A stretch of 64,000 nt of DNA. Origin: a virus. How positions within the stretch are numbered: position 1 is the first letter of the stretch; each line of letters begins with the position of its first letter. The position numbers were made by a program, and so were the translations under genes. Where the stretch lies: IMG/VR virus record IMGVR_UViG_3300037424_002120, positions 1-64,000 of that record. One strand, 5' to 3'. Under the pieces are notes generated by a model. It was not told the origin of the DNA. It did no database searches and saw only the letters and a list, made by a program, of their open reading frames with translations. Positions 1 to 64,000 of this stretch are shown piece after piece.

Positions 1-1918
1 TAATTTTGAGACGATGCCAACTATCCGCGCCCAAGCTAATAGACGTAATATTTGTTATTGGATTATAACTGCCCGCTCCTGTACTATTAGTTCCTCGTGC
101 AAGCAAGAGTGATGTAAGTCCTACTGTTACACTGTATGCATATGAGTCGTTATTATTACCCCAATTTGTCGTACGGTAAACTAATCCTAATGCATAACTT
201 GAAGAAACTTGTACGTCGATTTCTGCTATAAAATTCGCCCATTGCCCTGCCTGATCAAAACGAGATCGTGCATCAGTTGCTTGGTCTGCTTTCATTCCCA
301 ATGTTTTTTGAAAAGCAAAGTGGCTTGGACTGGATGTTCCGTAGAGCGTTTGCGAGAAGCCATTGTCATAATTTTGGGTGTATCCCAAAATCGAGACGCC
401 TCCTCCAGACAACCCTTGCGTATTGCTGTAAGTGCCTAGATTGAAATTTGCTTGTGTTGTTGCAGTGGTGATGCTATCTGACTTTGTTGCTTGATATGCA
501 GGATTGATGCGCATATTAAAGCCAGAAAAATATGGTGCTATTGTTGGATCAATACCAAGGAGCAGATTTATACGATATTGAATAGTGCGTGACGAAACAC
601 TCATACCCGCTTGCAAATTTGGAATAATTGAATTATTCGCGATTGATTGCCAGCTTGCCCCTGCATCAATAGAAGTTTGCACGGTAGCAGCAGGTGATGT
701 TGCGCTGCTGTTTATTTGAGCCTGTACTACAGCATTATTCGCTCCAACTTCTGTATTTTTTATTTGCCAATTCATATAGGATGACTGAACTATTTTAGCG
801 GTATCAATAGAAACTGTGCCTACTATGTAGTTCATCACATTGTCATATGCGGTTACTGCTGACACAGAAATATTCGAGTATCCTCTGTTCTGCAATTGAG
901 CATTCGCCTGTAACGTGTTTTGCGTGCTATCAAATATATGAGTTTTTAAAACATATGATCCACCAGATACGGTATACATCTGTATATTTCTAAAATAGGC
1001 TATGTATGTGCCTTGCGTATCACCTTCAAATGCTATTGAAATATATTGTAGAGTCTTTCCTGATAGCGTGCTTCCTAAGCCAATTATTCGCTGATACCAA
1101 GCATTCGTATTGGCATATCCAGAGAGATCGGTACTCGGATGTGGAGGCAAACCTTGACTATCTGTATTCCCCGTCGCGTTATCACGCCATGTTGTTCCAT
1201 CTGTGCAAACAACATCTACGCCTGCCATAATTTGAGGTGAGTCTGATTGTATCCAAACATCATAAAAAAGCGTATCCGTCGAACCTATCGAAGAGCTTCC
1301 GTCACTATAAATCATTCTATAGGTGTAGTTATTATTATAGCCCTGCGAAGCTATTCCAACAAACTTGATAACAGGAGCCGTGTCAGAAATAATACCACCA
1401 GCATTCGTATAAACCACGGGAGAACCTGCAAGCGCTAGCTCCAAATCACCGCCAAGATTAGAGGTTGCTACAGTGTTATTAAGTATTCCCTGTGCAAAAT
1501 CTGTTTGTGTGTTGTCATCACGTATCGCATAGTTGGCTACTACCCCATCTTGAGAGAGATGATCGTTTACCATGCTAACAGCAGCGATACCTGCATATTG
1601 GTTTGTAATAATTCTGTTGCTCGTCTTTTCCCCTGCTAAGCTTTGGTTATCGACACAATCCAATGACCATGCTAGCGCCGCATTTGCAGCATACTTGACA
1701 GCTACTGCTTTCGCAATAAAACCGGTAAATTTGACGCCTTCCACTGTGTCGGTTATAGTAACAGGTTGCCTAAATTGAAATGAATAAGTGCCGTTTGCAT
1801 CAAAAACAGTGAGTCGCACAGTAGAACGCTCATCTACCTTGTCATCAAGAGAATAAGTAGTGTTTAGCACAGAATAGACTGTATTGGAGATAGTAGCTGT
1901 AAGATTTGTCGCCGTCAT
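1..1918 (-). CDS. Tail/baseplate (Dit/Tal or receptor-binding) protein, partial, runs off the left edge
   Basis: ATG at 1918 overlaps the tape-measure stop (MTATNLTATISNTVYSVL...). The same frame is still open at the window edge (...ITNITSISLGADSWHRLKI). Position is directly after the TMP. Not in the ORF track, presumably because it has no stop in the window. Confidence 0.75.
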   Translation of the reverse strand, partial: MTATNLTATISNTVYSVLNTTYSLDDKVDERSTVRLTVFDANGTYSFQFRQPVTITDTVEGVKFTGFIAKAVAVKYAANAALAWSLDCVDNQSLAGEKTSNRIITNQYAGIAAVSMVNDHLSQDGVVANYAIRDDNTQTDFAQGILNNTVATSNLGGDLELALAGSPVVYTNAGGIISDTAPVIKFVGIASQGYNNNYTYRMIYSDGSSSIGSTDTLFYDVWIQSDSPQIMAGVDVVCTDGTTWRDNATGNTDSQGLPPHPSTDLSGYANTNAWYQRIIGLGSTLSGKTLQYISIAFEGDTQGTYIAYFRNIQMYTVSGGSYVLKTHIFDSTQNTLQANAQLQNRGYSNISVSAVTAYDNVMNYIVGTVSIDTAKIVQSSYMNWQIKNTEVGANNAVVQAQINSSATSPAATVQTSIDAGASWQSIANNSIIPNLQAGMSVSSRTIQYRINLLLGIDPTIAPYFSGFNMRINPAYQATKSDSITTATTQANFNLGTYSNTQGLSGGGVSILGYTQNYDNGFSQTLYGTSSPSHFAFQKTLGMKADQATDARSRFDQAGQWANFIAEIDVQVSSSYALGLVYRTTNWGNNNDSYAYSVTVGLTSLLLARGTNSTGAGSYNPITNITSISLGADSWHRLKI

Positions 1919-4900
1919 CTTGAGCGCATATCTCCCTTCAGTCTTATCATGTTTGCCATATGTGGAGCCAAGCGATTAGTCACTTCATGACCGTCCAAAT
2001 AGATAGCTCCTGGTTGGACTTGCACGATAATCGGCTGGGCGGAGGAAGCGGCTTGCATGGCCTTACCACCTGCAAGTGAAGCGTAATTGAGCTGAGAATT
2101 AAGAGCAGACGGGCTAAGTGCAACTGATATTGGTTTAGCAAGCAACGCTGCTGCACTTTGGATTTTAGAAACATTAGCCTTTAGACCAGCTGCAAGCAGG
2201 TTTCCAAAGTCAGGCATCCACTTATCCGCATCTGCCAAAGGACCGATGTCAGGTTTACTGAAATGCAAATTAGCGCTTATCGCACTTGCAATCTTAGATG
2301 CAGCATTGCCTACTGCTCCCACTCCTTTCAAAATTCCTTGTACAAACTGATTGATCATATCAATAGACCAGCCTCTAGCGTCAGCGGCAAGTGTCCCGAG
2401 TGAGTTTTTAATGCTAGCGGCGAGATTGTCTGAGGCACTTTTGATTTTGCCTACATTGGAGTTCATGCCGTCACTGAGCATAGCAACCATATTTGGCATC
2501 CAGTTATCAGCATCGGACCCAGGCCCTTCTTTTGCAGGACTGTGGAAGCCAAGCGCCTTCCAAATCGTATTGGCAATGTTAACCACTGCGTTCCAGATCG
2601 AACCGACACCAGAGTTTATACCGTTTACTATCATCTGTATAAAGTTTTTGCCGGATTGTAGAGCATGATTGCCAAGATTAACAAACCATGTGCTGATTGA
2701 ATTCCAGAGACCAGAGAGCGGACTAGAGACATAAGAGTTCCATGCGCTTGAGAAGACATTGGAGATGCTAGTCCATAACGCAGTCAGAGGTTTAACAATG
2801 TAGGTATTCCATGCATTAGTAAAGAGCGCTGCAATTTGGTTCCATACATCGGTAACGAAGCCAACCGCCTTGACCCAGCCGTCATGAACAGCCGTGGCGA
2901 TTTTGTTCCATAGATCAGTGGCGAACTTGGCAACGGCAGTCCAGACCCCTACCAACCATGTACTTACAGTAGTCCACACACTAACTAGCCAATCCCATGC
3001 AACTTTCACAGCGCCCGTAATTGCGCCAGACACCTGTTTCCATAGATCAGTGGCGAACTTGGCAACGGCAGTCCAGACCCCTACCAACCATGTACTTACA
3101 GTAGTCCACACACTAACTAGCCAATCCCATGCAACTTTCACAGCGCCCGTAATTGCGCCAGACACCTGTTTCCATAGATCAGTGGCGAACTTGGCAACGG
3201 CAGTCCAAGCCCCTACCAACCAGTTAATTGAAGCCGTCCACGCCATCTTTATCCAATCAAGACATCCCTTGAAGAAATCGACAATATGGTCAACAAGCGC
3301 TTTGATATAATAGTTATGGTTATACAGCCATATAAACAATTGACCTATGGCAATGAATGGATAAATCAAGGCCGATAGGACGGCTAATGCACCCGCCTTA
3401 ACACCAGCAACAATCCCTTTCCATGCTTCCTTTGAAAACGAAACAATCCCTTTCCATGCCCCATTTACAGCTGTTGATATCTCGTTCCATTTGTCTTGAA
3501 ATACCTGCCCCACTGGTCCAAATGCATTTATAATTGCATTTTTAGCTTCTGTGAATTTACCTTGGAACCATTGGCCCGCTTCTCCCCACCATTTTTTGAT
3601 TTCATTCCATCTATCGTTAAACCACCCGCCCACGGGTGCGAATACGCCTTTGATCCAATTCCATGCATCTATCGCTCGATCAGATATCCAGTGCCATGCG
3701 GCTTCAAACCCGTACTTGATACCATCTCCCATGCGCACTATCCATGGTTTTTGAGCTTCCTCCATTTCAGCATGAAGCTCTTTTTGCTTGGCAAGTTGCG
3801 CTTTTTTGTCGTCTTCTGCTTTTTTTAATTTTGCTACTTGCGCTTGTTCCTGAGACACTAACATATTGTATTGATGTGTAAGTTCTGCTTTTTCTGTTTC
3901 ATCATGGCTTTCCATTAATTTCTGACGAATGCCTATTTTCTCTTTTTCCATATTGTTGATAGCTGCTTGTGCGCCTTTTGCTGTGTTCTCATCTTGTGCT
4001 ATCCTCATCTTGACGTGTGACTGCTCCACACCTATGCGTGTTTCGTTTGTCTTTCCTGTTATCCACCCCATAATATCGCCCCAATGCTGTACGACGAGGA
4101 TGATACCTGCAACAACAAGGGCTATAGCAGCTCCGATAGCAATAATAGGCAATGTAGCTGCTATAGTGGTTATAGCAGCTGCACCTGCTGCTATAGCCCA
4201 AGAGGTAAATCCTATAACTATAAGTGCGAATGATATAGCTGCAAAAGCCACTGAAATACCTATGAATAGGTCTTTAAATATTTGTGCTTGAATGCTGTCA
4301 TCTCTGAGAAATGATGTAAGATCTTTGATACCTTTACCAAAAGCACTTATAGCAGGAACAATATGCTCATGCAAAACAGATCCAAATGCTCTAAAAGTTT
4401 TTGCGAGTATGTCAAGCGATTCGTGTTCTGCCAATGTGTCTTGATTAAACAGTTTGAATATGTTAACCACGGGCGCAGTGGCTTCCCATAAGTTTAGAAT
4501 TGCACCACCAACATCTCCCAAGGATCCTAGAAGCTCACTAAGACCCGATGCAAATGATTTAAAAGCAGGTTGCTGAAGAACCTGCATAAACTCCCTAAAC
4601 CACGGTACAACGTTGTTTTCCACGAATTGACCTACCAATTGTAGAGCACCACCGACCTTCTCTCCCATATCCGTGGCGAATTGCTGTACCGCAGGAGTTT
4701 GCATCCATCCTGCAAGATTTGCTAAGCTATTTCTTGTCATATCGAGAAGGGAACCGGTTCTAATCATCCCTCCATCAAGACCTAAAAATGAGTTAAGCGC
4801 GTTCTTGATATATCCTGAGAGAGTAGAAATAATACCGGAGAGGGAGCTTGCTTGCTTTGCCATGCCCCCCTGGTATAGCGGGTTCATCTCAATGCCCTTG

Positions 4901-6246
4901 GTTAGGGCGTCTATTGCGTCCTTTGCAGGCAATAAACCGGCACTAGCTAGTTCTCTGACTTCTTCAGTGGTCTTACCCATTGCAGCGCCAATGGCACCCG
5001 CCGCGTCAATACCGTGCGTGGCTAGTTGTGAAAGATCTCCGTATGTCATTTTGCCTGCAATATTAATTTTGCCGATAACATCGACTACTGAAGACATTTC
5101 TGCTGCGGTACCATGACCAATGGCAAATAGAGCATCTCCTAACGCTGTCATGATTGGTATAGTTTGATCGCCACTGATCTTCATACCCATCAGTTGTGCT
5201 GCATATTCCTGCACATTCTGAGGTTCAAAAGGAGTAACATCTGCAAAATGATTAAGTTCCTTTATCGTAGCAGTAGCGGCCTCTGCTGACCCAGTAAGAG
5301 TTGTAAAAGCAATGCCAAGCTGTTCAGCAGACATTACAGGCCCCAACAGTGCGCTTGCTGTACTCATTGCCATGCTCACCATCGACTGAAAACCGGTAAT
5401 TGCTGAACCAACCTTAGATGCAAAATCTAGAAGTCCGCCAGCAGCATGACCAATACTGCTGGCAAAGCGGCTTACGCCTGAGACAGCGGGACCACCCACA
5501 TTACTGGCAAAATTGCTTATGTGAGCACCACCACTTTGAATTTTGCTAATAAAGCTGCTCAAAGGGCCCGATACTGCCTCACTGACATTAGAAGACAGGC
5601 TCTTCACACCGCGAATGAAATCATTCAAAGGTCCAGATGCTGCTTTACTAATATCAGACGAAAAACTTTGAATACTACTTGTAAATCTGCTAAATGCGCC
5701 GGATGCTGCTTCACTAACAGTAGAAGATAGGCGCTGTATACCACCAGCAAAAGCATTCATAGGACCCGAAACAGTATCGCTTATTCTAGATCCTATGCTC
5801 TGTATGCCGCTTACAAATCTATTGAACGGTCCCGAAACAGTGTCGCTTATTCTAGAGCCTATGCCCTGAACGCCACTTACAAATCTATTGAACGGGCCCG
5901 AAACAACCTCGCTGATCTTGGAGCCTATGCCCTGAACGCCACTCACAAAACCGGCAAAACGCCCTGAAATAACACCGCCAAGATTAGAAGCTAATTGCTG
6001 TAAGCTCCCTGTGATTACTCCCAGACTGGCTGAGAAAGATGAGGTGCTGTTACCAGCAGCAGATATTTTCCCAGATACAACAGCAGTAGCATTGCCAAGA
6101 TTGGTAATATTGGTAGTTACTCCACCAATATTACCTGAAAAACCTTGCAAGATGCTCGTGGCACTAGATACGGCGTTTGTAAGCGATGACAGATCGGCAG
6201 AAAATTTGACAGTGATGCCTTGCGATACCATGCCTCCTGCTGTCAT
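1915..6246 (-). CDS. Tail tape measure protein
   Basis: 1443 aa, Ala/Gly/Ser-rich, tape-measure motif (FTTLTGSAEAA...FADVTPFE), hydrophobic segments, periodic Trp/Phe repeats, follows the tail chaperones. Confidence 0.95.
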   Translation of the reverse strand: MTAGGMVSQGITVKFSADLSSLTNAVSSATSILQGFSGNIGGVTTNITNLGNATAVVSGKISAAGNSTSSFSASLGVITGSLQQLASNLGGVISGRFAGFVSGVQGIGSKISEVVSGPFNRFVSGVQGIGSRISDTVSGPFNRFVSGIQSIGSRISDTVSGPMNAFAGGIQRLSSTVSEAASGAFSRFTSSIQSFSSDISKAASGPLNDFIRGVKSLSSNVSEAVSGPLSSFISKIQSGGAHISNFASNVGGPAVSGVSRFASSIGHAAGGLLDFASKVGSAITGFQSMVSMAMSTASALLGPVMSAEQLGIAFTTLTGSAEAATATIKELNHFADVTPFEPQNVQEYAAQLMGMKISGDQTIPIMTALGDALFAIGHGTAAEMSSVVDVIGKINIAGKMTYGDLSQLATHGIDAAGAIGAAMGKTTEEVRELASAGLLPAKDAIDALTKGIEMNPLYQGGMAKQASSLSGIISTLSGYIKNALNSFLGLDGGMIRTGSLLDMTRNSLANLAGWMQTPAVQQFATDMGEKVGGALQLVGQFVENNVVPWFREFMQVLQQPAFKSFASGLSELLGSLGDVGGAILNLWEATAPVVNIFKLFNQDTLAEHESLDILAKTFRAFGSVLHEHIVPAISAFGKGIKDLTSFLRDDSIQAQIFKDLFIGISVAFAAISFALIVIGFTSWAIAAGAAAITTIAATLPIIAIGAAIALVVAGIILVVQHWGDIMGWITGKTNETRIGVEQSHVKMRIAQDENTAKGAQAAINNMEKEKIGIRQKLMESHDETEKAELTHQYNMLVSQEQAQVAKLKKAEDDKKAQLAKQKELHAEMEEAQKPWIVRMGDGIKYGFEAAWHWISDRAIDAWNWIKGVFAPVGGWFNDRWNEIKKWWGEAGQWFQGKFTEAKNAIINAFGPVGQVFQDKWNEISTAVNGAWKGIVSFSKEAWKGIVAGVKAGALAVLSALIYPFIAIGQLFIWLYNHNYYIKALVDHIVDFFKGCLDWIKMAWTASINWLVGAWTAVAKFATDLWKQVSGAITGAVKVAWDWLVSVWTTVSTWLVGVWTAVAKFATDLWKQVSGAITGAVKVAWDWLVSVWTTVSTWLVGVWTAVAKFATDLWNKIATAVHDGWVKAVGFVTDVWNQIAALFTNAWNTYIVKPLTALWTSISNVFSSAWNSYVSSPLSGLWNSISTWFVNLGNHALQSGKNFIQMIVNGINSGVGSIWNAVVNIANTIWKALGFHSPAKEGPGSDADNWMPNMVAMLSDGMNSNVGKIKSASDNLAASIKNSLGTLAADARGWSIDMINQFVQGILKGVGAVGNAASKIASAISANLHFSKPDIGPLADADKWMPDFGNLLAAGLKANVSKIQSAAALLAKPISVALSPSALNSQLNYASLAGGKAMQAASSAQPIIVQVQPGAIYLDGHEVTNRLAPHMANMIRLKGDMRSR
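2907..3208. repeat. 132-bp (44-aa) tandem repeat inside the tape measure gene, about 2.3 copies
   Basis: ttccatagatcagtggcgaacttggcaacggcagtcca recurs at about 2907, 3039 and 3171; peptide VAKFATDLWKQVSGAITGAVKVAWDWLVSVWTTVSTWLVGVWTA repeats. Confidence 0.9.
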
Positions 6247-6252
6247 AATTTG

Positions 6253-6441
6253 CTACCTCGCCTCTCGTTTTGCTTCTTCTATTGCTGCTTCAGAGTCTTC
6301 TTGTTCCATCTCATAGAATGTCATCCACTCAGTAAATTCTTGATTAGATAAGCATCCCATCATGTCTTCACGAGTACCGTTCCATCCGATTTCTCGTCTC
6401 AAGAAATAGGAAAAGCGGTATCGTGTATCCTCTAGTTTTTT
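6253..6441 (-). CDS. Tail assembly chaperone GT extension (reached by -1 frameshift)
   Basis: Overlaps the end of the upstream chaperone in the -1 frame (KKKLEDTRYRF...EFTEWMTFY); slippery A-AAA-AAC at 6435-6441. Confidence 0.8.
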   Translation of the reverse strand, partial: KKLEDTRYRFSYFLRREIGWNGTREDMMGCLSNQEFTEWMTFYEMEQEDSEAAIEEAKREAR

Positions 6442-6800
6442 CTTGCTTGCTCCTGGGTGAGACCGCTGCTCTCGCGGATTGCATTTCCTAGCGGCTGTAG
6501 TACAAGTAGTCCCCACTCTGCAATGGCATCTATGTGATTGTCGGTAAAAATGCGTTCCTTTGTTTCATACATCACTAATGCTCTTGATACCATCCCTGCA
6601 AGAGTTGATACCTCATTGGTCTGTCCATCAGGACCTTTGCTCGCATTTTGCGCAAACTCCACATCTTTTGCAGACAGCTCGACAAGAGCAAGCTGATCAT
6701 CAATCTCTTCTAGATCTGGCAATGAAACTTCAAGCTTGATCAAGCGCTTTTTTCGATTAAGCAGTTTTTCTTGTATTTGCTCTTTTGTGAACTTTGCCAT
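6432..6800 (-). CDS. Tail assembly chaperone G
   Basis: 122-aa ORF between the tail tube genes and the TMP; ends in slippery AAAAAAC-TAG. Confidence 0.85.
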   Translation of the reverse strand: MAKFTKEQIQEKLLNRKKRLIKLEVSLPDLEEIDDQLALVELSAKDVEFAQNASKGPDGQTNEVSTLAGMVSRALVMYETKERIFTDNHIDAIAEWGLLVLQPLGNAIRESSGLTQEQARKN

Positions 6801-6813
6801 AAAATATCCTATC

Positions 6814-7740
6814 TTAGTTGCTGAAAAATTCGTTGGTCAGTTTAAACGTCAAATCTTCGGCTACAACTGACTTAACGTCAGACTTGATATTGCAGTCAGT
6901 TGCGTAGACATAGCCTTCGAAACGTCGGCCTGATGCAGTTTCGAAGCTCAACACGAGGAGGTCACGCGCGGTTACTGATGCCGATCGTGTTGTATTAAGC
7001 CACCAGTCGGTACATTTGAGCGTGCCGCCAAGCTGACCTCCAATATATGCTTCGACGCCAGTTGAACTGTATACAGTGACATCAAGTGCAGCAACCTTTG
7101 CTGAGTACTCTGCTGAGTGAGCATTGCCAAGCGCGGCATAGGCATAATAGGAGCCACTCGATAGTTGAACTGTAGTCCCCTGTGCATTGGCAGAATTGAA
7201 TATCACGATGCCACCAGCATGTTTAACGGTATATGTAGTTGAAGCAACAGTAGTAAACCCGCTACCATCTTGCACAAGCGCAATAGCCACATTTGGACTT
7301 GAACCGCCTGTGAGACTATTTGTGCCAAGAGTTATCAAAGCCTGGTTAGCATTGCCTTTGCTGCTTATAAACTCAACTGTCCATGGTCCGCCTGCGCTAC
7401 CAGTCACACTTGCGTTACCACTGCCGATACTTGCCAAAGCAGTCAGCGCAGTTTGCACAGTAGCGGCACTTGCATTGTAAGCAATAGTTGATGTGGTATT
7501 AGCACCAAAGGTAAGCGTAAACGTACCACCTGTGGGGGAGCCTGTGATGGTCACCGTCTGTACTTCATCATGCTCAACTTGCACGACCATCGCGGTATTT
7601 ATGTCTATATAGCGTTTTGCGCTATTTGTTATCGTATATTTGGTCTTATCGCCGCTATCAGTCATTGCCTCGTTCGTGAAGGCAACGGCAGGTTGTGCAG
7701 TGATGTTTATTGTTGTGTTGAACGCCGCTTCAGCAGCCAT
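6814..7740 (-). CDS. Second tail-tube-like protein with an inserted accessory domain
   Basis: C-terminal ~110 aa align by eye to the 131-aa tube protein (YIGG, KSDVK motifs); internal EVQTVTITGSPTGGTFTLTF beta-rich domain. Confidence 0.7.
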   Translation of the reverse strand: MAAEAAFNTTINITAQPAVAFTNEAMTDSGDKTKYTITNSAKRYIDINTAMVVQVEHDEVQTVTITGSPTGGTFTLTFGANTTSTIAYNASAATVQTALTALASIGSGNASVTGSAGGPWTVEFISSKGNANQALITLGTNSLTGGSSPNVAIALVQDGSGFTTVASTTYTVKHAGGIVIFNSANAQGTTVQLSSGSYYAYAALGNAHSAEYSAKVAALDVTVYSSTGVEAYIGGQLGGTLKCTDWWLNTTRSASVTARDLLVLSFETASGRRFEGYVYATDCNIKSDVKSVVAEDLTFKLTNEFFSN

Positions 7741-7758
7741 CTTGCACCTCTATTGCCG

Positions 7759-8154
7759 TTAAACGATTGTTACGGTACCGGAGAGCTTCATGTCCCAGTC
7801 AGCTGAAATCAAACCTTTCACATCGCTTTTGACGTTGTATGATGTTATCAGACAAGGCATGGCATAGGTATGTGCACCCGAATCTCCTACTACAAACGTG
7901 AAAGTGGTAATAGTACGTGCATAAAAGTTAGTTTCGATCGTGCTTTGCCCTGTATCCGCCTTGTCATACTGGCCACTAAGTTTGTAATCCCCACTGAGCA
8001 AGCCACCAATGTAGGACTCAGTACCTGGAGTTGATGCGCTAAATGACGTTGTATCCAATGATGCTATCTTTGCAGATAAATCTTGGCTTTTGACGTTATT
8101 AATAACTGTTGCCCCTACTTTGCAACTGGACAAATATCCCGCTGTTGCCGCCAT
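7759..8154 (-). CDS. Major tail (tube) protein
   Basis: 131 aa, Thr/Ser-rich, LDTTSF...YIGGL...KLSG pattern, located after the tail terminator. Confidence 0.75.
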   Translation of the reverse strand: MAATAGYLSSCKVGATVINNVKSQDLSAKIASLDTTSFSASTPGTESYIGGLLSGDYKLSGQYDKADTGQSTIETNFYARTITTFTFVVGDSGAHTYAMPCLITSYNVKSDVKGLISADWDMKLSGTVTIV

Positions 8155-8163
8155 AATTGCCTC

Positions 8164-8601
8164 CTATGCTTCTTGCGTAAAAGTAGTATATTGGCACATG
8201 AAACGCCGTATACGTTCATCGCCTGGGTCCGACAACGGCCGACCAAGAGAATACAGTGTGTAGACATGAGCATGCGTTGCCAGCGATAGATGCTGTTGAT
8301 CGAACAAAGTATTGATGACGTTTAAAATGCTGTAGCACTCTTTATATCCACCATAGATACTCCAGATATCCATCTGGATGGTCGACGCATAACCTCGTGT
8401 GCCGAATACGTTGTCTGGTCGTTCTCCTGCTCCTGAGAATAGAGTGATGTACGGAAAGGCTTGGTTTTCTGGCAGATATCCAAAGTCGAATACACCAGTC
8501 ACGCCCAGTGTCGCAAGATCCGATTGGAGCGATCCGCTTGGCTTCAGCTTTGCATAGAATGCTGTTTGTAATTCAGACAATGAGGTACGCGTTGCCGTCA
8601 T
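8164..8601 (-). CDS. Tail terminator/completion protein (DUF3168-like)
   Basis: LQTAFYAKL...VFD...FPYITL...IQMDIWS pattern and synteny. Confidence 0.8.
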   Translation of the reverse strand: MTATRTSLSELQTAFYAKLKPSGSLQSDLATLGVTGVFDFGYLPENQAFPYITLFSGAGERPDNVFGTRGYASTIQMDIWSIYGGYKECYSILNVINTLFDQQHLSLATHAHVYTLYSLGRPLSDPGDERIRRFMCQYTTFTQEA

Positions 8602-8933
8602 AGCTGTTTCATCTTTTCTTGCATGTGTTCAGATGCAATTTCAAACGACGGTGACATGAAAGGGTATGGACGGGATCGACGGGTACCATACTCTAATGAT
8701 GCTGAATACGGTGCTTGAGATGTTGTTGACGACTCAAGGTGTTCATGTTCGTCAATGATATGGTCACGGCAATATCCTGTATCGACCTGTACAACAGACC
8801 GAGCCTCATTTTTGCATTCCACAGCAGTTTCTTGCACGATCTGGTCAACATCATTCTCGAATTGCTGCATTGTTGCATTGAGACTGGCAATAACAGCATC
8901 AAGCCCCTCAATTTCAATGTTCATCATTTCCAC
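8598..8933 (-). CDS. HK97 gp10-like neck protein
   Basis: IEGLD...VDTG...YSASLEYGTRRSRPYPFMSP motif. Confidence 0.85.
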   Translation of the reverse strand: MEMMNIEIEGLDAVIASLNATMQQFENDVDQIVQETAVECKNEARSVVQVDTGYCRDHIIDEHEHLESSTTSQAPYSASLEYGTRRSRPYPFMSPSFEIASEHMQEKMKQL

Positions 8934-9949
8934 ACAACGGTAATATCCATTGTTCCTGTTGTTGTGATGCTCAAACCGGTTTTAAATGCAATATCATATA
9001 TATTGCTAAGGTACCCAATTGAAAGAATTGTGGAAGGGAAGGTAATAGTACCGATCTTGGGTGTTGTGTTTGTAACTGCATCATCAAATTCAATCACACC
9101 ACTTCCCACGGGAGTATTCACAACAATTGCATGCAATATTCCTTGGCCCGTCTTTACAAGCGTTGTTGTTGCAGTGGTGATGTTTGTATAATTGTACCCG
9201 CCTATGGTGACTATTCCTTGAATTCCCATCGCGACTGGCTTGAAAACGGCAGAGACGGCTGACCATGGTTTTGATGCGGCTATTGTCGCTTGCGGTATTA
9301 ATGGTGAGGGATTGGCTTGATACTGTGATAATGATGCAAAAGAATATAAACCTGCTGGAGTCGTTGTATCCAGCGAATCGTCAACTGTCCAACTCGTACC
9401 TGTGACAGCCGTAACAGCCTCAGCAGTAGTACCAACGCCTACACCAAGGAATACCAGCGAGTTTGGAGAGGAAGAAGTAATAGCCGATGTAGAGGCCGTT
9501 GTACCGGTACCGGTACCAGTCGACGATTGATCAGGCTGTGCGGTCACTTGTGCCAATAAGCCACTTACCTCATAAATCTCCATTCCCATTGACGCTGCGG
9601 TACCGGCATTTGTAACCGTAACCGTGTTTATGCCTCCAGTGATATTAACGGCGAAGAAGATAGCTGTCTCAAAGGTTGTGGAATTCGCGGCCCGCGCTGC
9701 GGACGTGTAGGTGTTACCAGCAGAATCGGCAACCGTTGGTGCCGTACCGTTGCCAACACCACAAACGACAATAATAGAATTACCGGCAGTATTGTCATTA
9801 GTAAAAGCCTTTGCTAATGTTGCAACTGAGCCAGTGCTTATATTGTTTGCTTTTTGCACAATAACTGGTGTGTTAATTGGCAAGCCTGTGTTGCTCAGAG
9901 ATAAGCCAGTAATAACTGGTGGTAGATACGGTGCTACTGGTATTGTCAT
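8924..9949 (-). CDS. Thr/Ala/Ser-rich beta-rich protein, probably a virion accessory or decoration protein
   Basis: 341 aa, inserted between the head-closure and gp10 genes; composition typical of virion surface proteins. Confidence 0.55.
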   Translation of the reverse strand: MTIPVAPYLPPVITGLSLSNTGLPINTPVIVQKANNISTGSVATLAKAFTNDNTAGNSIIVVCGVGNGTAPTVADSAGNTYTSAARAANSTTFETAIFFAVNITGGINTVTVTNAGTAASMGMEIYEVSGLLAQVTAQPDQSSTGTGTGTTASTSAITSSSPNSLVFLGVGVGTTAEAVTAVTGTSWTVDDSLDTTTPAGLYSFASLSQYQANPSPLIPQATIAASKPWSAVSAVFKPVAMGIQGIVTIGGYNYTNITTATTTLVKTGQGILHAIVVNTPVGSGVIEFDDAVTNTTPKIGTITFPSTILSIGYLSNIYDIAFKTGLSITTTGTMDITVVWK

Positions 9950-9964
9950 CTGTTGTTGCTCCTT

Positions 9965-10336
9965 CTAAAGCGACCCTTGCGCTTGCTGTTCTTCTGCTAA
10001 AATCTGTATTATTCTTTGCGCTTCTGCTGGGACAATAACATTGCGAATATTGTAAATGCGAGATCTATATAATATCCGCATTGATCCATCAATGTTTTGC
10101 GATGGCCTGTATCGTATCAAGAATTGTGATATATTCGATACATAGGTCTGTTGTCCTATGATCTTCTCAATGCCCTTCCAAGTTTTGATGTGTGCCATCG
10201 TTTTGATGTAATATGTCCAAGTTCTTGTTTTGCCTCCCATTCCATCACTGGTGTCAACGGGAGCTTGTATGATAATAGGACTATTAAAAGATCCTGATCC
10301 TACGGTTGTATCTGCCGTGCTTAATACATCTGGCAT
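9965..10336 (-). CDS. Head closure/stopper protein (SPP1 gp16-like)
   Basis: DGMGG...W...A.I...FLIRYR...MRILY..RIYNI motif. Confidence 0.85.
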   Translation of the reverse strand: MPDVLSTADTTVGSGSFNSPIIIQAPVDTSDGMGGKTRTWTYYIKTMAHIKTWKGIEKIIGQQTYVSNISQFLIRYRPSQNIDGSMRILYRSRIYNIRNVIVPAEAQRIIQILAEEQQAQGSL

Positions 10337-10337
10337 A

Positions 10338-10997
10338 TCATACCCAACTCACGCGTTTTGCTAAAAGCTTATTGGTAATTTGTTGTAACTGAGCGACATC
10401 ACCAGCAGCTTCACGATATTGATACCAGTAACCAACGAGTTCCAGCATTGGTTGCATTAGATCCTGTGGTATCGAATAAGATTGCACAAAGTCATAACCT
10501 GCATAATAGGTAAATTTCCAGAAATTGGCAGTTACAGGTACTTGAAAGTAAAACCGTGCTGGCTCCGATGTATCGTCAAGCCAAGTTGCAGGCGGTGTGA
10601 TGGTGAAATTTGTCCAGGTATCAAATGCCGTAATCTTCGTCTGTACAGTCATGGTTTGGGCAGACTGTACAGGAGGCATAGGCAGATCAAAATAGAATGG
10701 GGCCGGACCGAAGGGGTTTGCACCCAATTGCTCATTGAAAATGTACCAATTCGGCCCAGGCTCAATAGGTCCGCTTAACACACCCCCAGTTGGCCGCTCA
10801 ATCGTTTCAACAACTTGGATTTGCTGAGTAGCCATGGCACGGCCTGTGATTGTTTCCGCCTCTGATCGTGCACGGGAAATGAGGGACGCAATGGTCAGGT
10901 TATCGTCGTCAAAGTCGACACGCAAATACGCTTTAGCAGCAGAGAGTGTGATCGGCTCTATTGAGACCGGAGTAATGACCTTCCATTTTGTGCTCAT
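10338..10997 (-). CDS. Head-tail adaptor (HK97 gp6-like)
   Basis: EPITLSAAKAYLRVDFDDD...AETITGR...YYAGY...LVGYWYQYRE motif. Confidence 0.9.
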   Translation of the reverse strand: MSTKWKVITPVSIEPITLSAAKAYLRVDFDDDNLTIASLISRARSEAETITGRAMATQQIQVVETIERPTGGVLSGPIEPGPNWYIFNEQLGANPFGPAPFYFDLPMPPVQSAQTMTVQTKITAFDTWTNFTITPPATWLDDTSEPARFYFQVPVTANFWKFTYYAGYDFVQSYSIPQDLMQPMLELVGYWYQYREAAGDVAQLQQITNKLLAKRVSWV

Positions 10998-11009
10998 TTC
11001 AACACGTCC

Positions 11010-11449
11010 CTATACTCTGCTTGGCGAAAAACGAGGACGACCAGTGAAACCTACTGCGTTGAATAACACACTTGCTGAAGAAGAAGTAGACAGAAGCCTG
11101 ATATAACGTTTAGCTCCTGTATATCCAACTGTCCAGTTGATAGCTGTCCCTGCACTTGTAATAGCTGTTGGTTGCGCGTTACCGACTTTTACAGGAGTAT
11201 GATCAGTTGGGCTTGTTGCACTCCATGCAATCAGATCTGCATTAGCAGCGGTGGTTGCAGTAGAAGCATCATCACTGTCCTGAATGACTGGAGTGAGAGT
11301 GCCACTGGTGTAAGTGCCACACTCGAAATGGATTGATCCGCCGTCAAAGCCAGACAGATCAATCCATGGCCCCGTCTGGGTCGTTGTAATCGCAGGAGGC
11401 GCGGTCAACTGAGAGTAGAATGATCCAATCTGTGTTACGTCTCTTCCCA
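11010..11449 (-). CDS. Head-associated hypothetical protein
   Basis: Directly downstream of the capsid gene; IDLSGFD...IQDSDD...GYTGAKRYIR pattern; ATG at 11449 follows AAAAGGA. Confidence 0.6.
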
Positions 11450-11521
11450 TGTCACTTATCCTTTTGCAGGATGTCTGATACATCCTGCATTGCTATTGTT
11501 TGTTAATGAAATCTACACTAA

Positions 11522-12847
11522 TCAACTAGTAGCGATCTTCAATACCCGCATCGCCTCTGGAATTAGTAGGTCCGCCCCAACGCGTTGACGAGCGATAAAG
11601 CCGATCATGCCAGAAGCTGCATAAAGCTCATTAAGTTGCTGCATGCTCATCATCACGCGATCAACAATCATGTAGTTTTTGAAGTCACCTACGATGATTG
11701 GATAGGCGTTTGCAGCAATTTCAGGCATATCAGGCACTTCAAGGTATGGCCTGTCATAGATGGTGCTTGGGAGGTTGCTGCCAGCAAACGGCTGCCACAA
11801 TGGGCGGTTCTGAGAGTCCTTCAATAGTCGAATTGAGTTGAGCGAGGCGCGTGTCATAATCCAAGTCGCATTAGGAGCATAGTCAGCTTTCAAGTCCATG
11901 AGTACATTCAATATGCAGTCTGCTGTGATGGTTGAGGCATTCCCAGATGGCATATACGCGATGGCATCGGTAACGTTATTCTTTCCAGCAGAGCCACCTG
12001 CGTAGCTAGCAGATGACTTAATAGGATAACTCAGGATACCGCGTGGCTTTCCGTTACCATCACCGGAGACAAAAGCCAAGCCTTCAGTTTTTGCGAATTG
12101 GAGGGTAAGACGCTCCTTTATGAAGCTTTCGAGATTGAATTGTGAGTCCTCAATGTTTTGCTGAGAGAGAAGTAAGAGGCCACGCATCTCGTGAACTGGG
12201 ATAGTGATCATACCAACAGTCGGCGTATTCGAATTGGCAAAAGACGCTTGCTCAGTGGACCAATAGGCTGTAGTGTCGGCGGCCAGGGCTGGTATCTGGA
12301 TCTTTTCTGCACTGGTTGTCTGCACACGGCAAATGCCACGCAATTTTGAGATCAAGAGCTTGTACGACTGTAACTCCTCCAAAAAGTCAGTAGAGGCAAA
12401 GAAACCACCTGTAGTAGCATCACCTGCATAGAGTGCCTTACGCTCCGCTGGCATATAGGCTTGCAGGATGTGCTCTTTCTCCTCACGAGTCATCAAGTCA
12501 AACTTGCCAGCACTTCTAATAGCTTTGATAAATGAATTGTGATGAGCGCTCCATTCTTTCTTACCATCTTTGCTCAGCAAAGGGGGACGCTGATTCGATA
12601 GACGATATTCATCGAGAGATGCGGTTGCCGACTTAAGCTCATTACTCTGAGTTGTGATAAGGTTCTCCAGATCAGAGATGCGGTTACCGATCTTGTCCAT
12701 GTTCTCTTTGTATTCGGCGGGCATCTGGCCTGTTTTGGAGATCAGCTCCTCACCCAGCTTCTTTTGCTCTTTGTCGAGAACATCCACGCGACCTTTCAAA
12801 TCGTGATGAAGTGTTTTAACCTCATTGAGAATATCCGTTACTGCCAT
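11522..12847 (-). CDS. Major capsid protein (HK97 fold) with N-terminal coiled-coil scaffold
   Basis: GGF...F.SGDGNGKPRGIL, LKDSQNRPLW, IIVGDFKNY and R.G motifs. Confidence 0.95.
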   Translation of the reverse strand: MAVTDILNEVKTLHHDLKGRVDVLDKEQKKLGEELISKTGQMPAEYKENMDKIGNRISDLENLITTQSNELKSATASLDEYRLSNQRPPLLSKDGKKEWSAHHNSFIKAIRSAGKFDLMTREEKEHILQAYMPAERKALYAGDATTGGFFASTDFLEELQSYKLLISKLRGICRVQTTSAEKIQIPALAADTTAYWSTEQASFANSNTPTVGMITIPVHEMRGLLLLSQQNIEDSQFNLESFIKERLTLQFAKTEGLAFVSGDGNGKPRGILSYPIKSSASYAGGSAGKNNVTDAIAYMPSGNASTITADCILNVLMDLKADYAPNATWIMTRASLNSIRLLKDSQNRPLWQPFAGSNLPSTIYDRPYLEVPDMPEIAANAYPIIVGDFKNYMIVDRVMMSMQQLNELYAASGMIGFIARQRVGADLLIPEAMRVLKIATS

Positions 12848-12895
12848 CTGTTTTACATCCTTATGTGTATTTGTACGTACGTTATGTCATTGTAA

Positions 12896-14113
12896 TTAGC
12901 GCTTCATATCCTGAACCAATGACGCCAATGCTAGCTCAAGCTCTCTTTCGTCTTCATCCACAGTGCTTTTTTGCGAGTGTGTCTGGGAGCTACGTGCCTC
13001 TTGTGGAGACGAGGTAGCAGGATTGCTCTTGCCTTCCGGTTGTCCATCAGTAGGTTTGCCAGGATCATCACCTTCGTACGGCTTTTCAGCACCTTGCATA
13101 CCGGTTGCAAAATCATCCGCAGCTGTGCGCACCGCTTTTACATGAATTTGCATTGATTTAACAGCCTTGTCCGCGTCGTCGGCCATAGTGTTGAGGCTTT
13201 TTATATGATCATCAATCTTTTGTTGATTGGCCGATGATATTGGCTTACCCGCTTTCTGGTTAGGATCGCGATTACTGCTCATCCAACCATAGTTAGGCTG
13301 GCTATCACTCCCGTACTGCATGGTGTAATCAGCAGGTGAATAGCGGTAACCGCTATTTGAAATGTACTGAGCCAGATTGCATTCAATGGATTCAGCTACG
13401 AACTTAGTCATCACTAGCTGTTTCCATTCATCAATCGCCTGACTAATATCTTGCTCAGGCTGATCACCGTTTTTGAATGCATCAAGGACTGATTTAGTAA
13501 TCGTGCACAAAAACACGTCCCTCCAATCCTCCAGTAGGTCCTTGCACATTTCTTCTGCATAATGCTCTGTTACAGTTTTCTTTTGCATTACTGCTTGTTT
13601 GCCTTTCACGTCAGTTACTACTGCTTCTTCGTTGGCAGGAAAAGTAACTAAAGAACCTTCCCATAGCCGTATCTCCACTAAATCCCGTATCATCTTGCCA
13701 TCGATTTGTATATAATCAGATTTAATGGTGTCATAGCCTATTGATTGTTGAAATACATAGCCCTTTTTTAGTGCGCTATACGCCTCTTTGCCTTTTTGCA
13801 CATCAAGATCAAGCTCAAGCTCCACGAAAAGACCTATATTGTCTTCAGTAGCAGATAAATAACCGCCAATAGGGGTATTAGGATCATGTTGCCACAGCAA
13901 CGGCAAAATATAGCGCCTATTATTAGCTTTTTTGTATTCATACTTATTTTGCAGTGTTCTCTTAAATGCTCCAGGTCTTACACGATCTCCCTGATCATCG
14001 ATATTGTCAAAGGTGCTCAAATAGCCCTTTACAATACCTTTCTCATCATCAAAGTCCTTTAATTGAAATGGAAAAGTTTTTGTCTGTCTTGCGATGGTTG
14101 CCGTTTTACTCAT
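12896..14113 (-). CDS. HK97-type prohead protease with a long C-terminal extension
   Basis: GYLSTFDNIDDQGDRV.PGAF, LLWQHD, SIGY, EGSLVTFPAN. Confidence 0.92.
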   Translation of the reverse strand: MSKTATIARQTKTFPFQLKDFDDEKGIVKGYLSTFDNIDDQGDRVRPGAFKRTLQNKYEYKKANNRRYILPLLWQHDPNTPIGGYLSATEDNIGLFVELELDLDVQKGKEAYSALKKGYVFQQSIGYDTIKSDYIQIDGKMIRDLVEIRLWEGSLVTFPANEEAVVTDVKGKQAVMQKKTVTEHYAEEMCKDLLEDWRDVFLCTITKSVLDAFKNGDQPEQDISQAIDEWKQLVMTKFVAESIECNLAQYISNSGYRYSPADYTMQYGSDSQPNYGWMSSNRDPNQKAGKPISSANQQKIDDHIKSLNTMADDADKAVKSMQIHVKAVRTAADDFATGMQGAEKPYEGDDPGKPTDGQPEGKSNPATSSPQEARSSQTHSQKSTVDEDERELELALASLVQDMKR

Positions 14114-16407
14114 ACCAGTACTACCTCCATAAATTCCCTGTATTGCTGTCTTCGTAATTTATTGACCTTCTCGTCATCATGGCTACGATCTGTTATTTTT
14201 GAGCGCCTCATGTACATGCTGCAACGACACTGTATAACGTTGCGAGCGGAACCAGAACTATCTCCAGGATAATCAAGTGCCTCACCATCTACAATAAACT
14301 GCTCATCGATACCAACTTGCTGTTCATCGGCTTCGGCATGTGCAGGACGAGTCTTGCGACCGTGCATTGATAACCACACCTTGTCCAGTGTCATGCCTGA
14401 TGCTTTACCAGCCTGCCAAGTTGCAAAAGAGCTTGCAGCATGTGTTTCTGTGCGAGCAATGACCACGCTACGATTAGGGATGATTTGATCGAGATAGAGG
14501 CCATCGATCCTTGTTGCAAGCTGAGCAATCGTTTCTTTGTTCTCGACACCTTCCGACAACTCATTTTTGACTTTTCCACGTGTTACATCAGAAATGTTTA
14601 CAATCTTTGTTCCTGCCATTGTTTGAAGATATTTTTGAGTGTTGCTGTTGATAATGTCGGCGGCGACCTTGCGTTCGCGTGGCCCTGGTGCTGCCTTGAG
14701 CTGCTTCAAGATGTCGTTGCCAACATCGCCTGCAATATCTTCATAGAGCGCAATGATAAGCGTCTTGAGATCACTAGATGCTTTTGTGATAGCGGCGTCT
14801 GCACGGTCCTCTGTTGAACTGGGTAGGGCCGCTTTGCTGATTGCCGCAACTACCGCTTGGCGTTCACCATCAAAATAGTCTTGGAGACGTTGCTCCGCCT
14901 CAGTCTGCCATTCGGCACGAGATGCCTCTACACTCTTCATGTAGGCTTGCTTCTCTTCAACAGTGTTGAGGTCAAGAGCTTTCACTGATCGTCTCTGAAC
15001 GCTCTTAGCAGGCTTGCTATCAGCATCATCAGGAGCATTGTCATTTGGATTATTTGCAGGAGGAGCATCATTCGGTTTTGGTTGCTTCTGTGGTGGTGCT
15101 TGGCTAGGTTGTTCTGGGTCCGGCAATATCGGCTCAGGTGCTAGCTTCGTGAGGCTCTGCTCAGCATATTTATCAAGCTCATCGGCACGCACTAGAACCG
15201 TACCCAGTCGAAAGACATCACCGCCTGGCGTTGTTGGTAACCCCGCCAACTCACGCGCCTCATTCAACGTGCATTCACCACTCATCCACATCTTTGTAGC
15301 ACGCTCAGAAATTGCATCTTTTTGCGCTTGTATCATCTCTTGGATGACTTCAACGCTCTCTTTGTCATAATAGAGATATGCTTTTTTAAGATCCTTGTAC
15401 ATCGGCAATAGCCATGTATTCCAGAGCGCATAGAGATCATCAAGCTCAGGGAATATTGCTTCAGTGTATGATGCAACCTTCGCTTGTTGCATGTTCTCAT
15501 AGGTAGTTGATGATGTATCGCCAATGAGTTGAGGAGAGATATTGTAGATGTTAGCAATAGCAGCAGCGTTGTATTGTATTCCTGCTAACCAATCCATCTG
15601 GGCAGGTTGTAATCCGATGGATGTCCAAGACAAGCCTGCATCGAGCACAGGAGCTTTACCAGCATTGCGAGAGCCTGTAAATTTTTGATTGAGTTTGTTT
15701 TCGAGAGTATTTCTGTCATTCGGAGAGAGTACCGTTGGTATTGTCCAAGCCCCTGCAGGCCGTGCCATATTCTGGAGTAGGGCAAGATTCCACTTTTTCG
15801 CGGCAATGCTCTGATCAGCAAAGATTGCCGCCGCTTCCAATGGACTCATACCAAACATGTCTTCAGAAATCGGATGCCAATATTTTGTGTGCCCTATCTC
15901 GGTAGGAGAAATGAGCATTGATCCAAGCGAATCATATTTATATCCGATAATGCCCCGTGGACTCTGGAGTACGATCTTTGTTTGGTCAGGTCGGAGTGTC
16001 CACATCTCGTTCGGTGGCTGGTTAGAATTAGTTCGGAGTACGTACTGAAATGCATTGCCCGATAGCAACTTATAGCTGATCAATGCCTCACGATAGGCAA
16101 CCCCACTTTGCTCATTATTCGGCTTTTTAAGTAAATCGAGAACAGGATGAGAGTCTATGGTCTTTTCCATTGTTTCATCTTTATATAATATTGGCTGTAT
16201 TGCTGATCCATTGCGTGCAATATATGATATGCATTTATAAATTGTATCGTTATCTTGATAGCCTTCACGTGCAAAGTTGCGGTAATTCTTCTCCATACGC
16301 TTCTCTTGTGGCGTGTTGTAGATGTATGGAGTGCCTGAATATGTAGGATTAAATTTCTCTTCTTTGGGAGAAGAGAATGCTGAGGCGATACGAGAGAATA
16401 TACCCAT
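14110..16407 (-). CDS. Portal protein fused to a MuF-like minor head domain
   Basis: N-terminal HK97 portal (LLSGNAF, GMSPL, TLNEARE), Pro/Asn/Asp linker, then IARTET...KVW...TRPAH..AD...YPGD...IQCRC. Confidence 0.9.
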   Translation of the reverse strand: MGIFSRIASAFSSPKEEKFNPTYSGTPYIYNTPQEKRMEKNYRNFAREGYQDNDTIYKCISYIARNGSAIQPILYKDETMEKTIDSHPVLDLLKKPNNEQSGVAYREALISYKLLSGNAFQYVLRTNSNQPPNEMWTLRPDQTKIVLQSPRGIIGYKYDSLGSMLISPTEIGHTKYWHPISEDMFGMSPLEAAAIFADQSIAAKKWNLALLQNMARPAGAWTIPTVLSPNDRNTLENKLNQKFTGSRNAGKAPVLDAGLSWTSIGLQPAQMDWLAGIQYNAAAIANIYNISPQLIGDTSSTTYENMQQAKVASYTEAIFPELDDLYALWNTWLLPMYKDLKKAYLYYDKESVEVIQEMIQAQKDAISERATKMWMSGECTLNEARELAGLPTTPGGDVFRLGTVLVRADELDKYAEQSLTKLAPEPILPDPEQPSQAPPQKQPKPNDAPPANNPNDNAPDDADSKPAKSVQRRSVKALDLNTVEEKQAYMKSVEASRAEWQTEAEQRLQDYFDGERQAVVAAISKAALPSSTEDRADAAITKASSDLKTLIIALYEDIAGDVGNDILKQLKAAPGPRERKVAADIINSNTQKYLQTMAGTKIVNISDVTRGKVKNELSEGVENKETIAQLATRIDGLYLDQIIPNRSVVIARTETHAASSFATWQAGKASGMTLDKVWLSMHGRKTRPAHAEADEQQVGIDEQFIVDGEALDYPGDSSGSARNVIQCRCSMYMRRSKITDRSHDDEKVNKLRRQQYREFMEVVLV

Positions 16408-18047
16408 CAGTCGTCCCCCCATCCATGCTGACTAGCCCAAGCAAACGGGTCATTGTGTGTCGGAACGGTGATTTGTATAGAATCTGACGCCTCTTCCTCG
16501 TCTGTCTCGTCACCAGAAAGTGGAACAGCCGATGAGACAGCTTCATCAGCCGCCATGGACACCACATCTACAATATCATCATGAGCAGCTCTTGGGAAAT
16601 GCAGCAATTCAGTTTCTACATCATTGAGCCATGATGCATTCTTACGAAAATAGAATTTACTATTTTCCATCCATATAGAGGCAGTAGAAGCGCGTGATAC
16701 TTTATCATGGATAGGATGGTACTCTCGACATGGAATACCTTCTGCTAGTGATTGTTGGATGAGCGCAAGCTGATAACCAGTGCGTTCAATTTTGAAATAG
16801 ACTCTGGGATATTGCTGATAAAGTAACCGGATCTGCTTCAGTTGGTCGAGATTACTCATGTGTGCGTGGACAAGATCAAAAAGAATGAGGTCATGCTCTG
16901 GAGTCATTGCCCAAAGCGCAAATACGGTATAATCAGCGCTTTGTTTACTACTAATTGCTAGATCAACTGTTGCAAACTCGTTGCATTGTGACTTGAGGAT
17001 GGAGCGTGTGCCACCGTCTGTTTCCAAAATATATGCCTGATCGGTTTCAGCAAAGTATCGGAACCATTCACGCTTGAACTGGCTACCTCCGCTTGGCACA
17101 GGAGATTGCTGATATTGTGCAGAAAAACCAATACTACCCAGATCTCGCTTATAGCGTGCAAGAGTCTCCAGGCTAAAACGTTCGGGCCACAGTAATTCCC
17201 CCTCTTCTTTGCGAGGATCTTCCCAACCGATAGAAGTAAAACATTTTCGATGAGGTTCGTACTCAGCAGGTAAGTTGAGACATATCCAGTCAGGACGTTC
17301 TTTCTTTATAATTCCGCTAACATCTTCCTCATGTATTCTCTGCCCCACCACAAGCATTTTATCCTTATTAGCATCGTTCATGCGATTTGACCATGTTTCA
17401 CGGAACCATGTCGTAGCTGTTTCTCTCTCTACATCGCTATGCGCTTCATCAGCGGCGTGCACATCATCGATTATCAATACACTTCCACCGTGTCCTGTTG
17501 CACTTGAAGCAACAGATGTAGCCATTTGGTATCCTAGCTTGTTATTCATAAATAAGCGTTTTGCGTTTTGCTCTTTACTCAAACTAAAGTCACTCTCTCT
17601 CGTGAATTCCAGTGCATGAGTATCGGTAGTCAGATTGAAATCTTGTCCGTAGCGTTCCTGGAACCATTGAGAGTCAATGAGGTTGCGTTTCTTGAGGTTA
17701 TCTCTGGTAGATAAATCTAAGCTGTATGAAGCAGACAAGAACCGCTCTGCAGGATTTTGCAACCATCCCCATACAGGCCATAACACACTGCATATCGTGC
17801 TCTTGGAATGTCTTGGAGGTATATTGATCAAGAGAAATCGTATTTGCCCGACTGACAACGCGGTTAAATGCTCACATATAGCGTTAATACACCATCCATC
17901 TACAAATGGAGCAGGATCAACAAACCGCCATGCATTGACAACGAATTGCTTTAGAGAGCGTCGCATCTCTTCAGCTTCTACAGTGCGGAGCAGGAGGTCG
18001 GCAATGGATTGACTTTGTACAGGAGGCGATGCAACTTTTGATCTCAC
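16407..18047 (-). CDS. terL: Terminase large subunit
   Basis: INIPPRHSKS Walker A, LIIDD Walker B, VDLA...DYT and FP...HDDIVD nuclease motifs. Confidence 0.95.
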   Translation of the reverse strand: MRSKVASPPVQSQSIADLLLRTVEAEEMRRSLKQFVVNAWRFVDPAPFVDGWCINAICEHLTALSVGQIRFLLINIPPRHSKSTICSVLWPVWGWLQNPAERFLSASYSLDLSTRDNLKKRNLIDSQWFQERYGQDFNLTTDTHALEFTRESDFSLSKEQNAKRLFMNNKLGYQMATSVASSATGHGGSVLIIDDVHAADEAHSDVERETATTWFRETWSNRMNDANKDKMLVVGQRIHEEDVSGIIKKERPDWICLNLPAEYEPHRKCFTSIGWEDPRKEEGELLWPERFSLETLARYKRDLGSIGFSAQYQQSPVPSGGSQFKREWFRYFAETDQAYILETDGGTRSILKSQCNEFATVDLAISSKQSADYTVFALWAMTPEHDLILFDLVHAHMSNLDQLKQIRLLYQQYPRVYFKIERTGYQLALIQQSLAEGIPCREYHPIHDKVSRASTASIWMENSKFYFRKNASWLNDVETELLHFPRAAHDDIVDVVSMAADEAVSSAVPLSGDETDEEEASDSIQITVPTHNDPFAWASQHGWGDD

Positions 18048-18595
18048 TGCTGGCCTCCTTTCATATCTAGCGCCAACGCTTTAAGTTTCGCTAACTGATC
18101 GGAAGAAAGAGCACGAGTATCAATGCTAATAAGATTTGTAGAATTGATTTGGCCGTTCACCGTTGCATTAAGATCTACGCTTTGTTTATCTCTAAATTCT
18201 GGCATTCTAGCCTTGGCTAACAATGAAAGCAGGGAGTCACTATATACGCGTTCTGTTAATGGTTTACCATCTTGCCCATAAACAACTTTTCCAACGCTAA
18301 CTACAGGCTTTTCGTATCCTTGCACAGCACGTCTGAACAATTCAGCTCGTATAACATCATTTGCTTCTTTTTCTGCAATATTAAATCTTAAAGAAAAACT
18401 TGGATCATGTTCTTGCCAATAATACACTAAAGATCTCTCAATACCTGCCTGCATACATGCTGCTCTCACATTGGCAGTCATTGAAAAAGATTTAAGGAAC
18501 TTCTCTTGTACTACTGATCTTTCCTCTTTTGTGAGTCTTTGTCCTTGTCGTCTTTTTTGCGTGTGTAATGTATAAGTGTTTAAGTCTTCAGGCAT
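18044..18595 (-). CDS. terS: Terminase small subunit
   Basis: N-terminal HTH, ELFRRAVQG...YSDSLL...ARMPEFRD pattern, overlaps the terL start. Confidence 0.8.
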   Translation of the reverse strand: MPEDLNTYTLHTQKRRQGQRLTKEERSVVQEKFLKSFSMTANVRAACMQAGIERSLVYYWQEHDPSFSLRFNIAEKEANDVIRAELFRRAVQGYEKPVVSVGKVVYGQDGKPLTERVYSDSLLSLLAKARMPEFRDKQSVDLNATVNGQINSTNLISIDTRALSSDQLAKLKALALDMKGGQQ

Positions 18596-18756
18596 ACGCC
18601 ACCTCCTCTACAGACTCTAGAAGAGGCGGTTTTGCAATTATTCGGTTATATACCATGAGCTTCTTGATCATTATTGACTCTATTGACAAACAAAAAGGGC
18701 GTTGCTCTCGTGATGAGAAACAACGCCCGTGTGAAACACAATCTGAGCTGTTACTG

Positions 18757-18966
18757 TTATTTTGTTGTTCTTGTTCTTATTCTTGATCGTCCAGAGACTT
18801 TGTGTGAATACATGTCTCTATAGGTGATTGGGTGACCGTCTTGGAATATAATTTCAAGAGAGCCGTGTCCTCCGATGGATTTGAAGTATTGTGATTTCTC
18901 TTCAAGCCACTGGGACAACTCAGATGGTAGGGTGCCATCATGATCAGCATCAATTGAAACACTCAT
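18757..18966 (-). CDS. Small hypothetical protein
   Basis: 69-aa ORF with GHGSLEIIFQDG; followed by an inverted repeat and T-tract near 18695-18730. Confidence 0.5.
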   Translation of the reverse strand: MSVSIDADHDGTLPSELSQWLEEKSQYFKSIGGHGSLEIIFQDGHPITYRDMYSHKVSGRSRIRTRTTK

Positions 18967-19122
18967 AAATTTAGCACCTAATACTTTGTTCTATACTAAC
19001 TGTAACACATACGCACAAACTATGCAAGGGGGTGTCGAGACATTCAAGCTCAAACTGTCTATTCAACGCCTCAGTGACAATCAATGGCACTTTGCGAGAA
19101 TGTGCAATCACCCATTGATCGA

Positions 19123-19233
19123 TTGCGATGGCACTTGTTGACCGTCTGAGCGATGCATTATTAGCGGTGGGATGCTCCTGCAACTATTCTCTCGATCCGA
19201 CTCCCACTTGCACCGGATAAAGCACCATCACAA
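19123..19233 (-). ncRNA. Putative structured RNA domain with a possible pseudoknot
   Basis: 14-bp closing helix UUGUGAUGGUGCUU/AAGUGCCAUCGCAA whose G-U pairs favour the minus strand; inner AUCCGG/UCGGAU hairpin whose loop GUGGGA can pair with downstream UCCCAC. Confidence 0.45.
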
Positions 19234-19241
19234 GAGCTTTA

Positions 19242-19309
19242 GGCCGCAACGGTGGGATTCGAACCCACGTCTCTCGTCTAGAGCGGATTACCACTTTCCT
19301 ACGTGCTGC
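19242..19309 (-). tRNA. Degenerate tRNA or tRNA-like element
   Basis: Perfect T arm GUGGG-UUCGAAU-CCCAC and D-arm-like GGA-AAGUGGUAA-UCC; bulged acceptor stem, only a 3-bp anticodon stem, no CCA. Confidence 0.55.
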
Positions 19310-19440
19310 AAATTGCTGAATTGGAGCGGACAATCAAAGTACTCTGTCATTTCATCGTCCGCTCCGATCAGGAAGATCTTTGGTGTTGTTCGTCTGCCTC
19401 TGATAGACAAACACGAATAGCGCAGTTGCTACTCAAGAGA

Positions 19441-19469
19441 ATAGTAGCATGTCCGTACCAATTTGTAAA
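19441..19469 (-). promoter_or_regulatory. Sigma70-type promoter for the ncRNA cluster
   Basis: TTTACA-17-TACTAT with a TG extension. Confidence 0.6.
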
Positions 19470-20640
19470 GCAGTCCTGACATGCTGTTGTTATGCACTTA
19501 ATTCATGAAATGCAGCAATGAAATATGAAAAATACATTCTTGTGGTGAATGTTTAATAAATGGTTGTTAGGATGACAGTATCTTCAAAATTTGCTAGCAA
19601 AGCCTCAAATTTTGCGTCTACCATACAAGTTGCTTGTCCTTATAAGTTTAATAACGTGCAATAGAGACTTAACATGGTTAGACAGGTTTTCTAATTGCAA
19701 CTAACGATAATTTCTTGTGATTAGGCCTAAATTTAAGCTCAAATTCTAACAATTTGATAATTCTTCTCAAAAAGAGGCGAGAATTATTGCTGTCGGGATG
19801 ACTGCATAAAAAAGAGGATAGATAAACACACAAGCTAATATGCTTATCTATCCTCTTGCAGATTATATAACTGCTTATTGAATATCATTCCTAAATTGCA
19901 TACGTGGAAGTCCGTCAGGCAGTTTACCGTTAAAGTAGACAGGTAAGATCACTGGGACATAGAACAGATCCCAGAAGTTACTGCAATCACCTGCATATAG
20001 ATTTTTGTAATGTGCAACGTTGTGTACCTCGCCTGTTATTGAGTCTACAACGTGACCTACATCAATGGTGTTCTTTTTGTTGTAAACATGCTCAGGTACG
20101 ATCAAACAATCTTTGAGTTGTCCTGAGCGATCTCCTCTCAACCAACGAGGGAAAAACTTTCCATAACTAATATCAATCTTAGCACGTTCGTTAGGTTTCA
20201 TACCACCAAGATTGATATAGATTAGCTTCGTTAGCACGAATGCAGAAATTGAATAATACCCAGGTTTGATCTCCTTTGCGTTAATTAATCTGAGCTGCTC
20301 CGCTTCCTCTGTCCAAGGATAGATTCTCACTTGCTCTTGCTGAGACTGTTTTGCCTCTTGTACTTCAAAGTAGAAGTCTACGAGATCTTCGTAGAACTCC
20401 CACGCCTTTTGTGTTGTAATCGATTTTGCATGCAATGCAGCTCCTCGCTTTGTCCATAGATAGAGAGTTTTTGCATGTTTCGCACCATCCTCAAAATGAA
20501 GACGGTTCAAAAAGTCCGCTTTTTCCTTGCCTTCGAGAGCAAAGTAGTGTTTCCCTGCTACAAAGTGCTCTTTATTGCGAATATAATTCTGGGAGACAAT
20601 TTTCTCGGTTGTCTCGTAAGCTTCTGCAATTTGTCCAGTG

Positions 20641-21896
20641 GTCATGAACCCCATGCATAAATGCAGGGGCTTGTAGCTAGGCGCGTCCTGCTACGATAGG
20701 CTGCATGACAGGTACAGCCCGGGAGATGTTTATGGCTGCGTTCCGATCTGCGTTATCAGAATGCCCACACTTTTTACAGACAAAGGAGGCTTGACTCTTG
20801 CGATTAGCTTTCTCACAGTGCCCACATGCTGAGCACGTACGGGATGTATTTCTTGGGTCGACCGTATACAACGGGACACCTGCAAGAGCAGCTTTGTACG
20901 AGAGGAAGAACCGGAGTTGCCAGAATGACCAAGAGCTATGCATCGGACGCAGGACCTTCTTAACCGTGCGTTCCAGTCCTTGACGGGACCGGATGTGTCT
21001 TAGATCCTCGATTGCAATTGCTTGTCTATGATCTTTTGCCTTCTTGACAATATGTTTGGAGATAACGTGGTTTGTATTTTTCCTAAATCGGGCTTCCCTC
21101 CCAGAAAGTTTTTTGAGATGTCTTTTTGCCGACTTGGTGCCTCGTTTCTGAAGATCAGAGCGAAGTCTCAGCATACGCTTGCGAGTCTTCTCAACAGCTT
21201 CCCCGCTAAAGGACTCACCTTCGGAGTCGGTGGCAATTTGGATTATGCCCAGGTCGACTCCGAGCGTGCCTCCTTCCTCAGCCTCGTAGGGCTCAGGAGC
21301 GGGAACATCAAGCGTAACGGCAAGGTAGAAGGTCCCATTACGATAGAGCAAATCGGCTTGTCCCTTGATGGCATTCATACGGGATTGCTGGTAGCCGCCC
21401 ATCCTGAACGGGACAATCACACGTCCCTGCAATGTCAGGAGGGAAACCTCACTCAATCCTTTGAATGCCATCAGGCGCTCATCGTAGGTTATCGCACCTT
21501 CAGATCGAAACAACGGCTTGATGCTCTTATCCCGCTTGTAGCTATCGACTACCTTGCTGATGGCACGGATAGTCATTTGAGACGACAAGCTAAAGCGCTT
21601 GCGGATATCGCCATAGACCAGCTTCTGAAGCTCAAATTTGTTTGCGAGCTTCCATTCAAAAGCCGTCTGGGCAATATCGTTACACGCATCGTTGAACGCA
21701 TGCATCGTCTCAAGAAGAGCAGTATGTTGTTCTGGCGAAGGTGCCAGTTTCAAGAGCATTGTTTGTTTCATGCAAGGATTATACCACCGTTAGAGCGTTC
21801 TTGTCAATACCATTCTAATGGGAAGATTTTCGCGTCTACGGGTGCCTTTCTTACCTCCCCATGGATAAATCCAGGGGCTTCCCGAAAGGACTCCTG
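20641..21896 (-). mobile_element. IS200/IS605-family element carrying TnpB only
   Basis: Inserted 3' of TCAC; left hairpin CCCCTGGATTTATCCATGGGG, right hairpin CCCCTGCATTTATGCATGGGG, ends TGAC; no target duplication; excision restores the host frame. Confidence 0.9.
20677..21771 (-). CDS. tnpB: TnpB RNA-guided endonuclease with intact catalytic residues
   Basis: GVDLG, AIEDL and NADRNAA RuvC motifs; CSAC/CKKC zinc finger. Confidence 0.95.
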   Translation of the reverse strand: MKQTMLLKLAPSPEQHTALLETMHAFNDACNDIAQTAFEWKLANKFELQKLVYGDIRKRFSLSSQMTIRAISKVVDSYKRDKSIKPLFRSEGAITYDERLMAFKGLSEVSLLTLQGRVIVPFRMGGYQQSRMNAIKGQADLLYRNGTFYLAVTLDVPAPEPYEAEEGGTLGVDLGIIQIATDSEGESFSGEAVEKTRKRMLRLRSDLQKRGTKSAKRHLKKLSGREARFRKNTNHVISKHIVKKAKDHRQAIAIEDLRHIRSRQGLERTVKKVLRPMHSSWSFWQLRFFLSYKAALAGVPLYTVDPRNTSRTCSACGHCEKANRKSQASFVCKKCGHSDNADRNAAINISRAVPVMQPIVAGRA

Positions 21897-22080
21897 GTGA
21901 GTATCCGCTCATTGCGGTATTTTGTAATTGGAAAAGATTTCATGGTCTGATCTCCTTTTTGCGAAGCTTGCATTAAGGCGACCAGACTGTTAAAATCTGG
22001 GTAGCCCAAAGGCAAGCAACTGTCTTGAGTTAGATCCTTGTCATGTTGTTTTCGAGGCTACTTGACAAGGATCGTGTCCG

Positions 22081-22293
22081 CTATTCTACTGTTGTTAACC
22101 TTGCTGTTTTCTCGTCGATACCCCAGAGAGCCAGATCTCTGGCTACTTCTCTTACGGTCTCTAGAGATGGCTCACAACCCATCTGGCGGCAAAGCATCTC
22201 GCGAAACACACGTAGACGCTCCCCCGAGAGAGAGAAGTTAATGACAATACGTTTTTCATCGTCACGCTTCTTGGGATATTCTCTTCTAGGCAT
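22081..22293 (-). CDS. Small basic, possibly RHH-like DNA-binding protein
   Basis: MPRREYPKKR...IVINFSL; upstream TTGCGA-17-TACAAT promoter. Confidence 0.45.
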   Translation of the reverse strand: MPRREYPKKRDDEKRIVINFSLSGERLRVFREMLCRQMGCEPSLETVREVARDLALWGIDEKTARLTTVE

Positions 22294-22516
22294 AGCCGTT
22301 CTTTCTTCTATAATTTTGCTCCACTGTGACCTCATTGATCACCTTTGTATTGTAGCACAATATTGTATTATTCGCAATACTTTTGATGGCAGTCTTGAGC
22401 TTGCGCATAGACTCGTTATTGATTGTTTTGCAACACATGATGTAATTAGGATGACTGTACAGGAGAGAGCAAAAAGAAAGAACCTGGGTTGTCCAAGCTC
22501 TTTGCGTCACATTCTT

Positions 22517-24127
22517 TTAAAACTCACTGCGCAGGAATGCACTCATTATCTCAGGAACAGCCGTGTCAAAGCCGCATACTTCAAGTGCTCTTTTATCATC
22601 AGGAGCATTATTAGTGACATGAGTCGCTGTCATCTGCACATTAACGATACGAGCTTCAGCATTGATTTGTCTTCTGTATGCTTCAAGTGCCTGTACAGGC
22701 TGCTGATGGCCTTGCCAAGTTTCACTATCCGACAAAATGACAAATGCATCAACTTCTAGTTTATTCTTTAGAGCATATTCCATTGGCAATGCAAGATTTG
22801 TACCACCACCACCGTATTGCTTCAAGATCTGCACAGCATCGTCAAGTCTTTGTTTTGGTGAAATGGGCAAACCATGTACTGATGTGTCAACACCTATTAT
22901 GTGGTAGTTACTCTCGCTATTTGCCAGAACCAAGGCCATGGCACCTGCTGCCGTATGCACTTCAAGATTTGGAATACCATTGACGGTGGCATTACGCATT
23001 GATCCGCTTGTGTCGATTGCCAGCAAGATGCGCTTACCCGTTGGCTCCACATTGTTAAATGCCAGATAGAATGCGTCATTTAACGCATCTACAATGTCCT
23101 GTACCGGAGTCCAAGTATTGCTGCCACGCACGCTCTTACCACTCTGATAGGTCGTTAATGCAGACAAGATCTTAATCGGATGTAATCGAGCCTTTAAGAT
23201 TGCATCTCGATTGCGTAGCCGCTCTGCAATCTGCCGTGTCATGTCACCCATCGGCAAGATCACACCTTCTCTGGTCATTGTTGCCAGATTGCGAGTCATG
23301 GCCTCCATTGGCATATCTTCAAGCAATGCTTCCCAGACACGCACTGAATGCAGGTATTGAGTCGGAACGGCCTCACGCGGCAATCTATACTCTTTGATCA
23401 GAGCCGCTACTTCCTTGTCATCGGCTGCACACTTGGCTTTCTCATATGCCCAGATAATCCTGAGTGCCTCATCAGAATGCGGTTCGTCTCCTACATTCTC
23501 CCAACCTTTGGTTACCCAGTGATACAGCGCATTGTATGTATCCGTTGTGGCCTTCGGGTGCGCAAGCCTCAATAAGTCTCTCTGGCTGTACCCATCCCTT
23601 TGCTGATATTTTAAAAGCTGATAAGCTAGGTTCTGCTCTTTGCGATCATTAAACCATGAGGCAACGGCACGTCTGTAAGCGCGGCCCCATCCTCTGAACT
23701 GCTTTGTGTAAGCGACAAAATGCAGCAAGTGTGTTCCTGTACGCGCTACTTGTGGAAGGATTGACAATGCATATTGGCGTATTTCTTGATCATCGGCGGC
23801 TGCACAACGAGCTAGAGCAAAAAGAGCAGGATCGTTTGAGGGTGCCCTGCCAGCTTTTGATATCTCAGCAATGGTGTTGACCACAGCCTTCCCCTGGCCC
23901 TCCTTCAACATGCGCTCTACTACATCTAAATTCTCTTTAACAAGCTTTCTCTCACCAACATAGTATGTTCCAGATTGTGCGCCTAATGTAACAAATCTAT
24001 GCAATCGCGTAATATCATCTACTGCGTAGCTGTACCCGCCTGCATTATTTAGAATCTGAGTAGAGCCAGGAATAGGCTCTGTTTGTGGTGTCGACTGCGA
24101 TCTTTTGCCAAAACCGAGATAATGCAT
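22517..24127 (-). CDS. rsr: Ro60/Rsr TROVE-vWA RNA-binding protein
   Basis: NNAGGY, RLHRFVTLG...TYY, KYQQRDGYSQRDLLRLAHP, MTRNL, LHP; vWA MIDAS DTSGSM; SDSETW; GFD. Confidence 0.95.
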   Translation of the reverse strand: MHYLGFGKRSQSTPQTEPIPGSTQILNNAGGYSYAVDDITRLHRFVTLGAQSGTYYVGERKLVKENLDVVERMLKEGQGKAVVNTIAEISKAGRAPSNDPALFALARCAAADDQEIRQYALSILPQVARTGTHLLHFVAYTKQFRGWGRAYRRAVASWFNDRKEQNLAYQLLKYQQRDGYSQRDLLRLAHPKATTDTYNALYHWVTKGWENVGDEPHSDEALRIIWAYEKAKCAADDKEVAALIKEYRLPREAVPTQYLHSVRVWEALLEDMPMEAMTRNLATMTREGVILPMGDMTRQIAERLRNRDAILKARLHPIKILSALTTYQSGKSVRGSNTWTPVQDIVDALNDAFYLAFNNVEPTGKRILLAIDTSGSMRNATVNGIPNLEVHTAAGAMALVLANSESNYHIIGVDTSVHGLPISPKQRLDDAVQILKQYGGGGTNLALPMEYALKNKLEVDAFVILSDSETWQGHQQPVQALEAYRRQINAEARIVNVQMTATHVTNNAPDDKRALEVCGFDTAVPEIMSAFLRSEF

Positions 24128-24152
24128 TGTCGTTTCCTTCTAGAAATAGAAG

Positions 24153-24217
24153 TGTCCTGAGCAATTTTGCGTTTACGGGTATATAAAGCAGATAACCATA
24201 AACATCGGCTCAGGACA
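24153..24217 (-). ncRNA. Minimal Y RNA (Ro-binding stem only)
   Basis: UGUCCUGAGC/GCUCAGGACA stem, CCGAU bulge, GUUUAUGG/CCGUAAAC stem, GGUUAUC motif; immediately upstream of rsr. Confidence 0.75.
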
Positions 24218-24229
24218 ATAATTCCGTAA

Positions 24230-24363
24230 TCTTGGATAAGCTGGTGTATCGGACTATTGCATTAGGCCACTCTGCCACTGATACAGGTTTCCCCGTACCG
24301 GTGGGATTCGAACCCACGAACCATTTTAACGGTGATAGGTAACCGATACTATCGACCCAAGAC
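24230..24363 (-). ncRNA. yrlA: YrlA-like Y RNA with a class II (Ser/Leu-like) tRNA-mimic domain
   Basis: UCUUGGGU/AUCCAAGA stem, GGUCGAU motif, GUAUCGG/CCGAUAC stem; T arm GUGGG-UUCGAAU-CCCAC precedes D arm GGCAGAGUGGCCUAAUGC (permuted order). Confidence 0.88.
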
Positions 24364-24379
24364 AAAATGATAAGACCTT

Positions 24380-24511
24380 TGAGATGGATAAAAGTAGGCA
24401 TTGGGTTAAGGTGCTCTACCAACTGAGCTACAATGAGTTACCCCATTGACAGGATTTGAACCTGCGACCACCCCGTTACAAGCGGTAACCAATACCAAGC
24501 GACCCAACTCA
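24380..24511 (-). ncRNA. yrlA: YrlA-like Y RNA with a class I tRNA-mimic domain
   Basis: GAGUUGGGU/AUCCAUCUC stem, GGUCG motif, GGUAUUGG/CCAAUGCC stem, T arm GCAGG-UUCAAAU-CCUGU, CAAUG/CAUUG capped acceptor stem, D arm GCUCAGUUGGUAGAGC. Confidence 0.88.
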
Positions 24512-24516
24512 CATGT

Positions 24517-24535
24517 ATTATACTAGCGCTGTCAA
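24517..24535 (-). promoter_or_regulatory. -10 element for the Y RNA/rsr operon
   Basis: TATAAT lies about 6 nt before the first Y RNA 5' end; TTGACA is only 7 nt upstream of it (non-canonical spacing). Confidence 0.55.
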
Positions 24536-24546
24536 CAGGAGGAAGC

Positions 24547-24626
24547 AAAAAGAAGTTGTCTGCCCGCGCTTTCGTCCCCCGTAGCTGCTCCTGTACACAG
24601 AGCGGCGGGCTGCTGCCACGATGGAC
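24547..24626 (-). ncRNA. Putative pseudoknotted small RNA or attenuator
   Basis: Own promoter TTGCCT-17-TATGAT (24659-24631); GUCC-AU-CGUGGC/GCUACG-GG-GGAC stem; internal GCCCGC pairs with 3' GCGGGC; U-tract follows. Confidence 0.55.
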
Positions 24627-24660
24627 TGCTATCATAGCACATTGCTATTTTTCAGGCAAC

Positions 24661-24727
24661 AAAAAGACCAGCCAATGCTCTCTTGGCTGGTCTCTTCGCA
24701 AGGCTCCGATGTACTGAAATATTACTA
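24661..24727 (-). ncRNA. Putative ~67-nt sRNA
   Basis: TTGACA-17-TACAAT (24761-24733); terminator AGACCAGCCAA/UUGGCUGGUCU plus U-tract; no ORF inside. Confidence 0.6.
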
Positions 24728-24762
24728 CAAGCATTGTACAGCCCATCGCAAAAAATGTCAAC

Positions 24763-24827
24763 AAGAAAGCCCGCCGTTGTGGGATAGCGGGCCTCTTGGG
24801 CATGGAGCTGGGGCTGGAAAGGTACTG
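24763..24827 (-). ncRNA. Putative ~65-nt C-rich sRNA
   Basis: TTGACA-17-TACAAT (24861-24833); terminator GCCCGC/GCGGGC plus UUUCUU; no convincing ORF within the unit. Confidence 0.6.
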
Positions 24828-24941
24828 GCCACATTGTACAGTTTGCCGCTTGCCTTGTCAAGTTGACGGCCTGTCGTACAATGCGAAGAGAGAGCGGGCT
24901 CGTACTTTAGTTTTGCAGGCCGTTAAACCCGCTCTCTTCTT

Positions 24942-25641
24942 CTACTCTACAATCTTCCACTCTTTCGCTACTAACTTCCATCGCTTCCTTGCTCTTGAGC
25001 CATCTACCTCTTCGTGGGATGGATATATCGCGTTTCTGTTCAGCTTACGGATTGAACTACAAAGCGGACATTCAACAGGAAGATTGTCGGGATTATCAAG
25101 TAAAAACACCTCATGAAAACTATACCGGCACTTGTTCACTGTGCCTCCTCTGGACTATCCAACTCTGGGATAATTTCTTTTCGCACTTTGAGCTTGTAGC
25201 TCTGCACTGGCTTGGGATAGATTGAGACAAGCCAACGCCTGTTCAGATCGTCATACTGAGCAATGCGAAGCTTGCACTGCTCGTAGTTACCTTCGTGCGA
25301 GTAGGCCGTAGCCACAAGGACGGCTGGCGTCAACTCTTTGGAGCGAGGAAGTTTGACGTAGACTTTCGCGCCTATGTCCGTTTTTGTGGCTCGTGGTTTC
25401 TTTGCGAGGTTCTCTGCCGACTTTTGCATGAGATAATCTGTTAATTCGTCCACGGCTCCTCCTCCTGATTTTTTGCGATTATCTCTTTTCTCACTTGTAT
25501 CATCTTTTTAAGATGCAGTTCATCTCCATCGACAACTTTCATGTTGAGGGCTCTTGCCACCTTTTTTATGTTTTTTATCGAGAGATCGCGATTGCAATTC
25601 TCTAACAAACTTATAATTGCTAGAGACTCTCCAAATGTCAT
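24942..25641 (-). CDS. Three small hypothetical genes (25441-25641, 25136-25453, 24942-25139; the last has a CxxC zinc ribbon)
   Basis: Overlapping start/stop codons and GGAGG-type SD sites. Confidence 0.6.
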
Positions 25642-25685
25642 TCTACATTTCCTCCTGTGGGATGCCTCTCAACACCCCGTGCTAA

Positions 25686-26546
25686 CTATGCACTTTGCTC
25701 GACTTGTGTGCTTGCGATGATCCTCTTGAGATCTTCCTGCTCAAGAGACATCACAGTTACTGCGGTGACCGGAAACCCCAATACCTCGCTAGCATAAGAG
25801 AAGAGGTCGGATTTGATCTTCACGAGACCCGCTCCCAGACATCTCTCCCAGACATCCTTGATGGTTAATGGAGCGGGTCTCCCATCAAGCCAGCGCCCCA
25901 TTACCTCTGCTATCTCACTACCAGCTCGTGGAAACACTTTGTTTTGCAGCTCTGAACATCGTGTTTTAGCAATCGTTAGCACATTGTCTAGGTCAAGTGA
26001 ACCGACCACATCGAATTCGTAGACCATACCTTTTCTCTGGATAGGCTCAATGCCTACGGAACGAACATCAGGTTTCGTCCTGCCTTCCTTGGTTTCCATA
26101 ATGTGCTCTTCCTTCGCTCTCATTGTCACAATGAGATGCATATTTACACTGAGCATAGTATCAACAAATGCATTATGCAAAGGAGTGACCTTTGCCCAAT
26201 TGGTAAAATTGTGCCCAGCCAGCTCAAGAGCCCCGCTTGATCCATCCCACTCTTGAGTTGCAGAATCGATGATGAGTACGTCATGGTCTGGTGAGCCAGC
26301 TGCGGCTTTGATGGCTTCCACATAGGAATTGGGATGGAAGTTCTGTAACTCTATTACATCAAAATCAAAGATATCCGCATATTTACTAGCTGAACCTCGC
26401 TCTGAGTCAATTAGCAAGATACGCTTCTTTGCCATCTCAGTGGCTATTTTGAGTGCGCTAAACGTTTTGCCACTACCCGATGGTCCATAGAGTGCTAGTC
26501 TCATCTTTGCGCCGTATTTCACAGCTTTTTTGATCTGAATTGCCAT
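25686..26546 (-). CDS. Sak4-like AAA ATPase (single-strand annealing/recombination)
   Basis: GPSGSGKT Walker A, IDSERGS, IIDS Walker B, YEFD, KTR. Confidence 0.85.
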   Translation of the reverse strand: MAIQIKKAVKYGAKMRLALYGPSGSGKTFSALKIATEMAKKRILLIDSERGSASKYADIFDFDVIELQNFHPNSYVEAIKAAAGSPDHDVLIIDSATQEWDGSSGALELAGHNFTNWAKVTPLHNAFVDTMLSVNMHLIVTMRAKEEHIMETKEGRTKPDVRSVGIEPIQRKGMVYEFDVVGSLDLDNVLTIAKTRCSELQNKVFPRAGSEIAEVMGRWLDGRPAPLTIKDVWERCLGAGLVKIKSDLFSYASEVLGFPVTAVTVMSLEQEDLKRIIASTQVEQSA

Positions 26547-26618
26547 TTTGTTTCTCACTTTCTGTGGTATACTAATTCAAATTTCACTTGGTTTGCTGAG
26601 CTGAGGAGGCCTAAGTCC

Positions 26619-27320
26619 TTAGCTCAGCTTTTTCAATCTCTCAATGCTCTCTGCTCTGGGAGGCCTGAGATGGCTGTGAATGTGCCTTTCAGCATTCTTC
26701 ATCCCCTGCCAGTGCTGAGCATCACGCGCGTTGCCGGATTGCTTCGCTTCATTGTGAAGCATCTCGAAGTGCTCAAGACGTTCTTGCGAATTCTGCTGAG
26801 TTGGCAGTCTCAGAATATTCCAGCTCATTGCGCACTCCTTTCTGCTATGAGCTGTGCAATAGCCTCACGCCACTCTTGAGTGAGAATGGCATAATCTGAC
26901 TCGTCATCAGTGATGCTGAGATCAAATCCTAATGGCGTATCTGTGACGAGATCGTTAAAAACATCCCCCAGACATAACTGGCCTAGCACGCAGTGGCATG
27001 CGCAGGAAAGATCAAGATCTTCCAGATCGATATCGAAAACCCAGTCAACGCCACATTCGATGTCGAGGAACTCGACCCCCTTGGCTATTTGTGTTTGAAA
27101 CACTGTTTTGTCCTTTCTACTGATCGTAAACTGATGTATCCACGCCCCAGATGTCTCGTAGAGTGAGACTAGGATTGGTGTCTCTCCAGTACTGACGCGC
27201 TGGGACCAACTCGTAGAAGATCTGGCATTGCTCTGTGTATAATTCGTCGTTGTACGGAGCGTCTTCTGGGTCATTAATACTCCGCAGATAGTCGTAACGC
27301 TCTTGTTTTAGATTTTTCAT
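26619..27320 (-). CDS. Small hypothetical genes (26619-26828, 26825-27274, 27117-27320)
   Basis: Co-oriented ORFs, some with SD sites; no recognised motif, and the overlap makes starts uncertain. Confidence 0.45.
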
Positions 27321-27349
27321 CGTATTTCCTTGTGTTTCCTTTCTGATTG

Positions 27350-27874
27350 CTAGACTATACTAAATGCTTTGTTTTTTGTGAGAGCCGCGCTCATCATCCG
27401 CTCTTCTGCTTCTCTCTGAGGCCTGAGCATCTCCGCGTACGCCTCTGGATCAACCGGCTCTCTTGTGTCGAGAAAGATGAGGCAACATCTCATCTTGTCC
27501 CAGGCTTGCTTGCGCTCGCAAAGCTGAGCTGGCGTCTCTACGTACGCCTCAATGGCCACTGGAGTAGCAACGACAACCGATTGAGCAGCCATCTCGGCAG
27601 CCTTAGCAGCTTTGCGAGCAGCATAGCGAGCGTTTTGTTCTGCTACCATTATATTTATATGATAGCAGCGCTGACCCCACACGGCATTACCTTCACACGT
27701 GCAGCTATGCGCTTTGTTGCGTCTCAAAGTCGTAACATACTCAGTACCCTCGTCGTTTCTGATATGCAGAACGACATCTCCTCTGTGCAATCCTTTAGGT
27801 GCATAATTCCTCTTCATTGCATAACGTGTGAGCACTAAAATTGTTCGCTCTGGTGCCGCTTTCTTGGTTGCCAT
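27350..27874 (-). CDS. SWIM zinc-finger protein
   Basis: CTC...CYH (CxC-xn-CxH); SD GAGGAG; promoter TTGCAA-17-TATACT. Confidence 0.7.
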   Translation of the reverse strand: MATKKAAPERTILVLTRYAMKRNYAPKGLHRGDVVLHIRNDEGTEYVTTLRRNKAHSCTCEGNAVWGQRCYHINIMVAEQNARYAARKAAKAAEMAAQSVVVATPVAIEAYVETPAQLCERKQAWDKMRCCLIFLDTREPVDPEAYAEMLRPQREAEERMMSAALTKNKAFSIV

Positions 27875-27924
27875 TGCTTTGCTCCTCTCGCTTGGTGGTT
27901 TTGTGTTTCTCAACTTCTATAGGT

Positions 27925-28000
27925 AGTATAGCATAGTTATGAAGACATTGCAATGGGTTTGAGTACCAATATTGACGGCTTCGAAAAAATATGTTATTAT
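27925..28000. promoter_or_regulatory. Divergent sigma70 promoter pair
   Basis: Minus strand TTGCAA-17-TATACT; plus strand TTGACG-17-TATTAT. Confidence 0.65.
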
Positions 28001-28029
28001 TCATTCATAACAAAAAGGAGGTGGCACAA

Positions 28030-28281
28030 ATGAAAATACCCCGTAGGCCTAAAGCTGAGAAAGGCAAGTATGAAGGTAAACAGTTCCTAGATTATAAAGA
28101 GGCTGGGGACTACCTTGGTATTCGACACACAGCACTTTACCACTACGTTACTGAGATGGAGATAGAGACCCATAAGTTCAAACGGAATCGGAAACGATAT
28201 CTGGCGTTCACTGATGTGAAGCGAATTGAGCAAGCGATGGAGAGCCCCTGGTTAGCAGGACCAGAAAAAGCAGTTGCATAG
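28030..28281 (+). CDS. Excisionase/MerR-like HTH protein
   Basis: LDYKEAGDYLGIRHTALYHYV; SD AAGGAGG. Confidence 0.75.
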   Translation: MKIPRRPKAEKGKYEGKQFLDYKEAGDYLGIRHTALYHYVTEMEIETHKFKRNRKRYLAFTDVKRIEQAMESPWLAGPEKAVA

Positions 28282-28353
28282 CCAGGATTGTCAGTACCTT
28301 GCCCTGAGAAGCGATCACTGACAATCCCTAACTACCTAAAAGGATTATACATC

Positions 28354-28698
28354 ATGACCAAAGTTACACAAGAGAAGTTACACTCAGTATATGCACTAGT
28401 CGACCCAAGAAAAAGTGAGGTTCGATACATCGGTGCATCCTGCAATATCGATCGCAGATATAGCCAACATATATCTGACCGTGATAAAAGCAATCAAGGA
28501 AAGCAGTCTTGGATAGATGAATTAAAAATTCAAGGATTGCGCCCCAAGCTTATTATTCTTGAATCTGGACTTGAAAAAGCACGAAGCCTTATTCGCGAAA
28601 GATACTGGATACAAATACATCTTAAGAAGGATGCCATCCTTACAAACATGCGCGATGCTGAATTATTGCCATGGGAATGTCGTCAGGGGGTGAAATAA
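28354..28698 (+). CDS. GIY-YIG-family endonuclease
   Basis: VYALVDP...RYIG...RYSQH...ERYWI...LTN. Confidence 0.8.
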   Translation: MTKVTQEKLHSVYALVDPRKSEVRYIGASCNIDRRYSQHISDRDKSNQGKQSWIDELKIQGLRPKLIILESGLEKARSLIRERYWIQIHLKKDAILTNMRDAELLPWECRQGVK

Positions 28699-29888
28699 TG
28701 AGTGGAACACATGGATTGCTGCAACCGAATCAGCCTGGGTATTTCTATACCACACTTGAGGAGAGTTATGTTACTCTCTTCAAGATCAGTGCTGATAAGT
28801 GGTTCGAGCAGCACAAAAGTGAAGCGGATGCTGAGAAAGAGAGAAATGCTAGATCTGCGCATGCGGTAGCCAAAGCCTACATAACCGATGTCTTGGTTCA
28901 CCTGAGCAATGATCTCTACAAGGCTACCCAGTCAGAAAAGAGCCTCTGGGTATTTCTCTCGTTCCCTCAGCTAGAGAGTCGTCTGCATGGTGGCGTAAAA
29001 ATGCGCACTCTCAAGGATGCCATGAAAGAGATGATTGACGATGGCTATGTTTTCAAGCGTCCTAATCGAGATCCTCGCTACAAGGCTCTTGAGTATCGGT
29101 TAAACCTTCCCAAGTTCAGAAAAGAGCTAGAGGCGCTTCCATCAAAACTTGATAAAGACGAGAGTGCAAATCTGCACGATGGAATTGATGATGCAAAATT
29201 GCACGATGACAGTGCAAAATTGCACGATGACAGTGCAAATCTGCATCCAAGACGTAACATAGACTTAACAAAGAAGAAACAAATACAGAAAGAAAGAGAG
29301 AAAGAGCCGACTCAGCAAAAAGCAACCGTCTCTACTCAGGACGATTCTCATTCATTCGCTCCTTCTTCTTTTTTATCTTCTTCTTCAGAAACGAAAGCGG
29401 AGGTAGTCTTTTCTCAAGAGGAGGAAGCAGTATACACTCTAGCGGAGAGACTCGACCTGGTGTATCTCAAACGCGATGAGAAGCACAAAGAGAGCTGCGC
29501 CAAGCTCGTAGCAAAAGGTGTTGTCACTCTGGAGAAGATGGAGAGTCTCATTGCGCACTGCAAACAAGTCCCGTTCTTGCAGGGAAAGACTCTCAACTTG
29601 AAGAACCTGGTAAACGAGCTGTCTGGGTGGTCACAATTGCACCGACCTGAACCGAAGAAGGTCTACACCGTTGGTGAGATGCATCTGAGACCGTTTAGAG
29701 ACCAAGCAGCGGAGTCTTTGGCTAAGCAGGAAGAGGTCAAGGCTAGGATACAGAAGCAAGAAGCTGAACAAGGCCGTCCCCAAATGACTCTCAAAGAACG
29801 CGTGGCCGCTCAGAAGCAAAGAGAGAAGTTTCTCAAAGGCAAAGCAGAGTACGAAGCGGCCCTTGCTCGTGGTGAGAACCCGTACTAA
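28698..29888 (+). CDS. Replication initiator (lambda O/DnaD-like)
   Basis: Winged-helix-like N-terminal half, central iteron repeats, Lys/Glu-rich linker. Confidence 0.6.
   Translation: MSGTHGLLQPNQPGYFYTTLEESYVTLFKISADKWFEQHKSEADAEKERNARSAHAVAKAYITDVLVHLSNDLYKATQSEKSLWVFLSFPQLESRLHGGVKMRTLKDAMKEMIDDGYVFKRPNRDPRYKALEYRLNLPKFRKELEALPSKLDKDESANLHDGIDDAKLHDDSAKLHDDSANLHPRRNIDLTKKKQIQKEREKEPTQQKATVSTQDDSHSFAPSSFLSSSSETKAEVVFSQEEEAVYTLAERLDLVYLKRDEKHKESCAKLVAKGVVTLEKMESLIAHCKQVPFLQGKTLNLKNLVNELSGWSQLHRPEPKKVYTVGEMHLRPFRDQAAESLAKQEEVKARIQKQEAEQGRPQMTLKERVAAQKQREKFLKGKAEYEAALARGENPY
29163..29247. repeat. Four iterons (21-bp spacing for the last three), putative origin
   Basis: TGCAAA(AT/TC)TGCA palindromic core x4; TGCAAAATTGCACGATGACAG occurs twice in tandem; A-rich tract follows. 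Confidence 0.75.
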
Positions 29889-29983
29889 CAGAGGCCCTAA
29901 ATCGCCATTGCACTGAGCATGTAGAATAGACAGCTGAGGATTGCGCTTTGCAGTCCTCTCGCTAGCAAAGAAAGGACAACACA

Positions 29984-30196
29984 ATGGCAGAACTATCACC
30001 ACTCGAAACGATCTTCAACAAACGTTTAGAGAGAATAGGTGCTTCCTTGCGAAAAGAGCACAGTACGGGCGACAACTCGTACTCAACTGAATACATTATT
30101 CAATACGGTGAGATAACCGTAATAGAGCCAACGCTTGAATTTGCTTTAATTACCCTAATTGAGAAAATGGCAAAAAAAGAAAGGACAACACCATGA
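29984..30196 (+). CDS. Hypothetical protein
   Basis: SD GAAAGGAC; stop overlaps the next start. Confidence 0.6.
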   Translation: MAELSPLETIFNKRLERIGASLRKEHSTGDNSYSTEYIIQYGEITVIEPTLEFALITLIEKMAKKERTTP

Positions 30197-30220
30197 GGCC
30201 AAGTGACGACTCTCAATCCC

Positions 30221-31507
30221 CTAGAAGGGGATGAGCTTCTGAGTCACTTCAACGGGGTGGCCTGCTCCCGAGGGAACCTGCTCCAAGAGCAGTGGTTGAT
30301 CCGGTGACTGGCTCAGACAACAAGCACCCGAAGATGCCAGGGGCGTGTCTGCCCTACTACTACGCCGGGACAAGCCAGGACGTAGATACGTGACGGAACG
30401 AGGAAACGACACATGCTCATCAAAAGCGAGCTGATGCATATTGACACTGCCAACAATATCGCGGTGTCCTGTGAAGCCACAAGCCTTACATGCCCAATTT
30501 CTTCCCTTGGGTTTGTGTTTGTGCCCACAGACCGGACACTGGCTGCTTGTTCCTCGTTCGGAGCCAGTGAAGCTCTTGATGTGGGCCTGTTTGGATTTGT
30601 GAGTCAGGTAGTCGATATCCTTACCGTATTCCCACAAGGCCATGCGCTGATTATGGTGCCTCCCACAATTGCGGTTGCGGACACCATGGGGATTGCCGAT
30701 GAAGAGACTGCCAACTTTCTGTTCTTGGCAGAAGGTGATGACGGATCTGGTGGCTTTGTGTCGCAGATCACGAATGCGTCGCTCTGCTCTTGCCTTGATC
30801 TTGTTCTTGGCTCTTTGGATTTTCTTCCACCGTCTGGAGTACTTCGTGCATCTGGATTGCTTCTTCGCAATTTTGCCCAGTTGCTTGGTTCTCTGCCTTT
30901 TGAGAGATCGAATGCCACGACCTGTCACGATCATGGCTTGTCCTGTGTTTGTCGAGACGGCGGCAAGATGGATCTCTCCAAGGTCTACGGTTGCCTGAAC
31001 CGTTCCTGGTGCTTCCTTCTCTTGAGGTGTTTCAACACAGACATGCAGCTCAAATCCAGTGTTCCAGACAAGGCTACAAGCACCACTGTTCTCAGGGAGT
31101 TCGAGAGGCAGAACAATGGATTTGTTTCCTCTCCCCATTGGCAGAACAATCTTGTTGCCCTTTTTGCAGATAGCTTGTGCAGGCCAATGCACAGGATAGA
31201 AGCGCTTTTCCCTCCAAGGATACTTCATCTGCATTTGAGGATGGGTTTGACGAAGTTGACGTGTGGTATCGATATTCGCAAGAAAAGCATGCACCACCAT
31301 CTGCACAGACTGACTATGCAGTGCAAATTGTCCTTTGGTGGCTTTTTGCAAATCGCTTCGCCCAGGCCATGTGGCGTGTTCCATTCTGGCTTGCTTATGT
31401 GCCTCACAACACAGGTTCCACACTTTTGCGGATTCCATCTGAGCGGCTTTCAGACAAGCAAACAATTTTGGGGTGGGTTGCAATCGATACACACGGACTG
31501 TATTCAT
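30221..31507 (-). CDS. tnpB: TnpB (RuvC-II rearranged type)
   Basis: TVDLG; FIGN in place of the usual RuvC-II Glu, with a Glu in SERGTS; CPVC/CKAC; HRD; likely start MNTVRVYRL. Confidence 0.9.
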   Translation of the reverse strand: MNTVRVYRLQPTPKLFACLKAAQMESAKVWNLCCEAHKQARMEHATWPGRSDLQKATKGQFALHSQSVQMVVHAFLANIDTTRQLRQTHPQMQMKYPWREKRFYPVHWPAQAICKKGNKIVLPMGRGNKSIVLPLELPENSGACSLVWNTGFELHVCVETPQEKEAPGTVQATVDLGEIHLAAVSTNTGQAMIVTGRGIRSLKRQRTKQLGKIAKKQSRCTKYSRRWKKIQRAKNKIKARAERRIRDLRHKATRSVITFCQEQKVGSLFIGNPHGVRNRNCGRHHNQRMALWEYGKDIDYLTHKSKQAHIKSFTGSERGTSSQCPVCGHKHKPKGRNWACKACGFTGHRDIVGSVNMHQLAFDEHVSFPRSVTYLRPGLSRRSSRADTPLASSGACCLSQSPDQPLLLEQVPSGAGHPVEVTQKLIPF

Positions 31508-31521
31508 GGTAGTATTCTCGC

Positions 31522-31935
31522 ATGAATACAGATAGATTACAAGTGGGTAAAACCAGATGGTGCCATTACATGATCGGGTACCACTTGGTTTGGATACCCA
31601 AGTACAGGAGAAAAATCTTTGTGGGAGGAGTTGAAGCGGAAACAAAAAAGCTGATTGCAGCATGTTGTGAACAGCATGATGTGACACTTCTTGCGCTCGA
31701 AACGGATGTGGATCATGTCCATGTGTTTGTGAGTGCTCCTCCTCGCTTGAGCCCTTCAACGATTGCGGGACTGCTCAAAGGGTACACATCACGGTATCTG
31801 CGAGAGAAGTTCCCACATCTCAAGAAATTGTGTGGGAAAGAGCATTTGTGGTCAAGCAGCTATTATGTTGGCACGGCTGGGAGCGTTTCGGCGGAGGTCA
31901 TTCGCCGCTACATTTCTGAGTGCCAGGGAAAGTAG
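31522..31935 (+). CDS. tnpA: Y1 HUH transposase TnpA
   Basis: YHLVWIPKYRR, DHVH (HUH), LKGYTSR, LWSSSYY, RYI. Confidence 0.97.
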   Translation: MNTDRLQVGKTRWCHYMIGYHLVWIPKYRRKIFVGGVEAETKKLIAACCEQHDVTLLALETDVDHVHVFVSAPPRLSPSTIAGLLKGYTSRYLREKFPHLKKLCGKEHLWSSSYYVGTAGSVSAEVIRRYISECQGK

Positions 31936-32212
31936 CAGAAAGGGAACAGGGCACGCTTTCATCCCAAATCCCCTAGAAGGGGATGGGACTTCCCGCGTGC
32001 CTTTCGTTAATTTCAGAGCGTGGTATAAATACGGCGAAAAGATGCTTGAAGTGGTAAGTATCCATTTTGGCAGAGAGCAAGTGTACGTGCGCATTTTAAA
32101 GCCTATCAATGACATCTACGATGGTGAACTGTATTGTATCTCTTCTGTTGAGTTGAGAGACAACAAGATAGTTGCCATGTATTATAAAGCACGCCGTTAG
32201 CAGAAATGGACG

Positions 32213-33368
32213 ATGATGGAACTCCAAGACATACAGCAAGAGATGCAAAAGTGCAAAAAGTATGATCCAGCAAAAGCACACGTAAAAGCTGACGCGCTTC
32301 TGAGCGAACTGGCAACGCTACTAGCATCTCGTATCGATGTTGAAACGCAGCAAAAGACGCAACAGATTATACAGACTTACGATAAAATCAAGAAGTGGTA
32401 TGCTTAGCTGAAAGGATACACAGCCATGCACAGTTATGGAGGTCATCGGCAACATCTGGGAGCACCAAACCCTCCTAGACAGCACTGAGCAGCCCGACAA
32501 TACCCAGTAGTCAATGTTTGCACCTAGTTTTGTATTGCTCAGCAAAGAGGCTTTAGATTGCCGCTAGGTGCCAAAATCTCGGCAAAGTGCTCAGAAAATG
32601 CGAGAAAACACGGCAAAACATTTCAGTTTTTGCCGACAAGCCAGAAATCTGCGCAGTACTGCGCAAAATGTCACCAAAAGTACTATAATGCAGGCATGAT
32701 TTGGCAAAAGGCACACAGAATCGCGGGAAAACAGAATCGATTGCCGCCTAAAGCCAAGAAAAGAAAGGACACAACATGCAAAGCAAAACAGTAATGACAT
32801 TACAGTGCGCATTAACATTTCATCCACGAGTGATGTCATATGATGCAAATCATGAGACGCCTGCTTATGTTGTAATTGAGAGGTTTTACAGGCACTTTGG
32901 TGCTGATGTGCTGGACTCGTGCGTTTTTAGCCTGGCCGTCATTAGAGAAGGAAAACTAGAAGAGAGTATGATGTTCTTCAATTACGAAGAATTAGAGCAG
33001 GGATTGATAAAAAACGTGCACGGCGGGCGTGAGATCTCTCTCGGAGAGCATTGGACAGCAACTCAGTGAGAAAGGACATTGTGACAGAGAAGCAACGAAT
33101 AGCAGCAATTGACGCGCTTGCAGAAGAGTTGCTATTCCGATGGAAGAGAAGCACATTTTGTGGATATAGCACTGAGGCGAAAGAATGCCTCAGAACTCGT
33201 ACAATTAAACAGTTGCGTACACTACATGAGGATGGCAATCTCAATGCAAAAGATGTGTATGAGTTCTTGATTACAGGATATTGGCATAATGCCACAGAAG
33301 AACAGAAGTTGAAGTGTGAGAATGCAGTACAAGCGATGAAAGAAATTCTAAAAGAGGAGACAAATTAG
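32213..33368 (+). CDS. Small hypothetical genes (32213-32407, 32558-32794, 32776-33069, ~33081-33368)
   Basis: Co-oriented, some with GAAAGGAC SD sites; ends at a bidirectional terminator near 33372-33412. Confidence 0.55.
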
Positions 33369-33415
33369 CACAAAAGAGAGACTGCACCTCAACTACGAGA
33401 ATGCAGTCTCTTTAG

Positions 33416-33631
33416 CTAAATGCGGCTATCTAGGAACTCTTCAAGCTCTTTAAGAGAGCGAAAACCTTGTGACCTGCTCTCCAACACAGCATTATCGTCT
33501 GGAGAGACGAATGGCGCTATCCAGTATCGTGCTTCTTGCGGGTACTGGTGCCCAACATGGATATACTTCTGGGAACTATTTAGCCAGTTCCAGCCTGCAT
33601 TCTTCAATTTCGCGTTAATTTTGTCCTTCAC
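33416..33631 (-). CDS. Small hypothetical protein, last gene of the putative acr operon
   Basis: GTG start coupled to the upstream stop. Confidence 0.6.
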   Translation of the reverse strand: MKDKINAKLKNAGWNWLNSSQKYIHVGHQYPQEARYWIAPFVSPDDNAVLESRSQGFRSLKELEEFLDSRI

Positions 33632-34143
33632 TATGCCTTTTCTCCTCTATAGAGCACCAGATAAGCAGCTCTTAGCTTTTGCTGCATGCCAAGTATTTTT
33701 GTCACTGCATGGTCATCGGCCTGGGAGCCTCCGATTTGCTGATAGAAGAGACTTACATACTCCTGAGCTATCCCTATCCTACATCCGGTCATTTCGCTCA
33801 TCTCGCCAGCACTAGATGCTTGAGCAAAATCTAGATCATTGCTAGATGCTTCTAGAATACTAAAAAGAAGATTAAATGGCTCTTTAATGGCATAATCGCT
33901 AGGGACATCTCTACGATGAATACTAATGCGATGCTTAGCAGCAAATTGAGCCATCTCTTTGATCATGCCAATGTTGCCTTTGACACGAGATTGCCCAAGA
34001 TGTGCAGCATACCACGATTTGAATTGCTCAGATTGATCATCGAGCATTCCCGCTTCAGCAGAGAGTAAGCCAGCATTAATTGCTGAATAAATCGTTGAGG
34101 AGGTAATACCGTACTTACGGCTTACCTCATGCACTGAACGCAT
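33631..34143 (-). CDS. HTH fused to a Cas11d (Cas10d C-terminus)-like helical domain; candidate anti-CRISPR
   Basis: N-terminal HTH (VHEVSRKYGITSSTIYSAI); C-terminal S.YAI..P..LLF...EYV.LFY...KLRAAYL.LYR resembles the type I-D small subunit by eye. Confidence 0.5.
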   Translation of the reverse strand: MRSVHEVSRKYGITSSTIYSAINAGLLSAEAGMLDDQSEQFKSWYAAHLGQSRVKGNIGMIKEMAQFAAKHRISIHRRDVPSDYAIKEPFNLLFSILEASSNDLDFAQASSAGEMSEMTGCRIGIAQEYVSLFYQQIGGSQADDHAVTKILGMQQKLRAAYLVLYRGEKA

Positions 34144-34146
34144 TGC

Positions 34147-34701
34147 CTACCTCACTACCAATTCAAATGCAGACGCGCCTAAAATGCTAAAATTCATGAT
34201 GATGACTTCATCCATCCCAACGAAATAACCATCATATCCTTGAGATTGAAGATAAAGGCCGATGATAGCCCATCCCCAATCTGCAAGAAGATCGTCTTGA
34301 TTGCAGGTTTTCTGAAGCTTCTCAGAAGGCGCAAGACCTTCATCCGATAGCAACAGATATCCCTGTTCTAATCCCCATTGCCGAGCTGCTTGACTAGCTT
34401 CATCGGCCTGTTGATGCGTTGCCAGTTTTACCCCTGGCAACGATACTTTGACGACTGCAAGATGAAGCTCACTACCCCATCCATAAATTTTTTGCCCCCA
34501 ATCACGTGCATCCCTTTCGCTCCACGTGCAGCTAAAGCCTGAACCACCTTGACACCCGCCTTGGGTTCCAATCTGGTTTTGATCAAAACCAGATTGAAGG
34601 AGAGACTGAATATTCTCTTTGAGAGAGACATGATAGAATATATCTCCATCACGATACTCATTGATGTATTCCATATATTCTGCATATGGTACTCTTCGCA
34701 T
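34147..34701 (-). CDS. ADP-ribosyltransferase-fold protein
   Basis: FYH..., G.GFSCT, GYDGY...DEVII pattern of PARP/ART-like domains. Confidence 0.6.
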   Translation of the reverse strand: MRRVPYAEYMEYINEYRDGDIFYHVSLKENIQSLLQSGFDQNQIGTQGGCQGGSGFSCTWSERDARDWGQKIYGWGSELHLAVVKVSLPGVKLATHQQADEASQAARQWGLEQGYLLLSDEGLAPSEKLQKTCNQDDLLADWGWAIIGLYLQSQGYDGYFVGMDEVIIMNFSILGASAFELVVR

Positions 34702-34723
34702 AGCGCTGACTCCTCTTCGTTTA

Positions 34724-34778
34724 AATCGTGTACGATTACTATGATAGTAGTATAAATCAATCGTATACGATTTGTCAA
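34724..34778 (-). promoter_or_regulatory. Promoter with two palindromic operators
   Basis: TTGACA-18-TATACT; AATCGTATACGATT at 34759-34772 in the spacer and AATCGTGTACGATT at 34724-34737. Confidence 0.8.
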
Positions 34779-34891
34779 TACCTTTTCAAGCCTCTTTTCA
34801 GCATTCTCGTGTACTCGCTATTGCCTGTATTGCAGCATAGCAAAAGGCAAAAAGAAAGCCCGACTCTCGATTAAGAGACATCGGGCAATTG

Positions 34892-35098
34892 CTACTTTGG
34901 TGGCTCCCAATGACGCGGAAAACTCAAATGCACGGTCATCCTTGGGCCAGAGCCAGGCATGATGAGCTTGACGACCATTCTACCGCTTTCATCGCCACTA
35001 TCTTCTGGCTCTTGTTCAAACTCTAATTTGCGTGTGATGCCATCCACCATAACACCACTAAAGAACGATTCAATGTACTCTTGTGTTTTTTCGTCCAC
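34892..35098 (-). CDS. Small acidic hypothetical protein
   Basis: Follows the HD gene; terminator hairpin near 34850-34890. Confidence 0.5.
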   Translation of the reverse strand: MDEKTQEYIESFFSGVMVDGITRKLEFEQEPEDSGDESGRMVVKLIMPGSGPRMTVHLSFPRHWEPPK

Positions 35099-35114
35099 AA
35101 CGTTTTTTCTTATG

Positions 35115-35996
35115 CTAGTGAGCTTCTAACCACACAACAACATTATCAAACTCCTCAATTAGTCTTGCAACATTATACATGAAGTCGCTTCCTTGCGTAT
35201 TTGCATCCATAATATCGCTTATTCTACTTCTGAATGCATTTACTAACTCCCGATGAAACCACAGTGTGTTGGTTTTTTGCTCACTGACATCCCTGCCAGC
35301 CTTCTTGAAGATATTGTAGGCCTCATCGCCTTGCTCCTCTACAGAAGGCACAAGGTCATCCCGTGCACTTTGCAGCTTGTCGGCCACGGAGATCAGCAGA
35401 GCGCCGACAGAGACCTCACTGAGATGATTGAGATAGGCACGCTTCCGATCGAGCCAAGGTGCCTTCTCTTCGCCCCCTGGGCCTATCTCAGTGCATTCCT
35501 TCACGAGATCGAGGACTTCCTGGCCATAATCTCCGCATCCTTCTAAGATACGCCTCTCAGGGTCTCTTTGCGGCTGGTCCTCAAGAGCATCATGCAGCGC
35601 GGATGCTGTAATCATCGCCACAGATCCTCTTGCCATCTGGACCATGAGAGCAACCTTAGAGAGATGCTCTTCGAAGTAGGACTTCCCTGTCCTCTTGCGT
35701 ATCTGTCCCCTGTGCAGTTCTTCTGCAAGATCCATACCCATACTGGGAGGAAGATCCTTCCCAATCACCCAAATTCCTTTTTTATGATCAAAATCTATAC
35801 CCTTATCTACATGCCTATCTGCCCACTTCCTTGCAATATCTTCTCGTATTCTTTCATCATCGGAAGAAATTCTAGAAGACCAATTCTTATTCATATAAAC
35901 GAGCACATCTTGCTCGTTTAGCACTTGAGGAAAGGCCGCATTCATTTCCCGACTTATCGCTTGATACCTAGCTTCAAATTCTTTGCGTCCCATCAT
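35115..35996 (-). CDS. HD-domain hydrolase, RelA/SpoT hydrolase (SAH/Mesh1)-like, with an N-terminal extension
   Basis: HRGQIRK..G.SY..H..KVA, ALHDALED, ADKLQSARD. Confidence 0.85.
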   Translation of the reverse strand: MMGRKEFEARYQAISREMNAAFPQVLNEQDVLVYMNKNWSSRISSDDERIREDIARKWADRHVDKGIDFDHKKGIWVIGKDLPPSMGMDLAEELHRGQIRKRTGKSYFEEHLSKVALMVQMARGSVAMITASALHDALEDQPQRDPERRILEGCGDYGQEVLDLVKECTEIGPGGEEKAPWLDRKRAYLNHLSEVSVGALLISVADKLQSARDDLVPSVEEQGDEAYNIFKKAGRDVSEQKTNTLWFHRELVNAFRSRISDIMDANTQGSDFMYNVARLIEEFDNVVVWLEAH

Positions 35997-36260
35997 CAAA
36001 AATCCTTTCTGAGTACCATTCTGGGTGGTAATACTTGCCGTCCATTTCACGTGTATAAGGCCACACGTGGACCTCTCCACAGGGGGATACTTCTACATGT
36101 ACATTGTCCAGCTCGCAAACGCAATCCTCGCCAATGGATGGACTGCATTTGCAATCTGATATTATAACTCCGTCATGCAAAACTTCTTTCAAAACTTCTT
36201 TAGTATGGTTGTTCATGTTTTCCTCGTTGGTGATGTTCCATTTTTCCGATGGAACATCAC

Positions 36261-36674
36261 CAAACGTCCTTTCTGGATACCCCTGCCCTTTAGGCATGGG
36301 GAGGAATGAAAGCATCCCACAGGCTGGAAAATCGGTTGTATATCCTACGAGTTGTAGGAAGTGGTGGCTGACATTGTGAGTGCCACAACGGGCGTTACCC
36401 GTGCCACCATCAGCCAGTTACGGCGCACTGCTTGCGCAGGTAATGGTTGCCTCGACAAGGTTCAAAGCGGTTTAACGCTGCAAGCACTGGCACTAACCCT
36501 CGTCAGCCTGTTTAACCTGCAGCCGTAGAGCATCGGGCTGGCACGCACCCTATGGTACCTATTTCGCCATGAACGTAGTTTCTGTTTCAAAACTGAGTCT
36601 GGTCAGGTGAAACCGTTAGCAACCCGCGAGCGGATTACTGCAAGCCCCTGCCCTTTAGGCATGGGGTCCCTGAC
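36261..36674 (-). mobile_element. Non-autonomous IS200/IS605 (IscB-type) element, 414 bp
   Basis: Identical CCCCTGCCCTTTAGGCATGGGG hairpins at both ends; TCAC target on plus strand; ends TGAC; no nuclease ORF. Confidence 0.88.
36425..36674 (-). ncRNA. Standalone IscB omega-RNA (HEARO-like) scaffold
   Basis: GACCAGACUCAG...AACUACGUU...AUAGGUACC..GGGUGCGUGCCAGCCC..GCUCUACGG...UAAACAG...CAGUG...AAACC...AACCUUGUCGAGGCAACCAUUACC series of motifs. Confidence 0.85.
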
Positions 36675-36942
36675 ATTCTATTCGATTGCCTAGCACGCCA
36701 TGGGCTAATTTCATGGCCTTGTTGAGGCCTCTCAGCCAATCAGATCTTAGCTTGTCTGAATTTCTTGGACCATCTCCTGTCCAATTTTTGTTCATAAAAT
36801 CGAGTATCTCTTGCTCGAATTCATGAACTTCCTGAAATGCTTTCATTTTTGGGAAATTATTCATCAAACGTCCTTTCTTCTATCAAGCCTACAATTGGCT
36901 TGCGCCTGCCGATTACAGAGCAACCGGCAGAAACTAACCAAT

Positions 36943-37494
36943 CTACTGCACTCTCCACAGGCTAAACTTAATTGCTGCATTCTCTACCGTCTCGGCGCTG
37001 TGGACCTCACCCTCTGCAAGGCGAGGTAATTGCGCCTGAATGACAATCAGTTGATCACCGCTTTGGAGAGACACTTTCGGTGCTCTCTCTGGAATTGGAA
37101 GATCGATCCAGAATTTACGCTTGATGGCATCAATTGTTGATGCGTGTGATGGATTAAGAGCAGAAACTACATTAGACCCTTGCAGGGTTGTTCTTACTCT
37201 ATCATGATTGATAGAGGTTTTTACCATCGACGCCTCATCGGGAAACATTGTGTCTGATATTGCTAATGAAATGAATGTTGTCATTGGATTGACCTTTCTC
37301 TTTTGTCTATTTTGCTGGTACCGTGCGTACCAAGCAATGAAATCTGATTGATCAACTGCGTACATTCTGCCCCATGGGGACTTGTGAGCTTTCAGCCCCC
37401 ATGGCTTGCCTCTAAAGCCATCGCGTATCGCGTTATTGAGTACGTTGTGTGATATACCGTACTCAATAACATAAGCGGCTACAGGCCGCTCCAT
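36943..37494 (-). CDS. acrIII-1: HTH fused to an AcrIII-1 (DUF1874/STIV B116-like) ring nuclease
   Basis: From M71: ISLAISDTM...SHAST...SLQSGDQLIVIQ...RLAEGEV...IKF with the catalytic His retained; internal SD GAAAGG before the ATG at 37284. Confidence 0.8.
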   Translation of the reverse strand: MERPVAAYVIEYGISHNVLNNAIRDGFRGKPWGLKAHKSPWGRMYAVDQSDFIAWYARYQQNRQKRKVNPMTTFISLAISDTMFPDEASMVKTSINHDRVRTTLQGSNVVSALNPSHASTIDAIKRKFWIDLPIPERAPKVSLQSGDQLIVIQAQLPRLAEGEVHSAETVENAAIKFSLWRVQ

Positions 37495-37913
37495 TAAAAT
37501 CCCTCTGTTCTGGCCTTCTCAGAGGCCCTTTCTTTTGCTTTTAGGACGTTGCTCACAAGGCGCACACGACCTTTAAGGTCTGTTTGCCTGAGACCCACAT
37601 CAACGGTAGTCTCAAGGACCTCCTGGATGCTATCGACCTCGTAGACTTTGTGGAATTCAGATTTATCAGCTCCTCTAGGGCCTGTACGGCCCTTGCCGAT
37701 AATCTCAAAGCGCGTACCATCAGGAAGCTCGAAGATGGTTTCGACCCATGTCTTACTTTTGTCGTTGCTATCATACCATCGGGTATTCACGACGTTTTTC
37801 TTTACTTCGAACATCCTCTTCCCGTCATGTTCACCCCCAACAAATTTGGATACGACACTGGCAGAGCTGGTTGTGTGGCTCTCTGAGCCGGTTTCAATTA
37901 AAATTTTTGTCAT
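37494..37913 (-). CDS. Hypothetical protein, first gene of the acrIII-1 operon
   Basis: SD AGAAAGGA; stop overlaps the acrIII-1 start. Confidence 0.7.
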   Translation of the reverse strand: MTKILIETGSESHTTSSASVVSKFVGGEHDGKRMFEVKKNVVNTRWYDSNDKSKTWVETIFELPDGTRFEIIGKGRTGPRGADKSEFHKVYEVDSIQEVLETTVDVGLRQTDLKGRVRLVSNVLKAKERASEKARTEGF

Positions 37914-37929
37914 CAAACGTCCTTTCTGT

Positions 37930-37991
37930 GTTTGTAAGTCACTCAATCAACTTACAAACGAAGTATAGCTCCATTTGAGTGGAGTTGTCAA
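37930..37991 (-). promoter_or_regulatory. Promoter with an inverted repeat in the spacer and a 5' hairpin
   Basis: TTGACA-18-TATACT; CTCCA-N6-TGGAG in the spacer; GTTTGTAAGT/ACTTACAAAC hairpin just downstream. Confidence 0.75.
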
Positions 37992-38060
37992 TGATAAAAC
38001 GTGTATTTCATGCAACTTTTCGGAGCCTGTCAGACCCGTTATACACGTACGTTGCGGACA

Positions 38061-38100
38061 AAAAAAAAAAAGAGAGGTAGCCATCAACTACCTCTCTTTT
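38061..38100. terminator. Bidirectional intrinsic terminator
   Basis: A-tract, AGAGAGGTAG/CTACCTCTCT stem, T-tract. Confidence 0.8.
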
Positions 38101-38110
38101 ACTTCAAATG

Positions 38111-38851
38111 TTATTTGAAGTACTCATCTGCATGAATAAAATCAACACCAGCCGCCTTTGCAGCTTGCTCATCCTCATCACGGTCACCAACCATCAGCGT
38201 GTCCTCTGGGAGGATATCCGCGTCATTCATAGCCTCCCACAGCATCCCAGGACCTGGTTTACGCCTGTCGCTGTCTTCTCTGTATTGATCAAGAGAGGCT
38301 TTGGGATGGCTATAGCAGACATAGAGCCTGTCAGGATAGACACGAGCCTCTATGCACATCCTGGTCAGCTCATCCTGGATATCCTGAGATTTCATATATC
38401 CGAAAGCAACCCCACCTTGATTGGTGGCTATGGCGACGATTATTCCGCTATCGATCAAGGAATGGATCCTCTGAAGACGGCGTGGGAGCCACTTCCAGTC
38501 ATTGGCAGATTTACGGAATGTTTCACCGCTTTTGGTTCTAACTAAAGTACCATCTGCCTCAGATATGACCAGTTTGTACGTCTTCAAGCGTGTTGTTAAT
38601 CCCGTCGTTTCTGGAACTTTATACACATATTCACTCGGAGCCACGTACTTTGACCAGTTACTTTCCTGAAATTTTTGCATTCTCTGTTCCTTCGTTTTGT
38701 CTTGTTCTGCTCTTTTGGCAAATTCGATCAATTCTTTCGAGAAATTTGCCAAAAACCCCATTTGCTCTTGAGAAGACAATAATCTTAAATGCCCTGCCAT
38801 GACTTGAAGTATAGCATTAAGCTCCAAATCATCTGGGATGTCTTGTTGCAT
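38111..38851 (-). CDS. HAD-IIIA phosphatase (polynucleotide 3'-phosphatase/GmhB-like) with an N-terminal extension
   Basis: EADGTLVRTKSGETF...DW, TNQGGV, RRKPGPGML, MVGDR..D..AA..AG. Confidence 0.85.
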   Translation of the reverse strand: MQQDIPDDLELNAILQVMAGHLRLLSSQEQMGFLANFSKELIEFAKRAEQDKTKEQRMQKFQESNWSKYVAPSEYVYKVPETTGLTTRLKTYKLVISEADGTLVRTKSGETFRKSANDWKWLPRRLQRIHSLIDSGIIVAIATNQGGVAFGYMKSQDIQDELTRMCIEARVYPDRLYVCYSHPKASLDQYREDSDRRKPGPGMLWEAMNDADILPEDTLMVGDRDEDEQAAKAAGVDFIHADEYFK

Positions 38852-39170
38852 TGTGTTATCCTTTCTAATGATGCTCATCATGGATACATTCACCGTCCTT
38901 GAAAACACGATAGCTTCCTACACGCTCATCCACCGGAATACGTTCCAATTTATTTATGAACTGAAAACGAGACATGGTATTTGCTTTTGCTTCGTGATCA
39001 GGTTTAAACCCTTTTGCAGCTAAATCACTCAAAACGGATGAAACGTTCTTCTTATCGACAATGATTGAATGCTTGTACACTGTGTTGTCCTTTCTTTCCT
39101 CCTTGCAAGGGGTGCTATACAGGGAAGAAATCGTCGGGCGCTTCTTGCTCAGGAGTCAATTCTAAGTCAT

Positions 39171-39219
39171 CAAACGTCCTTTCTGGATACCCCTGCCCTT
39201 TAGGCATGGGGTCCCTGAC
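39171..39219. mobile_element. 49-bp solo-hairpin derivative of the IscB-type IS
   Basis: TCAT|CAAACGTCCTTTCTGGATA-hairpin-TCCCTGAC; left and right ends identical to the 36261-36674 element and fused at one hairpin. Confidence 0.85.
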
Positions 39220-39224
39220 GGTGT

Positions 39225-39512
39225 CTACCTTTCCTGGTCATCTAGATCAAGAGCGTCAATTGCCGCATCAACTCTTCTGACTTTGAGTGGGGCCTTTGAT
39301 GGCTCTTTCTCAATCTTCTTTATTGACTGTGGCTCATAATGGTGGACAGGAAGCGCTTGGCTAGAGGACTCTAGCCAAGCGATCACGATGTAACGGATAA
39401 CTTCTCCCCGTGTCGTTCCCATCTTAGAGCAGATGGCATCCAGTTTGATGAGGGCGTCTGAACCCTCATCAAACCAAGTGCTTACTCGTACTCTCCCTCG
39501 TTTAAGCGGCAT
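39225..39512 (-). CDS. RHH DNA-binding protein (ParR-like adaptor)
   Basis: RVSTWF...LDAICSKMGTTRGEVIRYIV; overlaps the parM stop. Confidence 0.7.
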   Translation of the reverse strand: MPLKRGRVRVSTWFDEGSDALIKLDAICSKMGTTRGEVIRYIVIAWLESSSQALPVHHYEPQSIKKIEKEPSKAPLKVRRVDAAIDALDLDDQER

Positions 39513-40587
39513 AAGTCACCTCCCATATAGTAGCCTTTCTACGTTGGAGAGAGGCGGCTATATCCGCATATCCAAGGGCATTAGCAATCTCTGGTCTGCT
39601 TACAACCTCCACTTTGTTGGTGTCAATGATCTTTCGAACAATCTCCTCAAAGTAGTAAGCACCACCCCCTGCAAGGAAAACACGGTCATACTGGGCGGCT
39701 ACTACTTCCCCGTCACTCGCAAGGTTCTGGCTAATAAAATTCCGAAGCGATCTGCCAGCTCTACGGATAGAGTCGGCTATAGTGCTTTCAATCTCACTCC
39801 CGTCTATACCGTAGGTGGTCGGACACGTGCGACTTTTAACATAAGATCTAAGCAAGCTATGAGATTTACGCTCAAGCCCAACCTTTCTCTTGACTCCAAA
39901 TGCTACCAAGTCATCAACAATCTGCCCGACTCCTAACTCAATCCCTACGCATTTATTGATCAATATTTTTTGTCCGTCTGCAACAATAAGATCAATAGTG
40001 CGCTCCCCGATATCAATAACAACCTGTTCATCATTGCTGTCACCACAGTGGATGAGTATTCCTTGTCCCTCAGTGGCCACATGCCCAACCTTTATAACAG
40101 CCTCTCGTGGCATGCCATTAAAAGTGAACTGATAGCGGTTCTCTAGAGAAGACTTAACTCTTTTTCTGTTCTCATTTGAATAAAGAGTAACAGGAAGAGC
40201 CGTTACGAGCCTTAACTCGAAAGACTGGTCAGGGATTAGAGTTGCTGCAAGCGTCAGTAAAAGGACTACAGAGTGCTCAGACCAATAACGATTTTGATCC
40301 CCTAAAGCAGCAGTTGCCCGACCTTTGATCCCCTCCCTCACAAGTTTACCTAAGTAGTAGTTTGTATCATTAAAGTTGAGAACATATTCATCGTCTTCAA
40401 TTACCTGTGAAAGATGAGGATCGTCCTCTTTACCGCGAGTAAGGAGCTTAACGATATCTCCTTCTGAAATGACAGAAGGGATTGTTTTGATATCCACGTC
40501 ACCATAAGATGTGGCAACTGCAAGCGTTGCATCTCCGCTTCCTGGGTCAAAACCTGCATAATAGACAGGTTTACGAGGACTGTACAT
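39502..40587 (-). CDS. parM: ParM/StbA-family actin-like ATPase
   Basis: GFDPGSG, LVTALP, EG.G, VIDIGERTID, LAGGGA, ANALGY actin-fold motifs; SD AAGGAG. Confidence 0.9.
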   Translation of the reverse strand: MYSPRKPVYYAGFDPGSGDATLAVATSYGDVDIKTIPSVISEGDIVKLLTRGKEDDPHLSQVIEDDEYVLNFNDTNYYLGKLVREGIKGRATAALGDQNRYWSEHSVVLLLTLAATLIPDQSFELRLVTALPVTLYSNENRKRVKSSLENRYQFTFNGMPREAVIKVGHVATEGQGILIHCGDSNDEQVVIDIGERTIDLIVADGQKILINKCVGIELGVGQIVDDLVAFGVKRKVGLERKSHSLLRSYVKSRTCPTTYGIDGSEIESTIADSIRRAGRSLRNFISQNLASDGEVVAAQYDRVFLAGGGAYYFEEIVRKIIDTNKVEVVSRPEIANALGYADIAASLQRRKATIWEVTYAA

Positions 40588-40607
40588 GTATTTTTCTCCT
40601 TTGTTTT

Positions 40608-40768
40608 TAAGTACGCTCTCTGGCGTACTTAGTTTACACTTTTCTTGATTTCTATGATCCAGTGAGTAGTTTCTACTCACTTTGTGCGCTCTATAGCGTA
40701 CTTAGACTATACACTACAGGATTAGTGTTGTCAATAGCGCACTTTCTACCTACTTTCTACTCACCCTC
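40608..40768. repeat. Degenerate 11-bp repeats around the parM promoter (parC-like centromere)
   Basis: TAGCGCACTTT/CTACCTACTTT/CTACTCACCCT in tandem, plus TGGCGTACTTA, CTACTCACTTT and TAGCGTACTTA; promoter TTGACA-17-TATAGT (40734-40706). Confidence 0.6.
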
Positions 40769-41370
40769 TTCCTGGCAGCTTTCTTGCGTTTCAAGCCAGC
40801 GGCTCTCTCTCGCTTGTGGAGGTCAAGCTTGCGCTCCCTATGCTCAAGAGCTGCTCGCTTGCGGTATCCGGCCTGTACCCGCTTAACCGTCTTGTGAGCG
40901 CTCTTGACAGCCTTGACGGTGCCTTTTGCTGTACGGGCAATAGCTTTACTGGTGGACTTAAGAGCCTTAACGGCAAAGCGTCCAAAACGGTCCCTGGGGT
41001 GCTGACTTTCCTTGTAGGCACCACCTTGCAAGGGGGATGCTGCTTTCTTGGCAGTTGAGGGATGGGCTTGCTTTGCCCTTGGAACTGTCCGATTTTTGCG
41101 GACAGTTCGATTTGCCACCCACTCATCACGTGCAATCTCCGATGGACTCCGATGATCAGGAAGCTTGCGGCCTGGCTTCATGGGCAAATCGGACATGCGT
41201 CCCATGAAGCGTATACCTTCTTGCCTTTCATGCTCTTCTACGCGCATTCGACGATATTTTGCATCGATGCGTTCCTGTTCCTCTTCACGAGCAATTTCAC
41301 GGAGAGTTTCCCTGGTTCGAAGGGAATCCCTTCTGATTTCTTCATGGGATCGTGGATCGTAGTATGCCAT
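40750..41370 (-). CDS. Highly basic hypothetical protein
   Basis: Arg/Lys-rich with an HPRDRFGRF motif; follows the FtsK-like gene. Confidence 0.6.
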   Translation of the reverse strand: MAYYDPRSHEEIRRDSLRTRETLREIAREEEQERIDAKYRRMRVEEHERQEGIRFMGRMSDLPMKPGRKLPDHRSPSEIARDEWVANRTVRKNRTVPRAKQAHPSTAKKAASPLQGGAYKESQHPRDRFGRFAVKALKSTSKAIARTAKGTVKAVKSAHKTVKRVQAGYRKRAALEHRERKLDLHKRERAAGLKRKKAARKRVSRK

Positions 41371-41373
41371 TAT

Positions 41374-42942
41374 TTAAAATCCTTCCCTGTCACAAATGTG
41401 TTTTACGACTGGGTAAAACTTGTTATTGCGGGGTGGCTTCATTGCCATTGGGATCTTTGCGCGAGTTACTTTGCCGTCAAGGATAAACTGAACCCGCGCA
41501 ATCTCGATAATTTGCATTTCATCGTCTAGTGAAAACTGGGGAATGCTTTCACTGCTCTTCACAGCTTCATTCACCGTGCTTTCTGGCATTCTCAGAAAAT
41601 CTTCATCGACCGCCGTATCTGCGGTGTCTGGTGAAAGCGGTGAATGCTCGTGAATGCCGCTGTAAGGCTCAGTGAAAGACTCTCTCATCATCCCCAATCT
41701 CGCCACTTCTTCGAGCGCCTTCTCGTCGGGATATGGCAGCTGCATGCGGTAGGTAGTAGCATTTGGCATGAGGATAATTTCCCCCCTTTGCAAGCTTGGG
41801 GCCTGTTTTGCGTCCTCAAGTTCCAGAATATTCTGTGCTCGCTCTTTTCTCAGATTGAAAGAAACAATAGCCATAGAGTCGCGCACTTCTGTATTTCCTG
41901 ATCGTGTAGCTTTCGGTATCTGTCCAAAACAGATAACTCTACACCCCTTCTTACGGCCTCGTGTTGCGTACTCTTCTGACATATCCAATATCTCTTTGCC
42001 AACGTCAGCCCACATCTTGCCCTCTTTGCCAGCATGACGCGCAATCAAGGTGAATTCGTCAATAAGAACAAGCAGCTTGTTATTACCGTATTGCTCTATA
42101 ATTTGCCTCGCAATGGATACTGCCGTTTTTGCTTTGTCTGGCGTATCTGCAATCGGGCAAAGCATGAAAGCCTCTTGAGCCAGGGGACCTAATCGAGTCG
42201 TGAGGGACTGATCAGCTTCAGACTCTGGGTCAATCACAATGATCTTTCCGCCTTGCAAGATGGTTAAGGCTGCTAAGTAGGTGCCAAAGGTACTTTTGCC
42301 ATATCCTTGATCCCCAAACACAAAGACCGAATTGAAGAGGTTCCCTTGCACATCAAAAATCTTTGCACGGAACGGCTCTCCATCCATGTATCCAATGATG
42401 CTCGTATCTTCATTGGGGCTTGTTGAGCCAAAATTCAGCTGCTCTGAAAGAGTAAAAGCCTTTGGGGCTTCCAGAAGCCGAACATCATCTTTCTCCTCCT
42501 CCTGATTAATGTTGTACTCATTGTTGTTAGTTGATCCTGTCTTAGGATCTGTTGAGCGCTGCACAAAGTCGCCATCAACATACTCCGCATTAAATCCATA
42601 TAATTCTGAGTTGCGCACTGCAATGCTAGTATGCTTGTTTAATGCCCCTATCTTGGCTAGCCTTTCAAGCTTCCAGATCTTATGCTTGTCTTGCTTTACA
42701 TGCCAATGCCATCCAAGGCAGCACAGGCCATAGATAGCAAGAGCACTGCATACAAAAATGACGGCGCCTCCGTGCTCTTTCCACGCCCACTGCACAAATA
42801 GATATGCGAGAAAAAGCAAGATTGTGAGCAAGATACCAATGAGCAGCACAATCTGCTGTACAGCACTGGCAAAACCATGGTGAAAACCGCTTGACGGCCC
42901 GCTCTCTCGATATTCATCGCGGTGCCTATATTCGCTAGTCAT
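41374..42942 (-). CDS. Membrane-anchored FtsK/HerA-superfamily ATPase (TraB/SpoIIIE-like)
   Basis: Two N-terminal TM helices, GDQGYGKST Walker A, IDPE, LIDEF Walker B, GRKKG, Q sensor. Confidence 0.75.
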   Translation of the reverse strand: MTSEYRHRDEYRESGPSSGFHHGFASAVQQIVLLIGILLTILLFLAYLFVQWAWKEHGGAVIFVCSALAIYGLCCLGWHWHVKQDKHKIWKLERLAKIGALNKHTSIAVRNSELYGFNAEYVDGDFVQRSTDPKTGSTNNNEYNINQEEEKDDVRLLEAPKAFTLSEQLNFGSTSPNEDTSIIGYMDGEPFRAKIFDVQGNLFNSVFVFGDQGYGKSTFGTYLAALTILQGGKIIVIDPESEADQSLTTRLGPLAQEAFMLCPIADTPDKAKTAVSIARQIIEQYGNNKLLVLIDEFTLIARHAGKEGKMWADVGKEILDMSEEYATRGRKKGCRVICFGQIPKATRSGNTEVRDSMAIVSFNLRKERAQNILELEDAKQAPSLQRGEIILMPNATTYRMQLPYPDEKALEEVARLGMMRESFTEPYSGIHEHSPLSPDTADTAVDEDFLRMPESTVNEAVKSSESIPQFSLDDEMQIIEIARVQFILDGKVTRAKIPMAMKPPRNNKFYPVVKHICDREGF

Positions 42943-45900
42943 ATCCGATGTTCCTCCTCTCTTTTTTTTTGATATTGCACCAATAAGAACTTAATCATCA
43001 ATAAAAAACATTTTACAACCGTTGCTGCTCCTATTAACCAATTAATGATCTCTACTATAATGCCAAATATTGCAATAATAATGCTTATAATAGCTTGAAA
43101 TATCTGAAATATAGCGTTACTACATATAAATCCACCTGAAAATAATTCTGATATAATCGCTTCTTGCTCTTTATGAGCAGATAAATGATTAATCATGATT
43201 TTTGTCCTCCTGAGATATGGAATGGGCGGGATAAGCTTATCCCGCCCATGAACTTCCTGCTATACGCATATTCTTATGCTTGACATATCAAATTTATCAC
43301 CTGGAACAAGATGTCGCGCACTCCGCTGTAGTAGAGTGCGTGCGTCTTCGGTTGTCGCGCACTCTACTACAGCATCTCCCACCACCTCACCTTTCTCATT
43401 CACGATCAGAACTTTGAATTTCTTGTTGACTGTGCTCATTCTTATGCTCCTAACGCTGAATAAGATCAAGAGAAGCTTGCAGTAGAGCAAGAATTGGATG
43501 ATGCTCATCTTCATTGCTTTCGGTCGACGATTTCAACAAAACGCTCTCTATATCTCTCTCTCGGAGATGCTTTGTTACACAAAAAGTATTTACTGCCGTT
43601 TCCTGGTCATCGGCAAGCCACTCGTACCGCTTTCCTTTGACTGTGAAGATAAATCTTTGCGAATATGACCCCCTCTGGGGTGAAGGAATGTATTTTGCCA
43701 TCTTGATGTCCTTTCGTGCTAAAATGCACAGTAGCTAGCCGCCAATGAGCGAGCGAGCATGCGGTGATGAGAGGCGCTTTTCTAGGGCATTCCCTCTCAT
43801 CACTTCTTCTTCCAAGTTCTTTTACGCGTTAAATACCACATTACGGGAACGAACATAATAAGCGCGTACCACGCTAAACCGCTCATGCACTCTTCCCCTT
43901 GCAAGGGGTGAGGAAGTGCGACGCGGGCACTAATTGCTTGCAATCGGGGCACCGAACTGTGATAATCTTGCGCCCGATTGCAATGATACGCTTACTGTCT
44001 TTCTTTTGCATATTTACCTTTATACCTCTTTTCGTCCCTAAAGCGTTCGACATACGATGGTACGCGGTCAAACTGGCGTTGAGAAGACTGGATAAGCAGC
44101 TCTTCAGCGTGCTCATCGCAGATCCCGTGTGAATTATCCTCGTCAGAGCACCATGCACACGGCTCTTGTTTCGTCTTGATCATCAAGCGTCCTTTCTAAT
44201 GCGGGAAATGAGAAATTGACATAAAACACCTGCATAAACCGCAATAATAACCAGAAGTCTCATCATGGTCATTAAACGATTTGATATGCTCTCTCGACTT
44301 AAACGAGAAAGCCTTATTGTTTAAGTCTTTATTCCACTCCTCAGTTGATATAGAGTCGTCTGAATCATATGGTGCTGGTCTTCGTCCTAGCATGTTTTAC
44401 CTCTTTCTGTGGTGTGATGAAATGTAGCCGTAAAGGGACGGCCCGCCCACTAAAATTTTATCTACGGGATTTCAAATGATCTCTCATCTTCGCGATACGC
44501 TCTTGATGCATCTGTACTCCGATAGCATCGCTGTGATGCTCTGCTTCCTTCTTGAAGAACTCTTGCTCTTTTACGCGTTTTGCAAGAGTTTCGTCTGTTA
44601 GGAGGTGATCCTTGACGGTTGGGTATTTTTTCATTTGGGTTTCCTTACTGTATCAAGAGCCGCGCTTAATCCTTCGTGTACCTCTCGTGACTCTAGTGAG
44701 CCCGTTTCTGACAAAGTCCTGTTCGCCCTTCGCTCCATACGATTGAGTGTGCTCTCACTGAGAGTACCATTCTGTACTTTCTCTACGGCAGTATCATGGA
44801 TGTGGTCTTGTAAGTTTTTTGTCATGTTAACCTCTTTCTGCTCATTGAGCACTATTCGGGCATTTTTACCCGTTCCAGGTCGCTGCGATTGTAACGACCT
44901 GAGTCGATAAAAACACGCTACTTGCCGCACTTCATATGCTGCATTTGCAGGAATGCAAACTTGCTATTCTCTACGGAATAGAGATTAATCAAATCTACAA
45001 TAACACTTTTTAATTCGGCAATATGGGCCATGGCCTCTGGGTTGGTCGAAGTCTCATTAAGACCTCTTTTTGTGAACTTCTCTGAAGATACATTATACAT
45101 TGTATGTATCTCATCTAGCGTCTTACTCATGCAGCTTACTTATCCTAAAGTGCTGCGATACCTGCCTTCAGCTTGGCTATTTCTTTAGATATCTTTTCTC
45201 TGTCTTTTAGCCACGACTGCCTCTCATTAGGCCCCACGGAACTCTGCGCAAATCTGAATGTATCCGCGTGTTTTTGTTCCAATATGAGGATCTGTTTCGT
45301 TAATTCTTTTTGTGTTGGTAACATGGTTTCTCCTTTTGTGCTGTTTATCAACATTGTGTCGATAATTGGTGGCTGTAGCATGAACTACGCGCTGTCTTTA
45401 GCAGTGCCACCTTTACAAGCCGCACGACTTCAAGTCTGCTATACTTGTTGCGAGAGCTTCAATTCCAGAAAAATAGGGAGTTGAACATTGTAGCGTGGCA
45501 GTGCGTTAGCTGCTTCTTATCTCCGCTTCTCACCTGGAATATCTTATATTGTTTATGATCATTACTCAGCAAAACGATGCTTGCTGGCTATTTAACGCAC
45601 TACGAGAACTTTCCCATAATGAGCGACGAACATCTTGAGTGCTCCGAACGGCGGTCCGTTGTCGCTCTATGGACTATGCTGTTGCCCAACCTCGTGGTGA
45701 GATGTGGATATCAGCCTCCGCTCTCAAGCTAGAAAGAGCGGCAAGGATCTCGTCCTCAGTGAGAATACAATTCTTCCTGATGTCCTCCGAAAACGCTTCG
45801 TTGCCTTTGTCCTGGAGATATATAATGACCTCCAGTACTGTCACCTCATCGTCTGTCATCTGTCTTGTCATGTCTTTTTGCCTCTTCTTTACTTTACTTG

Positions 45901-47013
45901 TGGTAGTCACCGGTGTCGCCATCGTCCTCGTCCTCCATGATGCACTGAGGACACATTGCGCCTCCGGCCCTTAACTGCCATCCTTGTGTCTTAAAGATTG
46001 CCGTCGCTTTTTGAGGAGCAGCCTCCTGAGTAACCACTCTCCTTCCGCAACTTCTGCACTCTACTTGAGATGCTTGCACTGTCGATAATCGCCATTTATC
46101 CATTATCTTTCCTCCCTTTGTAACCAACAAAAGAGCCAGAAACCGTTTTACTGGCTCTGGCTCTTGGCTCTGGCTCTATTAACTATTTTGTCGTCCTATG
46201 CGCTTTTTGGACACTTTGCTATTTGTTGCCGTGGTGCTGTGTCGTCCATCATGCGCAATATTTGCTCTCGTGTGAACTGATGAGAGATGCAGCATCTTTT
46301 GCACCACAAGAACAATTTGCCGTTCTCGACATATGCAAGGTCCTTTTGCGAGCTTGCACATCTTATCGCTTCTTTCATCGCTATGCCACCTGGCCTACGA
46401 TGTATCGTGAAACATCCTCGTCTTGCAGCACGGTCACAGCGCTTGCCTCGACCCACTGTCCGTTACGAAGCTCGTACCAATCGTAGTGCACATTGGCACA
46501 ATCAAGACGATTGATAAGCGGCCATGCGGCCTCGAAGCTCTCAAACACCTTGTTGACCAGTGTACCTTCAGCGTTGCGGTACACGATCTCAGTTCTTACC
46601 ATTGCTTTATATCTCCTTGCATGCATGCTGCCTAAATCCGTAGGCGCTAACCAACTTTTCGCACTTCGTACACTTGACTGCTACAATAACATTCTGCTCT
46701 TCAAACTCAATGGCCTGTGCTAACACTTCGTACAAGCGCCTTGCTCGTGGCTTTACGTCAGACCATTGGATTGCATTTTTGTTTCCAACACGGTAGCTTT
46801 CATGCAAGTCCTGTGCAGTGATCATCGAAAAATTCCTTCCTACGCCAATCCACATGGATTGAACATTGCTACATAGGCAGCTCTGCGCTCTGCATCAGTC
46901 AACTCTGCTTCGCTTTGCAGAATGACAAACTCGTAACGCCCGTTAACGCGCCGGATGATGCGGATTGGCATTGGTCGCTCTGTGGTGTCGATGGTTGCTG
47001 TCTGTGTTATCAT
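42939..47013 (-). CDS. Long leftward run of small hypothetical genes (e.g. 42939-43196 hydrophobic, 43450-43701, 44196-44393, 44918-45130, 45674-45922, 45894-46103, 46196-46378)
   Basis: Co-oriented short ORFs with GAAAGG/GGAG SD sites, several CxxC zinc ribbons; individual functions not recognised. Confidence 0.5.
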
Positions 47014-47090
47014 GGTTTCTATGGACCTTTCTTGGTTCTAACTGCCTCGCTCGCTAAACTGTTTGATCGACTCGACTAGCGAACGAGGTT

Positions 47091-47282
47091 TTAACTTGCT
47101 ACCGGCAATACACCAGTAAAACTATCTAAATCAGATTGCTTGTACAGTATTCGACGCCCAGATTTTGGCTTGTATGCCTTTATCGTTGGTTTTACATTTC
47201 TGTAAAACATGATGCGTGTAATTTCAAGATGCCTAGTTGCGCTAGATGCGTTATGGTATATCTCTCCTGCGATAGTGACCAT
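47091..47282 (-). CDS. Excisionase/Cro-like HTH protein
   Basis: YHNASSATRHLEITRIMFYR...GRRILYKQSDLD; SD AAGGAG; promoter TTGACA-17-TATACT. Confidence 0.7.
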   Translation of the reverse strand: MVTIAGEIYHNASSATRHLEITRIMFYRNVKPTIKAYKPKSGRRILYKQSDLDSFTGVLPVAS

Positions 47283-47300
47283 TGCTTTCTCCTTCACTCG

Positions 47301-47437
47301 ATACAATTTACTCTACTGACACAGTATACACAACTGACACAGCGTTGTCAAGGCTTTTTAAGACCAGTTTTCAAAGTCCTACACAATTGACACAACTTCG
47401 TGTATACTAGTTTCATCGAACTAAACACAATTGGCAC
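47301..47437. promoter_or_regulatory. Divergent promoter region with ACACAAYTGRCAC operator repeats
   Basis: Copies at 47328, 47381 and 47425, and ATACAATTGACAC at 48406 over the primase promoter. Confidence 0.7.
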
Positions 47438-47463
47438 GGTAGCCACAAAGAAAGGAATAATCT

Positions 47464-48348
47464 ATGCCAAGACAAAAAGGACAGAAGAAAGATGAGAGCC
47501 TTCAAGCTTTAGAGCGTATTAAGAGAACGCACTATACAGCGCAAGAGGCTTATACACACCTCGGATTTACAAGAGATGCATTTAATAGCTACGTACGCCG
47601 CAATCCTGATGATTTCGGTTACACAGTCTTCTTCGGAGGCTATGGGTACTATCGAAAGGACAGAATTGATAGCATCAAAGAGCGATTTGAGGCGATCATC
47701 ATGACAGCAGAGAGCAGTAGATTTGAGTTCAGGCCTGCCAGCATCGAAGACCTTGCATTGGAGGATCACATGGCCTATCTCAACTTTGGAGATGGGTCAA
47801 GATCACCGGAAAGAAATGCAAGCAGGCGTAGATACCTAGAAGTAAACCCGCTTACTTCCTTCCATCTCTACAATCTAGGGACTCTTGTTGCTCTTATTAA
47901 TCTCGTTCCATTGAAGCATGAGGCTATCCTTGAGTTCAGGCAAGGAAAGAGAGGATGGATGTTTACCAATGAGATGATAGAGCAATATGAGCCAGGGCAT
48001 CCATTAGAACTAATCGTGATTGATTTAGCCACTCTCACGAACACAGCCCCTGAGAAACGTACCAGATATGCAGGATACCTCCTGCACAAACTTGCTGGTC
48101 AACTTGCAAAATGGGGAAGCCAGGGAATTGATATTAAAAGTATTGATGCCTGTGGAGGAACACCTGACGGTAGAAGAATACTCGAACACGCGGGATTTGA
48201 TCACATAGGCACCTATAAAATTCCCGCAATTGGAAAGCCTGAAGTAATGTCAGATCGACCAATGTACCGTTTAGATATAGATGCATCTGATAGTGTGTTG
48301 TTACATCCCTACAAGAAAGCACTGCAAAAATGGAAGGAAGCAAACTAG
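47464..48348 (+). CDS. HTH plus GNAT-like regulator (putative repressor)
   Basis: YTAQEAYTHLG HTH; C-terminal T..GRRILEHAGF GNAT-like motif; terminator near 48348-48380. Confidence 0.7.
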   Translation: MPRQKGQKKDESLQALERIKRTHYTAQEAYTHLGFTRDAFNSYVRRNPDDFGYTVFFGGYGYYRKDRIDSIKERFEAIIMTAESSRFEFRPASIEDLALEDHMAYLNFGDGSRSPERNASRRRYLEVNPLTSFHLYNLGTLVALINLVPLKHEAILEFRQGKRGWMFTNEMIEQYEPGHPLELIVIDLATLTNTAPEKRTRYAGYLLHKLAGQLAKWGSQGIDIKSIDACGGTPDGRRILEHAGFDHIGTYKIPAIGKPEVMSDRPMYRLDIDASDSVLLHPYKKALQKWKEAN

Positions 48349-48550
48349 CCCAACCCGCCGATTATGGCGGGTTGTTTTTTCTCTTGACTATGCCTGTACC
48401 ATATGATACAATTGACACATAAATCACAACCAACACAAATGGCATCTAAGTTGTGACAACAAAAAACGCCCCCTCTGGTGAGACAGAGAGAGCGGTATTC
48501 CGAAGCTCAACAAAGCTTCAAGTTTTCTTCTTAGGAGAATTATACCATAC

Positions 48551-50785
48551 ATGAAAAATGCGATACAAGATCTCCCACAACTTGTTAGCAAGGCTATAGC
48601 CCTTGGGTGGTCGATCATCCCCGTTGGATTGGACAAAAAGCCGCTCTTCAAATGGAAACAATATCAAACAGAGCGTCCTACTGCTGAGCAGATAATCCAG
48701 TGGCAGAAGCAATATAACCCACCAGCGTGGGCTGTCATCACAGGCTCTATCAGTAATCTCATTATCCTTGACGGCGACGGTACGCCCGGGAAAGAGACAT
48801 TTGAGCAGTTAGGTATTAATCCGCATAGGCAGACTGGCTCAGGAGGTTTTCACTGCGATTTTGAGCATCCTGGCTGGCATGTCCCCACGCTGAATAGCAA
48901 ATCCAAGAAGGAACTGGGGGAGCGGTGGCCAGGTCTCGATATACGAGGCGACGGCGGCTATGCGATCTTTTGTGGTAAGAATGCATCTGGAGAGTATATT
49001 TGGATGCGGAAGCTTGGGGAACTGGATAGCTTAGATGTGCTTACCAAAGATTTGCGTAATTTCCTAGGATTACTCTATCCTCCAGAAGAAAAGACAAGGC
49101 GTTCCATAGCCGATATGGCACTTGAGAAGTATCTAAACGATGCTTCTATGATAGGGCGCGATAATGCTTGCTTCAAACTTGCTAAGCAGTTGCATGACAA
49201 TGACTATTCGCAATCTGATGCTGAGGGTTATTGTATGGAGTTTGCTAGACGCGTTCATACCACGAACCAGAAAGGCGACATAGAGCACTTCACTGAAGAG
49301 GATGCACGGGCTAAAGTTTCTTCTGCCTACTCCTATACCAAACGTGAGCCTTGGTCTAGTACGACCAAATACATTCCTCGCCAGCAAGAGCATTCCTCAA
49401 ACGGGAATAGCAAAAACTCACAGACGACTCCAGAGGATTTATGCAGCTTCACTGAAGACGATGCTGGTAATGGGGACGCGCTATATGCGCTCTACGGTCA
49501 AGACTTTCTCTTCTGCCCATCACGAGGTTGGTTCAAATACACAGGTACCCATTGGAAGCTAGATACAGATGGCTCTGAGATCAAGAAATATGCTGTCGAT
49601 ACTCTACGCAAACGCAGGCACGCTGCTGTTGACTTAGGGAAAGAAGCTATTATCAAATGCACCAAAGGAGACGAGGGGCGCGTAAACGGTTGTGTCAGTC
49701 GTTTTAGGACACTAGTGAATGTCAGCATTGAAGAGTTCGATAAAAATCCCGATGTTATCAATTGCAAAAATGGAGTAGTAAGCTTGCGGACAGGGGAGAT
49801 CGAACCTCACAGCAAAGACCAACGCTTCACCTACTGCATACCAGTTGATTATGATGGGTACGCTATATGTTTTGAGTGGTTAAAGTTCCTAAATAGCGTA
49901 GTAGGTGGGGGAAGAGAAGTTATTGACTATCTTCAAGAGGCCGCTGGGTACTCTCTCACGGGTCATACCAGTGAGGAGATACTTCACTACCTGTATGGAC
50001 CCCCTAGAAGCGGGAAAGGCACCTTTGCAGAGGTTTTCATGGCTATCCTGCCTAGTCCTATCTCCACTATGGTGGATTTTAACTCATTTACAGCAAAACG
50101 CGAGGGGGATATAAGTAACTTTGATCTAGCACCTCTTAAACCATCTCGAATGATCTTTGCTAGTGAAAGCAATCGTAGCCAGTCGCTTAACCCTGCCAAG
50201 ATCAAACAGCTCACTGGAGGGGATCACATTCGCGCTTGCTTCAAGCACAAAGACTTTTTCGAGTACCGACCTCAATTCAAAGTGTGGATGATGAGTAACC
50301 ACCCAGTGAATGGAGATCCTGAAGATGATGCACTATGGGGGCGCGTTCGTGTCATTGAATTCCCTAATAGCTTCTTGGGGAATGAAGACAAAGCCAAGAA
50401 GACCAGAATGAAGGAAGAAGAGTCTCTAAAAGGTATTCTTGCTTGGGCTGTTGAAGGTGCAATGAATTGGTATATGAGAGGAACTACCGGATTGTCTACT
50501 CCTACAGTTGTTGCAGAGACTACTAGAAAGCAACGTGAAGAGCTGGACTATATACAACAGTGGCTTGAGGAAGTTTGCGATCAAGATAAAGATGCATGGA
50601 CATCCAATGAGGTGGTTATCACGAGCTACCTAGGCTGGTGTAAAAATAACAACGTTCAGTATCCTAAAGGGCCTAAAGCGCTTGCTCAAAGTCTAAAGGC
50701 AAAAGGGTATGAAGTAGGAGTGTCAAAATGGGGAGATGGTAAGACAAAACGAGGCGTGAGCGGCCTTCGCGTCTCTGGAGTTTAG
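48551..50785 (+). CDS. Bifunctional Prim-Pol primase fused to a D5/P4-type SF3 helicase
   Basis: KKP..KWK, ILDGD, TGSGGFH, DIRGDGGY; GRDN; D5_N; GPPRSGKGT, IKQLTGGD. Confidence 0.92.
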   Translation: MKNAIQDLPQLVSKAIALGWSIIPVGLDKKPLFKWKQYQTERPTAEQIIQWQKQYNPPAWAVITGSISNLIILDGDGTPGKETFEQLGINPHRQTGSGGFHCDFEHPGWHVPTLNSKSKKELGERWPGLDIRGDGGYAIFCGKNASGEYIWMRKLGELDSLDVLTKDLRNFLGLLYPPEEKTRRSIADMALEKYLNDASMIGRDNACFKLAKQLHDNDYSQSDAEGYCMEFARRVHTTNQKGDIEHFTEEDARAKVSSAYSYTKREPWSSTTKYIPRQQEHSSNGNSKNSQTTPEDLCSFTEDDAGNGDALYALYGQDFLFCPSRGWFKYTGTHWKLDTDGSEIKKYAVDTLRKRRHAAVDLGKEAIIKCTKGDEGRVNGCVSRFRTLVNVSIEEFDKNPDVINCKNGVVSLRTGEIEPHSKDQRFTYCIPVDYDGYAICFEWLKFLNSVVGGGREVIDYLQEAAGYSLTGHTSEEILHYLYGPPRSGKGTFAEVFMAILPSPISTMVDFNSFTAKREGDISNFDLAPLKPSRMIFASESNRSQSLNPAKIKQLTGGDHIRACFKHKDFFEYRPQFKVWMMSNHPVNGDPEDDALWGRVRVIEFPNSFLGNEDKAKKTRMKEEESLKGILAWAVEGAMNWYMRGTTGLSTPTVVAETTRKQREELDYIQQWLEEVCDQDKDAWTSNEVVITSYLGWCKNNNVQYPKGPKALAQSLKAKGYEVGVSKWGDGKTKRGVSGLRVSGV

Positions 50786-50786
50786 A

Positions 50787-50889
50787 CCTTACACATTACA
50801 GATCTTACACTTGGTTTCCGTGAAGATTTTTTCCTAAATTCTACGTAAGCAAAACCCATATTCATCTGTAAGATCTGTAATGTGTAAGG
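50787..50889. repeat. 23-bp inverted repeat built of TTACA units around an AT-rich core; putative origin
   Basis: CCTTACACATTACAGATCTTACA ... TGTAAGATCTGTAATGTGTAAGG immediately after the primase-helicase stop. Confidence 0.7.
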
Positions 50890-50923
50890 AATTATTGTCA
50901 AGTTCAAAGAAGGAGAAACCAAC

Positions 50924-51250
50924 ATGAAAACGACTGAGGAGATTCAGCCAAACTACGCACCAATATATGCTTGTGCTCTCTATCCTAAGCTTTGCAAGCT
51001 GTTTCAAAAGCACGGGTATGCTCTTGCCATTCACGGGAGTTTAGCAAGAGATTTTGATGTAATTGCAATACCATGGGGAGAGAAGCTATCAAGCCCAGAT
51101 GATGTAATCAAAGAAATGACAGAGAAATTCGTTTTTAGGCAAATTGGAGAGCCAGACGAAAAACGCTATGGCAGGATTGCATTCTCCATCTCGATAGGAT
51201 TTGGAGAATGCGCTTTGGATTTATCATTTTTCCCTAGTACTATCCAATAG
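50924..51250 (+). CDS. Minimal nucleotidyltransferase-like protein
   Basis: HGSLARDFDVIA (GS..xDxD) and a third Asp in LDLS; SD AAGGAG. Confidence 0.55.
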   Translation: MKTTEEIQPNYAPIYACALYPKLCKLFQKHGYALAIHGSLARDFDVIAIPWGEKLSSPDDVIKEMTEKFVFRQIGEPDEKRYGRIAFSISIGFGECALDLSFFPSTIQ

Positions 51251-51340
51251 TGCTGAGAGCCACGAGAGAGCCGCTGTGGATGCAAAGCACTGCCAAGTAC
51301 TGCTCAGCAGTCGATGCTAGCACAGCGGCTTTGTAGATAG

Positions 51341-51604
51341 CTAGAAGCCCAATAGCTGCATGATCTCCTTAGCTATCTTGGGTTTCACCAAGTCCGCACG
51401 CAGTTGATCGCCGCTTTGAGCGTGGAAGACAAGGCTGGCACCGCCTCCAAAGCCAAATACAGACGGAATGGTGAGATTATAATCAATCGCTACAATGGCT
51501 GATCTGACCATTGTACGGCTCTCCAGACCAGCAAGATGGATGCGTACAACCTGATCGGTGACAATCAATTCGCCTTGCTTAGATACTGTTTTGATCAGTT
51601 CCAT
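51341..51604 (-). CDS. Small beta-rich (PH-like) hypothetical protein
   Basis: SD GGAGG; GELIVTDQ...LVFH pattern. Confidence 0.45.
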   Translation of the reverse strand: MELIKTVSKQGELIVTDQVVRIHLAGLESRTMVRSAIVAIDYNLTIPSVFGFGGGASLVFHAQSGDQLRADLVKPKIAKEIMQLLGF

Positions 51605-52115
51605 CACGTCCCTCCAATTCTGTCTATAGATCAAACTTGTGGAGGCTTGCGAGATGCTGATGGCCCGCCGCGTCCTGTCTATCTGGCGTCCACCACCCAC
51701 ACTCCTTGCACGTATAACCCTTTACATTCACGCATTGCATTAAACACAAAATAAAAACGGTGATAACTATTAGAGCAACAATAGCCATAGGATCGCAGCC
51801 AGCAATTAATACAGGCTGTGGCGTGCTACCAGCAACGTCCAGAGCAGATTGAGAGACGCTTGCAGGGCCTCCTCCTGCGATAACGAGTAACATCAACACG
51901 AGAAATACTTTCCGTTTCTGTAGAACTAAATATCAACATACGCCAATTCGGCAATGTGTTCGACGAGTAGCAGTGGCACTTGTAACTAGACGGGACAAAG
52001 TGGCTAGGGCGCATCAGGGGTGAAATTTTCATAGGTGAAAGATGCAGGGGATGTTTCGCGGCACAAAAAAGCCGCCATCACATAACGATGGCGGCTTTTA
52101 ATTGATCAGGACACT

Positions 52116-52673
52116 CTACTTGCTTTTTAGCAAATGAGACTCTAAAGCGTCAACAGCTTCGACTAGCGTCATCGGCTCTGATGCTAGGAGCCTATTGGCG
52201 TGGATTGGATACCAGATCTTGGCATCCGCTGCGATATTTAGAACTTGCCGACGCCGTGGTCTCTGCTGCTCTTCTTCTTCCTCGTCGTACTCTTCAAGAT
52301 CCTCGTGGGATGTTTTAATCTCAACAATGTCCCAGTTTGCATCGAACAGATCTTCAGTAAATCCGTGCTGTGTGTGCAGATTGTGCGTACACATCTGAAT
52401 TTCAGCATAGCCGTTTCGTACTTCAAAATCAACATACTTGTACGCACTAAGTGAAGGACGTTTCTTTGCTCTGCATATTGCTCTAAGACTGTCGGTGAGC
52501 TGCTGTTCAGCATCAGCACTTTTGCATGCTGACTGTGCAATGACAGCCTGTGCAGCAGCTCTCGCTTGCTTGTTGTAAGAGTTCGCTGCTAACCAGCGAA
52601 CATAGCTCTCGTCGCTCTCGAAAACGCTCTCGATTGTAGAACCTTTATACTTGCCGAATGTCAAGGTATACAT
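52116..52673 (-). CDS. Protein with an N-terminal FGKYKG (DUF3820/ExoX-C-like) domain
   Basis: LTFGKYKG.TI..V......YVRWL; SD GAAAGG. Confidence 0.65.
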   Translation of the reverse strand: MYTLTFGKYKGSTIESVFESDESYVRWLAANSYNKQARAAAQAVIAQSACKSADAEQQLTDSLRAICRAKKRPSLSAYKYVDFEVRNGYAEIQMCTHNLHTQHGFTEDLFDANWDIVEIKTSHEDLEEYDEEEEEQQRPRRRQVLNIAADAKIWYPIHANRLLASEPMTLVEAVDALESHLLKSK

Positions 52674-52819
52674 TGTTTTGCCTTTCTATGCGTCTTGCAG
52701 GACATCCAGGTTCATTTTTGTTCTCCAGGCAACACGCCACGACAACCAGGAGGCACATAGGCAGTGTAGCATGCACCGGTGGTAGAATGCGAGAAATATA
52801 GAGCCAGAAAGGACTATCT

Positions 52820-53871
52820 ATGCCATTTCCAACGCCAATAGCAGAGCAGGAATGCATAACCATCGATGGCAAGCAAGAGCCGATTATATCATTCATGCCT
52901 GATAGAGTACCACCAGCATCACGAGATGTTGACGAAGATCAGTACTCATTAATAAAGGAGCGGCTTAATGCGTACGGCTATGTCGTTGCTGATATTAGTG
53001 ACAACATCATGCACATCAGCAGACCGCATAGCACCTATTTCACGTCTTCAGTCTATTGCAGGACCGATATGCTCGTTGGCATGTCAAAATGCACAAAAGA
53101 GGATGCTGACTTTGCGGAGTGTGTAAGAGCTTGCTTTAGAGCAGCGTTCAATGCAAAAGTGGCAGTACGCTAGGTGCGTTATAGCTGCAACGGACCTATT
53201 GCATCTGAAAGGACAACAATGAGCACCGATCCAGAAGCAAAGTTCTTCTATGGATATATCAAATCTGTAGATGAATTTGAAGCGTGCGATAATGACCGTG
53301 AGTATACACCATGGGACAAGTCGCATACAAAGAGCGCTCATGGATGCACTGTAGATCTCTACGGTTCCAGTGAAAATCTTGGGTATTTTTTGGCCGTTGA
53401 GGAGAGTCTTTATACGGCAGAGTGGGATACCGTTAAAACCATTGATATTATAGAACTCAGTGCAAAGCCTATAGATCTGCACTGGGACGAGATGCTGCAT
53501 AATGCCGCTAACGAGTTTGGCATTGATATTGCAGAATTAGCATTGGGGTGGCATCTTGTGTGTTTGTATTTTTAGCAGAAAGGGCAAACAAGTAGATGGG
53601 TAACAGCAGAAACACTCAATTTTCAGGCTTTGCAAAGCTTCTGATGAACGAACTTCTCGGAGATGCTGGATATATCGATGTTTGCAGACATGGAGATGCT
53701 GAAGCAATTGAAGAAATGGAGGAAACTATAGCACGTAGAGCGTACGATTTTGTACTGCATGTTGTGTCAAATATTGTGCCTAATGATATACAACAATCCA
53801 CCAACCAGAAATCGATTGCTGAGATTGTTGAGACTATACCAGATATGACCAAGTGGCCTGATATAGATTAA
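52820..53871 (+). CDS. Three acidic hypothetical genes (52820-53173, 53219-53575, 53596-53871)
   Basis: GAAAGG SD before each; terminator near 53890-53930. Confidence 0.6.
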
Positions 53872-54135
53872 TGCCGCAATTGTCTAAGCAAAAGCCACCA
53901 GGAGAGCGATGCTTTGTCTGGTGGCTTTTGTGCTGTAACATGTCTAAACGACAAAAGGACTACACATTACAACTGGAGCCAAGCCTAGCACAGGCTGGCT
54001 AGGCTTGCAACTAGGAGAGCATAGAGATGTGCTCTTTTTTGTGTCTAAAGAACACTTGTCTCATTGACACGCTTTGGCACATTATTGTATTTTCAATGCA
54101 AGATAATGTGCAAAAACGAAAGCGGTATTTCAAGT

Positions 54136-54465
54136 ATGCCATGCGACAAAGAGTGCTATCCTGCCAATTGGGATGAAATAGCAAGAGAGCGCAAAGAGCA
54201 AGCGGGATGGACATGTGATCACTGTGGTGCAAAACACGGAACATCACACTGGAGCAAGACAAAACGACGTTTCTATACTGTATGCCTTGCAGCTGCACAC
54301 CTCGACCACGATACGGCTAATCCTGATGCGAGGCTTGCTGTGCTATGCCAGCCGTGTCACTTGAAGTACGACGGCAAGCAACACTGGCGTACACGGCGCA
54401 AAAATGCACACACTAAGGCGGTACAAGCGGGGCAATTGATGCTTTTCGGCAGTGGCACCGATTGA
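54136..54465 (+). CDS. HNH endonuclease
   Basis: YPANW...CDHCG...AHLDHD..N...LCQPCH. Confidence 0.8.
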   Translation: MPCDKECYPANWDEIARERKEQAGWTCDHCGAKHGTSHWSKTKRRFYTVCLAAAHLDHDTANPDARLAVLCQPCHLKYDGKQHWRTRRKNAHTKAVQAGQLMLFGSGTD

Positions 54466-54570
54466 CAGCGTGCGCTACACTAAACACACACGTGGAGTTC
54501 GATCTCCCGAGCAGGTACCAAGTTTCAACTACATTGGGCACCTGCTCTTTTTTGTGCTCTCCAAAGATGC

Positions 54571-54680
54571 ACAACGAGTTTTACAAGTCTTCAAAATTGG
54601 TCACTAAATCTATTGACAACAGTGCGAAGATGTGGTATTATTCAATTGTAGTCAAACGCGACTACAAAACAAAAAAATAA
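54571..54680 (+). promoter_or_regulatory. Repeated promoter cassette 1
   Basis: GTTTTACAAG leader, TTGACA(54613)-17-TATTAT, hairpin TTGTAGTC/GACTACAA, A-rich tract. Confidence 0.85.
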
Positions 54681-54721
54681 ATGAAGCGTCACCTGAAACT
54701 TGACGCGAAGGAGATCGAACA

Positions 54722-54895
54722 ATGAACTACGAATTAGGAAGAGTTAAAGCAAATGGCGAGTGGGAAACACAAATGGTGAACGTAATACGAGTACAGGAGG
54801 ATGGTAGAAAGATTGGGGACATCTACACAGAGGAAGGTAAGAAGATAGTGGTAAAAGATGCAGATGCCTACTATTGGAAGATTGTAGAAATCTAA
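54722..54895 (+). CDS. 57-aa hypothetical protein (not in the ORF track)
   Basis: SD AAGGAG; MNYELGRVKANGEWETQMV...YWKIVEI; terminator GAGGTTGGGGA/TCCCCAACCTC plus T-tract follows. Confidence 0.75.
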   Translation: MNYELGRVKANGEWETQMVNVIRVQEDGRKIGDIYTEEGKKIVVKDADAYYWKIVEI

Positions 54896-55090
54896 ATCCT
54901 GGAGGTTGGGGAATTGATCCCCAACCTCTTTTTTATGCTCAAATGCCTCTGGTTAAGCACTACAGCCACGCAGTGCAGCGCTGTCGTCGAAGCGGTGGCT
55001 TTCCCCGCGTGCACACTGACAAGGGCCTTGCTGGCCTCCTCGTGCTTTCTTCACCAGCTGTGCACACCGCATAGACACATGGCTAACGGG

Positions 55091-55233
55091 CACAACGGTT
55101 TTTACGAGTTTCTAAAACTGATCAAAAACTGCTCTAAAATCTATTGACAACAGTGCGAAGATGTGGTATTATATTGATAGTGAAGCGAACGAGACTTCAC
55201 AAAATAAAAGCAAAACGAAAGCGAGAAAACAAA
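55091..55233 (+). promoter_or_regulatory. Repeated promoter cassette 2
   Basis: TTGACA(55144)-17-TATTAT identical to cassette 1; hairpin GTGAAG/CTTCAC. Confidence 0.85.
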
Positions 55234-55728
55234 ATGGCAAACATGATTTTAGACTTCGGCAAAAACAAAGGTTTGACGATCGGCGAATGTGATGAGAAGT
55301 ATTTAAAGTGGTTAGTAAGTCACACCAAGGTTCTTGCAGAGCGAAACCGCTGGGCCAGCCGCGATGCACGGTTTGAGCTTGATCGTCGTGAGTGGGCACT
55401 GGAAGAGGCAGCGGCTATCGCGAGAATTGCAGCATTAGAAGCCACGATGGCTCCTGTAGCCGTCGTAGAGCGCAAGAAGATATTCGATGCGCAGTTGTGT
55501 TGTGAAGTGTGGTCGGATACCGGCGAGCGTTGTGTTGCGCAGGTGTGGCTGGAGGGCATTGGTTGGGTTACTCCTCCAGGCTCTGAAGAAGTCGTCGAGG
55601 TTGAGCAAGGACTGAGCTGGTCCTACGCAGTGAGACGCAACAACAGCAAAATGCGCTTGAAGGCTGAAATCAAGAACATCGGTCAGCGCGGGAACCTCAA
55701 CCGCAAAGCCTTCTCAATCCTACGGTGA
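55234..55728 (+). CDS. FGKxKG-domain protein with a C-terminal KAFSILR tail
   Basis: LDFGKNKG.TI..CDEKYLKWL; start lies downstream of the cassette promoter. Confidence 0.7.
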   Translation: MANMILDFGKNKGLTIGECDEKYLKWLVSHTKVLAERNRWASRDARFELDRREWALEEAAAIARIAALEATMAPVAVVERKKIFDAQLCCEVWSDTGERCVAQVWLEGIGWVTPPGSEEVVEVEQGLSWSYAVRRNNSKMRLKAEIKNIGQRGNLNRKAFSILR

Positions 55729-55864
55729 GTGGCTACAGAGGCCTTCACCGCCGCTGGCACTGTTTATTCCATCGCTCGGGTGCAGGACCACTGTTGGCCT
55801 TCTCAATCGCTTTCGTGGGTTCAGGCGCTTGATTGCAACTCACTCCACGCACCTCATTTATTTT

Positions 55865-55997
55865 GCAAAACAAGTTTTACGAGTTTCTGAAAACTGCCGA
55901 AAATTGGTCTAAAATCCATTGACAAGTGTGCGAGGTTATGGTATTATATAAATGTCCCCAAGAGGACAAACAAAAAACGAAAGCGAGAACAAAACAA
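55865..55997 (+). promoter_or_regulatory. Repeated promoter cassette 3
   Basis: TTGACA(55919)-17-TATTAT; hairpin TGTCC/GGACA. Confidence 0.85.
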
Positions 55998-56327
55998 ATG
56001 CTAACAATCAATACCACCTTCTACAGCGAGCCAAGCACCTTCACGGCGGAGTCCTGGGAGCAGGAAGAAGTCGCATACATGAGGAACTCTGACGAGGCAT
56101 ACATTTTCTACGGTAGCGATGCACAAAAAGATGCAGTTGAGGCATTCTTGAGCGATCACTTCGATAGCATGTTCTTGGTGAATGACGACAGGATCTTCAC
56201 TTTCTTCACTAATACACCTCTCACAAACGAGCAGCTCCTCGAAATTGAAGATGCAGGAATTGCATTTGATCGATTTGAGAAATCGAATTACGGGATTTAC
56301 GAATTGATTGATACCGAGGCTGAATAA
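55998..56327 (+). CDS. Very acidic small protein
   Basis: MLTINTTFYSEP...; many Asp/Glu, few Lys/Arg. Confidence 0.7.
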   Translation: MLTINTTFYSEPSTFTAESWEQEEVAYMRNSDEAYIFYGSDAQKDAVEAFLSDHFDSMFLVNDDRIFTFFTNTPLTNEQLLEIEDAGIAFDRFEKSNYGIYELIDTEAE

Positions 56328-56515
56328 GCCTCCCCCTTTCGGGGTGCCCGTGCTTGGGTGGCCAGATTTGCGTTTCACAGCCAAATCTGGCGGCTCCGCT
56401 GACGAGATGGATAATTTCTTCGTGGGCGCATGCGTAGGCCGTCTGCTGCCCTCCTGGCACGCACGGGGCGCTTCTACGCACATCGTTTCCTACGCAGTCC
56501 TCCGTATCATCGGTG

Positions 56516-56648
56516 TGCAAAACAAGTTTTACGAGTTTCTAGAAACTCACCAAATTGCCATCAAAAGTGCTTGACAAGTGTGCGAGGTTATGGTATTATA
56601 TAAATGTCCCCAAGAGGACAAACAAAAAACGAAAGGAGAAAACGAGAG
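56516..56648 (+). promoter_or_regulatory. Repeated promoter cassette 4
   Basis: TTGACA(56571)-17-TATTAT; about 65 bp identical to cassette 3. Confidence 0.85.
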
Positions 56649-56840
56649 ATGATTAAAAAATGTCCAGACTGCACACGCGGGAAGCTCCTAGTAGATAGCC
56701 CCTGTACCCACTGTAAAGGCAGGGGCTACCTTCTAGAAAACAAGATGCCCGTCGAATGCACCAACGGACAATGCAGCTGGGGAGCGGTAAAAGTCCAAGA
56801 GAAATGCGCCCGCTGTAAAGGGAAAGGATGGATTTTCTAA
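56649..56840 (+). CDS. DnaJ-type CxxCxGxG zinc-finger mini-protein
   Basis: CPDCTRG, CTHCKGRG, CARCKGKG. Confidence 0.75.
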   Translation: MIKKCPDCTRGKLLVDSPCTHCKGRGYLLENKMPVECTNGQCSWGAVKVQEKCARCKGKGWIF

Positions 56841-56897
56841 GCCAAGCAGCTCCGGTAGAAATATCGGAGCCCAATTCCCTCATCTCTCAAAAATTTT

Positions 56898-57353
56898 ATG
56901 ATAGAAATTTCAAAAGATCAAGTTTGGGAGGCCACGTTCGACCGCGTGGCGCGTACTGCTGACGGGATGGGCCGTCGCATAGATCTGGGAGTCATGGGCT
57001 TGGTGCTTGCGCTCAATGCCCACGGCGTGCGCACCACAGGCTCGTGTGAGGGCCACATGGATCATGGACACCCATTCCCTTGGGTTTGGGTACCAGAGGC
57101 CGATAGCGGGCTCCTAGTTGCGCTTCTGGGTGCATTCTACGCACGTGGGAGTGTGCCTCGTGACAGGATGCTCACGAGCGGCTACCTCCTAGAGGACACC
57201 TACATCCTCCAGCCCCGTGGTGCCGCTTTGCAGGAGCGTCGTGTTTCCCATGAACGAGCGGTGGTGCTCAAAGAGTATCAGCAAGAGGCGATCCGGTTCG
57301 CTGAGTGGCTTCGTGATCGGTTCTTCGAGGAGGAGGCGTGTCATGCTGCTTAA
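56898..57353 (+). CDS. TYW3-like fold hypothetical protein
   Basis: ID..V..LV.ALN..G..TTGSCEGH. Confidence 0.5.
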   Translation: MIEISKDQVWEATFDRVARTADGMGRRIDLGVMGLVLALNAHGVRTTGSCEGHMDHGHPFPWVWVPEADSGLLVALLGAFYARGSVPRDRMLTSGYLLEDTYILQPRGAALQERRVSHERAVVLKEYQQEAIRFAEWLRDRFFEEEACHAA

Positions 57354-57618
57354 CGCGAAGGGCGCGGCTTTGAGGCTTGGGTGTAGCCCCACGTGGATAC
57401 GCAAGCTTGTTGCAAGTGGGAAGCTCGTGGCCTACGTTTACAATGACGAGGGCGCTCTAGAGCAGCATCAGCTAGGGCAATCGCGCCAAGGCCAGGGATT
57501 GTACTTCGAGGAGAGCGACTTGCAGGCGTACCAACCAGGTGCGAACGGGCGTCCGATGGGATCACACGACAAGGTGGCAGATAATCCAAATCGGCGCAAA
57601 GCACAGGCCAGATCTTGA
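57343..57618 (+). CDS. HTH_17-like DNA-binding protein
   Basis: LNAKGAALRLGCSPTWIRKLVASGKL; SD GGAGG. Confidence 0.7.
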   Translation: MLLNAKGAALRLGCSPTWIRKLVASGKLVAYVYNDEGALEQHQLGQSRQGQGLYFEESDLQAYQPGANGRPMGSHDKVADNPNRRKAQARS

Positions 57619-57676
57619 TCCTGAGCACAAAAACACCCGATATCAATCAAGGTATCGGGTGTTTCTATTGCGTCTA

Positions 57677-58015
57677 TTATCTCCTGTTATGTGCCTTTAA
57701 CCGCTTTCTTTCTAGCCTTGTCTCACGTTGAGCACTATCATACTCTTCAAGCTTTTCCTCCATTCTTTTTAGCATTTGTTCAAGCATCGTTTTTGTTGCG
57801 TACCGTCCCCACTGTTCGTCTAGCAGAAACTTAGCTGCATAGATCTGTACGTACATGTTTTTTGTGATAAAGCGATCACCACTATCTTTTATTCCTTCCT
57901 TGCTAAACAAAACAATAAAGATATGCATAACCTTCATTGAGTGGCAGTGCAGCATATCCATGTCAAAAACAGCTCTGTAGTTCTCTATTGCTTTCATGTC
58001 TCTTGAAATGTCCAT
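57677..58015 (-). CDS. Hypothetical protein
   Basis: SD GGAGG before MDISRD; shares a bidirectional terminator near 57630-57665. Confidence 0.5.
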   Translation of the reverse strand: MDISRDMKAIENYRAVFDMDMLHCHSMKVMHIFIVLFSKEGIKDSGDRFITKNMYVQIYAAKFLLDEQWGRYATKTMLEQMLKRMEEKLEEYDSAQRETRLERKRLKAHNRR

Positions 58016-58271
58016 AATATTGCTCGTATCCTCCCTGGGTCTAGGATGTTTGTTGCATCCTAGACCCACTTTGTTTATATGGTGTGATCTACACCCCAGA
58101 ACACTTTTTGTATAACCCTCTCTTTCCCAAGGATTGCAATGCCAAACTGAACTTTATCACCCACTTGCTTTTTATAGAACTTAATGTTCATTGGCTTGCG
58201 TTTGCCCCTGGTAAAAGAGTTCTCAGGATACTTCTCGTTTTCGATTCCCTTAAGCAAAGCTTTCTTTTGAC

Positions 58272-58857
58272 AAAAAAAGGGCTTGAGCCCGCCGCAAGCT
58301 GCTGGGTTTTAACCCAGGCGGATAGGCGTCGTGGCTTGAGCCCAAAGCTTGTTAGCGTATGATTCCTCGCTTAATTTTTCTCATACTACCCCACTTTGTG
58401 GAATATTTCAATGTTACTCATTTGAATATGCTTCGTTCTAGATAGTAGAAGATATATGCAGTATTCAAACGGTTGAAGGTACGATCCTCTTTTCAGACGG
58501 GTAAATGGCTTTAGGAAGTAACGGTTTGTATATTGCATGCGATAAGAAACACTTCAGGAAAAGCCTCCGCCCTTGTGGGTCCGTTCCCAAGGGAGTAGCA
58601 TCGAAAGATGCGGGTGTTGCTGCTCTCCAAGAGCCAAATGCGCAAGCTGTGGGCCATTCATCCCTTTGCGTAGGGCACGAGAGCAACAACGGGCAAGGCA
58701 CCGCCCAGGACAGTCCCTCAAGGATGGTTGAGCCTGTTCGCGATATCACCGATCCACTACGCCCCCAATCGAGCCGTGGCTAGGCCACAATTGCTCGGGG
58801 AAGCGACTACGTCGGGGTGTCAGAAGCTGCGGGGTTTTAACCCCAGCGGAGTGTCAC
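58272..58857 (+). mobile_element. Non-autonomous IS200/IS605 (TnpB-type) element, 586 bp
   Basis: Follows TTGAC; related hairpins CTGGGTTTTAACCCAG (left) and GGGGTTTTAACCCC (right); ends GTCAC; no nuclease ORF. Confidence 0.75.
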
Positions 58858-59102
58858 CTAGCAACGAAGTCCAGGTAGTTTGGCAGCGAGATGCAAGTGG
58901 CGTTTTGCTTTCTGCCCATCGAGTCGATGACCTCGATTTGAACGACCCCATCCTTAAACAGCAACCGTTTTACGGCATCGCTAGGATTGCCAATTCCTAA
59001 ACACTTGCAGGTGTCGGCAAAAATTGGCATTGGATCGTTGCCAACCCACACAACACGAACGGGTTGACTATTGAACTGGAAAAGTTGTAATTTGTTGTCC
59101 AT
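58858..59102 (-). pseudogene. BRO-N antirepressor-like gene truncated by the IS insertion
   Basis: FQFNSQPVRVV...D.CKCLGI.N.SDA...DSMGRKQ; rejoining across the IS gives FVAR-SK. Confidence 0.75.
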
Positions 59103-59249
59103 AGTAGGATAACTCCTTCTTGTTGCGTATCTCCAGAGCGACTAACTTTGTTGATACGCGGCTACTAGCACCTCTTGTAAAAGAAGTGCGAACAGTTTAG
59201 AGATTGCCAGTGTTTAAGCTTCCCAGGGCATTGAGCTGGCAGTCTCTAG

Positions 59250-59489
59250 CTATGCGACCTCTTCTATTGGATCTGTCATGGCACGATAATTCTTATCAGA
59301 TACAATCAAATCCCCTGGCTCTACCTCTAGCGCTCTCGCTATCTTTTCTAGTTGCTCTAACTCAACACTTTGAGTGAAGTTATGCCAGTAACGATAAAGC
59401 AACTGTGGCGTAACACCAGCCTTTATATGAAGCTGAGTTTGCTTCATATTTCTAGCGGATGCTACTTGCTTGATAATAAGCTTTGACAA
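59250..59489 (-). CDS. XRE/Cro-C1 HTH regulator
   Basis: QTQLHIKAGV...LEKIARALEVEPGDLI; TTG start after AAGGAGG. Confidence 0.85.
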   Translation of the reverse strand: MSKLIIKQVASARNMKQTQLHIKAGVTPQLLYRYWHNFTQSVELEQLEKIARALEVEPGDLIVSDKNYRAMTDPIEEVA

Positions 59490-59659
59490 TTTGGCCTCCT
59501 TTTTCTGAAGAACTTCTGTCTTTATAATAACACGAGAACACATATTTGTCAACTTGCAAAACTAATAGGTTTACCTCTTGACAACTTAACATCGTCGTGC
59601 TATACTATTTTTGTGAGCTGAGAACTGCTTGGCCACCAAGTTGAAAGGACAACACAAAA

Positions 59660-60915
59660 ATGTATATATCCGAGAAAAACATGCAAGGTGTCCCAAAAGA
59701 GGGATTATGTTCGAGTTGTGGGAAACCATGCAAGACATCAACTGCCTCAGTGCAGTTTATCCATCAGGAATGTTATGATGATTCATTCCGTAAGGATATG
59801 CGGAATTCCATTCTGAGAGGCATAGCAATTTTCAATAAATATGCCCCGAATTGGAGAGAGAAAGTTCGTCCGTGTCTTCCATGTCGTCCCCTATATTTCA
59901 TTTCCTGTATATTCGGTGGATCAGATGAAGCAAGGAAATCGATCCCTGAGTTGGCCCGTGCATGCAGCGCGGGAAGAAGAAGTATGCGTGGAAGAGGAGA
60001 GACCCTCGCCCAGGAGTCTTTCTTTAGTGAGATGGGACTCATCCTCTATGAAGATGATCTCGATCAATCTGATCTCCTAAGAGAAATGTGGCAGGAGGCC
60101 ATCGAAGATCCAAATCTTGAAAAAGTTCTTCCTCCGCCTCATCGCGGTCATTTTGTCAAAGGCCAAAGAGGAGATGCGGTTTGTTTTTGGTACGGAAATC
60201 TCATCGGTATTCCCGATAAACGGGGACCACAACCAAAAGACGGGGAATGCTGGGAGATACTCGACGAAAATTTGTCAGGAAGAGTGTTCTTCCTCAAGAT
60301 TGGGAAGAAAATTGAGAAAGAACAGGATATCTGGCGTCATTGGATGTAGTCTCTCGTTTGGTTTCATCTCGGGTGCGACGGGATGATACGAGTCGAGTGG
60401 CTCGATTAGTTGAAGAAAGAAGGTACAAATGTTCTATATTGTCTCAATTAGTTGGTGGGCAGCATCTAGGTCGGACGATAGAGTAAGTGTATATTTGGAG
60501 AGTGCATCCTCTCCAGAGGACGCACAAAGACAATCAAAGCAAAGATTGTCCTTCATCAAAAATCCTTTCGAGAAACCCCTCGCTTTAGCCATGGGGTATC
60601 TGACCGCAGATGCTGAGTTTTCAGTGGATGATCACATCTTCGATATTGCGTCCAAATCTGTCCAAGCATCCAATGTTGGTCTTGTCTACGGGATCGAGTA
60701 GACAAGAAAGAGGTAAAACAATGATCAGCTACAATGACAGGATTATCCTGGATAATCGGTTTGCTTACTATCTGGATGCAGAAGGCGTTATCTTCTGCTA
60801 CGAATGTGGATATGATCAAGCTGAGCAGCTTGATCGAATCGAGAACAATGCTGGTCCACAACCGATAAAATGCTCTATATGTGGATATGATGTTCCACAT
60901 GTAGATCGTCATTAA
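59660..60915 (+). CDS. Hypothetical genes (59660-60349, 60429-60701, 60721-60915)
   Basis: Promoter TTGACA-17-TATACT (59578-59606); SD sites. Confidence 0.6.
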
Positions 60916-60983
60916 GAAAATAGTGATACAAAGACAGGATAGCACCAAAAACGCTATCCTGTCTTTGTGTGTATCTCACACGC

Positions 60984-61433
60984 TTAATCCTCTTTTAGCA
61001 TGCTTTTATGCTTGTGGTATGCTAAAACGACCTCGTCAGGTGTACCGCACATCGATAATCTCCACATATCGATTTCAAGCTCTTCTGTGAACTCATATGC
61101 AGTCTTATGCGTTTTTGTGCATATATTACGATAATCTTTGCTTTCGAATATCTCTCTAAGTAAATGCAGCCATATGTATGTTTGTGCATATGATGGCGGC
61201 TTTTCACCAATAATAACGCGTGAAATGCCAGACTGATCAATAGTTCCTGCTTCACTTTCAGAAAGCATATATCCATTAGACACTAAATATCTACGATATG
61301 CCGCCGCTTTCCTTCCTAGCCTGTTTTGACTTATGTTCGCCTCTTCACAAAGTAAGCTCAGCAATAATCCAAACAATCTCTGAGCGTATATACGAAAAAT
61401 CTCGGCTTTCTCGTGTGAAGGATCTCTTGACAT
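60984..61433 (-). CDS. XRE-like HTH protein
   Basis: ISQNRLG...IDQSGISRVI.GEK.PS. Confidence 0.6.
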   Translation of the reverse strand: MSRDPSHEKAEIFRIYAQRLFGLLLSLLCEEANISQNRLGRKAAAYRRYLVSNGYMLSESEAGTIDQSGISRVIIGEKPPSYAQTYIWLHLLREIFESKDYRNICTKTHKTAYEFTEELEIDMWRLSMCGTPDEVVLAYHKHKSMLKED

Positions 61434-62174
61434 CCTTTTCTCCCAACATACTATATCTGCACGAACAATATAAAAATGCTTGACAAACTGATCAACAAAG
61501 AGTAGAGTTATGCTAGATCAGCATAAGTTTAGCGTCTGGTAATTCTAATTGAGACAGATTACACTCTAACCTGTACAGAATTGCCAAAGGTTGCCATGCT
61601 TATTGCAGTATAACATTTATTTTATTTGTCGAACACATGGCCAATGAGTGAAATATGGCTCAATATGCCATGCAAGTTGAATATATTCGTGTATTGGCAT
61701 AAAAAATACCACCAATATGCGAAAGATTACCACTAAAGTGGTAGAGGTTTAACGTCAACTTAGTGCTTTGCATAGTTGAACGAGGTTCATTTAATGCAGC
61801 AACACAATCAAAGCGAGATAGCGCGATTGAAGCAGGAGATTGAAGAAGCATATTTTTCTGCTCAATCGGCTATGGGTGGTGTTTCCATTGTAGCTAGTCA
61901 TGCTTTCATCACAAAGCGCATGGAGAGCATGTGTGACTCAGCAGCAAAACTCAGGATGATAGCGGGAGATGAGGTGATGAGACAAGTTTTGATGGGCTTA
62001 TAGTTGAGCAGAGAATTGCGCAAATGTTATCTATTTTTCATTTGCGCAAGGTTGCAAAATCTAAACCAATAGATGCACACTGAAAAATGAATAACGGACG
62101 GGGCGGATGAAGTTCATCCTGGTATAAGCACTGCAATTTAGTTATGATTAGCTGAAATACACATAGGGCTTTTC

Positions 62175-62390
62175 ATGCTAAAGAGGCTCTTCGGCCTAAG
62201 ACTCAAGCAGATCCGTGAGATGCGTGGTATGACACAGGATGAATTAGCAGAGTCTTTGGGAGTGTCAGATGCCAGAACAATCCGTTTTTGGGAGTCAGGC
62301 AAAAACTCTCCAAATATAGCAAAGCTTGAGCCGCTAGCAAAGGTCCTGGATGTAAAGGTAGCAGATTTCTTCAAAGATCTCGAGGTCTGA
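62175..62390 (+). CDS. XRE-family HTH regulator
   Basis: RLKQIREMRGMTQDELAESLG...WESG..SP....LAKVLDV. Confidence 0.92.
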   Translation: MLKRLFGLRLKQIREMRGMTQDELAESLGVSDARTIRFWESGKNSPNIAKLEPLAKVLDVKVADFFKDLEV

Positions 62391-63056
62391 CCTGCCAGAG
62401 CAGTGGGATGAATAACTGGCAGATCAGTAAGACGCGTTTCAAGAAAAATGGAGTCGCGTCACTATTAGAAACGCATTAGCCGTCCGTTATTAACAACAGA
62501 CGGCATTTTCGCGTGGTTTAAATTTCGAATCATTCCTCCTCAAATATCCACCAAATCACAACCTCACAGGATAGGCATAACGAGCAATATTCGGTACACA
62601 ATTATATATATAATTGCCAGATTTAACGCAAGTCTCATCACCACGATTATATTTTCATAGCAGAAAATGAGGTGTCCCGAAATTGAGAAACAGCGTCCTT
62701 CCAGCTAGTCGATTATTTCTTCAGTAATCGACTAAAACATTCTACATCAGATCCTCAGTATCTCATTGCCAAAAACAGGCATGTGCAAAACGAATATACA
62801 TGTATGTGCATTTCTTGCATACGCACATACGCACATGTGGTACTAGCGAGATTAGGTAATCTACACGCAACGTGTCTAGAACACCTATACTTGAACCTCA
62901 CAAACCGGCTTCTGCGTACGTCTAACAGGTACCTACGGATATTTCTGTAGAGAAATTTCCTGAGAGACAACTCGCATTTTTTTAGGCACAATTGATTCTA
63001 CCGACTCATTCTCAAATCCCCCGATGGGTCGGCATTACAGAGAGGCGATACCTGCA

Positions 63057-63293
63057 ATGGAAACAATTCAAACGGTAAATTTGCCAGAATTTACACAACG
63101 TGAATTAGATGTTGTATACCTCATTGCACATCTATATACTCGCCAGCAAACAGCAGACAAACTTGGCATATCCTACAGGACAGTAGACACTTATATGCAC
63201 AGTATTTTTAAAAAGATAGGTATACACCGACAGGTCGATCTTATAGCGTTTGCACAAGTGAACGGCTTACAAAAGAATACAGAGGTACAGTGA
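63057..63293 (+). CDS. LuxR-family HTH protein
   Basis: FTQRELDV...TADKLGISYRTV..Y...IFKKIG. Confidence 0.88.
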   Translation: METIQTVNLPEFTQRELDVVYLIAHLYTRQQTADKLGISYRTVDTYMHSIFKKIGIHRQVDLIAFAQVNGLQKNTEVQ

Positions 63294-63631
63294 TGGATAG
63301 AAAGACAATACACAAGTTTTTGCCATACGTAACGAATACAGATGCACGGAGCATCTACAGAGCGCTTGAAAAGCATTTCAAGGCCGGTATCGCCTGCAAG
63401 CAGTGCTCAAGTTACGATCGGTACGGTCTCATGTTGATAGAAGGAGATCATACCAGCATCTACAATCACCTTGAGGATATCGTGAATGAAGGCAGAAAAA
63501 ACATAATTGAGCATTTTGAGTGGTCACTTGGGCAGGTGACTGACTCGGGACTGATCAAAATTACTCCACGTGATGAACGACTCTATGAGGTCATTTTCAC
63601 TCAATTAGCGCCGAAAGAGGTGCTAGCGTGA
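63290..63631 (+). CDS. Hypothetical protein
   Basis: Start and stop overlap both neighbours. Confidence 0.6.
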   Translation: MMDRKTIHKFLPYVTNTDARSIYRALEKHFKAGIACKQCSSYDRYGLMLIEGDHTSIYNHLEDIVNEGRKNIIEHFEWSLGQVTDSGLIKITPRDERLYEVIFTQLAPKEVLA

Positions 63632-64000
63632 ATGATTTGTATTACGAGCCTGCAATTGCCAAATTTAAATTGCCACTGCCTCCTACCTCCAATCATTCGT
63701 ACACACCAGCGGTGGTAGGAGGAAACTCAACAATCATATCTAAGAAGGAGCACAAGCAGTACAAACAAGATGCTGCCATTTTGCTCAACAATCAGCATCA
63801 ATTAATGAATAATACAGATAGAAATGCGTATGAACGCATTATACGACAGATAAAAAAAGACAACGTGTTCATCTTTATCGACGTATTATTCTTCTTAGAG
63901 AATATATTGCAGCGTGATGAAGATGGAGGATTGAAAGCTATTCAAGATGTGGTATGTGATCACATAGGTATTAATGATAAATACGTCATTGATGCCCATC
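63628..64000 (+). CDS. rusA: RusA-family Holliday junction resolvase, partial
   Basis: GTG start; LPLPPTSN..Y and RDEDGGLKAIQD...INDKYV motifs; runs off the right edge. Confidence 0.8.
   Translation, partial: MNDLYYEPAIAKFKLPLPPTSNHSYTPAVVGGNSTIISKKEHKQYKQDAAILLNNQHQLMNNTDRNAYERIIRQIKKDNVFIFIDVLFFLENILQRDEDGGLKAIQDVVCDHIGINDKYVIDAH

What the first reader, a model, noticed from the sequence alone, without database searches (positions are those of the whole stretch)
24547..24861. Tandem ~100-bp array of single-sRNA transcription cassettes beside Ro60
Seen: three back-to-back units with -10 boxes at 24833, 24733 and 24631. The first two share TTGACA-17 and CTGTACAATG, and each has a 65-70 nt non-coding body closed by its own terminator abutting the next -35. 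Both bodies contain CAGUAC, and one has an anti-SD-like ACCUUUCC and C-rich run that could pair with GAAAGG ribosome sites. With the Y RNAs this makes six ncRNAs in about 700 bp next to an RNA-binding ring protein. Inference: a possibly undescribed phage RNA-effector locus (antisense sRNAs, sponges, RNA anti-CRISPRs or Ro60 cargo).
Basis: partly seen in the sequence, partly recalled or inferred. Interest (0 to 1): 0.8.

Follow-up and report, generated by a model that had tools for sequence, protein, structure and literature searches.

The report
Phage small-RNA cassette array beside Ro60
An uncultured phage carries a swappable cluster of very short, self-contained RNA genes just upstream of its Ro60/Y-RNA operon, one of them a conserved knotted RNA that travels with Ro60; the cluster looks real and non-coding, but nothing shows yet that the RNAs are made or what they do.

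Summary
The anatomy is largely as described. Two near-consensus promoters (TTGACA-17-TACAAT, 11 of 12) lie 100 bp apart. Each drives a body of about 65 nt closed by a strong hairpin and U-tract terminator.

The third unit is a different thing. Its -35 is weak, it has no canonical terminator, and it belongs to a three-member structured-RNA family. That family has 6 compensatory base pairs and a likely pseudoknot, and carries GACGAAAG, which fits the published Y-RNA Ro60 motif GNCGAA(N)G. It lies upstream of rsr in two phages and downstream in a third.

I also found a fourth unit. A divergent promoter is fused back-to-back to P1, and its RNA would be antisense to the end of the upstream ORF.

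A relative with 91% identical Ro60 has a homologous but reshuffled array, and another at 90% has none. A soil contig carries the RNA1+RNA2 block at about 97% identity, and its sequence departs from the window at both ends. So these behave as exchangeable, moron-like RNA genes. No conserved coding frame or Shine-Dalgarno site was found.

Function is not established. No RNA run holds the stretch, no phage antisense target stands out, and the CRISPR-repeat mimic idea could not be tested.

Earlier notes of this scan concern this same genome only, not other DNA.

Verdict: real, a new variant of phage small-RNA genes, of moderate interest.

The parts
24855..24882 (+). P0, a divergent promoter (TTGTCA-16-TACAAT, 10 of 12) whose -35 overlaps the -35 of P1
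   Evidence: The same arrangement is conserved in L004 (TTGTCAACTTGACGGCTTGTCGTACAAT).
24889..24950 (+). Predicted RNA0, about 60 nt: a hairpin at 24889..24937 followed by a U-rich tail. It is antisense to the terminator and the last codons of ORF 25139..24942.
   Evidence: Fold -18.5 kcal/mol, z -2.2. The L004 counterpart folds at -22.3 kcal/mol, z -4.2. Flagged by my promoter-plus-terminator scan. Transcription is inferred.
24833..24861 (-). P1 promoter, TTGACA-17-TACAAT (11 of 12)
24762..24826 (-). RNA1, about 65 nt: a C-rich, mostly unpaired 5' part (ACCUUUCC, CCCC, CUCC), then a terminator hairpin at 24798..24762 with the C-rich loop UAUCCCACAA
   Evidence: The hairpin is homologous to that of L004 RNA1', with 3 compensatory pairs and a conserved C-rich loop. 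The 5' parts are unrelated. The start site is inferred from the -10 box.
24733..24761 (-). P2 promoter, TTGACA-17-TACAAT (11 of 12). Its -35 overlaps the U tract of T1.
24660..24726 (-). RNA2, about 67 nt: a weakly structured 5' part holding the GAGCCUUG box, then a terminator hairpin at 24697..24661 with AGAGCA in its loop
   Evidence: -25.8 kcal/mol, z -4.7. Two L004 cassettes belong to the same family and share GAGCCTT, the AGAGCA loop and compensated stems.
24631..24659 (-). P3, a weaker promoter: TTGCCT-17-TATGAT with an upstream TG (9 of 12)
   Evidence: The TATGAT or TATGCT box lies at the same distance from the RNA3 core in L004 and L008.
24558..24627 (-). RNA3 core, about 70 nt. P1 is UCC.UCGU.GC paired with GC.ACGG.GGA. 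P2 is a hairpin. A long-range stem GCCCGC/GCGGGC crosses P1, giving a pseudoknot. GACGAAAG lies between the 3' strand of P1 and the 3' strand of the long-range stem. A U run follows at 24555..24546.
   Evidence: Alignment A1. 98% of cells are paired, with 6 pairs changed on both sides. Model R1 scores 94-98 bits on the three members only. No Rfam family.
24154..24512 (-). Context: three Y-RNA-like modules. Y1 is 24512..24381 and Y2 is 24364..24228, both tRNA-like. A minimal hairpin lies in the rsr leader at 24216..24154.
   Evidence: Rfam YrlA E 2.4e-7 and tRNA-like matches. The motif G[AG]G[CU]CG.U...GGUUA[CU]C occurs three times.
22517..24127 (-). Context: the rsr (Ro60) gene, 536 aa
   Evidence: Pfam TROVE 1.5e-43 and vWA_Ro60 1.6e-46.

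Best explanation
This is an accessory, modular island of non-coding RNA genes at the head of a phage rsr (Ro60)/Y-RNA operon. It is made of two kinds of element.

(a) Moron-like small-RNA genes. P1 to RNA1 to T1 and P2 to RNA2 to T2 are self-contained sigma-70-type transcription units making RNAs of about 65 nt. A divergent promoter P0, fused to P1, would make a short RNA antisense to the 3' end of the upstream ORF, in the manner of lambda OOP. RNA1- and RNA2-type RNAs have a variable 5' part and a conserved 3' hairpin with a conserved loop: C-rich UCCC(A/C)CAA in the RNA1 type, AGAGCA in the RNA2 type. The RNA2 type also has a single-stranded GAGCCUU box. I infer that they act in trans on host RNAs or proteins. 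The RNA1 type probably pairs its C-rich stretches with G-rich ribosome-binding sites. These genes are gained, lost and reshuffled between related phages.

(b) RNA3 is a separate, conserved, pseudoknot-forming RNA of about 70 nt that travels with rsr. I infer that it is a further ligand of the phage Ro60 particle rather than a base-pairing regulator.

Shown here: promoter and terminator anatomy, absence of coding signal, homology, covariation and modular exchange. Inferred: transcription, RNA ends, every target, and Ro60 binding.
For: Promoters. P1 and P2 score 11 of 12, are unique in the window for the extended pattern, and are 2 of 15 such promoters in 95 kb. The other strong promoter followed closely by a terminator precedes a real gene, tnpB.

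Terminators. Hairpins of -18 to -25 kcal/mol with U tracts, z -2.1 and -4.7. Real genes of this phage use the same kind of terminator (22503..22477 after rsr).

Homologous array. L004/L007 (Ro60 91%) has three TTGACAAT...CGTACAAT promoters, each followed by an 78-88 nt body with a hairpin. The RNA2 family shares GAGCCTT and the AGAGCA loop over compensated stems. The RNA1 and RNA1' hairpins have 3 compensatory pairs and a conserved C-rich loop.

Modularity. L003 (Ro60 90%) has none anywhere in its 69.8 kb record. A contig from soil run X3 holds 24645..24874 with 6 differences and runs on unlike the window at both ends. Another contig skips the upstream ORF.

Non-coding. Real genes here have AGGAGG 6-9 nt upstream, while the ORFs inside the array have none. 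Similarity to L004 appears in several frames on both strands, as expected for DNA-level conservation.

RNA3. There are three members in three contexts: upstream of the Y RNAs in the window, separated from them by another cassette in L004, and downstream of the rsr terminator in L008. 98% of cells are paired, 6 pairs changed on both sides, only 1 of 500 shuffles did as well, and all slid controls reached 64% or less. GACGAAAG in 2 of 3 members fits GNCGAAN0-1G, the proposed Rsr recognition motif (PMC4201824), which was also used to find phage Yrl RNAs (PMC12135203).

Precedent. Phage anti-sRNAs of 51-60 nt with conserved 3' regions and variable 5' ends sit at moron sites (PMC4104026).
Against: - There is no expression evidence at all, because no RNA run is listed for this DNA.
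- The families are tiny: 2-3 members, all from one phage clade with Ro60 identity of 81% or more. Covariation counts on three sequences are weak statistics.
- The 5' bodies of RNA1 and L004 RNA1' are unrelated, so most of the RNA1 body is not conserved.
- No target was found. The longest matches to the phage genome are 11-14 nt, at chance level. Best duplexes with phage translation start regions are no better than shuffled RNAs (20% and 40% of shuffles do as well).
- A close relative does without the cassettes, so they are dispensable for Ro60 function.
- The P1 helix of RNA3 is invariant and therefore unproven.
- The Ro60 motif is short, is mutated in L004 (GAAGAAAAG), and lies in the 3' part, whereas in Y RNAs it lies near the 5' end.
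- U tracts in the L004 cassettes are poor.
Confidence: 0.5

Rival explanations
1. Promoter and terminator debris, or insulation. On this view the units are duplicated copies of a strong early promoter followed by terminators. They mark recombination scars, or they insulate the rsr operon from upstream transcription. The short transcripts would be by-products with no function of their own.
For: The 5' body of RNA1 is not conserved between the window and L004. No targets were found. L003 lacks the array. The region is a recombination hotspot: L004 holds an integrase remnant and a palindromic insert, and contigs break at the edges of the block.
Against: Loop sequences (AGAGCA, UCCC.CAA) and the GAGCCUU box are kept while the stems around them change by compensation. 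Scars would not be expected to do that. Near-consensus promoters are kept in five cassettes across two phages. A single terminator would be enough for insulation.
Confidence: 0.2
2. RNA3 is a cis-acting leader (riboswitch or attenuator) that controls read-through from P3 into the Y RNA/rsr operon. On this view it is not a free-standing RNA.
For: In the window it sits directly upstream of Y1 with no canonical terminator. In L004 the 3' strand of the long-range stem can pair instead with a downstream segment in a hairpin of about 19 bp, which would be a mutually exclusive fold.
Against: In L008 it lies after the rsr terminator, facing a convergent ORF, with nothing downstream to regulate. In L004 a terminator, an integrase remnant and another cassette separate it from the Y RNAs. 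No Rfam riboswitch matched.
Confidence: 0.1
3. One or more of the RNAs are RNA anti-CRISPRs. They would mimic a repeat of the host's CRISPR arrays and trap Cas6 or Cas7.
For: Each is a small RNA directly downstream of a promoter and is not linked to cas genes, as described for solitary repeat units (PMC10651486). Earlier notes of this scan propose protein anti-CRISPR candidates elsewhere in this phage (I did not test this). RNA3 has a terminal stem followed by GACGAAAG, which from memory recalls the stem plus 8-nt handle of type I and type III repeats. That resemblance is only a lead.
Against: The defining feature, similarity to a host repeat, could not be tested. RNA3 tracks rsr rather than the proposed anti-CRISPR operons about 10 kb away. 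Its putative repeat stem would enclose about 30 nt of extra structure, which known examples do not have.
Confidence: 0.07
4. The RNA3 region encodes a micro-protein. All three copies keep an ATG inside the -10 box followed by an open frame of 33-65 codons.
For: The frame is open in the window (65 aa), L004 (33 aa) and L008 (39 aa). tblastn matches in that frame have E 2e-7 to 0.09.
Against: There is no Shine-Dalgarno site, and the ATG lies in the -10 box, so upstream of any transcript made from P3. Other frames on both strands match about as well. By my count, amino-acid identity between the window and L008 over the first 22 codons is about 41%, while nucleotide identity is about 71%. The changes are the compensatory stem changes. 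A 1-nt indel shifts the frame in L004.
Confidence: 0.05

Closest known systems
Prophage anti-sRNAs at moron sites of lambdoid phages (AgvB, AsxR; Tree et al. 2014, PMC4104026) and morons in general (PMC3594210)
   Same: Very short RNAs (51-60 nt there, about 65 nt here), each with its own promoter and rho-independent terminator. The 3' hairpin region is conserved and the 5' end is variable. They sit at a variable insertion site, and related phages have them or lack them.
   Different: There is no sequence or Rfam relation. The host is not an enterobacterium, and any Hfq dependence is unknown. Here the units are head-to-tail in series beside Ro60, not convergent pairs downstream of PR'. No target is known.
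Bacterial and phage Y RNAs (YrlA RF02553, YrlB, Yrn2; Chen et al. 2014, PMC4201824; Thermus phage phiLo Yrl1/Yrl2, PMC12135203)
   Same: Encoded within 1 kb of rsr on the same strand. RNA3 carries GACGAAAG, which fits GNCGAAN0-1G. Species typically have several Y RNAs, only one of which is tRNA-like.
   Different: RNA1-3 have no tRNA-like arms and no stem joining the 5' and 3' ends. The RNA3 motif lies in the 3' part, between two 3' strands of a pseudoknot. RNA1 and RNA2 have their own promoters and terminators, whereas in M. smegmatis YrlA and YrlB are processed from a single precursor. Ro60 binding is untested.
Lambda OOP RNA (from my own knowledge, not checked here)
   Same: RNA0 would be a short RNA from its own promoter, ending at a terminator, and antisense to the 3' end of the neighbouring gene.
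   Different: The overlap with coding sequence is only a few nucleotides. The hairpin is simply the shared bidirectional terminator. There is no sequence relation.
RNA anti-CRISPRs / solitary repeat units (Camara-Wilpert et al. 2023, PMC10651486)
   Same: A promoter-proximal small non-coding RNA in a phage that appears to invest in counter-defence.
   Different: No demonstrated likeness to any CRISPR repeat. The RNAs are not next to the candidate anti-CRISPR genes.

Membership tests
Y RNA (YrlA, Rfam RF02553) | tRNA-like T and D arms that match the covariance model | tested here: not met
   In the window, the YrlA and tRNA models match only between 24293 and 24492. Nothing matches 24546..24861 even at E up to 10, apart from a chance-level sroD match at E 2.3.
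Y RNA (broad sense, including YrlB and Yrn2) | GNCGAAN0-1G motif near the 5' end | tested here: inconclusive
   RNA3 has GACGAAAG in the window and in L008, but GAAGAAAAG in L004, and the motif lies in the 3' third of the RNA. RNA1 and RNA2 lack it. The motif definition is from PMC4201824.
Y RNA (broad sense) | Encoded within a few kb of rsr | tested here: met
   All units lie 420-740 nt upstream of the rsr start. RNA3 lies within 150 nt downstream of rsr in L008.
Y RNA (broad sense) | Bound and stabilised by Ro60 | not testable with these tools
   Needs RIP-seq or gel-shift assays.
Moron (independent transcription unit added to a phage genome) | Own promoter and own terminator flanking the cargo | tested here: met
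   Met by sequence only, for RNA1 and RNA2. Not met for RNA3, which has no canonical terminator.
Moron | Present in some related phages and absent from others, in varying context | tested here: met
   L004 and L007 have a reshuffled array. L003 and L008 have no RNA1- or RNA2-type cassettes. The X3 contig carries the RNA1+RNA2 block and runs on unlike the window at both ends.
RNA anti-CRISPR (Racr / solitary repeat unit) | Sequence and fold similar to a CRISPR repeat of the host | not tested
   The host is unknown.
RNA anti-CRISPR (Racr / solitary repeat unit) | Promoter within 250 bp upstream and no adjacent cas genes | tested here: met
   The criterion is from PMC10651486.
Any curated RNA family (Rfam 15) | A match to a covariance model | tested here: not met
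   In L004 only generic long-hairpin (miRNA precursor) chance matches appeared.

The most novel reading that the evidence does not exclude
RNA3 is a new, non-tRNA-like, pseudoknotted class of Ro60-bound RNA, and the RNA1- and RNA2-type hairpin RNAs may be too. On this reading, phage Ro60 loci would be exchangeable 'RNA adaptor' islands, in which swapping small RNA genes retargets the Ro60 particle to different host RNAs or nucleases.
Probability: 0.2. Interest if true: 0.75.

Novelty: new variant of a known kind. Interest (0 to 1): 0.5.

Why it matters
Phage Ro60 and its Y RNAs have no known role in infection. Phage small RNAs are characterised almost only in enterobacterial and a few other model phages.

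This locus packs up to seven predicted non-coding RNAs into about 800 bp and shows them being exchanged as cassettes between related phages. That makes it a compact system for asking what RNAs a phage Ro60 particle uses.

RNA3 is a concrete, synthesisable candidate for a new Ro60-associated RNA fold.

The practical limit is that the phage is uncultured and its host is unknown, so every test needs synthetic DNA in a surrogate host.

Tried and rejected
- **Cultured-phage relatives.** blastn of the locus against 50,697 phage records gave no match.
- **Rfam.** Gathering and E-value scans of the window and of L004 gave no family for RNA1-3.
- **More RNA3 members.** The exact 19-mer found only L004's contig. 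The gapped pattern gave four chance hits inside high-GC coding DNA. Model R1 over 18 sources found only the three seed sequences.
- **More P0/P1 regions.** The single extra hit lay in an unrelated tRNA-bearing contig.
- **Other copies in the relatives' full records.** None found.
- **Expression.** No RNA holder is listed, so this gives no evidence either way.
- **Antisense targets in the phage.** Longest matches were 11-14 nt, at chance level. Duplex scans against 144 Shine-Dalgarno-plus-start sites gave no outlier. The first version of that script timed out.
- **Pairing among the RNAs.** The best case was RNA1 with RNA3, where 7% (window) and 10% (L004) of shuffles did as well. RNA3 with Y2 reached 1.7%, but only as an unrealistically long duplex. 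I treat none of these as evidence. An 8-nt match between the L004 RNA1' loop (CUUCCCCC) and L004 RNA3 (GGGGGAAG) is not conserved in the window.
- **Host and its CRISPR repeats.** The protein atlas was uninformative about taxa.
- **Other cassette arrays in the genome.** Candidates at 85-86 kb lie inside a repetitive 1165-aa ORF and were rejected.

Full report
**Setting.** The window is the first 64 kb of a 95,482-bp IMG/VR virus record, about 87% complete. It has portal and terminase genes, a prim-pol/D5 primase-helicase gene, a ParM-like protein, a polynucleotide kinase-phosphatase and two TnpB genes.

On the minus strand, ORF 24127..22517 is a full Ro60 with TROVE (1.5e-43) and vWA_Ro60 (1.6e-46) domains. 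It is preceded by Y-RNA-like modules, one of which matches Rfam YrlA at E 2.4e-7. The finding concerns the 315 bp further upstream.

**Observation.** Reading the minus strand and the consensus scan confirm three promoter-like sites whose -10 boxes end at 24833, 24733 and 24631.

- P1 and P2 are TTGACA-17-TACAAT (11 of 12) and share CTGTACAATG.
- The extended pattern occurs twice in the window, both times here, against 0.00 expected.
- Only 15 promoters of this quality exist in the 95 kb genome.
- RNA1 (about 24826..24762) and RNA2 (about 24726..24660) each end in a strong hairpin plus U run that touches the next -35. Energies are -19.4 kcal/mol (z -2.1) and -25.8 kcal/mol (z -4.7).

Unit 3 differs. 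Its promoter is 9 of 12 with an upstream TG. The RNA folds no better than shuffles (z +0.7). Its only G+C-rich stem is long-range, with the U run 9 nt away. The TTGACA that follows is only 7 nt from TATAAT.

I also found a fourth unit. On the plus strand, TTGTCA-16-TACAAT (24855..24882) overlaps the -35 of P1 back-to-back. It leads into the hairpin 24889..24937 and a U-rich tail. This predicts an RNA of about 60 nt antisense to the terminator and last codons of ORF 25139..24942.

**Relatives.** Ro60-guided searches gave 2 viral, 1 genomic and 17 metagenomic loci.

L004/L007 (Ro60 91%) has a homologous but rearranged array:

- the same P0/P1 back-to-back region;
- three TTGACAAT...CGTACAAT promoters, each with an 78-88 nt body and a hairpin;
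- an RNA3 copy;
- a palindromic insert of about 100 nt;
- a C-terminal remnant of a tyrosine integrase.

L003 (Ro60 90%) has protein genes running up to its Y RNA and no cassette anywhere in its 69.8 kb record. L008 (Ro60 81%) has five Y-like modules, no RNA1- or RNA2-type cassettes, and an RNA3 copy immediately downstream of the rsr terminator. More distant Ro60 loci have none of the three.

Laying public contigs on the locus showed a soil-run contig that covers 24645..24874, exactly P1 to T2, with 6 differences. It runs on unlike the window at both ends. Another contig skips the upstream ORF. The cassettes therefore behave as exchangeable modules.

**Families.**

- **RNA2 family.** Window RNA2 and two L004 cassettes share the promoter, a single-stranded GAGCCUU(G/U) box, and a terminator hairpin whose loop keeps AGAGCA while the stem changes by compensation.
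- **RNA1 family.** RNA1 and L004 RNA1' share only the 3' hairpin, with 3 compensatory pairs and the loop UAUCCCACAA versus UUCCCCCAA. Their 5' parts (28 nt and 52 nt) are unrelated.

A variable 5' end with a conserved 3' hairpin is the design reported for prophage anti-sRNAs at moron sites (PMC4104026).

**RNA3.** The three copies align over 76 nt at 83% mean column identity. I propose three helices:

- an invariant helix P1;
- a hairpin P2;
- a long-range stem (GCCCGC/GCGGGC, GCUCAC/GUGAGC or GCCUGC/GCAGGC) that crosses P1, giving an H-type pseudoknot.

On this structure 98% of cells are paired and 6 pairs changed on both sides. Only 1 of 500 shuffles did as well, and partners slid by 1-3 columns gave 64% pairing or less with at most one such pair. 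With three sequences this is suggestive, not proof, and P1 rests on conserved complementarity alone.

The linker between the 3' strand of P1 and the 3' strand of the long-range stem is GACGAAAG in two copies. This fits GNCGAAN0-1G, the motif proposed for Rsr recognition in bacterial Y RNAs (PMC4201824), which was also used to locate phage Yrl RNAs (PMC12135203). The motif is mutated in L004 and is not near the 5' end.

RNA3 is upstream of the Y RNAs in one phage, separated from them by a terminator and another cassette in a second, and downstream of rsr in a third. A cis-regulatory leader is therefore unlikely, and a free-standing RNA functionally tied to rsr is the simplest reading.

**Coding test.** True genes in this region have AGGAGG 6-9 nt before the start, and no ORF inside the array does. 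Similarity to L004 and L008 appears in several frames on both strands, as expected for DNA-level conservation.

The one frame open in all three RNA3 copies starts at an ATG inside the -10 box. It loses its register in L004 through a 1-nt indel. Between the window and L008 it is about 41% identical in protein against about 71% in DNA (my count).

**Function tests that could be run.**

- No RNA-seq run holds this DNA, so transcription remains inferred.
- The RNAs have no complementarity to the phage genome beyond chance 11-14-mers.
- Their 5' parts pair with phage translation start regions no better than shuffled versions.
- Pairing among the RNAs and Y RNAs gave nothing I would rely on.
- The CRISPR-repeat mimic idea could not be tested, because no host sequence could be reached.

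**Conclusion.** The locus is a real, probably non-coding, modular RNA island. It holds two autonomous moron-like small-RNA genes, a probable antisense RNA from a divergent promoter, and a distinct structured RNA that co-travels with Ro60.

The most likely mechanisms are inferred, not shown. RNA1- and RNA2-type RNAs probably act in trans through a variable 5' region and conserved hairpin loops, and the C-rich RNA1 type may target G-rich ribosome-binding sites. RNA3 may be an additional Ro60 ligand.

It is a new variant of known kinds (phage small-RNA morons, and multi-RNA Ro60 loci), with new RNA families but very few members and no expression data.

Earlier notes of this scan on the same genome had already flagged RNA3 as a pseudoknot and the three Y RNAs. 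I found no note of the same thing on other DNA.

Noticed in passing
L004:3331-3645: Between RNA3 and the next cassette, L004 carries a perfect palindromic element of about 100 nt. Its left arm reuses the 3' strand of the RNA3 long-range stem. A terminator follows and, on the opposite strand, the last roughly 35 codons of a tyrosine recombinase (...LGHSNLKTTSDYLQVH...). This points to past integration or recombination at this spot.
   Followed up: partly
window 24517-24535 (minus strand) and L004:3761-3779: TTGACA and TATAAT lie only 7 nt apart just upstream of Y1, and the arrangement is conserved in L004. This is not a normal sigma-70 spacing. In L004 the -10 has an upstream TG, so the Y RNAs may use a promoter that depends on the -10 alone, or may depend on read-through from P3.
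   Followed up: no
L008:3200-3760: This relative has five consecutive Y-RNA-like modules upstream of rsr, by my reading (the motif scan caught three). The window has three, and L003, L004 and L009 have two each. Y RNA copy number varies widely within this phage clade.
   Followed up: no
L009:2800-3780: A 5' Y-RNA-like fragment (GAGAUGGGCCGCUAUGUAG...) is followed by an HNH-type endonuclease-like ORF (my reading of the sequence, not run against Pfam) and only then by the intact Y RNAs. This looks like a homing-endonuclease insertion into the Y RNA array.
   Followed up: no
window 38111-38908 (minus strand): A polynucleotide kinase 3'-phosphatase / HAD protein (PNK3P, 4.6e-14). This is an RNA-end-healing enzyme that fits an RNA repair or anti-nuclease theme together with Ro60 and the tRNA-like Y RNAs. 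No RtcB-like ligase turned up among the 20 ORFs I ran against Pfam.
   Followed up: no
window 54613-56600 (plus strand): Four near-identical strong promoters (TTGACAA...GTGCGA.G.T.TGGTATTAT) spaced 500-800 bp apart. The shared spacer sequence suggests a common operator.
   Followed up: no
window 30221-31759 (minus strand), 20677-21771 (minus strand), and 36440-36674 (minus strand): A second TnpB-like ORF of 512 aa in addition to the one downstream of rsr. There is also a full-length HEARO RNA match (132 bits).
   Followed up: no
genome 85353-88850 (beyond the window): A 1165-aa ORF built of many copies of a unit of about 45-50 nt containing AGTACG(T/C)GT(A/G)TT. It produced false promoter-plus-terminator candidates in my scan.
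   Followed up: partly

Follow-up and report, generated by a model that had tools for sequence, protein, structure and literature searches.

Two minus-strand units of a phage genome, each comprising a promoter, a first gene and then a gene encoding an HTH protein, raise the question of whether such parallel operons serve in counter-defence, as a preliminary description of the locus proposed, or in some more ordinary regulation. The window is the whole 64,000-nucleotide stretch of viral DNA analysed, and the features discussed are collected in Table 1. We regard it as probable that both units are counter-CRISPR operons that regulate themselves, carried by a temperate-type siphophage with Ktedonobacteria as the probable host; the direct basis comprises sequence features, homologies, cross-locus conservation and the fold of one head. 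To our knowledge, there is no known anti-CRISPR in Chloroflexota.

Table 1. Features of the two operons and of the region between them, in window coordinates.
Feature	Position	Strand	Basis or remark
Intrinsic terminator ending unit 1	33368..33412	-	fold
Gene A, 71 aa, GTG start overlapping the B stop	33416..33631	-	
Gene B, HTH head and type I-D small-gene homologue	33631..34143	-	
B cargo, from M60 (ATG 33966)	33631..33966	-	hhalign, BLASTP
B head, MerR/HTH_17-like HTH	33967..34143	-	
Gene C, 184 aa	34147..34701	-	ART matches, all sub-threshold
O2, second palindrome copy AATCGTACACGATT, just downstream of the P1 -10	34724..34737	.	pattern search
Promoter P1, TTGACA-18-TATACT	34749..34778	-	11/12 matches
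O1, perfect 14-bp palindrome AATCGTATACGATT in the P1 spacer	34759..34772	.	pattern search
Intrinsic terminator ending the unit upstream of P1	34848..34886	-	fold
Gene E, 293 aa from ATG 35996, RelA/SpoT-type HD hydrolase domain	35115..35996	-	
HEARO (IscB-type omega-RNA), ORF-less, ~365 nt	36302..36674	-	Rfam RF02033; repeat family D1
Gene G, 69 aa, intact	36655..36864	-	29 aa common with the E N-terminus
Strong hairpin after H, without U tract	36893..36943	-	fold
Gene H, winged-HTH head fused to DUF1874/AcrIII-1 cargo	36943..37494	-	
H cargo, DUF1874/AcrIII-1-family ring nuclease domain, 113 aa	36943..37284	-	profiles, homologues
Junction AGAAAGG + 8 nt + ATG (M71), cargo internal start	37282..37299	-	9-locus comparison
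H head, 70-aa MerR/excisionase-like winged HTH	37285..37494	-	model and structural matches
Gene I, 139 aa from ATG 37913, first gene of operon 2; stop overlaps the H start	37494..37913	-	
IR2, GTAAGT-N10-ACTTAC, ~7 nt past the P2 -10	37934..37955	-	
Promoter P2, TTGACA-18-TATACT	37962..37991	-	11/12 matches
IR1, CTCCA-N6-TGGAG in the P2 -35/-10 spacer, putative H-head operator	37969..37984	.	

Start and stop codons at the junctions within each unit overlap or lie 3 nt apart. The two parallel operons of the preliminary description, each with an inverted repeat in the promoter spacer and an HTH fusion gene, are both present as named, and its core idea of HTH-Acr-type fusions is borne out: both heads are MerR/excisionase-like winged HTH domains and both cargos are CRISPR-related. 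The H cargo is predicted to be a ring nuclease degrading cyclic tetra-adenylate (cA4), and the B cargo appears to copy the small gene that separates cas10d from cas7d in host type I-D loci. Both fusion operons are strong anti-CRISPR candidates.

P1 and P2 are the two best sigma-70-like sites between positions 33000 and 39600. The O1/O2 pattern occurs twice in the window, where 0.14 occurrences are expected, and is absent from the rest of it. In operon 2, IR1 deviates by a mismatch in one arm from its family consensus CTCCACTYRAGTGGAG and is weak when taken alone (0.27 expected by chance); IR2, with 0 expected by chance, folds into an 11-bp hairpin of -12.4 kcal/mol and represents either a 5'-UTR hairpin or a second operator. 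The P2, IR1 and IR2 architecture is kept in seven other H-head loci, the eighth (L010) having lost the promoter at a contig end with IR2 alone remaining, and the IR2 stem is near-invariant across loci, so that it carries no covariation signal. In a Ktedonobacteraceae MAG, a distant locus of the B family has TTGACT and ATGATA with the whole spacer between them taken up by a perfect 18-bp palindrome; downstream come a small gene whose N-terminus is C-like and an HTH::cargo gene. Inverted repeats thus lie at each fusion operon's own promoter, hold the same promoter position in relatives, and are predicted to be bound by the heads.

The structural analysis of the heads relies on the model of the H head (pLDDT 87.5). 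Nearly all of the top 30 VIA-align rows are MerR-type DNA-binding domains or excisionases (Z 5-7.5), superposing with an rmsd of 2-3.6 Å over 52-64 residues; the model displays the MerR winged-HTH fold, an assignment to be read with care given that every match lies below Z 8. The long coiled-coil dimerisation helix and the C-terminal effector-binding domain of MerR proteins are both missing, the head comprising 70 residues with a single terminal helix; since the common part is the MerR-like DNA-binding domain only, we do not class the head as a MerR regulator. Compared with Pfam, PHROGs and NCBIfam for membership in one of the named Aca families (Aca1-14), the H head, 63-84% identical across eight loci, gave no match, and B-family members match Pfam MerR/HTH_17 weakly (best E 0.001, to PF00376). 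The residue pattern previously noticed in both heads is present, but the similarity behind it is weak, at E 0.011 by BLASTP and at a probability of 64% (E 6e-5) in a profile-profile comparison of the two heads.

By sequence, the H cargo belongs to the DUF1874/AcrIII-1 family. The PF08960 score of H alone, 24.6 bits, falls slightly short of the 26-bit cut-off, and H matches phrog_5063 at 2.8e-7, while about 70 stand-alone DUF1874 homologues, 52-83% identical and most of them carrying PF08960, start at the equivalent of M71. A profile of the cargo family matches AFV3-109, Csx1-Crn2, STIV B116 and SIRV1 gp29 in the PDB (entries 2j6b, 8y7f, 2j85 and 2x4i). The catalytic histidine of the cargo is residue 117 of H; in an alignment of 17 sequences H47 is invariant and aligns with the histidine of AFV3-109 and Crn2, and T50, Q83, R88 and E91 are also invariant, so that the catalytic histidine (H47 of SIRV1 gp29) and the cA4-contact residues, in line with those given for SIRV1 gp29 (residue list in bioRxiv 10.1101/778746), are preserved. 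Compared with AcrIII-1/Crn2 proteins (SIRV1 gp29, the Csx1-Crn2 fusion), the cargo is of the same family and likewise has a free form of about 113 residues, but differs in bearing an N-terminal DNA-binding head and in the motif around the histidine, NPSH in H and GH there. A literature search pairing 'DUF1874' with 'HTH' returned no papers.

The head-cargo junction of H discloses how one gene could give two proteins. AGAAAGG is part of the codons of the head's QKRK tail, which places the ribosome-binding site of the cargo inside the last codons of the head; the tail codons AAG AGA AAG are found in 9 of 9 loci, and the junction CAAAAGAGAAAGG-N8/9-ATG is conserved in all nine. In three unfused loci, one extra spacer base shifts the ATG into the +1 frame, where it begins an overlapping gene in its own right, with a cargo of the same family, the fused and unfused forms differing by 1 nt in the A-rich spacer. 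The internal ATG at 37284 named in the preliminary description exists, with AGAAAGG-N8 upstream, and its use as a start is well supported by the ribosome-binding site in the QKRK codons and by the single-nucleotide difference from unfused relatives that use the same ATG. Two H products are expected, since the cargo has this site and keeps its own ATG.

The eight loci related to H keep the head and the palindromes of the promoter but exchange the cargo among at least six unrelated families, so that the hallmark of AcrIIA13-15, a conserved head with divergent C-terminal domains, holds for the H head. Cargos are also encoded by free-standing genes. Gene I is the first gene in six of the nine head loci (83-89% identity) and has no match in Pfam, PHROGs, NCBIfam, the phage collection or 169 Ktedonobacteria genomes. 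In two relatives (L002 and L003), antisense ORF translations compared by eye suggest the same hairpin sequence after the fusion gene as after H.

In operon 1, the B cargo is homologous to the host small gene located 3' of cas10d and upstream of cas7d, the neighbours being identified as Csc3 (Cas10d, TIGR03174) and Csc2 (Cas7d, TIGR03157). The host protein aligns with the B cargo at a probability of 99% in hhalign (E 2.6e-18, 109 columns) and at E 6e-8 in BLASTP, with about 30% identity, and 28 of the 169 genomes contain B-cargo matches. The host gene is called Cas11d here from position alone; because the cas10d-cas7d interval is where Cas11d lies, B may be a mimic of the Cascade small subunit. 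As for similarity to the characterised Synechocystis Cas11d, three profiles gave no PDB sequence match and there was no NCBIfam match; the structure model of B (pLDDT 44) is unusable. Met1 of the host protein aligns with M60 of B, and the internal ATG at 33966 named earlier exists with AAAGG-N10 upstream, but the methionine is absent in three relatives (P0089, P0090, P0092). The cargo of B is fixed, a single family occurring throughout, and the notion of an interchangeable cargo, which fits H, fails here; since M60 is not conserved and the cargo never varies, B could be a plain two-domain regulator.

Gene C, the first gene of operon 1, matches only ADP-ribosyltransferase (ART) families, all below threshold: Tpt1 (E 0.6), Tox-ART-HYE1 (0.12) and PARP (0.085), and, in the ESM Atlas, ART-PolyVal (0.94) and an AcrIF11-ART cluster (0.92). 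Inspection by eye shows six homologues to keep the motifs YHVS, GGxGFS and DEVVI, and an ADP-ribosyltransferase fold is possible, as a lead only.

The region between the operons appears to lie outside the modules. Genes D (34892-35098) and G had been put forward as anti-CRISPR candidates, yet both sit past a conserved hairpin and no link to defence was found for either; likewise, no evidence of module membership was found for D, G or F. The gene starting at 36864 (G), previously described as split, is a single reading frame: the hairpin whose loop contains its stop codon is present as a copy at each side of the HEARO element, so that the insertion leaves the ORF unchanged. This element, bounded by 21-22-nt direct copies of the hairpin, scores 132.4 bits against RF02033 (threshold 83) and covers the full model, positions 1-211. 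Gene E matches PF13328 (1.2e-10) and the hydrolase region of TIGR00691 (2.3e-7), resembling a small alarmone hydrolase.

The host is probably a soil Chloroflexota of the Ktedonobacteria, a call based on shared IS elements rather than on spacers or a prophage. TnpB of the phage has copies at 81-88% identity in Ktedonobacteraceae/Ktedonobacterales MAGs, and two Ktedonobacteria MAGs contain 26 and 46 matches to the HEARO element; a search of 81 sampled Ktedonobacteria genomes found neither H nor its head. For a cyanobacterial host, which the choice of type I-D in the preliminary description seems to imply, no pointer was found, and the evidence favours Ktedonobacteria. Type I-D and type III-B loci are both present in genomes of this clade, those of type III-B comprising Cas10 palm2, a CARF protein, Csx3 and a Card1-like nuclease, and the targets suggested at the outset, types I-D and III, fit them.

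The system, as judged from computation throughout, would be a variant form of Acr-Aca fusions, new relative to those described. In AcrIIA13-15, a common HTH head binds promoter inverted repeats and represses the promoter of its own gene (PMC7104187); as in these proteins and AcrIIA1, a conserved N-terminal HTH is joined to divergent C-terminal domains, here candidate inhibitors, behind two promoter inverted repeats, and the head is serviceable as a guilt-by-association probe. The differences comprise (i) the head, here a MerR/excisionase-like winged helix without Pfam match and of another fold class; (ii) the host phylum, Chloroflexota; (iii) the target, Cas9 there and, by prediction, type III signalling and probably type I-D here; and (iv) the coexistence of fused and unfused states 1 nt apart, with the ribosome-binding site inside the head. 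Aca1/Aca2 operons display a promoter inverted repeat and a hairpin after the transcription start (PMC13551039), and here too the promoter is overlapped by a putative operator and an inverted repeat of about 20 nt sits right after the transcription start, before the first gene, but the regulator is probably of another family, second in the operon and fused to cargo. AcrIB3 and AcrIB4 are viral Cascade-subunit homologues that inhibit type I-B, AcrIB4 matching the last 90 residues of Cas8b as a homologue of its C-terminus (bioRxiv 10.1101/2023.06.24.545427); B is likewise a phage gene outside any cas locus and homologous to a Cascade component, but its candidate target is type I-D, it is HTH-fused, and it is about 30% identical to host copies. 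AcrID1 (SIRV3 gp02), which inhibits archaeal Cas10d (PMC7689449), targets type I-D, the candidate target of B, but is an unrelated archaeal-virus protein that binds the large subunit and is no Cas homologue.

Other explanations account for parts of these data. The heads might be ordinary early-gene regulators, MerR-type activators or excisionase-like factors controlling early or lysogeny transcription, with C-terminal domains serving in dimerisation, sensing or unrelated functions. The promoter type is not special, about ten TTGACA-17/18-TATACT promoters occurring in the phage; the closest folds of the H head include excisionases, small-terminase DNA-binding domains and BldC; B keeps the same C-terminal domain throughout; and DUF1874 has a role other than that of an Acr in SIRV2, late expression being able to keep such a protein from working as an Acr in its native virus, and other targets being possible (bioRxiv 10.1101/2023.01.10.523387). 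We nevertheless judge this unlikely, given that one cargo is in a ring-nuclease family with its catalytic histidine intact and the other is a Cascade-gene homologue, that counter-defence loci typically show fast cargo exchange while the head is conserved, and that the cargos also exist on their own.

Operon 1 by itself could be a toxin-antitoxin-like or effector-immunity pair in which C is an ART toxin and B a DNA-binding antidote repressing through O1 and O2. Its gene order, overlaps and doubled promoter palindrome resemble type II toxin-antitoxin modules, and the ART signals of C and the MAG locus in which a gene with a C-like N-terminus precedes a B homologue would fit; that locus, however, is the one weak case of co-occurrence of C and B homologues, none being demonstrable beyond it, and the C-terminal domain of B is homologous to a Cascade-locus protein and to no antitoxin family, which leaves this reading distinctly improbable. 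Least credible of all is that the in-frame fusions are assembly errors, the real genes being unfused, as they are in three loci: the two forms do differ by only one base within an A-rich stretch, but H-type fusions recur in six independent assemblies that vary in spacer and cargo, and B-family fusions in six distinct proteins (B and P0089 to P0093).

Under the counter-CRISPR reading, each near-consensus promoter would be built to fire without phage factors, and the head, as a dimer, would bind the palindrome between -35 and -10 and a further site at the transcription start or immediately downstream of it, shutting off the operon by predicted Aca-like repression once the protein accumulates. 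Operon 2 would yield, by predicted dual translation, a head-nuclease fusion and a free nuclease, and the ring nuclease is predicted to cleave cA4 made by the host type III-B system, so that cA4-dependent effectors stay silent. In operon 1, the B cargo might enter or bind the type I-D Cascade as a faulty small subunit, a predicted poisoning of the complex, and C may act as an ADP-ribosyltransferase. Rather tentatively, we further propose that the head family marks a counter-CRISPR cassette array in Chloroflexota phages, in which the final codons of the regulator also serve as ribosome-binding site for the following gene and single-nucleotide spacer changes would reversibly toggle a cargo between a separate gene and a two-protein fusion. 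One cargo of the array would then be the first inhibitor of type I-D Cascade to act as a Cas11d mimic. If true, the cassette-array reading would answer how one aca becomes fused to many acrs.

The 33.4-38.0 kb stretch of the phage comprises two minus-strand transcription units, as deduced from the terminators that follow position 38068, gene D and gene A: (i) unit 2, with the order promoter P2, I, H, G, HEARO element, F, E and D, and (ii) unit 1, with the order promoter P1, C, B and A. The preliminary description had proposed two operons encoding helix-turn-helix (HTH) fusions behind promoters with palindromic spacers, and both promoters are borne out: P1 and P2, each TTGACA-18-TATACT on the minus strand, are the two strongest sigma-70-like sites within 33.0-39.6 kb, and both spacers carry palindromes. 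The P1 spacer accommodates a perfect 14-bp palindrome (O1), with a near-identical second copy (O2) directly past the -10 element, and both occurrences of this palindrome in the whole window are at P1. The P2 spacer contains CTCCA-N6-TGGAG (IR1), and GTAAGT-N10-ACTTAC (IR2) lies at about +1. The TTGACA/TATACT promoter type is frequent in the phage, with about ten copies; it is the palindromes, not the promoter type, that distinguish P1 and P2 from the other promoters. Two more promoters, of TTGACA-17-TACAAT type, lie near the Ro60/TROVE gene.

Coordinates of the features in the window and in related contigs
Feature	Position	Strand	Remarks
Gene H	36943-37494	-	70-aa MerR/excisionase-like winged-HTH head; cargo from M71 (ATG 37284)
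Gene G	36655-36864	-	69 aa
Gene E	35115-35996	-	RelA/SpoT-type HD hydrolase
Gene C	34147-34701	-	precedes B
Gene B	33631-34143	-	MerR/HTH_17-like head; cargo from M60 (ATG 33966)
Terminator	after 38068		delimits transcription unit
Terminator	34848-34886		after gene D; delimits transcription unit
Terminator	33368-33412		after gene A; delimits transcription unit
HEARO element	36281-36674		with flanking hairpins
Solo hairpin	39167-39211		third hairpin copy and subsequent 24 nt
17-mer AGAAAGGACGTTTGATG	35994-36010, 36258-36274, 36862-36878, 37911-37927, 39168-39184, 44181-44197		at translation starts
Phosphatase-like gene	38111-38908		HAD-IIIA / polynucleotide 3'-phosphatase-like
IS200/IS605 element	30.2-31.9 kb		TnpB and TnpA
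TTGACA-17-TACAAT promoters	24761, 24861		within 22517-24861
Contig L003	6497-6874		helical domain as separate ORF
Contig L009	2411-3001		extended gene I
Contig L062	2-685		CARF-GerE protein, type III-B locus of genome G001
Contig L064	1395-1440		promoter with palindrome, Ktedonobacteraceae MAG

The model of the first 70 residues of H is a confident one, running from a strand through two helices and a beta wing to a long helix. Nearly every top structural match is a MerR-type DNA-binding domain or an excisionase, with Z 5-7.5, below the level of a safe fold match; the consistency of the matches to this predicted fold can be regarded as informative. The head recurs at 63-84% identity in eight further loci, seven of which share the P2 layout: the spacer contains IR1 (consensus CTCCACTYRAGTGGAG), and IR2 comes directly past the -10 element. 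The eighth locus is cut at its 5' end. The IR2 stem displays no covariation across the related loci; it is nearly invariant, and a single A-to-G change would retain a U-G pair in RNA. Gene I comes first in six of the nine head loci, its stop always overlapping the head start; in L009 it is longer by a ~57-aa N-terminal segment, so that the module's first gene can likewise be extended or fused. The cargo behind the head varies by locus, including (i) DUF1874 in this phage, (ii) the beta-rich domain phrog_30542 in a close relative, (iii) a Cys-rich domain in two loci, and (iv) at least three more families, and cargo families of the head loci are also found as separate downstream genes. As the preliminary description had anticipated in proposing the HTH as a guilt-by-association query, the conserved head and the conserved promoter palindrome provide a search handle, singling out in related phages at least six small cargo families that become candidates. 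A scan of genome contigs with the head and a tblastn search of the phage collection with gene I gave no match; neither gene I nor the Cys-rich cargo was found in 169 Ktedonobacteria genomes, and the beta-rich cargo matched in two Ktedonobacteria genomes, on short contigs.

The junction between head and cargo reads CAAAAGAGAAAGG, 8-9 nt and ATG in all nine head loci, so that the QKRK tail of the head corresponds to the Shine-Dalgarno sequence of the cargo. The ATG is in frame in six loci, generating a fusion; in the other three, an additional base shifts it to the +1 frame, and the head stops a few codons further. Synonymous changes are absent from the three tail codons in all nine loci, whereas most other conserved codons vary, which is modest evidence given the small sample of related sequences. 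Close relatives thus use the ATG at 37284 as a genuine start, and the fusion retains its ribosome-binding site, so that it is reasonable to infer that H gives rise to a free nuclease as well as a fusion. A 17-mer, AGAAAGGACGTTTGATG, is located at translation starts at six sites of the window; three of the copies are exact, where 0.03 would be expected. Related loci also show ..GAAGAAAGG-N8-ATG at their cassette junctions.

The last 113 residues of H fall within DUF1874, the family of AcrIII-1/Crn2 ring nucleases, with a single-sequence Pfam score slightly below the cut-off. About 70 free-standing relatives of this cargo, 112-114 aa long and 52-83% identical, mostly carry PF08960, and a profile built from them retrieves solved DUF1874 structures. 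The catalytic His and the cA4-contact residues described for SIRV1 gp29 (bioRxiv 10.1101/778746) occupy positions that are invariant in the family alignment. Five relatives (P0065, P0072, P0073, P0074 and P0078) display a C-terminal fusion of DUF1874 to a ~125-aa helical domain with no family match, also observed by eye as a separate ORF in L003. H was not found in the 81 Ktedonobacteria genomes searched. A late-expressed DUF1874 protein gave the native virus no protection (bioRxiv 10.1101/2023.01.10.523387); the near-consensus, apparently self-limited promoter ahead of H suggests early expression.

An exhaustive HMMER search with B returned only six related cluster representatives, five of them full-length with both domains and one comprising the head alone; one member is annotated from a Ktedonobacteraceae MAG. 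The family matches Pfam MerR/HTH_17 weakly, and its profile aligns with the H head (probability 64%, E 6e-5), the two heads being plausibly distant relatives. Among 169 Ktedonobacteria genomes, 28 (a count that takes in the unpublished genome G146) contain B-family matches, mostly to the cargo only, in open frames of 150-230 aa; G146 contributes no sequence to the analysis, and none of the conclusions rests on it. This cargo-only ORF immediately precedes Cas7d/Csc2 (TIGR03157, E about 1e-80) in seven of seven inspected loci and directly follows a ~900-aa frame, which proved to be Cas10d/Csc3 in each of four genomes checked (TIGR03174, E 1e-13 to 1e-19). Profile-profile comparison of the B cargo with the host small protein gives a probability of 99% (E 2.6e-18, 109 columns), the first Met of the host protein aligning with M60 of B. 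In Synechocystis, translation of Cas11d, the small subunit of type I-D, starts within the 3' end of cas10d (bioRxiv 10.1101/2020.04.18.045682). The host small gene sits at the Cas11d position, on which the putative name Cas11d rests, and no sequence link to solved Cas11d was found. The full-length B model, built from two sequences, has a pLDDT of 44; an ESM Atlas search with B scored 0.86, below the level worth following, and a viral-contig scan with the relative P0089 gave no match.

Several points of interpretation can be weighed at this stage. Internal starts had been proposed for both fusion genes, a claim that is well supported for H, where close relatives use the start and keep its ribosome-binding site, but not for the B family: AAAGG lies 10 nt upstream of the B start at 33966, and the matching position carries no Met in P0089, P0090 and P0092, making a second product of B possible in this phage and not supported as a family trait. 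The preliminary description also held the gene at 36864 to be split; gene G is in fact intact. As for the host, a cyanobacterium was rejected, since TnpB and the HEARO element indicate Ktedonobacteria: copies of TnpB in Ktedonobacteraceae/Ktedonobacterales MAGs share 81-88% identity with that of the phage, and HEARO matches number 26 and 46 in two of these MAGs. From these shared elements, Ktedonobacteria emerge as the candidate host clade, short of proof.

Type I-D loci occur in many Ktedonobacteria genomes, and Cas10/Cmr2 is above the curated cut-off in two of five genomes of this clade and at E <= 0.001 in four of five, so both presumed targets exist in the candidate host clade. One type III locus comprises a CARF-GerE protein, a Cmr1-like RAMP, Cas10 with palm2, and Cmr3, and another comprises Csx3, Cmr2/3, RAMPs and a Card1-like nuclease. 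In L062, a protein joining a CARF (Cas_NE0113) domain to a GerE/LuxR HTH is encoded next to the Cmr genes and may be a cOA-responsive transcription factor.

A Ktedonobacteraceae MAG contig, L064, displays a comparable B-family arrangement, comprising TTGACT, a perfect 18-bp palindrome, ATCACACAATTGTGTGAT, filling the spacer exactly, and ATGATA, followed by a small gene with a C-like N-terminus (E 9.5e-4, 28 columns, probability 22%), a 72-aa gene and a B-family HTH::cargo gene. The palindrome differs from O1 in sequence but shares its position, a pattern to be expected if operator and regulator co-evolve. Gene C itself has sub-threshold matches only, every one to an ADP-ribosyltransferase family, and an Atlas cluster of AcrIF11-type ADP-ribosyltransferases scores 0.92, making this activity a lead for C. 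No C homologue was found in 169 Ktedonobacteria genomes or in a viral-contig scan, and cluster look-ups show no contig common to C and B homologues.

The IMG/VR record is linear, with 95,482 bp and an estimated completeness of 87%, the window being its first 64 kb. The window codes for a tape measure, an HK97-type capsid, portal, terminase, Ro60/TROVE, a ParM-like partition ATPase and a primase-helicase, a content compatible with a temperate phage of siphovirus type, probably plasmid-like. The two units are flanked on one side by the IS200/IS605 element and on the other by a HAD-type 3'-phosphatase and par genes. This phosphatase-like protein, which may act in RNA repair or counter-defence, is encoded immediately upstream of P2, and L002, a close relative, keeps this gene order. 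E, small alarmone hydrolase-like, has an N-terminal stretch paralogous to G (E 3e-4) and may be a further counter-defence enzyme; I, A, D, F and G show no recognisable family. The HEARO (IscB-type omega-RNA) element is ORF-less, about 365 nt long and flanked by two copies of a 21-22-nt hairpin, which also recurs alone in the two MAGs with HEARO matches.

Taken together, the initial observation is confirmed and the core of its interpretation supported, some details being wrong; the full mechanism, two self-regulated counter-CRISPR fusion operons, appears moderately likely, with more confidence in the H part than in the B part. The arrangement resembles (i) AcrIIA13-15 and AcrIIA1, in which divergent inhibitor tails likewise follow a common HTH head and the promoter carries two inverted repeats (PMC7104187), and (ii) Aca1/Aca2, with a promoter operator and a hairpin past the transcription start (PMC13551039). 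The AcrIIA13-15 study left open how Acr-Aca fusions arise (PMC7104187); the fused and unfused relatives offer a concrete account of this origin and of the possible two products. AcrIB3/AcrIB4 are a precedent for a Cascade-subunit homologue as inhibitor (bioRxiv 10.1101/2023.06.24.545427), and small-subunit mimicry, if true, would carry the idea that a viral cas gene can act as an inhibitor beyond type I-B, to type I-D. New are the head family, the host phylum, the type I-D small-subunit homologue in a phage, the fused and unfused states seen one base apart, and AcrIII-1 fused to a regulator, a literature search for DUF1874 together with HTH giving no match. We know of no anti-CRISPR for Chloroflexota, and of only a handful against type I-D or type III systems, a gap among the known anti-CRISPRs.

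Follow-up and report, generated by a model that had tools for sequence, protein, structure and literature searches.

[quoted passage not shown]

Why would a phage with no other cas gene carry what looks like one subunit of a type I-D CRISPR effector? The question is raised by a small gene of the virus record IMGVR_UViG_3300037424_002120 from IMG/VR. The original prediction, made by eye from the sequence, took its product for a mimic of the type I-D small subunit, Cas11d, fused to a helix-turn-helix (HTH) domain and acting as a dominant-negative anti-CRISPR. The window analyzed here is the first 64 kb of the record, which has 95,482 bp, is ~87% complete and encodes a siphovirus-type module (terminase, portal, protease, major head and tape-measure proteins) together with a primase and a ParB-like protein. 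The gene and its two parts are the following.

33631..34143, minus strand: HTH-Cas11d fusion gene (P0001, 170 aa), from the ORF call with an ATG start, the family alignment and the model
33991..34143, minus strand: MerR/Xis-type winged helix-turn-helix, residues 1-51, from structure superposition and weak HMM matches
33643..33969, minus strand: Cas11d-like five-helix domain, residues 59-167, from structure and sequence comparison

The open reading frame was confirmed on the minus strand, with its ATG and 170 codons, as a conserved gene with seven relatives, and the motifs on which the prediction had been built are all present in its translation. The family is very small, with only 8 sequences in ~15 billion proteins searched, the 7 relatives being 28-76% identical to the fusion protein. 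A word-indexed search of 5.8 billion clusters recovered the protein itself and one truncated relative (74% identical), an exhaustive phmmer search of 1.84 billion representatives recovered five further relatives (51% and ~32% identity), and a profile search added no more. The members align end to end and share the invariant residues M1, A21, D35, G56, P89, A107, V130 and F133, which indicates that the fusion ORF is genuine and under selection. A Ktedonobacteraceae MAG is the source of one member. The sole member found in a genome (G079, locus L055) is on a short contig of 2.2 kb, where its neighbors are uninformative, and a search of viral contigs for loci related to P0003 and P0004 found none.

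We modeled the protein with AlphaFold2 from a 7-sequence alignment and no templates (mean pLDDT 85.3). A model from the single sequence had a pLDDT of 43. The layout that had been expected, an HTH followed by an all-helical C-terminus, is what the alignment-based model displays. Residues 1-51 are modeled as a beta-helix-helix-beta-beta winged HTH that superposes (VIA-align) on MerR-family regulators, Pukovnik Xis, CvkR and BldC with Z of ~6 and rmsd of 1.8-2.4 A over 45-51 residues. Profile matches of this region (residues 3-31) to MerR, HTH_17, rep_pAB02_ORF2 (E 2e-4) and mad1 (E 6e-4) were weak, the Pfam MerR score being 12.5 bits against a cut-off of 28.2. The likeness to the MerR family is confined to the N-terminal winged HTH; the long coiled-coil dimerization helix and the effector-binding region of those regulators have no counterpart in the fusion protein, whose C-terminus is a Cas11-type bundle.

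The model was compared with 48,161 PDB representatives by a method independent of Foldseek. The best match was the C-terminus of Synechocystis Cas10d (7sbb_I, residues 793-968; Z 10.5, rmsd 3.3 A over 116 residues), and the second was a chain that the PDB itself names Cas11d (7sba_J; Z 10.1, rmsd 3.0 A over 105 of ~112 residues), with residues 59-170 of the model superposed on 6-139 of the chain. The Cas10d C-terminus of S. islandicus (6thh_C, Z 8.2) ranked fourth among the 48,161 chains. Lower matches within the Cas10/Cas11 family were the C-terminus of Cmr2 (Z 7.2), Csm2 (6.0 and 5.5), the C-terminus of Csm1 (5.7) and Cmr5 (5.3 and 5.2). The top structural matches include one unrelated chain, CT622 (Z 8.5). 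With Foldseek, the Cas10d chains had by far the highest TM-scores (0.43-0.50 versus 0.31 or less for the rest), at E-values that were not significant. Structures up to 2018 made up the training set of AlphaFold2, and the Cas10d and Cas11d entries were released in 2020 and 2022, so the model cannot be a reproduction of them. A comparison of residues ~60-170 with Cas11d and Cas10d, by profile and by structure, had been proposed along with the prediction, and its structural half thus gives a match to both proteins. Going by the model, residues ~59-167 are a Cas11d homologue by structure. The five-helix fold is common to this domain and to Cas11d of Synechocystis (7SBA/7SBB; McBride et al. 2020; Schwartz et al. 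2022, PMC9123187), and the Cas11d motifs are collinear in both, namely I-x-K/E-P after helix 1, EYV-x-LFY in helix 4 and AAY-L-V-x-Y-R in helix 5. The differences are that canonical Cas11d is translated inside cas10d, whereas the phage copy follows an HTH in the same polypeptide and is unaccompanied by other cas genes, that the phage domain is ~20 residues shorter between helices 3 and 4, and that direct sequence similarity between the two is marginal.

Helical bundles can reach Z-scores of 13-14 by chance, so the structural match alone is not decisive. Middling Z-scores are frequent among such bundles, and these scores, like the Foldseek E-values, would also suit a chance likeness between helical bundles in a gene unrelated to CRISPR. 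It is the sequence that speaks against this explanation. Queried singly, the fusion protein had no Cas family match in Pfam, PHROGs, NCBIfam, PADLOC, PDB sequences, phage GenBank records, IMG/VR, the ESM Atlas or BFVD. We searched the family profile against 169 Ktedonobacteria genomes, and 23 of them gave a match to the C-terminal domain only (profile positions ~55-168, E 1e-10 to 5e-18) in ORFs of 150-190 aa. Our claims rest on 22 of these genomes, the remaining one (G124) being unpublished; in all 22 a Cas7d/Csc2 match is found 164-394 nt from the stand-alone gene and in the same orientation. By hhalign, the phage family matched these stand-alone proteins at 99.3% (E 9.5e-21, 110 columns). 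An HMM made from the host proteins only put the fusion ORF at the top when all 528 phage ORFs were ranked (E 6.8e-10, residues 61-168; the next ORF had 0.049). BLASTP aligned the fusion protein with a host stand-alone Cas11d over 115 residues at 33% identity (E 2e-9), and this pair was the sole match between any ORF of eight host type I-D loci and the phage. The hhalign, HMM and BLASTP results are sequence evidence independent of the fold and lead to a gene invariably located between cas10d and cas7d, and none of 200 column shuffles reached the real score, even against canonical Cas11d. Chance likeness is effectively refuted by this homology, and we give it next to no probability.

The similarity to canonical Cas11d is more distant. 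Against the C-terminal 160-200 residues of 107 Ktedonobacterial Cas10d proteins, the hhalign match of the phage family was marginal (score 27.2, P 0.0017, probability 15%), and the comparisons with canonical Cas11d as a whole gave P 0.0014-0.0017 and probabilities of 15-18%; besides the column shuffles (0/200), block shuffles reached this score in 14 of 200 cases. The alignment is collinear, with AIKEP paired with SILKP and EYVSLFYQQI with EFITYFYKQV, and against full-length canonical Cas10d the best match coincides with the Cas11d domain (columns 915-1032 of 1054). A canonical Cas11d HMM run on the ORFs of the window did not rank the fusion ORF first and gave no HMMER match. The phage family is linked to canonical Cas11d through the intermediate host stand-alone gene, which matches the canonical domain by hhalign at 94.2% (E 1.2e-7). 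Taking all this together, we consider the Cas11d ancestry of the C-terminal domain established, with very little room for doubt. The resemblance proposed in the original prediction is therefore real, in sequence as well as in structure, and both the profile and the structural comparison found the match. An origin from a type I-D small subunit holds; the part that has to be amended is the nearest relative, which is not the Cas11d embedded in cas10d (P ~0.0015) but the product of a stand-alone gene (E 1e-20).

These stand-alone genes belong to what appears to be an undescribed form of type I-D. In all eight loci fetched, the gene order is cas10d, the stand-alone gene, cas7d, cas5d and cas3', with candidates for cas6, cas1 and cas2 after them where the locus extends. 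Gene sizes are also constant (8/8), i.e., ~400 aa, 885 aa, the stand-alone ORF, 337 aa and 240 aa, followed in 7/8 by a gene of 880 aa. NCBIfam identified the flanking genes as Cas10d/Csc3, Cas7d/Csc2, Cas5d/Csc1, Cas3' (cyano type), Cas6 and Cas1d. In these loci, Cas10d corresponds to columns 11-860 of the canonical protein and lacks the Cas11-like part, and the small ORF aligns to columns 922-1033; stop codons stand between the two genes, with gaps of -4 to +69 nt. The truncated alignment of Cas10d and the separate small ORF indicate a split variant of type I-D in which cas11d stands alone. A 2023 review describes internal expression of Cas11d as apparently widely conserved across all I-D lineages, and cas11d has been proposed to have fused onto cas10 during evolution (PMC10212523). 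The split loci, with their unfused cas11d, would be the state postulated before that fusion.

The phage domain and the host stand-alone Cas11d (family F5, e.g., L070:8325-8837) are 19-33% identical over ~110 residues, almost without gaps, and differ in charge and in their ends. The host proteins have a basic motif, K/R-G-R-S-x-K-R-N-S-L-L-K-P, before an invariant proline, where the phage proteins have neutral or acidic residues. The core has a net charge of +1 to +9 in the host proteins, where it is basic (pI 8.1-10.2), and of -3 to 0 in the phage proteins, where it is near neutral. In addition, the C-terminus of the host proteins is an acidic tail of 25-44 residues (net charge -6 to -10), while the phage proteins end 3-18 residues past the last helix, without such a tail, and carry the HTH at the opposite end. 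Near-neutral cores are found in canonical Cas11d as well, so that the charge lost in the phage copy is no proof of a defect. A maximum-likelihood tree was compatible with one clade each for the phage family, the stand-alone host genes and canonical Cas11d (support 82/62, 95/85 and 100/100, respectively), and the phage family appeared as the sister clade of the stand-alone host genes, not nested among them. The capture of cas11d must therefore be old rather than recent, and during such a long independent evolution the protein could have gained another role. It might be an ordinary phage transcription regulator in which the Cas11d-derived bundle has been exapted for dimerization or sensing, with no effect on CRISPR left. 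The separate clade and the loss of the host-specific basic motif and acidic tail would agree with such a role, as would the need of MerR-type regulators for a C-terminal dimerization element. Set against it, conservation in the phage family is concentrated in the Cas11d-like domain, along the helices that it has in common with the host protein, and the family was found in no bacterial class other than the one with a matching stand-alone Cas11d. We regard this role as unlikely, a judgment that also draws on the genes around the fusion described below.

The phage itself points to the same class. Its IS200/IS605 element encodes a TnpB (P0009) that is 86-88% identical to copies in a Ktedonobacteraceae MAG and 68-82% identical to many copies in other Ktedonobacteria, with at most 59% identity elsewhere, and the DNA of its structural module is 65-71% identical to prophage-like regions of three Ktedonobacteria genomes. 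Ktedonobacteria are thus indicated as the hosts by the TnpB of the insertion sequence, the family member in a MAG and the prophage-like matches. A cyanophage origin, suggested by the G+C content and the link with type I-D, was rejected, since these same three observations point to Ktedonobacteria. Type I-D is present in the class, with Cas7d/Csc2 in 59 of the 169 genomes and Cas10d encoded in three of the five genomes with the closest TnpB copies. At the level of the class, the host lineage therefore has the cognate subtype. The best candidate by TnpB identity (G001) has the canonical fused type I-D, not the split variant, and no match to the phage family. The prediction that no other cas gene or array accompanies the fusion gene holds up. 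TIGR03174 detected no Cas10d in the 95-kb record, the ORFs of the eight host I-D loci other than Cas11d had no match among the phage ORFs, and no CRISPR array was found in the phage. An array-like match at position 70196-70370 of the genome is an irregular, iteron-like repeat and was discarded. A functional phage-borne CRISPR system is ruled out, with neither another cas gene nor an array. What is found is a solitary homologue of an effector subunit on a virus, outside any cas operon or array; unlike Cas11d proper, it is not encoded inside or beside a cas10d gene. The ~350 spacers beside the eight split type I-D loci gave only chance matches of 13-17 nt to the phage, and the three matches of 33-36 nt obtained in a DNA search did not lie inside arrays.

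The fusion gene is the middle one of a three-gene unit read from a strong-looking promoter with two palindromes.

34749..34778, minus strand: sigma-70-like promoter, TTGACA-18-TATACT (11/12 consensus match), which heads the unit orf184 / HTH-Cas11d / orf71
34759..34772, no strand assigned: operator-like perfect palindrome AATCGTATACGATT in the promoter spacer, from a motif search
34724..34737, no strand assigned: second palindrome copy, AATCGTACACGATT, between the -10 box and the ribosome-binding site of orf184, from a motif search
34147..34701, minus strand: orf184, first gene of the unit, with its stop 3 nt before the fusion ATG; ORF call, with weak ADP-ribosyltransferase hints
33416..33631, minus strand: orf71, last gene of the unit, with its start overlapping the stop of the fusion gene; ORF call

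The hints for orf184 are weak matches to Pfam Tox-ART-HYE1 (E 0.18) and to the diphtheria toxin catalytic domain (E 0.91, aligned at the YH motif), and orf71 matched no family. The 14-bp palindrome AATCGTAYACGATT has two sites in the 64 kb, both at this promoter, versus 0.41 expected by chance, and the fusion protein is the only HTH protein detected in the unit. This is the arrangement that marks Aca-type regulators, an HTH protein encoded in an operon whose promoter is overlapped by an inverted repeat, with a putative role of the repeat as operator. Autoregulatory shut-off after early expression is known from Aca proteins and from AcrIIA1. AcrIIA1, other HTH-bearing Acrs and acr-aca operons combine an HTH, an anti-CRISPR module and a palindromic operator in a strong early promoter, as seen here; the HTH of the fusion protein is of the MerR/excisionase type, unlike theirs, and its autoregulation and inhibition are putative. 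An HTH with two palindromes in its own promoter is also what would be expected of the plain regulator considered above.

The palindromes bear as well on a more elaborate possibility, in which the Cas11d domain docks on Cascade or Cas10d and the HTH tethers the complex to phage operators or to the host cas promoter, so that Cascade is redirected or the cas genes are silenced. The two-domain build, joining a predicted sequence-specific DNA binder to a homologue of a Cascade subunit, would suit this, and type I-D loci frequently carry a transcriptional regulator (PMC10212523). Within the 64-kb window, however, the palindrome occurs only in the promoter of the phage itself. To our knowledge, a fusion that hijacks Cascade or represses cas genes in this way has no precedent, which also counts against it, and we consider it very improbable.

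A second operon upstream resembles the first, with these features.

36943..37494, minus strand: paralogous HTH fused to a DUF1874/AcrIII-1-like domain, 183 aa, from Pfam, PHROG and structure matches
37962..37991, minus strand: second promoter, its hexamers and spacing as in the first and its spacer holding another inverted repeat, which heads the upstream operon; promoter search
38068-38100: terminator just upstream of the second promoter

The 183-aa protein is encoded ~2.8 kb upstream of the fusion gene, behind the terminator and the second promoter. Its N-terminus is the second-best phage match to the HTH of the fusion protein (E 0.011-0.015). Its C-terminus resembles DUF1874/STIV B116, with PF08960 at E 2.8e-5 (24.6 bits, against a cut-off of 26), phrog_5063 at E 2.8e-7 and a predicted Atlas structure at TM 0.83 to a PF08960 cluster. 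DUF1874 is the AcrIII-1 ring-nuclease family (bioRxiv 10.1101/778746). Cmr2 is present in candidate hosts. The sequence of this island suggests a pair of autoregulated operons, both of which join an HTH to a CRISPR-related cargo. The sister fusion with its anti-type III domain suggests that the HTH is a carrier for anti-CRISPR cargo, which is a further argument against a plain regulator.

With moderate confidence, and by analogy with AcrIB4, we take the fusion protein to be an autoregulated anti-CRISPR that acts as a decoy subunit of Cascade, because a solitary phage copy without the basic surface and the tail fits a decoy subunit. The precedent to which the original prediction appealed, solitary Cas homologues that inhibit type I-B, is genuine. 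Two proteins that inhibit type I-B, AcrIB3 and AcrIB4, are homologous to Cas5 and to the last 90 residues of Cas8b, respectively; with the two together Cascade no longer engages DNA, and HTH domains were found in 4 of the 12 new Acr families of that study (bioRxiv 10.1101/2023.06.24.545427). [quoted passage not shown] The differences are the subtype (I-B versus I-D) and the host phylum, the identity to the Cas parent (38% for AcrIB4, ~30% for the phage protein) and the HTH, which is fused in the phage protein and was not reported for AcrIB4; in addition, inhibition is a prediction for the phage protein. AcrIF3 likewise mimics a helical bundle of the large subunit, and it is reported to have no detectable sequence homology to Cas8f and to bind Cas2/3, whereas the homology of the phage protein is demonstrable. 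For type I-D, the only anti-CRISPR known according to a 2023 review is AcrID1 (SIRV3 gp02; PMC10212523), which has the same target system and is a small acidic dimer of an archaeal virus that binds Cas10d and is no Cas homologue. No AcrID2 was found in the searchable literature.

The type I-D Cascade has the composition Cas10d1:Cas7d7:Cas5d1:Cas11d2, with Cas11d and the Cas10d C-terminus forming the minor filament, and Cas11d is thought to stabilize the R-loop through its positive charge (PMC9123187, PMC10212523). The ancestor of the phage domain would have been the separately encoded Cas11d of the split type I-D variant in Ktedonobacteria. The decoy would enter Cascade without the basic core of the host protein (-3 to 0 instead of +1 to +9) and without the acidic tail of 25-44 residues. 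Given the stabilizing role ascribed to Cas11d, a complex containing the decoy would hold the R-loop and the non-target strand poorly. The split variant may be particularly exposed, since its Cas10d lacks the Cas11 domain, so that all minor-filament positions would be filled from the free pool and would be sensitive to a decoy. The most likely targets of the HTH are the two 14-bp palindromes in the promoter of its operon, through which it would repress the operon once early expression is over; it may also add steric bulk inside Cascade. We infer, then, that the fusion protein binds Cascade, inhibits interference and regulates its own synthesis.

A variant of the decoy reading, compatible with it, would place the activity in a shorter product. 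Translation from an internal start at Met60 would release a free Cas11d mimic of 111 aa as the active anti-CRISPR, leaving the full-length form as a regulator only. In the alignment, the start methionine of the host stand-alone Cas11d genes falls exactly on Met60, which is preceded by AAAGG at a distance of 10 nt, and such a start would mirror the production of Cas11d inside cas10d, internal translation of Cas11 being widespread (PMC9123187). On the other hand, Met60 is not conserved, being Leu in several members (CTG in P0004), and AAAGG is a weak Shine-Dalgarno sequence; we find this version rather improbable.

The decoy reading, if correct, would make this protein the first anti-CRISPR to target type I-D in bacteria and the first in which a Cas11-derived inhibitor is joined to its own regulator. 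The protein would be one half of a modular island in which a shared HTH header precedes a Cas11d decoy against type I-D in one operon and an AcrIII-1 ring nuclease against type III in the other. To this would be added an undescribed type I-D variant with an unfused cas11d, in the state that has been postulated to precede the fusion. We put this whole picture forward tentatively, as something short of probable. Type I-D is under development for genome editing in plants and mammalian cells, and an off-switch would thus be useful. The unfused cas11d of Ktedonobacteria makes the scenario of its fusion onto cas10 testable. The viral reuse of Cas subunits as inhibitors would be extended from the type I-B system of Listeria to another subtype and another phylum, with inhibitor and regulator fused in one polypeptide.

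The phage carries an inserted IS200/IS605 element, whose TnpB candidate lies on the minus strand and whose TnpA candidate, of 137 aa, lies on the plus strand. The TnpB is 86 to 88% identical to copies from a Ktedonobacteraceae MAG, and the phage was therefore assigned to a host in this group. The element and two other annotated genes in the window are as follows.

30221-31935, IS200/IS605 element with TnpB and TnpA candidates
22517-24127, minus strand, 536-aa protein, phrog_850 "RNA-binding protein" (E = 5e-74)
39502-40680, minus strand, ParB-like partition protein, phrog_691 (E = 2e-30)

No integrase has been seen so far in the phage, and a plasmid-prophage lifestyle is possible. Beyond the window, at positions 70196-70370 of the whole record (G000), there are at least four irregularly spaced copies of GAAAAGCAGTCCAAAAAAAGAC-like repeats, which look like iterons. 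A CRISPR array at this location was rejected on account of the irregular spacing and this iteron-like appearance.

The operon of the HTH-Cas11d fusion is one of two HTH-fusion operons, between which lies the gene of an HD-domain protein.

34147-34701, minus strand, orf184, first gene of the operon of the HTH-Cas11d fusion
35115-36080, minus strand, protein with an HD_4 (RelA/SpoT-type HD hydrolase) domain (Pfam, E = 1.2e-10)
36943-37494, minus strand, protein in which a DUF1874/AcrIII-1-like ring-nuclease domain is joined to an HTH paralogous to that of the HTH-Cas11d fusion

Candidate host genomes encode Cmr2 (type III-B), and the HD_4 protein may be a nucleotide-signal hydrolase. For orf184, two independent weak matches, one to Tox-ART-HYE1 in Pfam (E = 0.18) and one to the catalytic domain of diphtheria toxin (E = 0.91), both centre on a YH motif and point to the H-Y-E ADP-ribosyltransferases; no homologues were found in the 169 Ktedonobacteria genomes. 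AcrIF11 is an ADP-ribosyltransferase, and orf184 could, on a thin basis, be an enzymatic anti-defence protein.

A variant of type I-D CRISPR-Cas with a separate cas11d gene (150 to 190 aa), positioned between cas10d and cas7d, was present in 23 of the 169 Ktedonobacteria genomes. In the eight loci L067-L074 (genomes G143, G157, G156, G163, G070, G041, G068 and G085; for example, L070:4201-16632), Cas10d has ca. 885 aa and lacks the Cas11 domain, and an uncharacterised gene of ca. 400 aa is always found upstream of cas10d. The start codon of these stand-alone host genes aligns exactly with the Met60 codon of the phage fusion (window position 33966), which is preceded by AAAGG 10 nt to its 5' side. 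Met60 is not kept across the family of the fusion; internal initiation at this codon, releasing a free Cas11d-like product, is possible. According to a 2023 review (PMC10212523), internal translation of Cas11d appears to be widely conserved across all I-D lineages, and hence the split variant of Ktedonobacteria may represent an unfused state of cas11d, either ancestral or secondary.

Follow-up and report, generated by a model that had tools for sequence, protein, structure and literature searches.

An insertion-sequence left end with a Shine-Dalgarno-like motif parks on start codons and probably leaves scars at phage gene starts

The 18-mer AGAAAGGACGTTTGATGA, which recurs on the minus strand of a 64,000-nt stretch of viral DNA (the window), consists of the left-end tip (GAAAGGA-NN-TTTG) of an ISC/IS200-IS605 element, read outward, and the N|ATGA target of that element. 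Parking of such elements on start codons, with a left end that resembles a ribosome-binding site (RBS), was well supported. The best explanation of the whole pattern, which we regard as probable, combines this tip and target with start-codon parking and reads the four gene starts that carry the 18-mer without a hairpin as scars of past insertions.

Exact copies of the 18-mer were found by motif search at 36861-36878, 37910-37927, and 39167-39184, copies with one mismatch at 36257-36274 (GGTGA) and 44180-44197, and a copy with two mismatches at 35993-36010, all on the minus strand. The three exact copies and three variants contrast with the absence of any match in 100 dinucleotide-preserving shuffles, and the claim of the initial annotation that several gene starts share a sequence with an IS end was thereby confirmed. 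A seventh copy, with three mismatches (60553-60570) and located beside a variant hairpin, was absent from that annotation's list. The hairpin CCCCATGCCTAAAGGGCAGGGG immediately preceded the copies at 36257 and 39167, neither of which was a gene start: the frame after the 39167 copy read M-T-stop, and the 36257 copy led into a short frame and a hairpin. The hairpin-less copies reported at gene starts 36864 and 37913, and the variants at 35996 and 44183, were found again, and all four were plausible gene starts.

Three copies in the window bore hairpins, namely, the 414-nt copy B and the mini-elements E and G (48-49 nt). Copy B (36261..36674, minus strand) was a non-autonomous ISC/IS200-IS605 element without an IscB ORF and contained, in the iscB/omega-RNA reading direction, the right end, a HEARO/omega-RNA scaffold, about 140 nt more, and the left end. 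The right end (36645..36674, minus strand) comprised the 8-mer GTCAGGGA and an imperfect hairpin (36645-36666) and had the 5'-GTCA terminus of published ISC termini (PMC4810608). The HEARO RNA, which is the IscB omega-RNA scaffold, started at this end (36440..36674, minus strand) and matched the full Rfam model RF02033 (positions 1-211) with 132.4 bits (gathering score, 83; E value, 3e-27). The left end (36261..36301, minus strand) comprised a hairpin (36280-36301) and a 19-nt linker reading outward as TATCC-AGAAAGGA-CGTTTG, and it was followed by the target tetranucleotide GTGA (36257..36260, minus strand) within a coding frame. The same 22-nt hairpin, predicted to fold with a bulged A, was present at both ends in direct orientation; in the predicted fold of the left end, GCUUUC upstream of the hairpin paired with GAAAG of the linker, so that the SD-like motif is predicted to be partly paired in the full element. 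Copy B split one ancestral gene (35974..36864, minus strand) into an N-terminal half (36655-36864), which ended five codons into the element, and a C-terminal half (35974-36216), which restarted at an internal Met preceded by an SD of its own. Excision in silico of exactly 36261..36674 joined the flanking ORFs into a single 158-aa frame, and in a protein comparison the relative P0036 was uninterrupted across the insertion site.

Copy E (39171..39219, minus strand) was a solo 49-nt mini-element that consisted of the right-end 8-mer, one hairpin, and the 19-nt left-end linker, with the target ATGA at 39167-39170. The flank of its right end, GAAAGG-TAGACACC, would, without the element, read as a normal SD-spacer, and an identical mini-element occupied metagenome locus L051, between AAGGAGG-AACG and the ATG of an HTH gene. 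Copy G (60557..60604, minus strand) was a diverged solo 48-nt mini-element made up of GTCAGATA, a hairpin variant, and TTTCTC-GAAAGGA-TTTTTG as the linker; the target ATGA was at 60553-60556 and was followed by a putative 40-aa ORF.

The junction of end and target (...CGTTTG | ATGA) had been placed correctly in the initial annotation. Pairwise similarity among 14 copies ended 3 to 5 nt past the tip, just after (A/G)TGA, and no junction repeat indicative of target duplication was found at loci L051, L046, L057, L060, and L030. The right ends GTCAGGGA, GTCAGATA, GTCAACAA, and GTCAGGAA all had the 5'-GTCA terminus, and either ATGA or GTGA followed the left ends. The family thus had the subterminal imperfect hairpins at both ends, without terminal inverted repeats, and the 4-nt target-specific insertion, without target-site duplication, of ISC elements, and also an omega-RNA (HEARO) beside the right end. 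An IscB gene (RRXRR/RuvC plus HNH) was missing: no PF14239 match was present anywhere in the 95-kb record, which makes the window copies non-autonomous derivatives rather than full ISC elements. A full relative with IscB (RRXRR plus HNH), HEARO, and the same end geometry was found at L011. Element sizes were 48-49, about 175, and about 410 nt, and only the ends were kept; the metagenome elements gave no HEARO match in Rfam, and their interiors were another scaffold type. A boundary nearer the hairpin, with a long target, was rejected, as the linker varied freely between lineages whereas the spacing and tip were kept. A purely structural role of the linker in a stem was also rejected: the stem covaried (GACCTGC/GCAGGTC in L011 versus CTTTC/GAAAG in the window), which explains the pairing but not the recurrent SD-like content of the linker.

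Across the family, including bacterial copies without an SD motif, the tip and target were GTTTG plus AT(G/A)A, and the SD-like motifs GAAAGGA, GGAGA, and GGAGG shared a position 5-6 nt before the ATG in different left-end lineages. Soil bacterial contigs contained GAAAGGA ends with many different covarying hairpins beside housekeeping genes, and the idea that the SD motif was specific to phage copies was dropped on the strength of these contigs; as the metagenome set was selected for GAAAGGA, it says nothing on whether that motif is conserved. Searching the whole phylum with a pattern that fixed a single hairpin sequence returned only three matches.

A hairpin-free left-end pattern without an SD requirement was run on 81 Ktedonobacteria genomes and yielded 42 matches, versus 1 control match. 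The ATG after the left end opened an ORF of at least 120 aa at 18 of 29 sites, compared with 16.2% of 550 other ATGA sites (p 3e-8), and Pfam domains began at residues 3-19 in the MutS, LacI, NadE, protein kinase, GH3, and FGE-sulfatase products of these sites. Metagenome left ends were likewise located at the true N-termini of FtsH, RNase PH, PfkB, and two HTH genes. In L051, L046, L057, L060, L030, and window copy E, the native SD was displaced to the flank of the right end, so that the left-end motif sat where a replacement RBS would be. An SD is purine-rich, complementary to the 16S 3' end, and 5-9 nt before a real start; GAAAGGA has these properties and lies 6 nt before the ATG. Judged from sequence, the motif most likely keeps the parked gene translated. 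Left ends with an SD-like linker were at gene starts in 7 of 8 cases; because 11 of 22 without such a linker were also at gene starts, the motif may help parking but is not required. The bias toward start codons bears on the earlier proposal that this IS targets them. The association is strong, but targeting is inseparable from retention, and survivorship, with harmful insertions lost, can raise the share of copies at start codons even if nothing is targeted; within the window, moreover, none of the three hairpin-bearing copies was at a working gene start, and one split a gene. The companion proposal, that the IS supplies a replacement RBS, agreed with the position of the motif and with the displaced native SD, whereas RBS function is what we infer from them.

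Insertion would proceed 3' of TCAT on the transposase-cleaved strand, and the opposite strand would then read hairpin, T-N-TC-NN, GAAAGGA, NN-TTTG, and host ATGA. Because ATGA is very often a start codon plus A and elements and genes point the same way, many copies lie, to the base, between the SD/spacer of a gene and its ATG. The native SD would thereby be displaced 48-415 nt upstream, and the SD-like motif of the element would land about 6 nt before the ATG. A scar could form if, after a mini-element had inserted at the ATGA of a gene, a deletion between the CAGAAAGGAC of the element and the identical SD of the gene removed it; the remnant would be the native leader and SD, the CGTTTG of the element as a new spacer, and ATGA.

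One candidate scar was the hairpin-less 18-mer (37910..37927, minus strand) at the start of gene D (139 aa). A terminator and a TTGACA/TATACT promoter precede gene D, which is the first gene downstream of them. The ortholog of gene D in the related phage G002 had an identical 5'UTR and SD but the spacer AAAAACA, and when the G002 leader was combined with the window mini-element, deletion between the two identical 10-nt SD repeats gave the exact window 5'UTR of the 37913 gene. At the hairpin-less 18-mer (36861..36878, minus strand) that starts gene C, the N-terminal half of the gene split by copy B, the upstream sequence was kept in G002 as far as AAGAAAGG and was followed by another spacer and another gene. 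The AGAAAGGA(C) half at genes 36864 and 37913 was thus conserved in G002, which is without the remainder of the 18-mer; this SD half is native to the phage, and at most the 5-6-nt spacer would be IS-derived. The start of the HD-domain gene A (293 aa) carried the variant AGAAAGGATTTTTGATGA (35993..36010, minus strand), which overlapped the 3' end of the ORF before it. The final 17 nt of this variant (GAAAGGATTTTTGATGA) were those of copy G, and all 18 of its nucleotides matched the left-end linker and ATGA target of the metagenome element at L039/L040/L053 and L055. In a near-identical relative, gene A appears to start with ATGG, which is not a target, so simple insertion-deletion does not explain the gene A site; P0036 appears to be without the TTTTTGATG block, since its protein sequence diverges at the C-terminus right after ...EWYSER. 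The fourth start, that of the 63-aa gene F, had the variant ...CGCTTGATGA (44180..44197, minus strand), and its G002 ortholog had AAAGGACGTTTGATGA at the start, likewise without a hairpin.

An intermediate in G002 consisted of a half-decayed hairpin and an intact end that formed the start region of a 66-aa ORF, and L041, L095, and L099 resembled it. The before/after comparison of 5' leaders drew on G002 and one protein-level inference, and it provided the scar model with a single before/after pair (gene D) of unrooted polarity. Further orthologs were known as proteins (P0002, P0004, and P0036). A search of viral contigs for gene D, with a single sequence or a three-sequence alignment, returned only G002 and G003; relatives of the ParM-like protein were not found in viral contigs, and the region and element had no match in GenBank phages or PLSDB plasmids. 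The 18-mer was not found within two mismatches in the related phages G003 and G004, the IS ends of which are of another type. The suggestion that decayed ends were domesticated as translation starts is likely: insertion and deletion reproduced the gene D leader, but the SD half is native, and only the spacer of at most 5-6 nt is IS-like.

It is unlikely, though by no means negligible, that the four starts are native RBS cassettes, that is, long initiation regions of the phage itself that spread by recombination at gene boundaries, with the CGTTTG type having no IS ancestry and its likeness to the IS end reflecting host SD preference. AGAAAGGA(C) was the commonest SD of the phage (about 12 genes), but every other AGAAAGGA gene had an A/C-rich spacer. 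An unrelated long RBS cassette, GAAAGGACAACAC-ATG, was present at 7-8 genes without any IS, and this reuse keeps native homogenization a live rival. The window/G002 mosaic junctions fell exactly at the SD, the gene F cassette persisted in G002 without any hairpin, and an unrelated phage (L032) had AAAGGACGTTTGATGA at a gene start, apparently by chance. However, the distinguishing part, CGTTTG plus A at +4, is the family-wide IS tip and target, seen also in bacterial copies without an SD. TTTG-ATG occurred at 4 of 178 crude gene starts, versus about 0.7 expected, always with the AGAAAGGA SD and with A at +4 in every case, and the CG and TT variants each matched a hairpin-bearing copy. Mosaic phages have conserved gene-boundary sequences, and the junctions at the shared SD resemble these, except that part of the boundary is a transposon end. 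The reverse direction, in which a phage-resident IS acquired its SD-spacer from a native gene start by recombination or conversion, with the genes as source and the IS end as copy, is improbable: the B/E-type linker shared 9-10 nt (CAGAAAGGAC) with the phage SD consensus, beyond a generic need for an SD, and bacterial copies with the same hairpin were often without the SD motif, but the soil contigs with GAAAGGA ends and varied hairpins show that the motif is not phage-specific, and conversion needs homology on both sides, whereas only the 9-nt tip and target were shared. Chance recurrence of a short SD-spacer-ATG string was effectively refuted by the shuffles, although a viral contig scan gave only two exact matches, with about one expected by a rough, uncomputed estimate from collection size, and both matches were in related phages.

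ISC is the IscB-encoding group of the IS200/IS605 superfamily and includes the ISC2 families of Ktedonobacter racemifer (Kapitonov, Makarova & Koonin 2016, PMC4810608). The N|ATGA target has already been published for families ISC1-1_MA, ISC2-1_HM, and ISC2-1_MS (PMC4810608). The window family shares with ISC the 5'-GTCA terminus, the subterminal imperfect hairpins without inverted repeats or target duplication, N|ATGA or GT|GA insertion, mostly non-autonomous copies, and hosts that include Ktedonobacteria (PMC4810608). Unlike the published elements, the window copies are without iscB, and the end opposite the omega-RNA has an SD-like motif 6 nt before the target; the terms "start codon" and "ribosome" each have 0 occurrences in the text of PMC4810608. 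Like the gene-less PATE/REP-like IS200/IS605 derivatives named there, elements of the window family keep only their ends, but the solo forms in the window are a single hairpin with 8-nt right-end and 19-nt left-end pieces. IscB elements with HEARO/omega-RNA systems are co-oriented with the upstream gene, and IsrB has a documented NTGA/ATGA TAM (Meers et al. bioRxiv 10.1101/2023.03.14.532601; Hirano et al. 2022, PMC9581776). As in these systems (RF02033), the scaffold abuts the right end, the guide lies outside the element, and the TAM matches the ATGA/GTGA target in the window. The window element differs in being omega-RNA-only; as the phage encodes no IscB, any nuclease would have to be that of the host. 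ATGA/GTGA junctions or TAMs were reportedly noted in the description of HEARO by Weinberg et al. in 2009 and by Altae-Tran et al. in 2021. Some IS elements activate or preserve neighboring genes, as with the outward promoters of classical IS elements and with IStrons, which splice out. In those cases, as here, the element lessens the cost of its own insertion, but the signal here would be translational, an SD at a fixed distance from the start codon that is the target.

A broader reading, to which we give slightly less than an even chance, is that an IscB-type lineage adapted to landing on ATGA starts by evolving an outward SD in its left end and that repeated cycles of insertion and SD-to-SD deletion rewrite RBS spacers in phages and bacteria. 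IscB-type elements are ancestors of Cas9-type nucleases. If true, parking on a start codon would explain how the guide RNA borrows a host promoter, why the gene is not silenced, and why insertions before essential genes such as mutS and ftsH are tolerated; this requires the element to carry its own ribosome-binding motif. A possible end state in the phage is an element that is gone and a spacer of 5-6 bases that is left. Some unexplained identical phage RBSs could then be read as transposon footprints, and transposon scars would be both a regular source of change in initiation regions and a marker of past insertions.

The window also contained the Y1 (IS200-like) transposase TnpA of a separate IS605-type element (31558..31935, plus strand), with a divergent tnpB at about 30.4-31.5 kb. 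The ends and hairpins of this element differed from those of the 18-mer family, and its TnpA could be a candidate mobilizer of other elements in trans.

The 18-mer AGAAAGGACGTTTGATGA, which joins the outward-reading left-end tip of an ISC/IS200-IS605 (IscB-type) element to its target ATGA, was found on the minus strand of the window in three exact copies (36861-78, 37910-27, and 39167-84), two copies with one mismatch (36257-74 and 44180-97), and one with two mismatches (35993-36010), and no shuffled sequence contained a match. A seventh, more diverged copy lay at 60553-70. An imperfect hairpin preceded three copies (36257, 39167, and 60553); the four without a hairpin plausibly represent the starts of genes A (35996), C (36864), D (37913), and F (44183), and the search confirmed the motif and variants that the initial annotation had placed there. 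The source record, an IMG/VR virus record, is linear, 95,482 bp long, about 87% complete, and 44.8% G+C, with the window as its first 64 kb.

The largest hairpin-bearing copy, B (36261-36674, minus strand), contained a complete HEARO RNA, which is the omega-RNA scaffold of IscB (36440-36674, minus strand; Rfam, 132 bits). Read in the HEARO direction, it consists of GTCAGGGA, a hairpin, the scaffold with about 140 further nt, a second copy of that hairpin, a 19-nt linker (TATCC-AGAAAGGA-CGTTTG), and GTGA. Copies E (39171-39219) and G (60557-60604) are solo forms, in each of which an 8-nt right-end piece and a 19-nt linker flank a single hairpin. No IscB was detected anywhere in the 95,482-bp record. 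Published ISC elements have 5'-GTCA termini and the targets N|ATGA or GT|GA (PMC4810608); in other published work, HEARO lies upstream of iscB, bounded by the right end, and the IsrB TAM is NTGA/ATGA. The end geometry of the window elements agrees with this literature, and they are members of the ISC/IS200-IS605 group, as gene-less derivatives. A complete relative with HEARO, IscB (RRXRR and HNH), and the same end layout was present in a Chloroflexia MAG. The phage record also contained two tnpB genes, one on the minus strand of a separate IS605-type element (30400-31935), divergent from a plus-strand Y1 TnpA gene (31558-31935), and one at about 20725-20922 (region about 19900-21000), adjoining a tRNA at 19249-19304; the hairpins of these elements were unlike those of the HEARO-bearing and solo elements.

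The proposal that the element targets start codons was upheld in bacteria as a strong association with such sites, which may reflect either targeting or retention. A metagenome scan whose pattern required a GAAAGGA-type end yielded 23 loci, which represent about 15 independent sites and carry a wide variety of covarying hairpins. The ATG following the end was the N-terminus of FtsH (662 aa), RNase PH, a PfkB kinase, and two HTH_3 proteins, whose Pfam matches start from the first residues. The flank at the other end carried a normal Shine-Dalgarno (SD) sequence 4 to 10 nt from the junction (for example, AAGGAGG-AACG in locus L051 and GAAAGG-TATCTATCA in L057), which places these elements exactly between the SD/spacer and the ATG. 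The right-end flank of copy E, GAAAGG-TAGACACC, showed the same displaced-SD signature, and its ATG now opens only M-T-stop. Because the first scan had demanded GAAAGGA, it was repeated without this requirement in 81 Ktedonobacteria genomes, giving 42 matches versus 1 for a control pattern. Among 29 scorable sites in the 30 loci fetched, 18 had an ORF of 120 aa or more beginning at the ATG, compared with 16.2% of the other ATGA sites of these loci (n = 550; binomial p 3e-8). All 10 sites tested were real genes, and in 7 the first domain began at residues 3 to 19, including MutS domain I, LacI, NadE, protein kinase, GH3, and FGE-sulfatase. Part of this excess may reflect survivorship, yet tolerated insertion between the SD and the ATG of such genes still calls for explanation. 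Two metagenome contigs (WNGD01039299.1 and WNFX01330564.1) carried a CRISPR array whose repeat is GTTTCAATCCCAGACGGGCTTCCCAGGCCATTTTGAC. One of its spacers extends over the 3' arm of the hairpin, the left end with GAAAGGA, and ATGAAGAA; some host has therefore taken up a spacer that crosses an IS/gene boundary of this kind. The soil metagenome contig L056 contained a group II intron domain (RF00029, 59.8 bits) at 418-496, only a few hundred nucleotides away from an IS left end.

Start-codon location did not extend to copy B, which split a gene. In pairwise comparisons of 14 copies, similarity always stopped 3 to 5 nt past the linker tip, i.e., after ATGA. Removal of 36261-36674 in silico fused the flanking ORFs into one 158-aa frame. 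The second half of this frame had 97% identity to a 106-aa protein, encoded on another contig, that is uninterrupted and reads straight across the site. Copy B therefore inserted cleanly at an internal GTGA and produced no duplication. A left end of the copy G type interrupted a gene F homolog at an internal ATGA in another metagenome contig (Ga0137453_1000093), so the same IS lineage also disrupts genes in related phages.

The interpretation of the 18-mer as an IS-derived ribosome-binding site was partly supported. Left-end linkers varied by lineage, and many carried an SD-like motif (GAAAGGA, GGAGA, or GGAGG) at the same place, 5 to 6 nt before the ATG, while the native SD was displaced, as expected of a replacement. 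Nevertheless, ends of lineages without such a motif also lay at gene starts (11 of 22, versus 7 of 8 with an SD-like linker). Where the element is full, the motif can base-pair with complementary sequence on the upstream side of the hairpin, forming a stem that covaries. Judged from sequence, the SD reading is therefore plausible and consistent in position, although not universal.

The further idea that decayed ends were domesticated as gene starts fared less well for the SD half of the 18-mer. A close but mosaic phage relative is represented by IMG/VR contig G002, whose gene D product is 89% identical to that of the window. The gene D promoter, leader, SD (…ACACAGAAAGGAC), and first codons were identical in the two phages, and the spacer differed (GTTTG in the window and AAAAACA in G002). 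At gene C, G002 was conserved upstream up to AAGAAAGG, beyond which both its spacer and its gene were others; at gene F, AAAGGACGTTTGATGA was also present in G002 without a hairpin; and at gene A, the protein of a relative, 97% identical, departed directly after the residues that GAAAGG encodes. These comparisons indicate that the SD half is native. The commonest SD of the phage was AGAAAGGA(C), at about 12 genes, and a second reused initiation cassette, (A)GAAAGGACAACAC(A)-ATG/GTG, preceded 7 to 8 genes on both strands (29971, 30180, 32764, 38864, 39093, 53208, 59644, and 27116). What distinguishes genes A, C, D, and F is an xxTTTG spacer and an A at +4, which match the family-wide IS tip and target seen even in bacterial copies without an SD motif. 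Residues 17 to 45 of gene C are paralogous to residues 28 to 56 of gene A (BLASTP E 2e-6), with 81% DNA identity over 37 nt (36781-36817 versus 35880-35916), so two motif-bearing genes have a common N-terminal module.

Insertion at a gene's ATGA, followed by deletion between SD repeats, would leave only a 5- to 6-nt spacer scar. The 10-mer CAGAAAGGAC is common to the native leader and the linker of the mini-element, and when copy E was placed in silico before the ATGA of the G002 leader, deletion between the 10-mer repeats produced the window gene D leader base for base. G002 also contained an intermediate, with a half-replaced hairpin and an intact linker forming the start region of a 66-aa ORF, and decayed copies were present in three bacterial contigs (L041, L095, and L099). 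The scar model rests on one before/after pair, gene D, of unrooted polarity, and gene A does not fit its simple form, since the relative seems to start with ATGG; homogenization of a native cassette is a possible alternative to scars. The ATGA target of the ISC group was already known (PMC4810608), and neither that paper nor the other literature searched mentioned start codons or ribosome binding; the window adds the bacterial census free of an SD requirement, the displaced-SD junctions, and a concrete deletion route to the spacer scar.

Several other features were observed in the phage neighborhood. A lone intergenic 60-nt fragment of G002 (about 32700-32760), 95% identical to element interior 36363-36422, is a further relic of the window element. 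A recurrent GC-rich palindrome (…CCCCTTGCAAGGGG…) lay at gene boundaries (39094-39114, 41021-41035, and 43890-43910) and also in G002, where homology resumes at the palindrome, which suggests a possible role as terminator or boundary sequence. The gene at 36943-37494 belongs to an operon behind a consensus promoter, and its 183-aa product weakly matched the STIV_B116-like family (DUF1874/AcrIII-1-type), narrowly missing the Pfam cutoff with an E value of 2.8e-5. Finally, 39225-40587 encodes a ParM/actin-like segregation ATPase (361 aa) and then a small ParG-like ribbon-helix-helix protein, a pair that suggests a plasmid-like prophage state.
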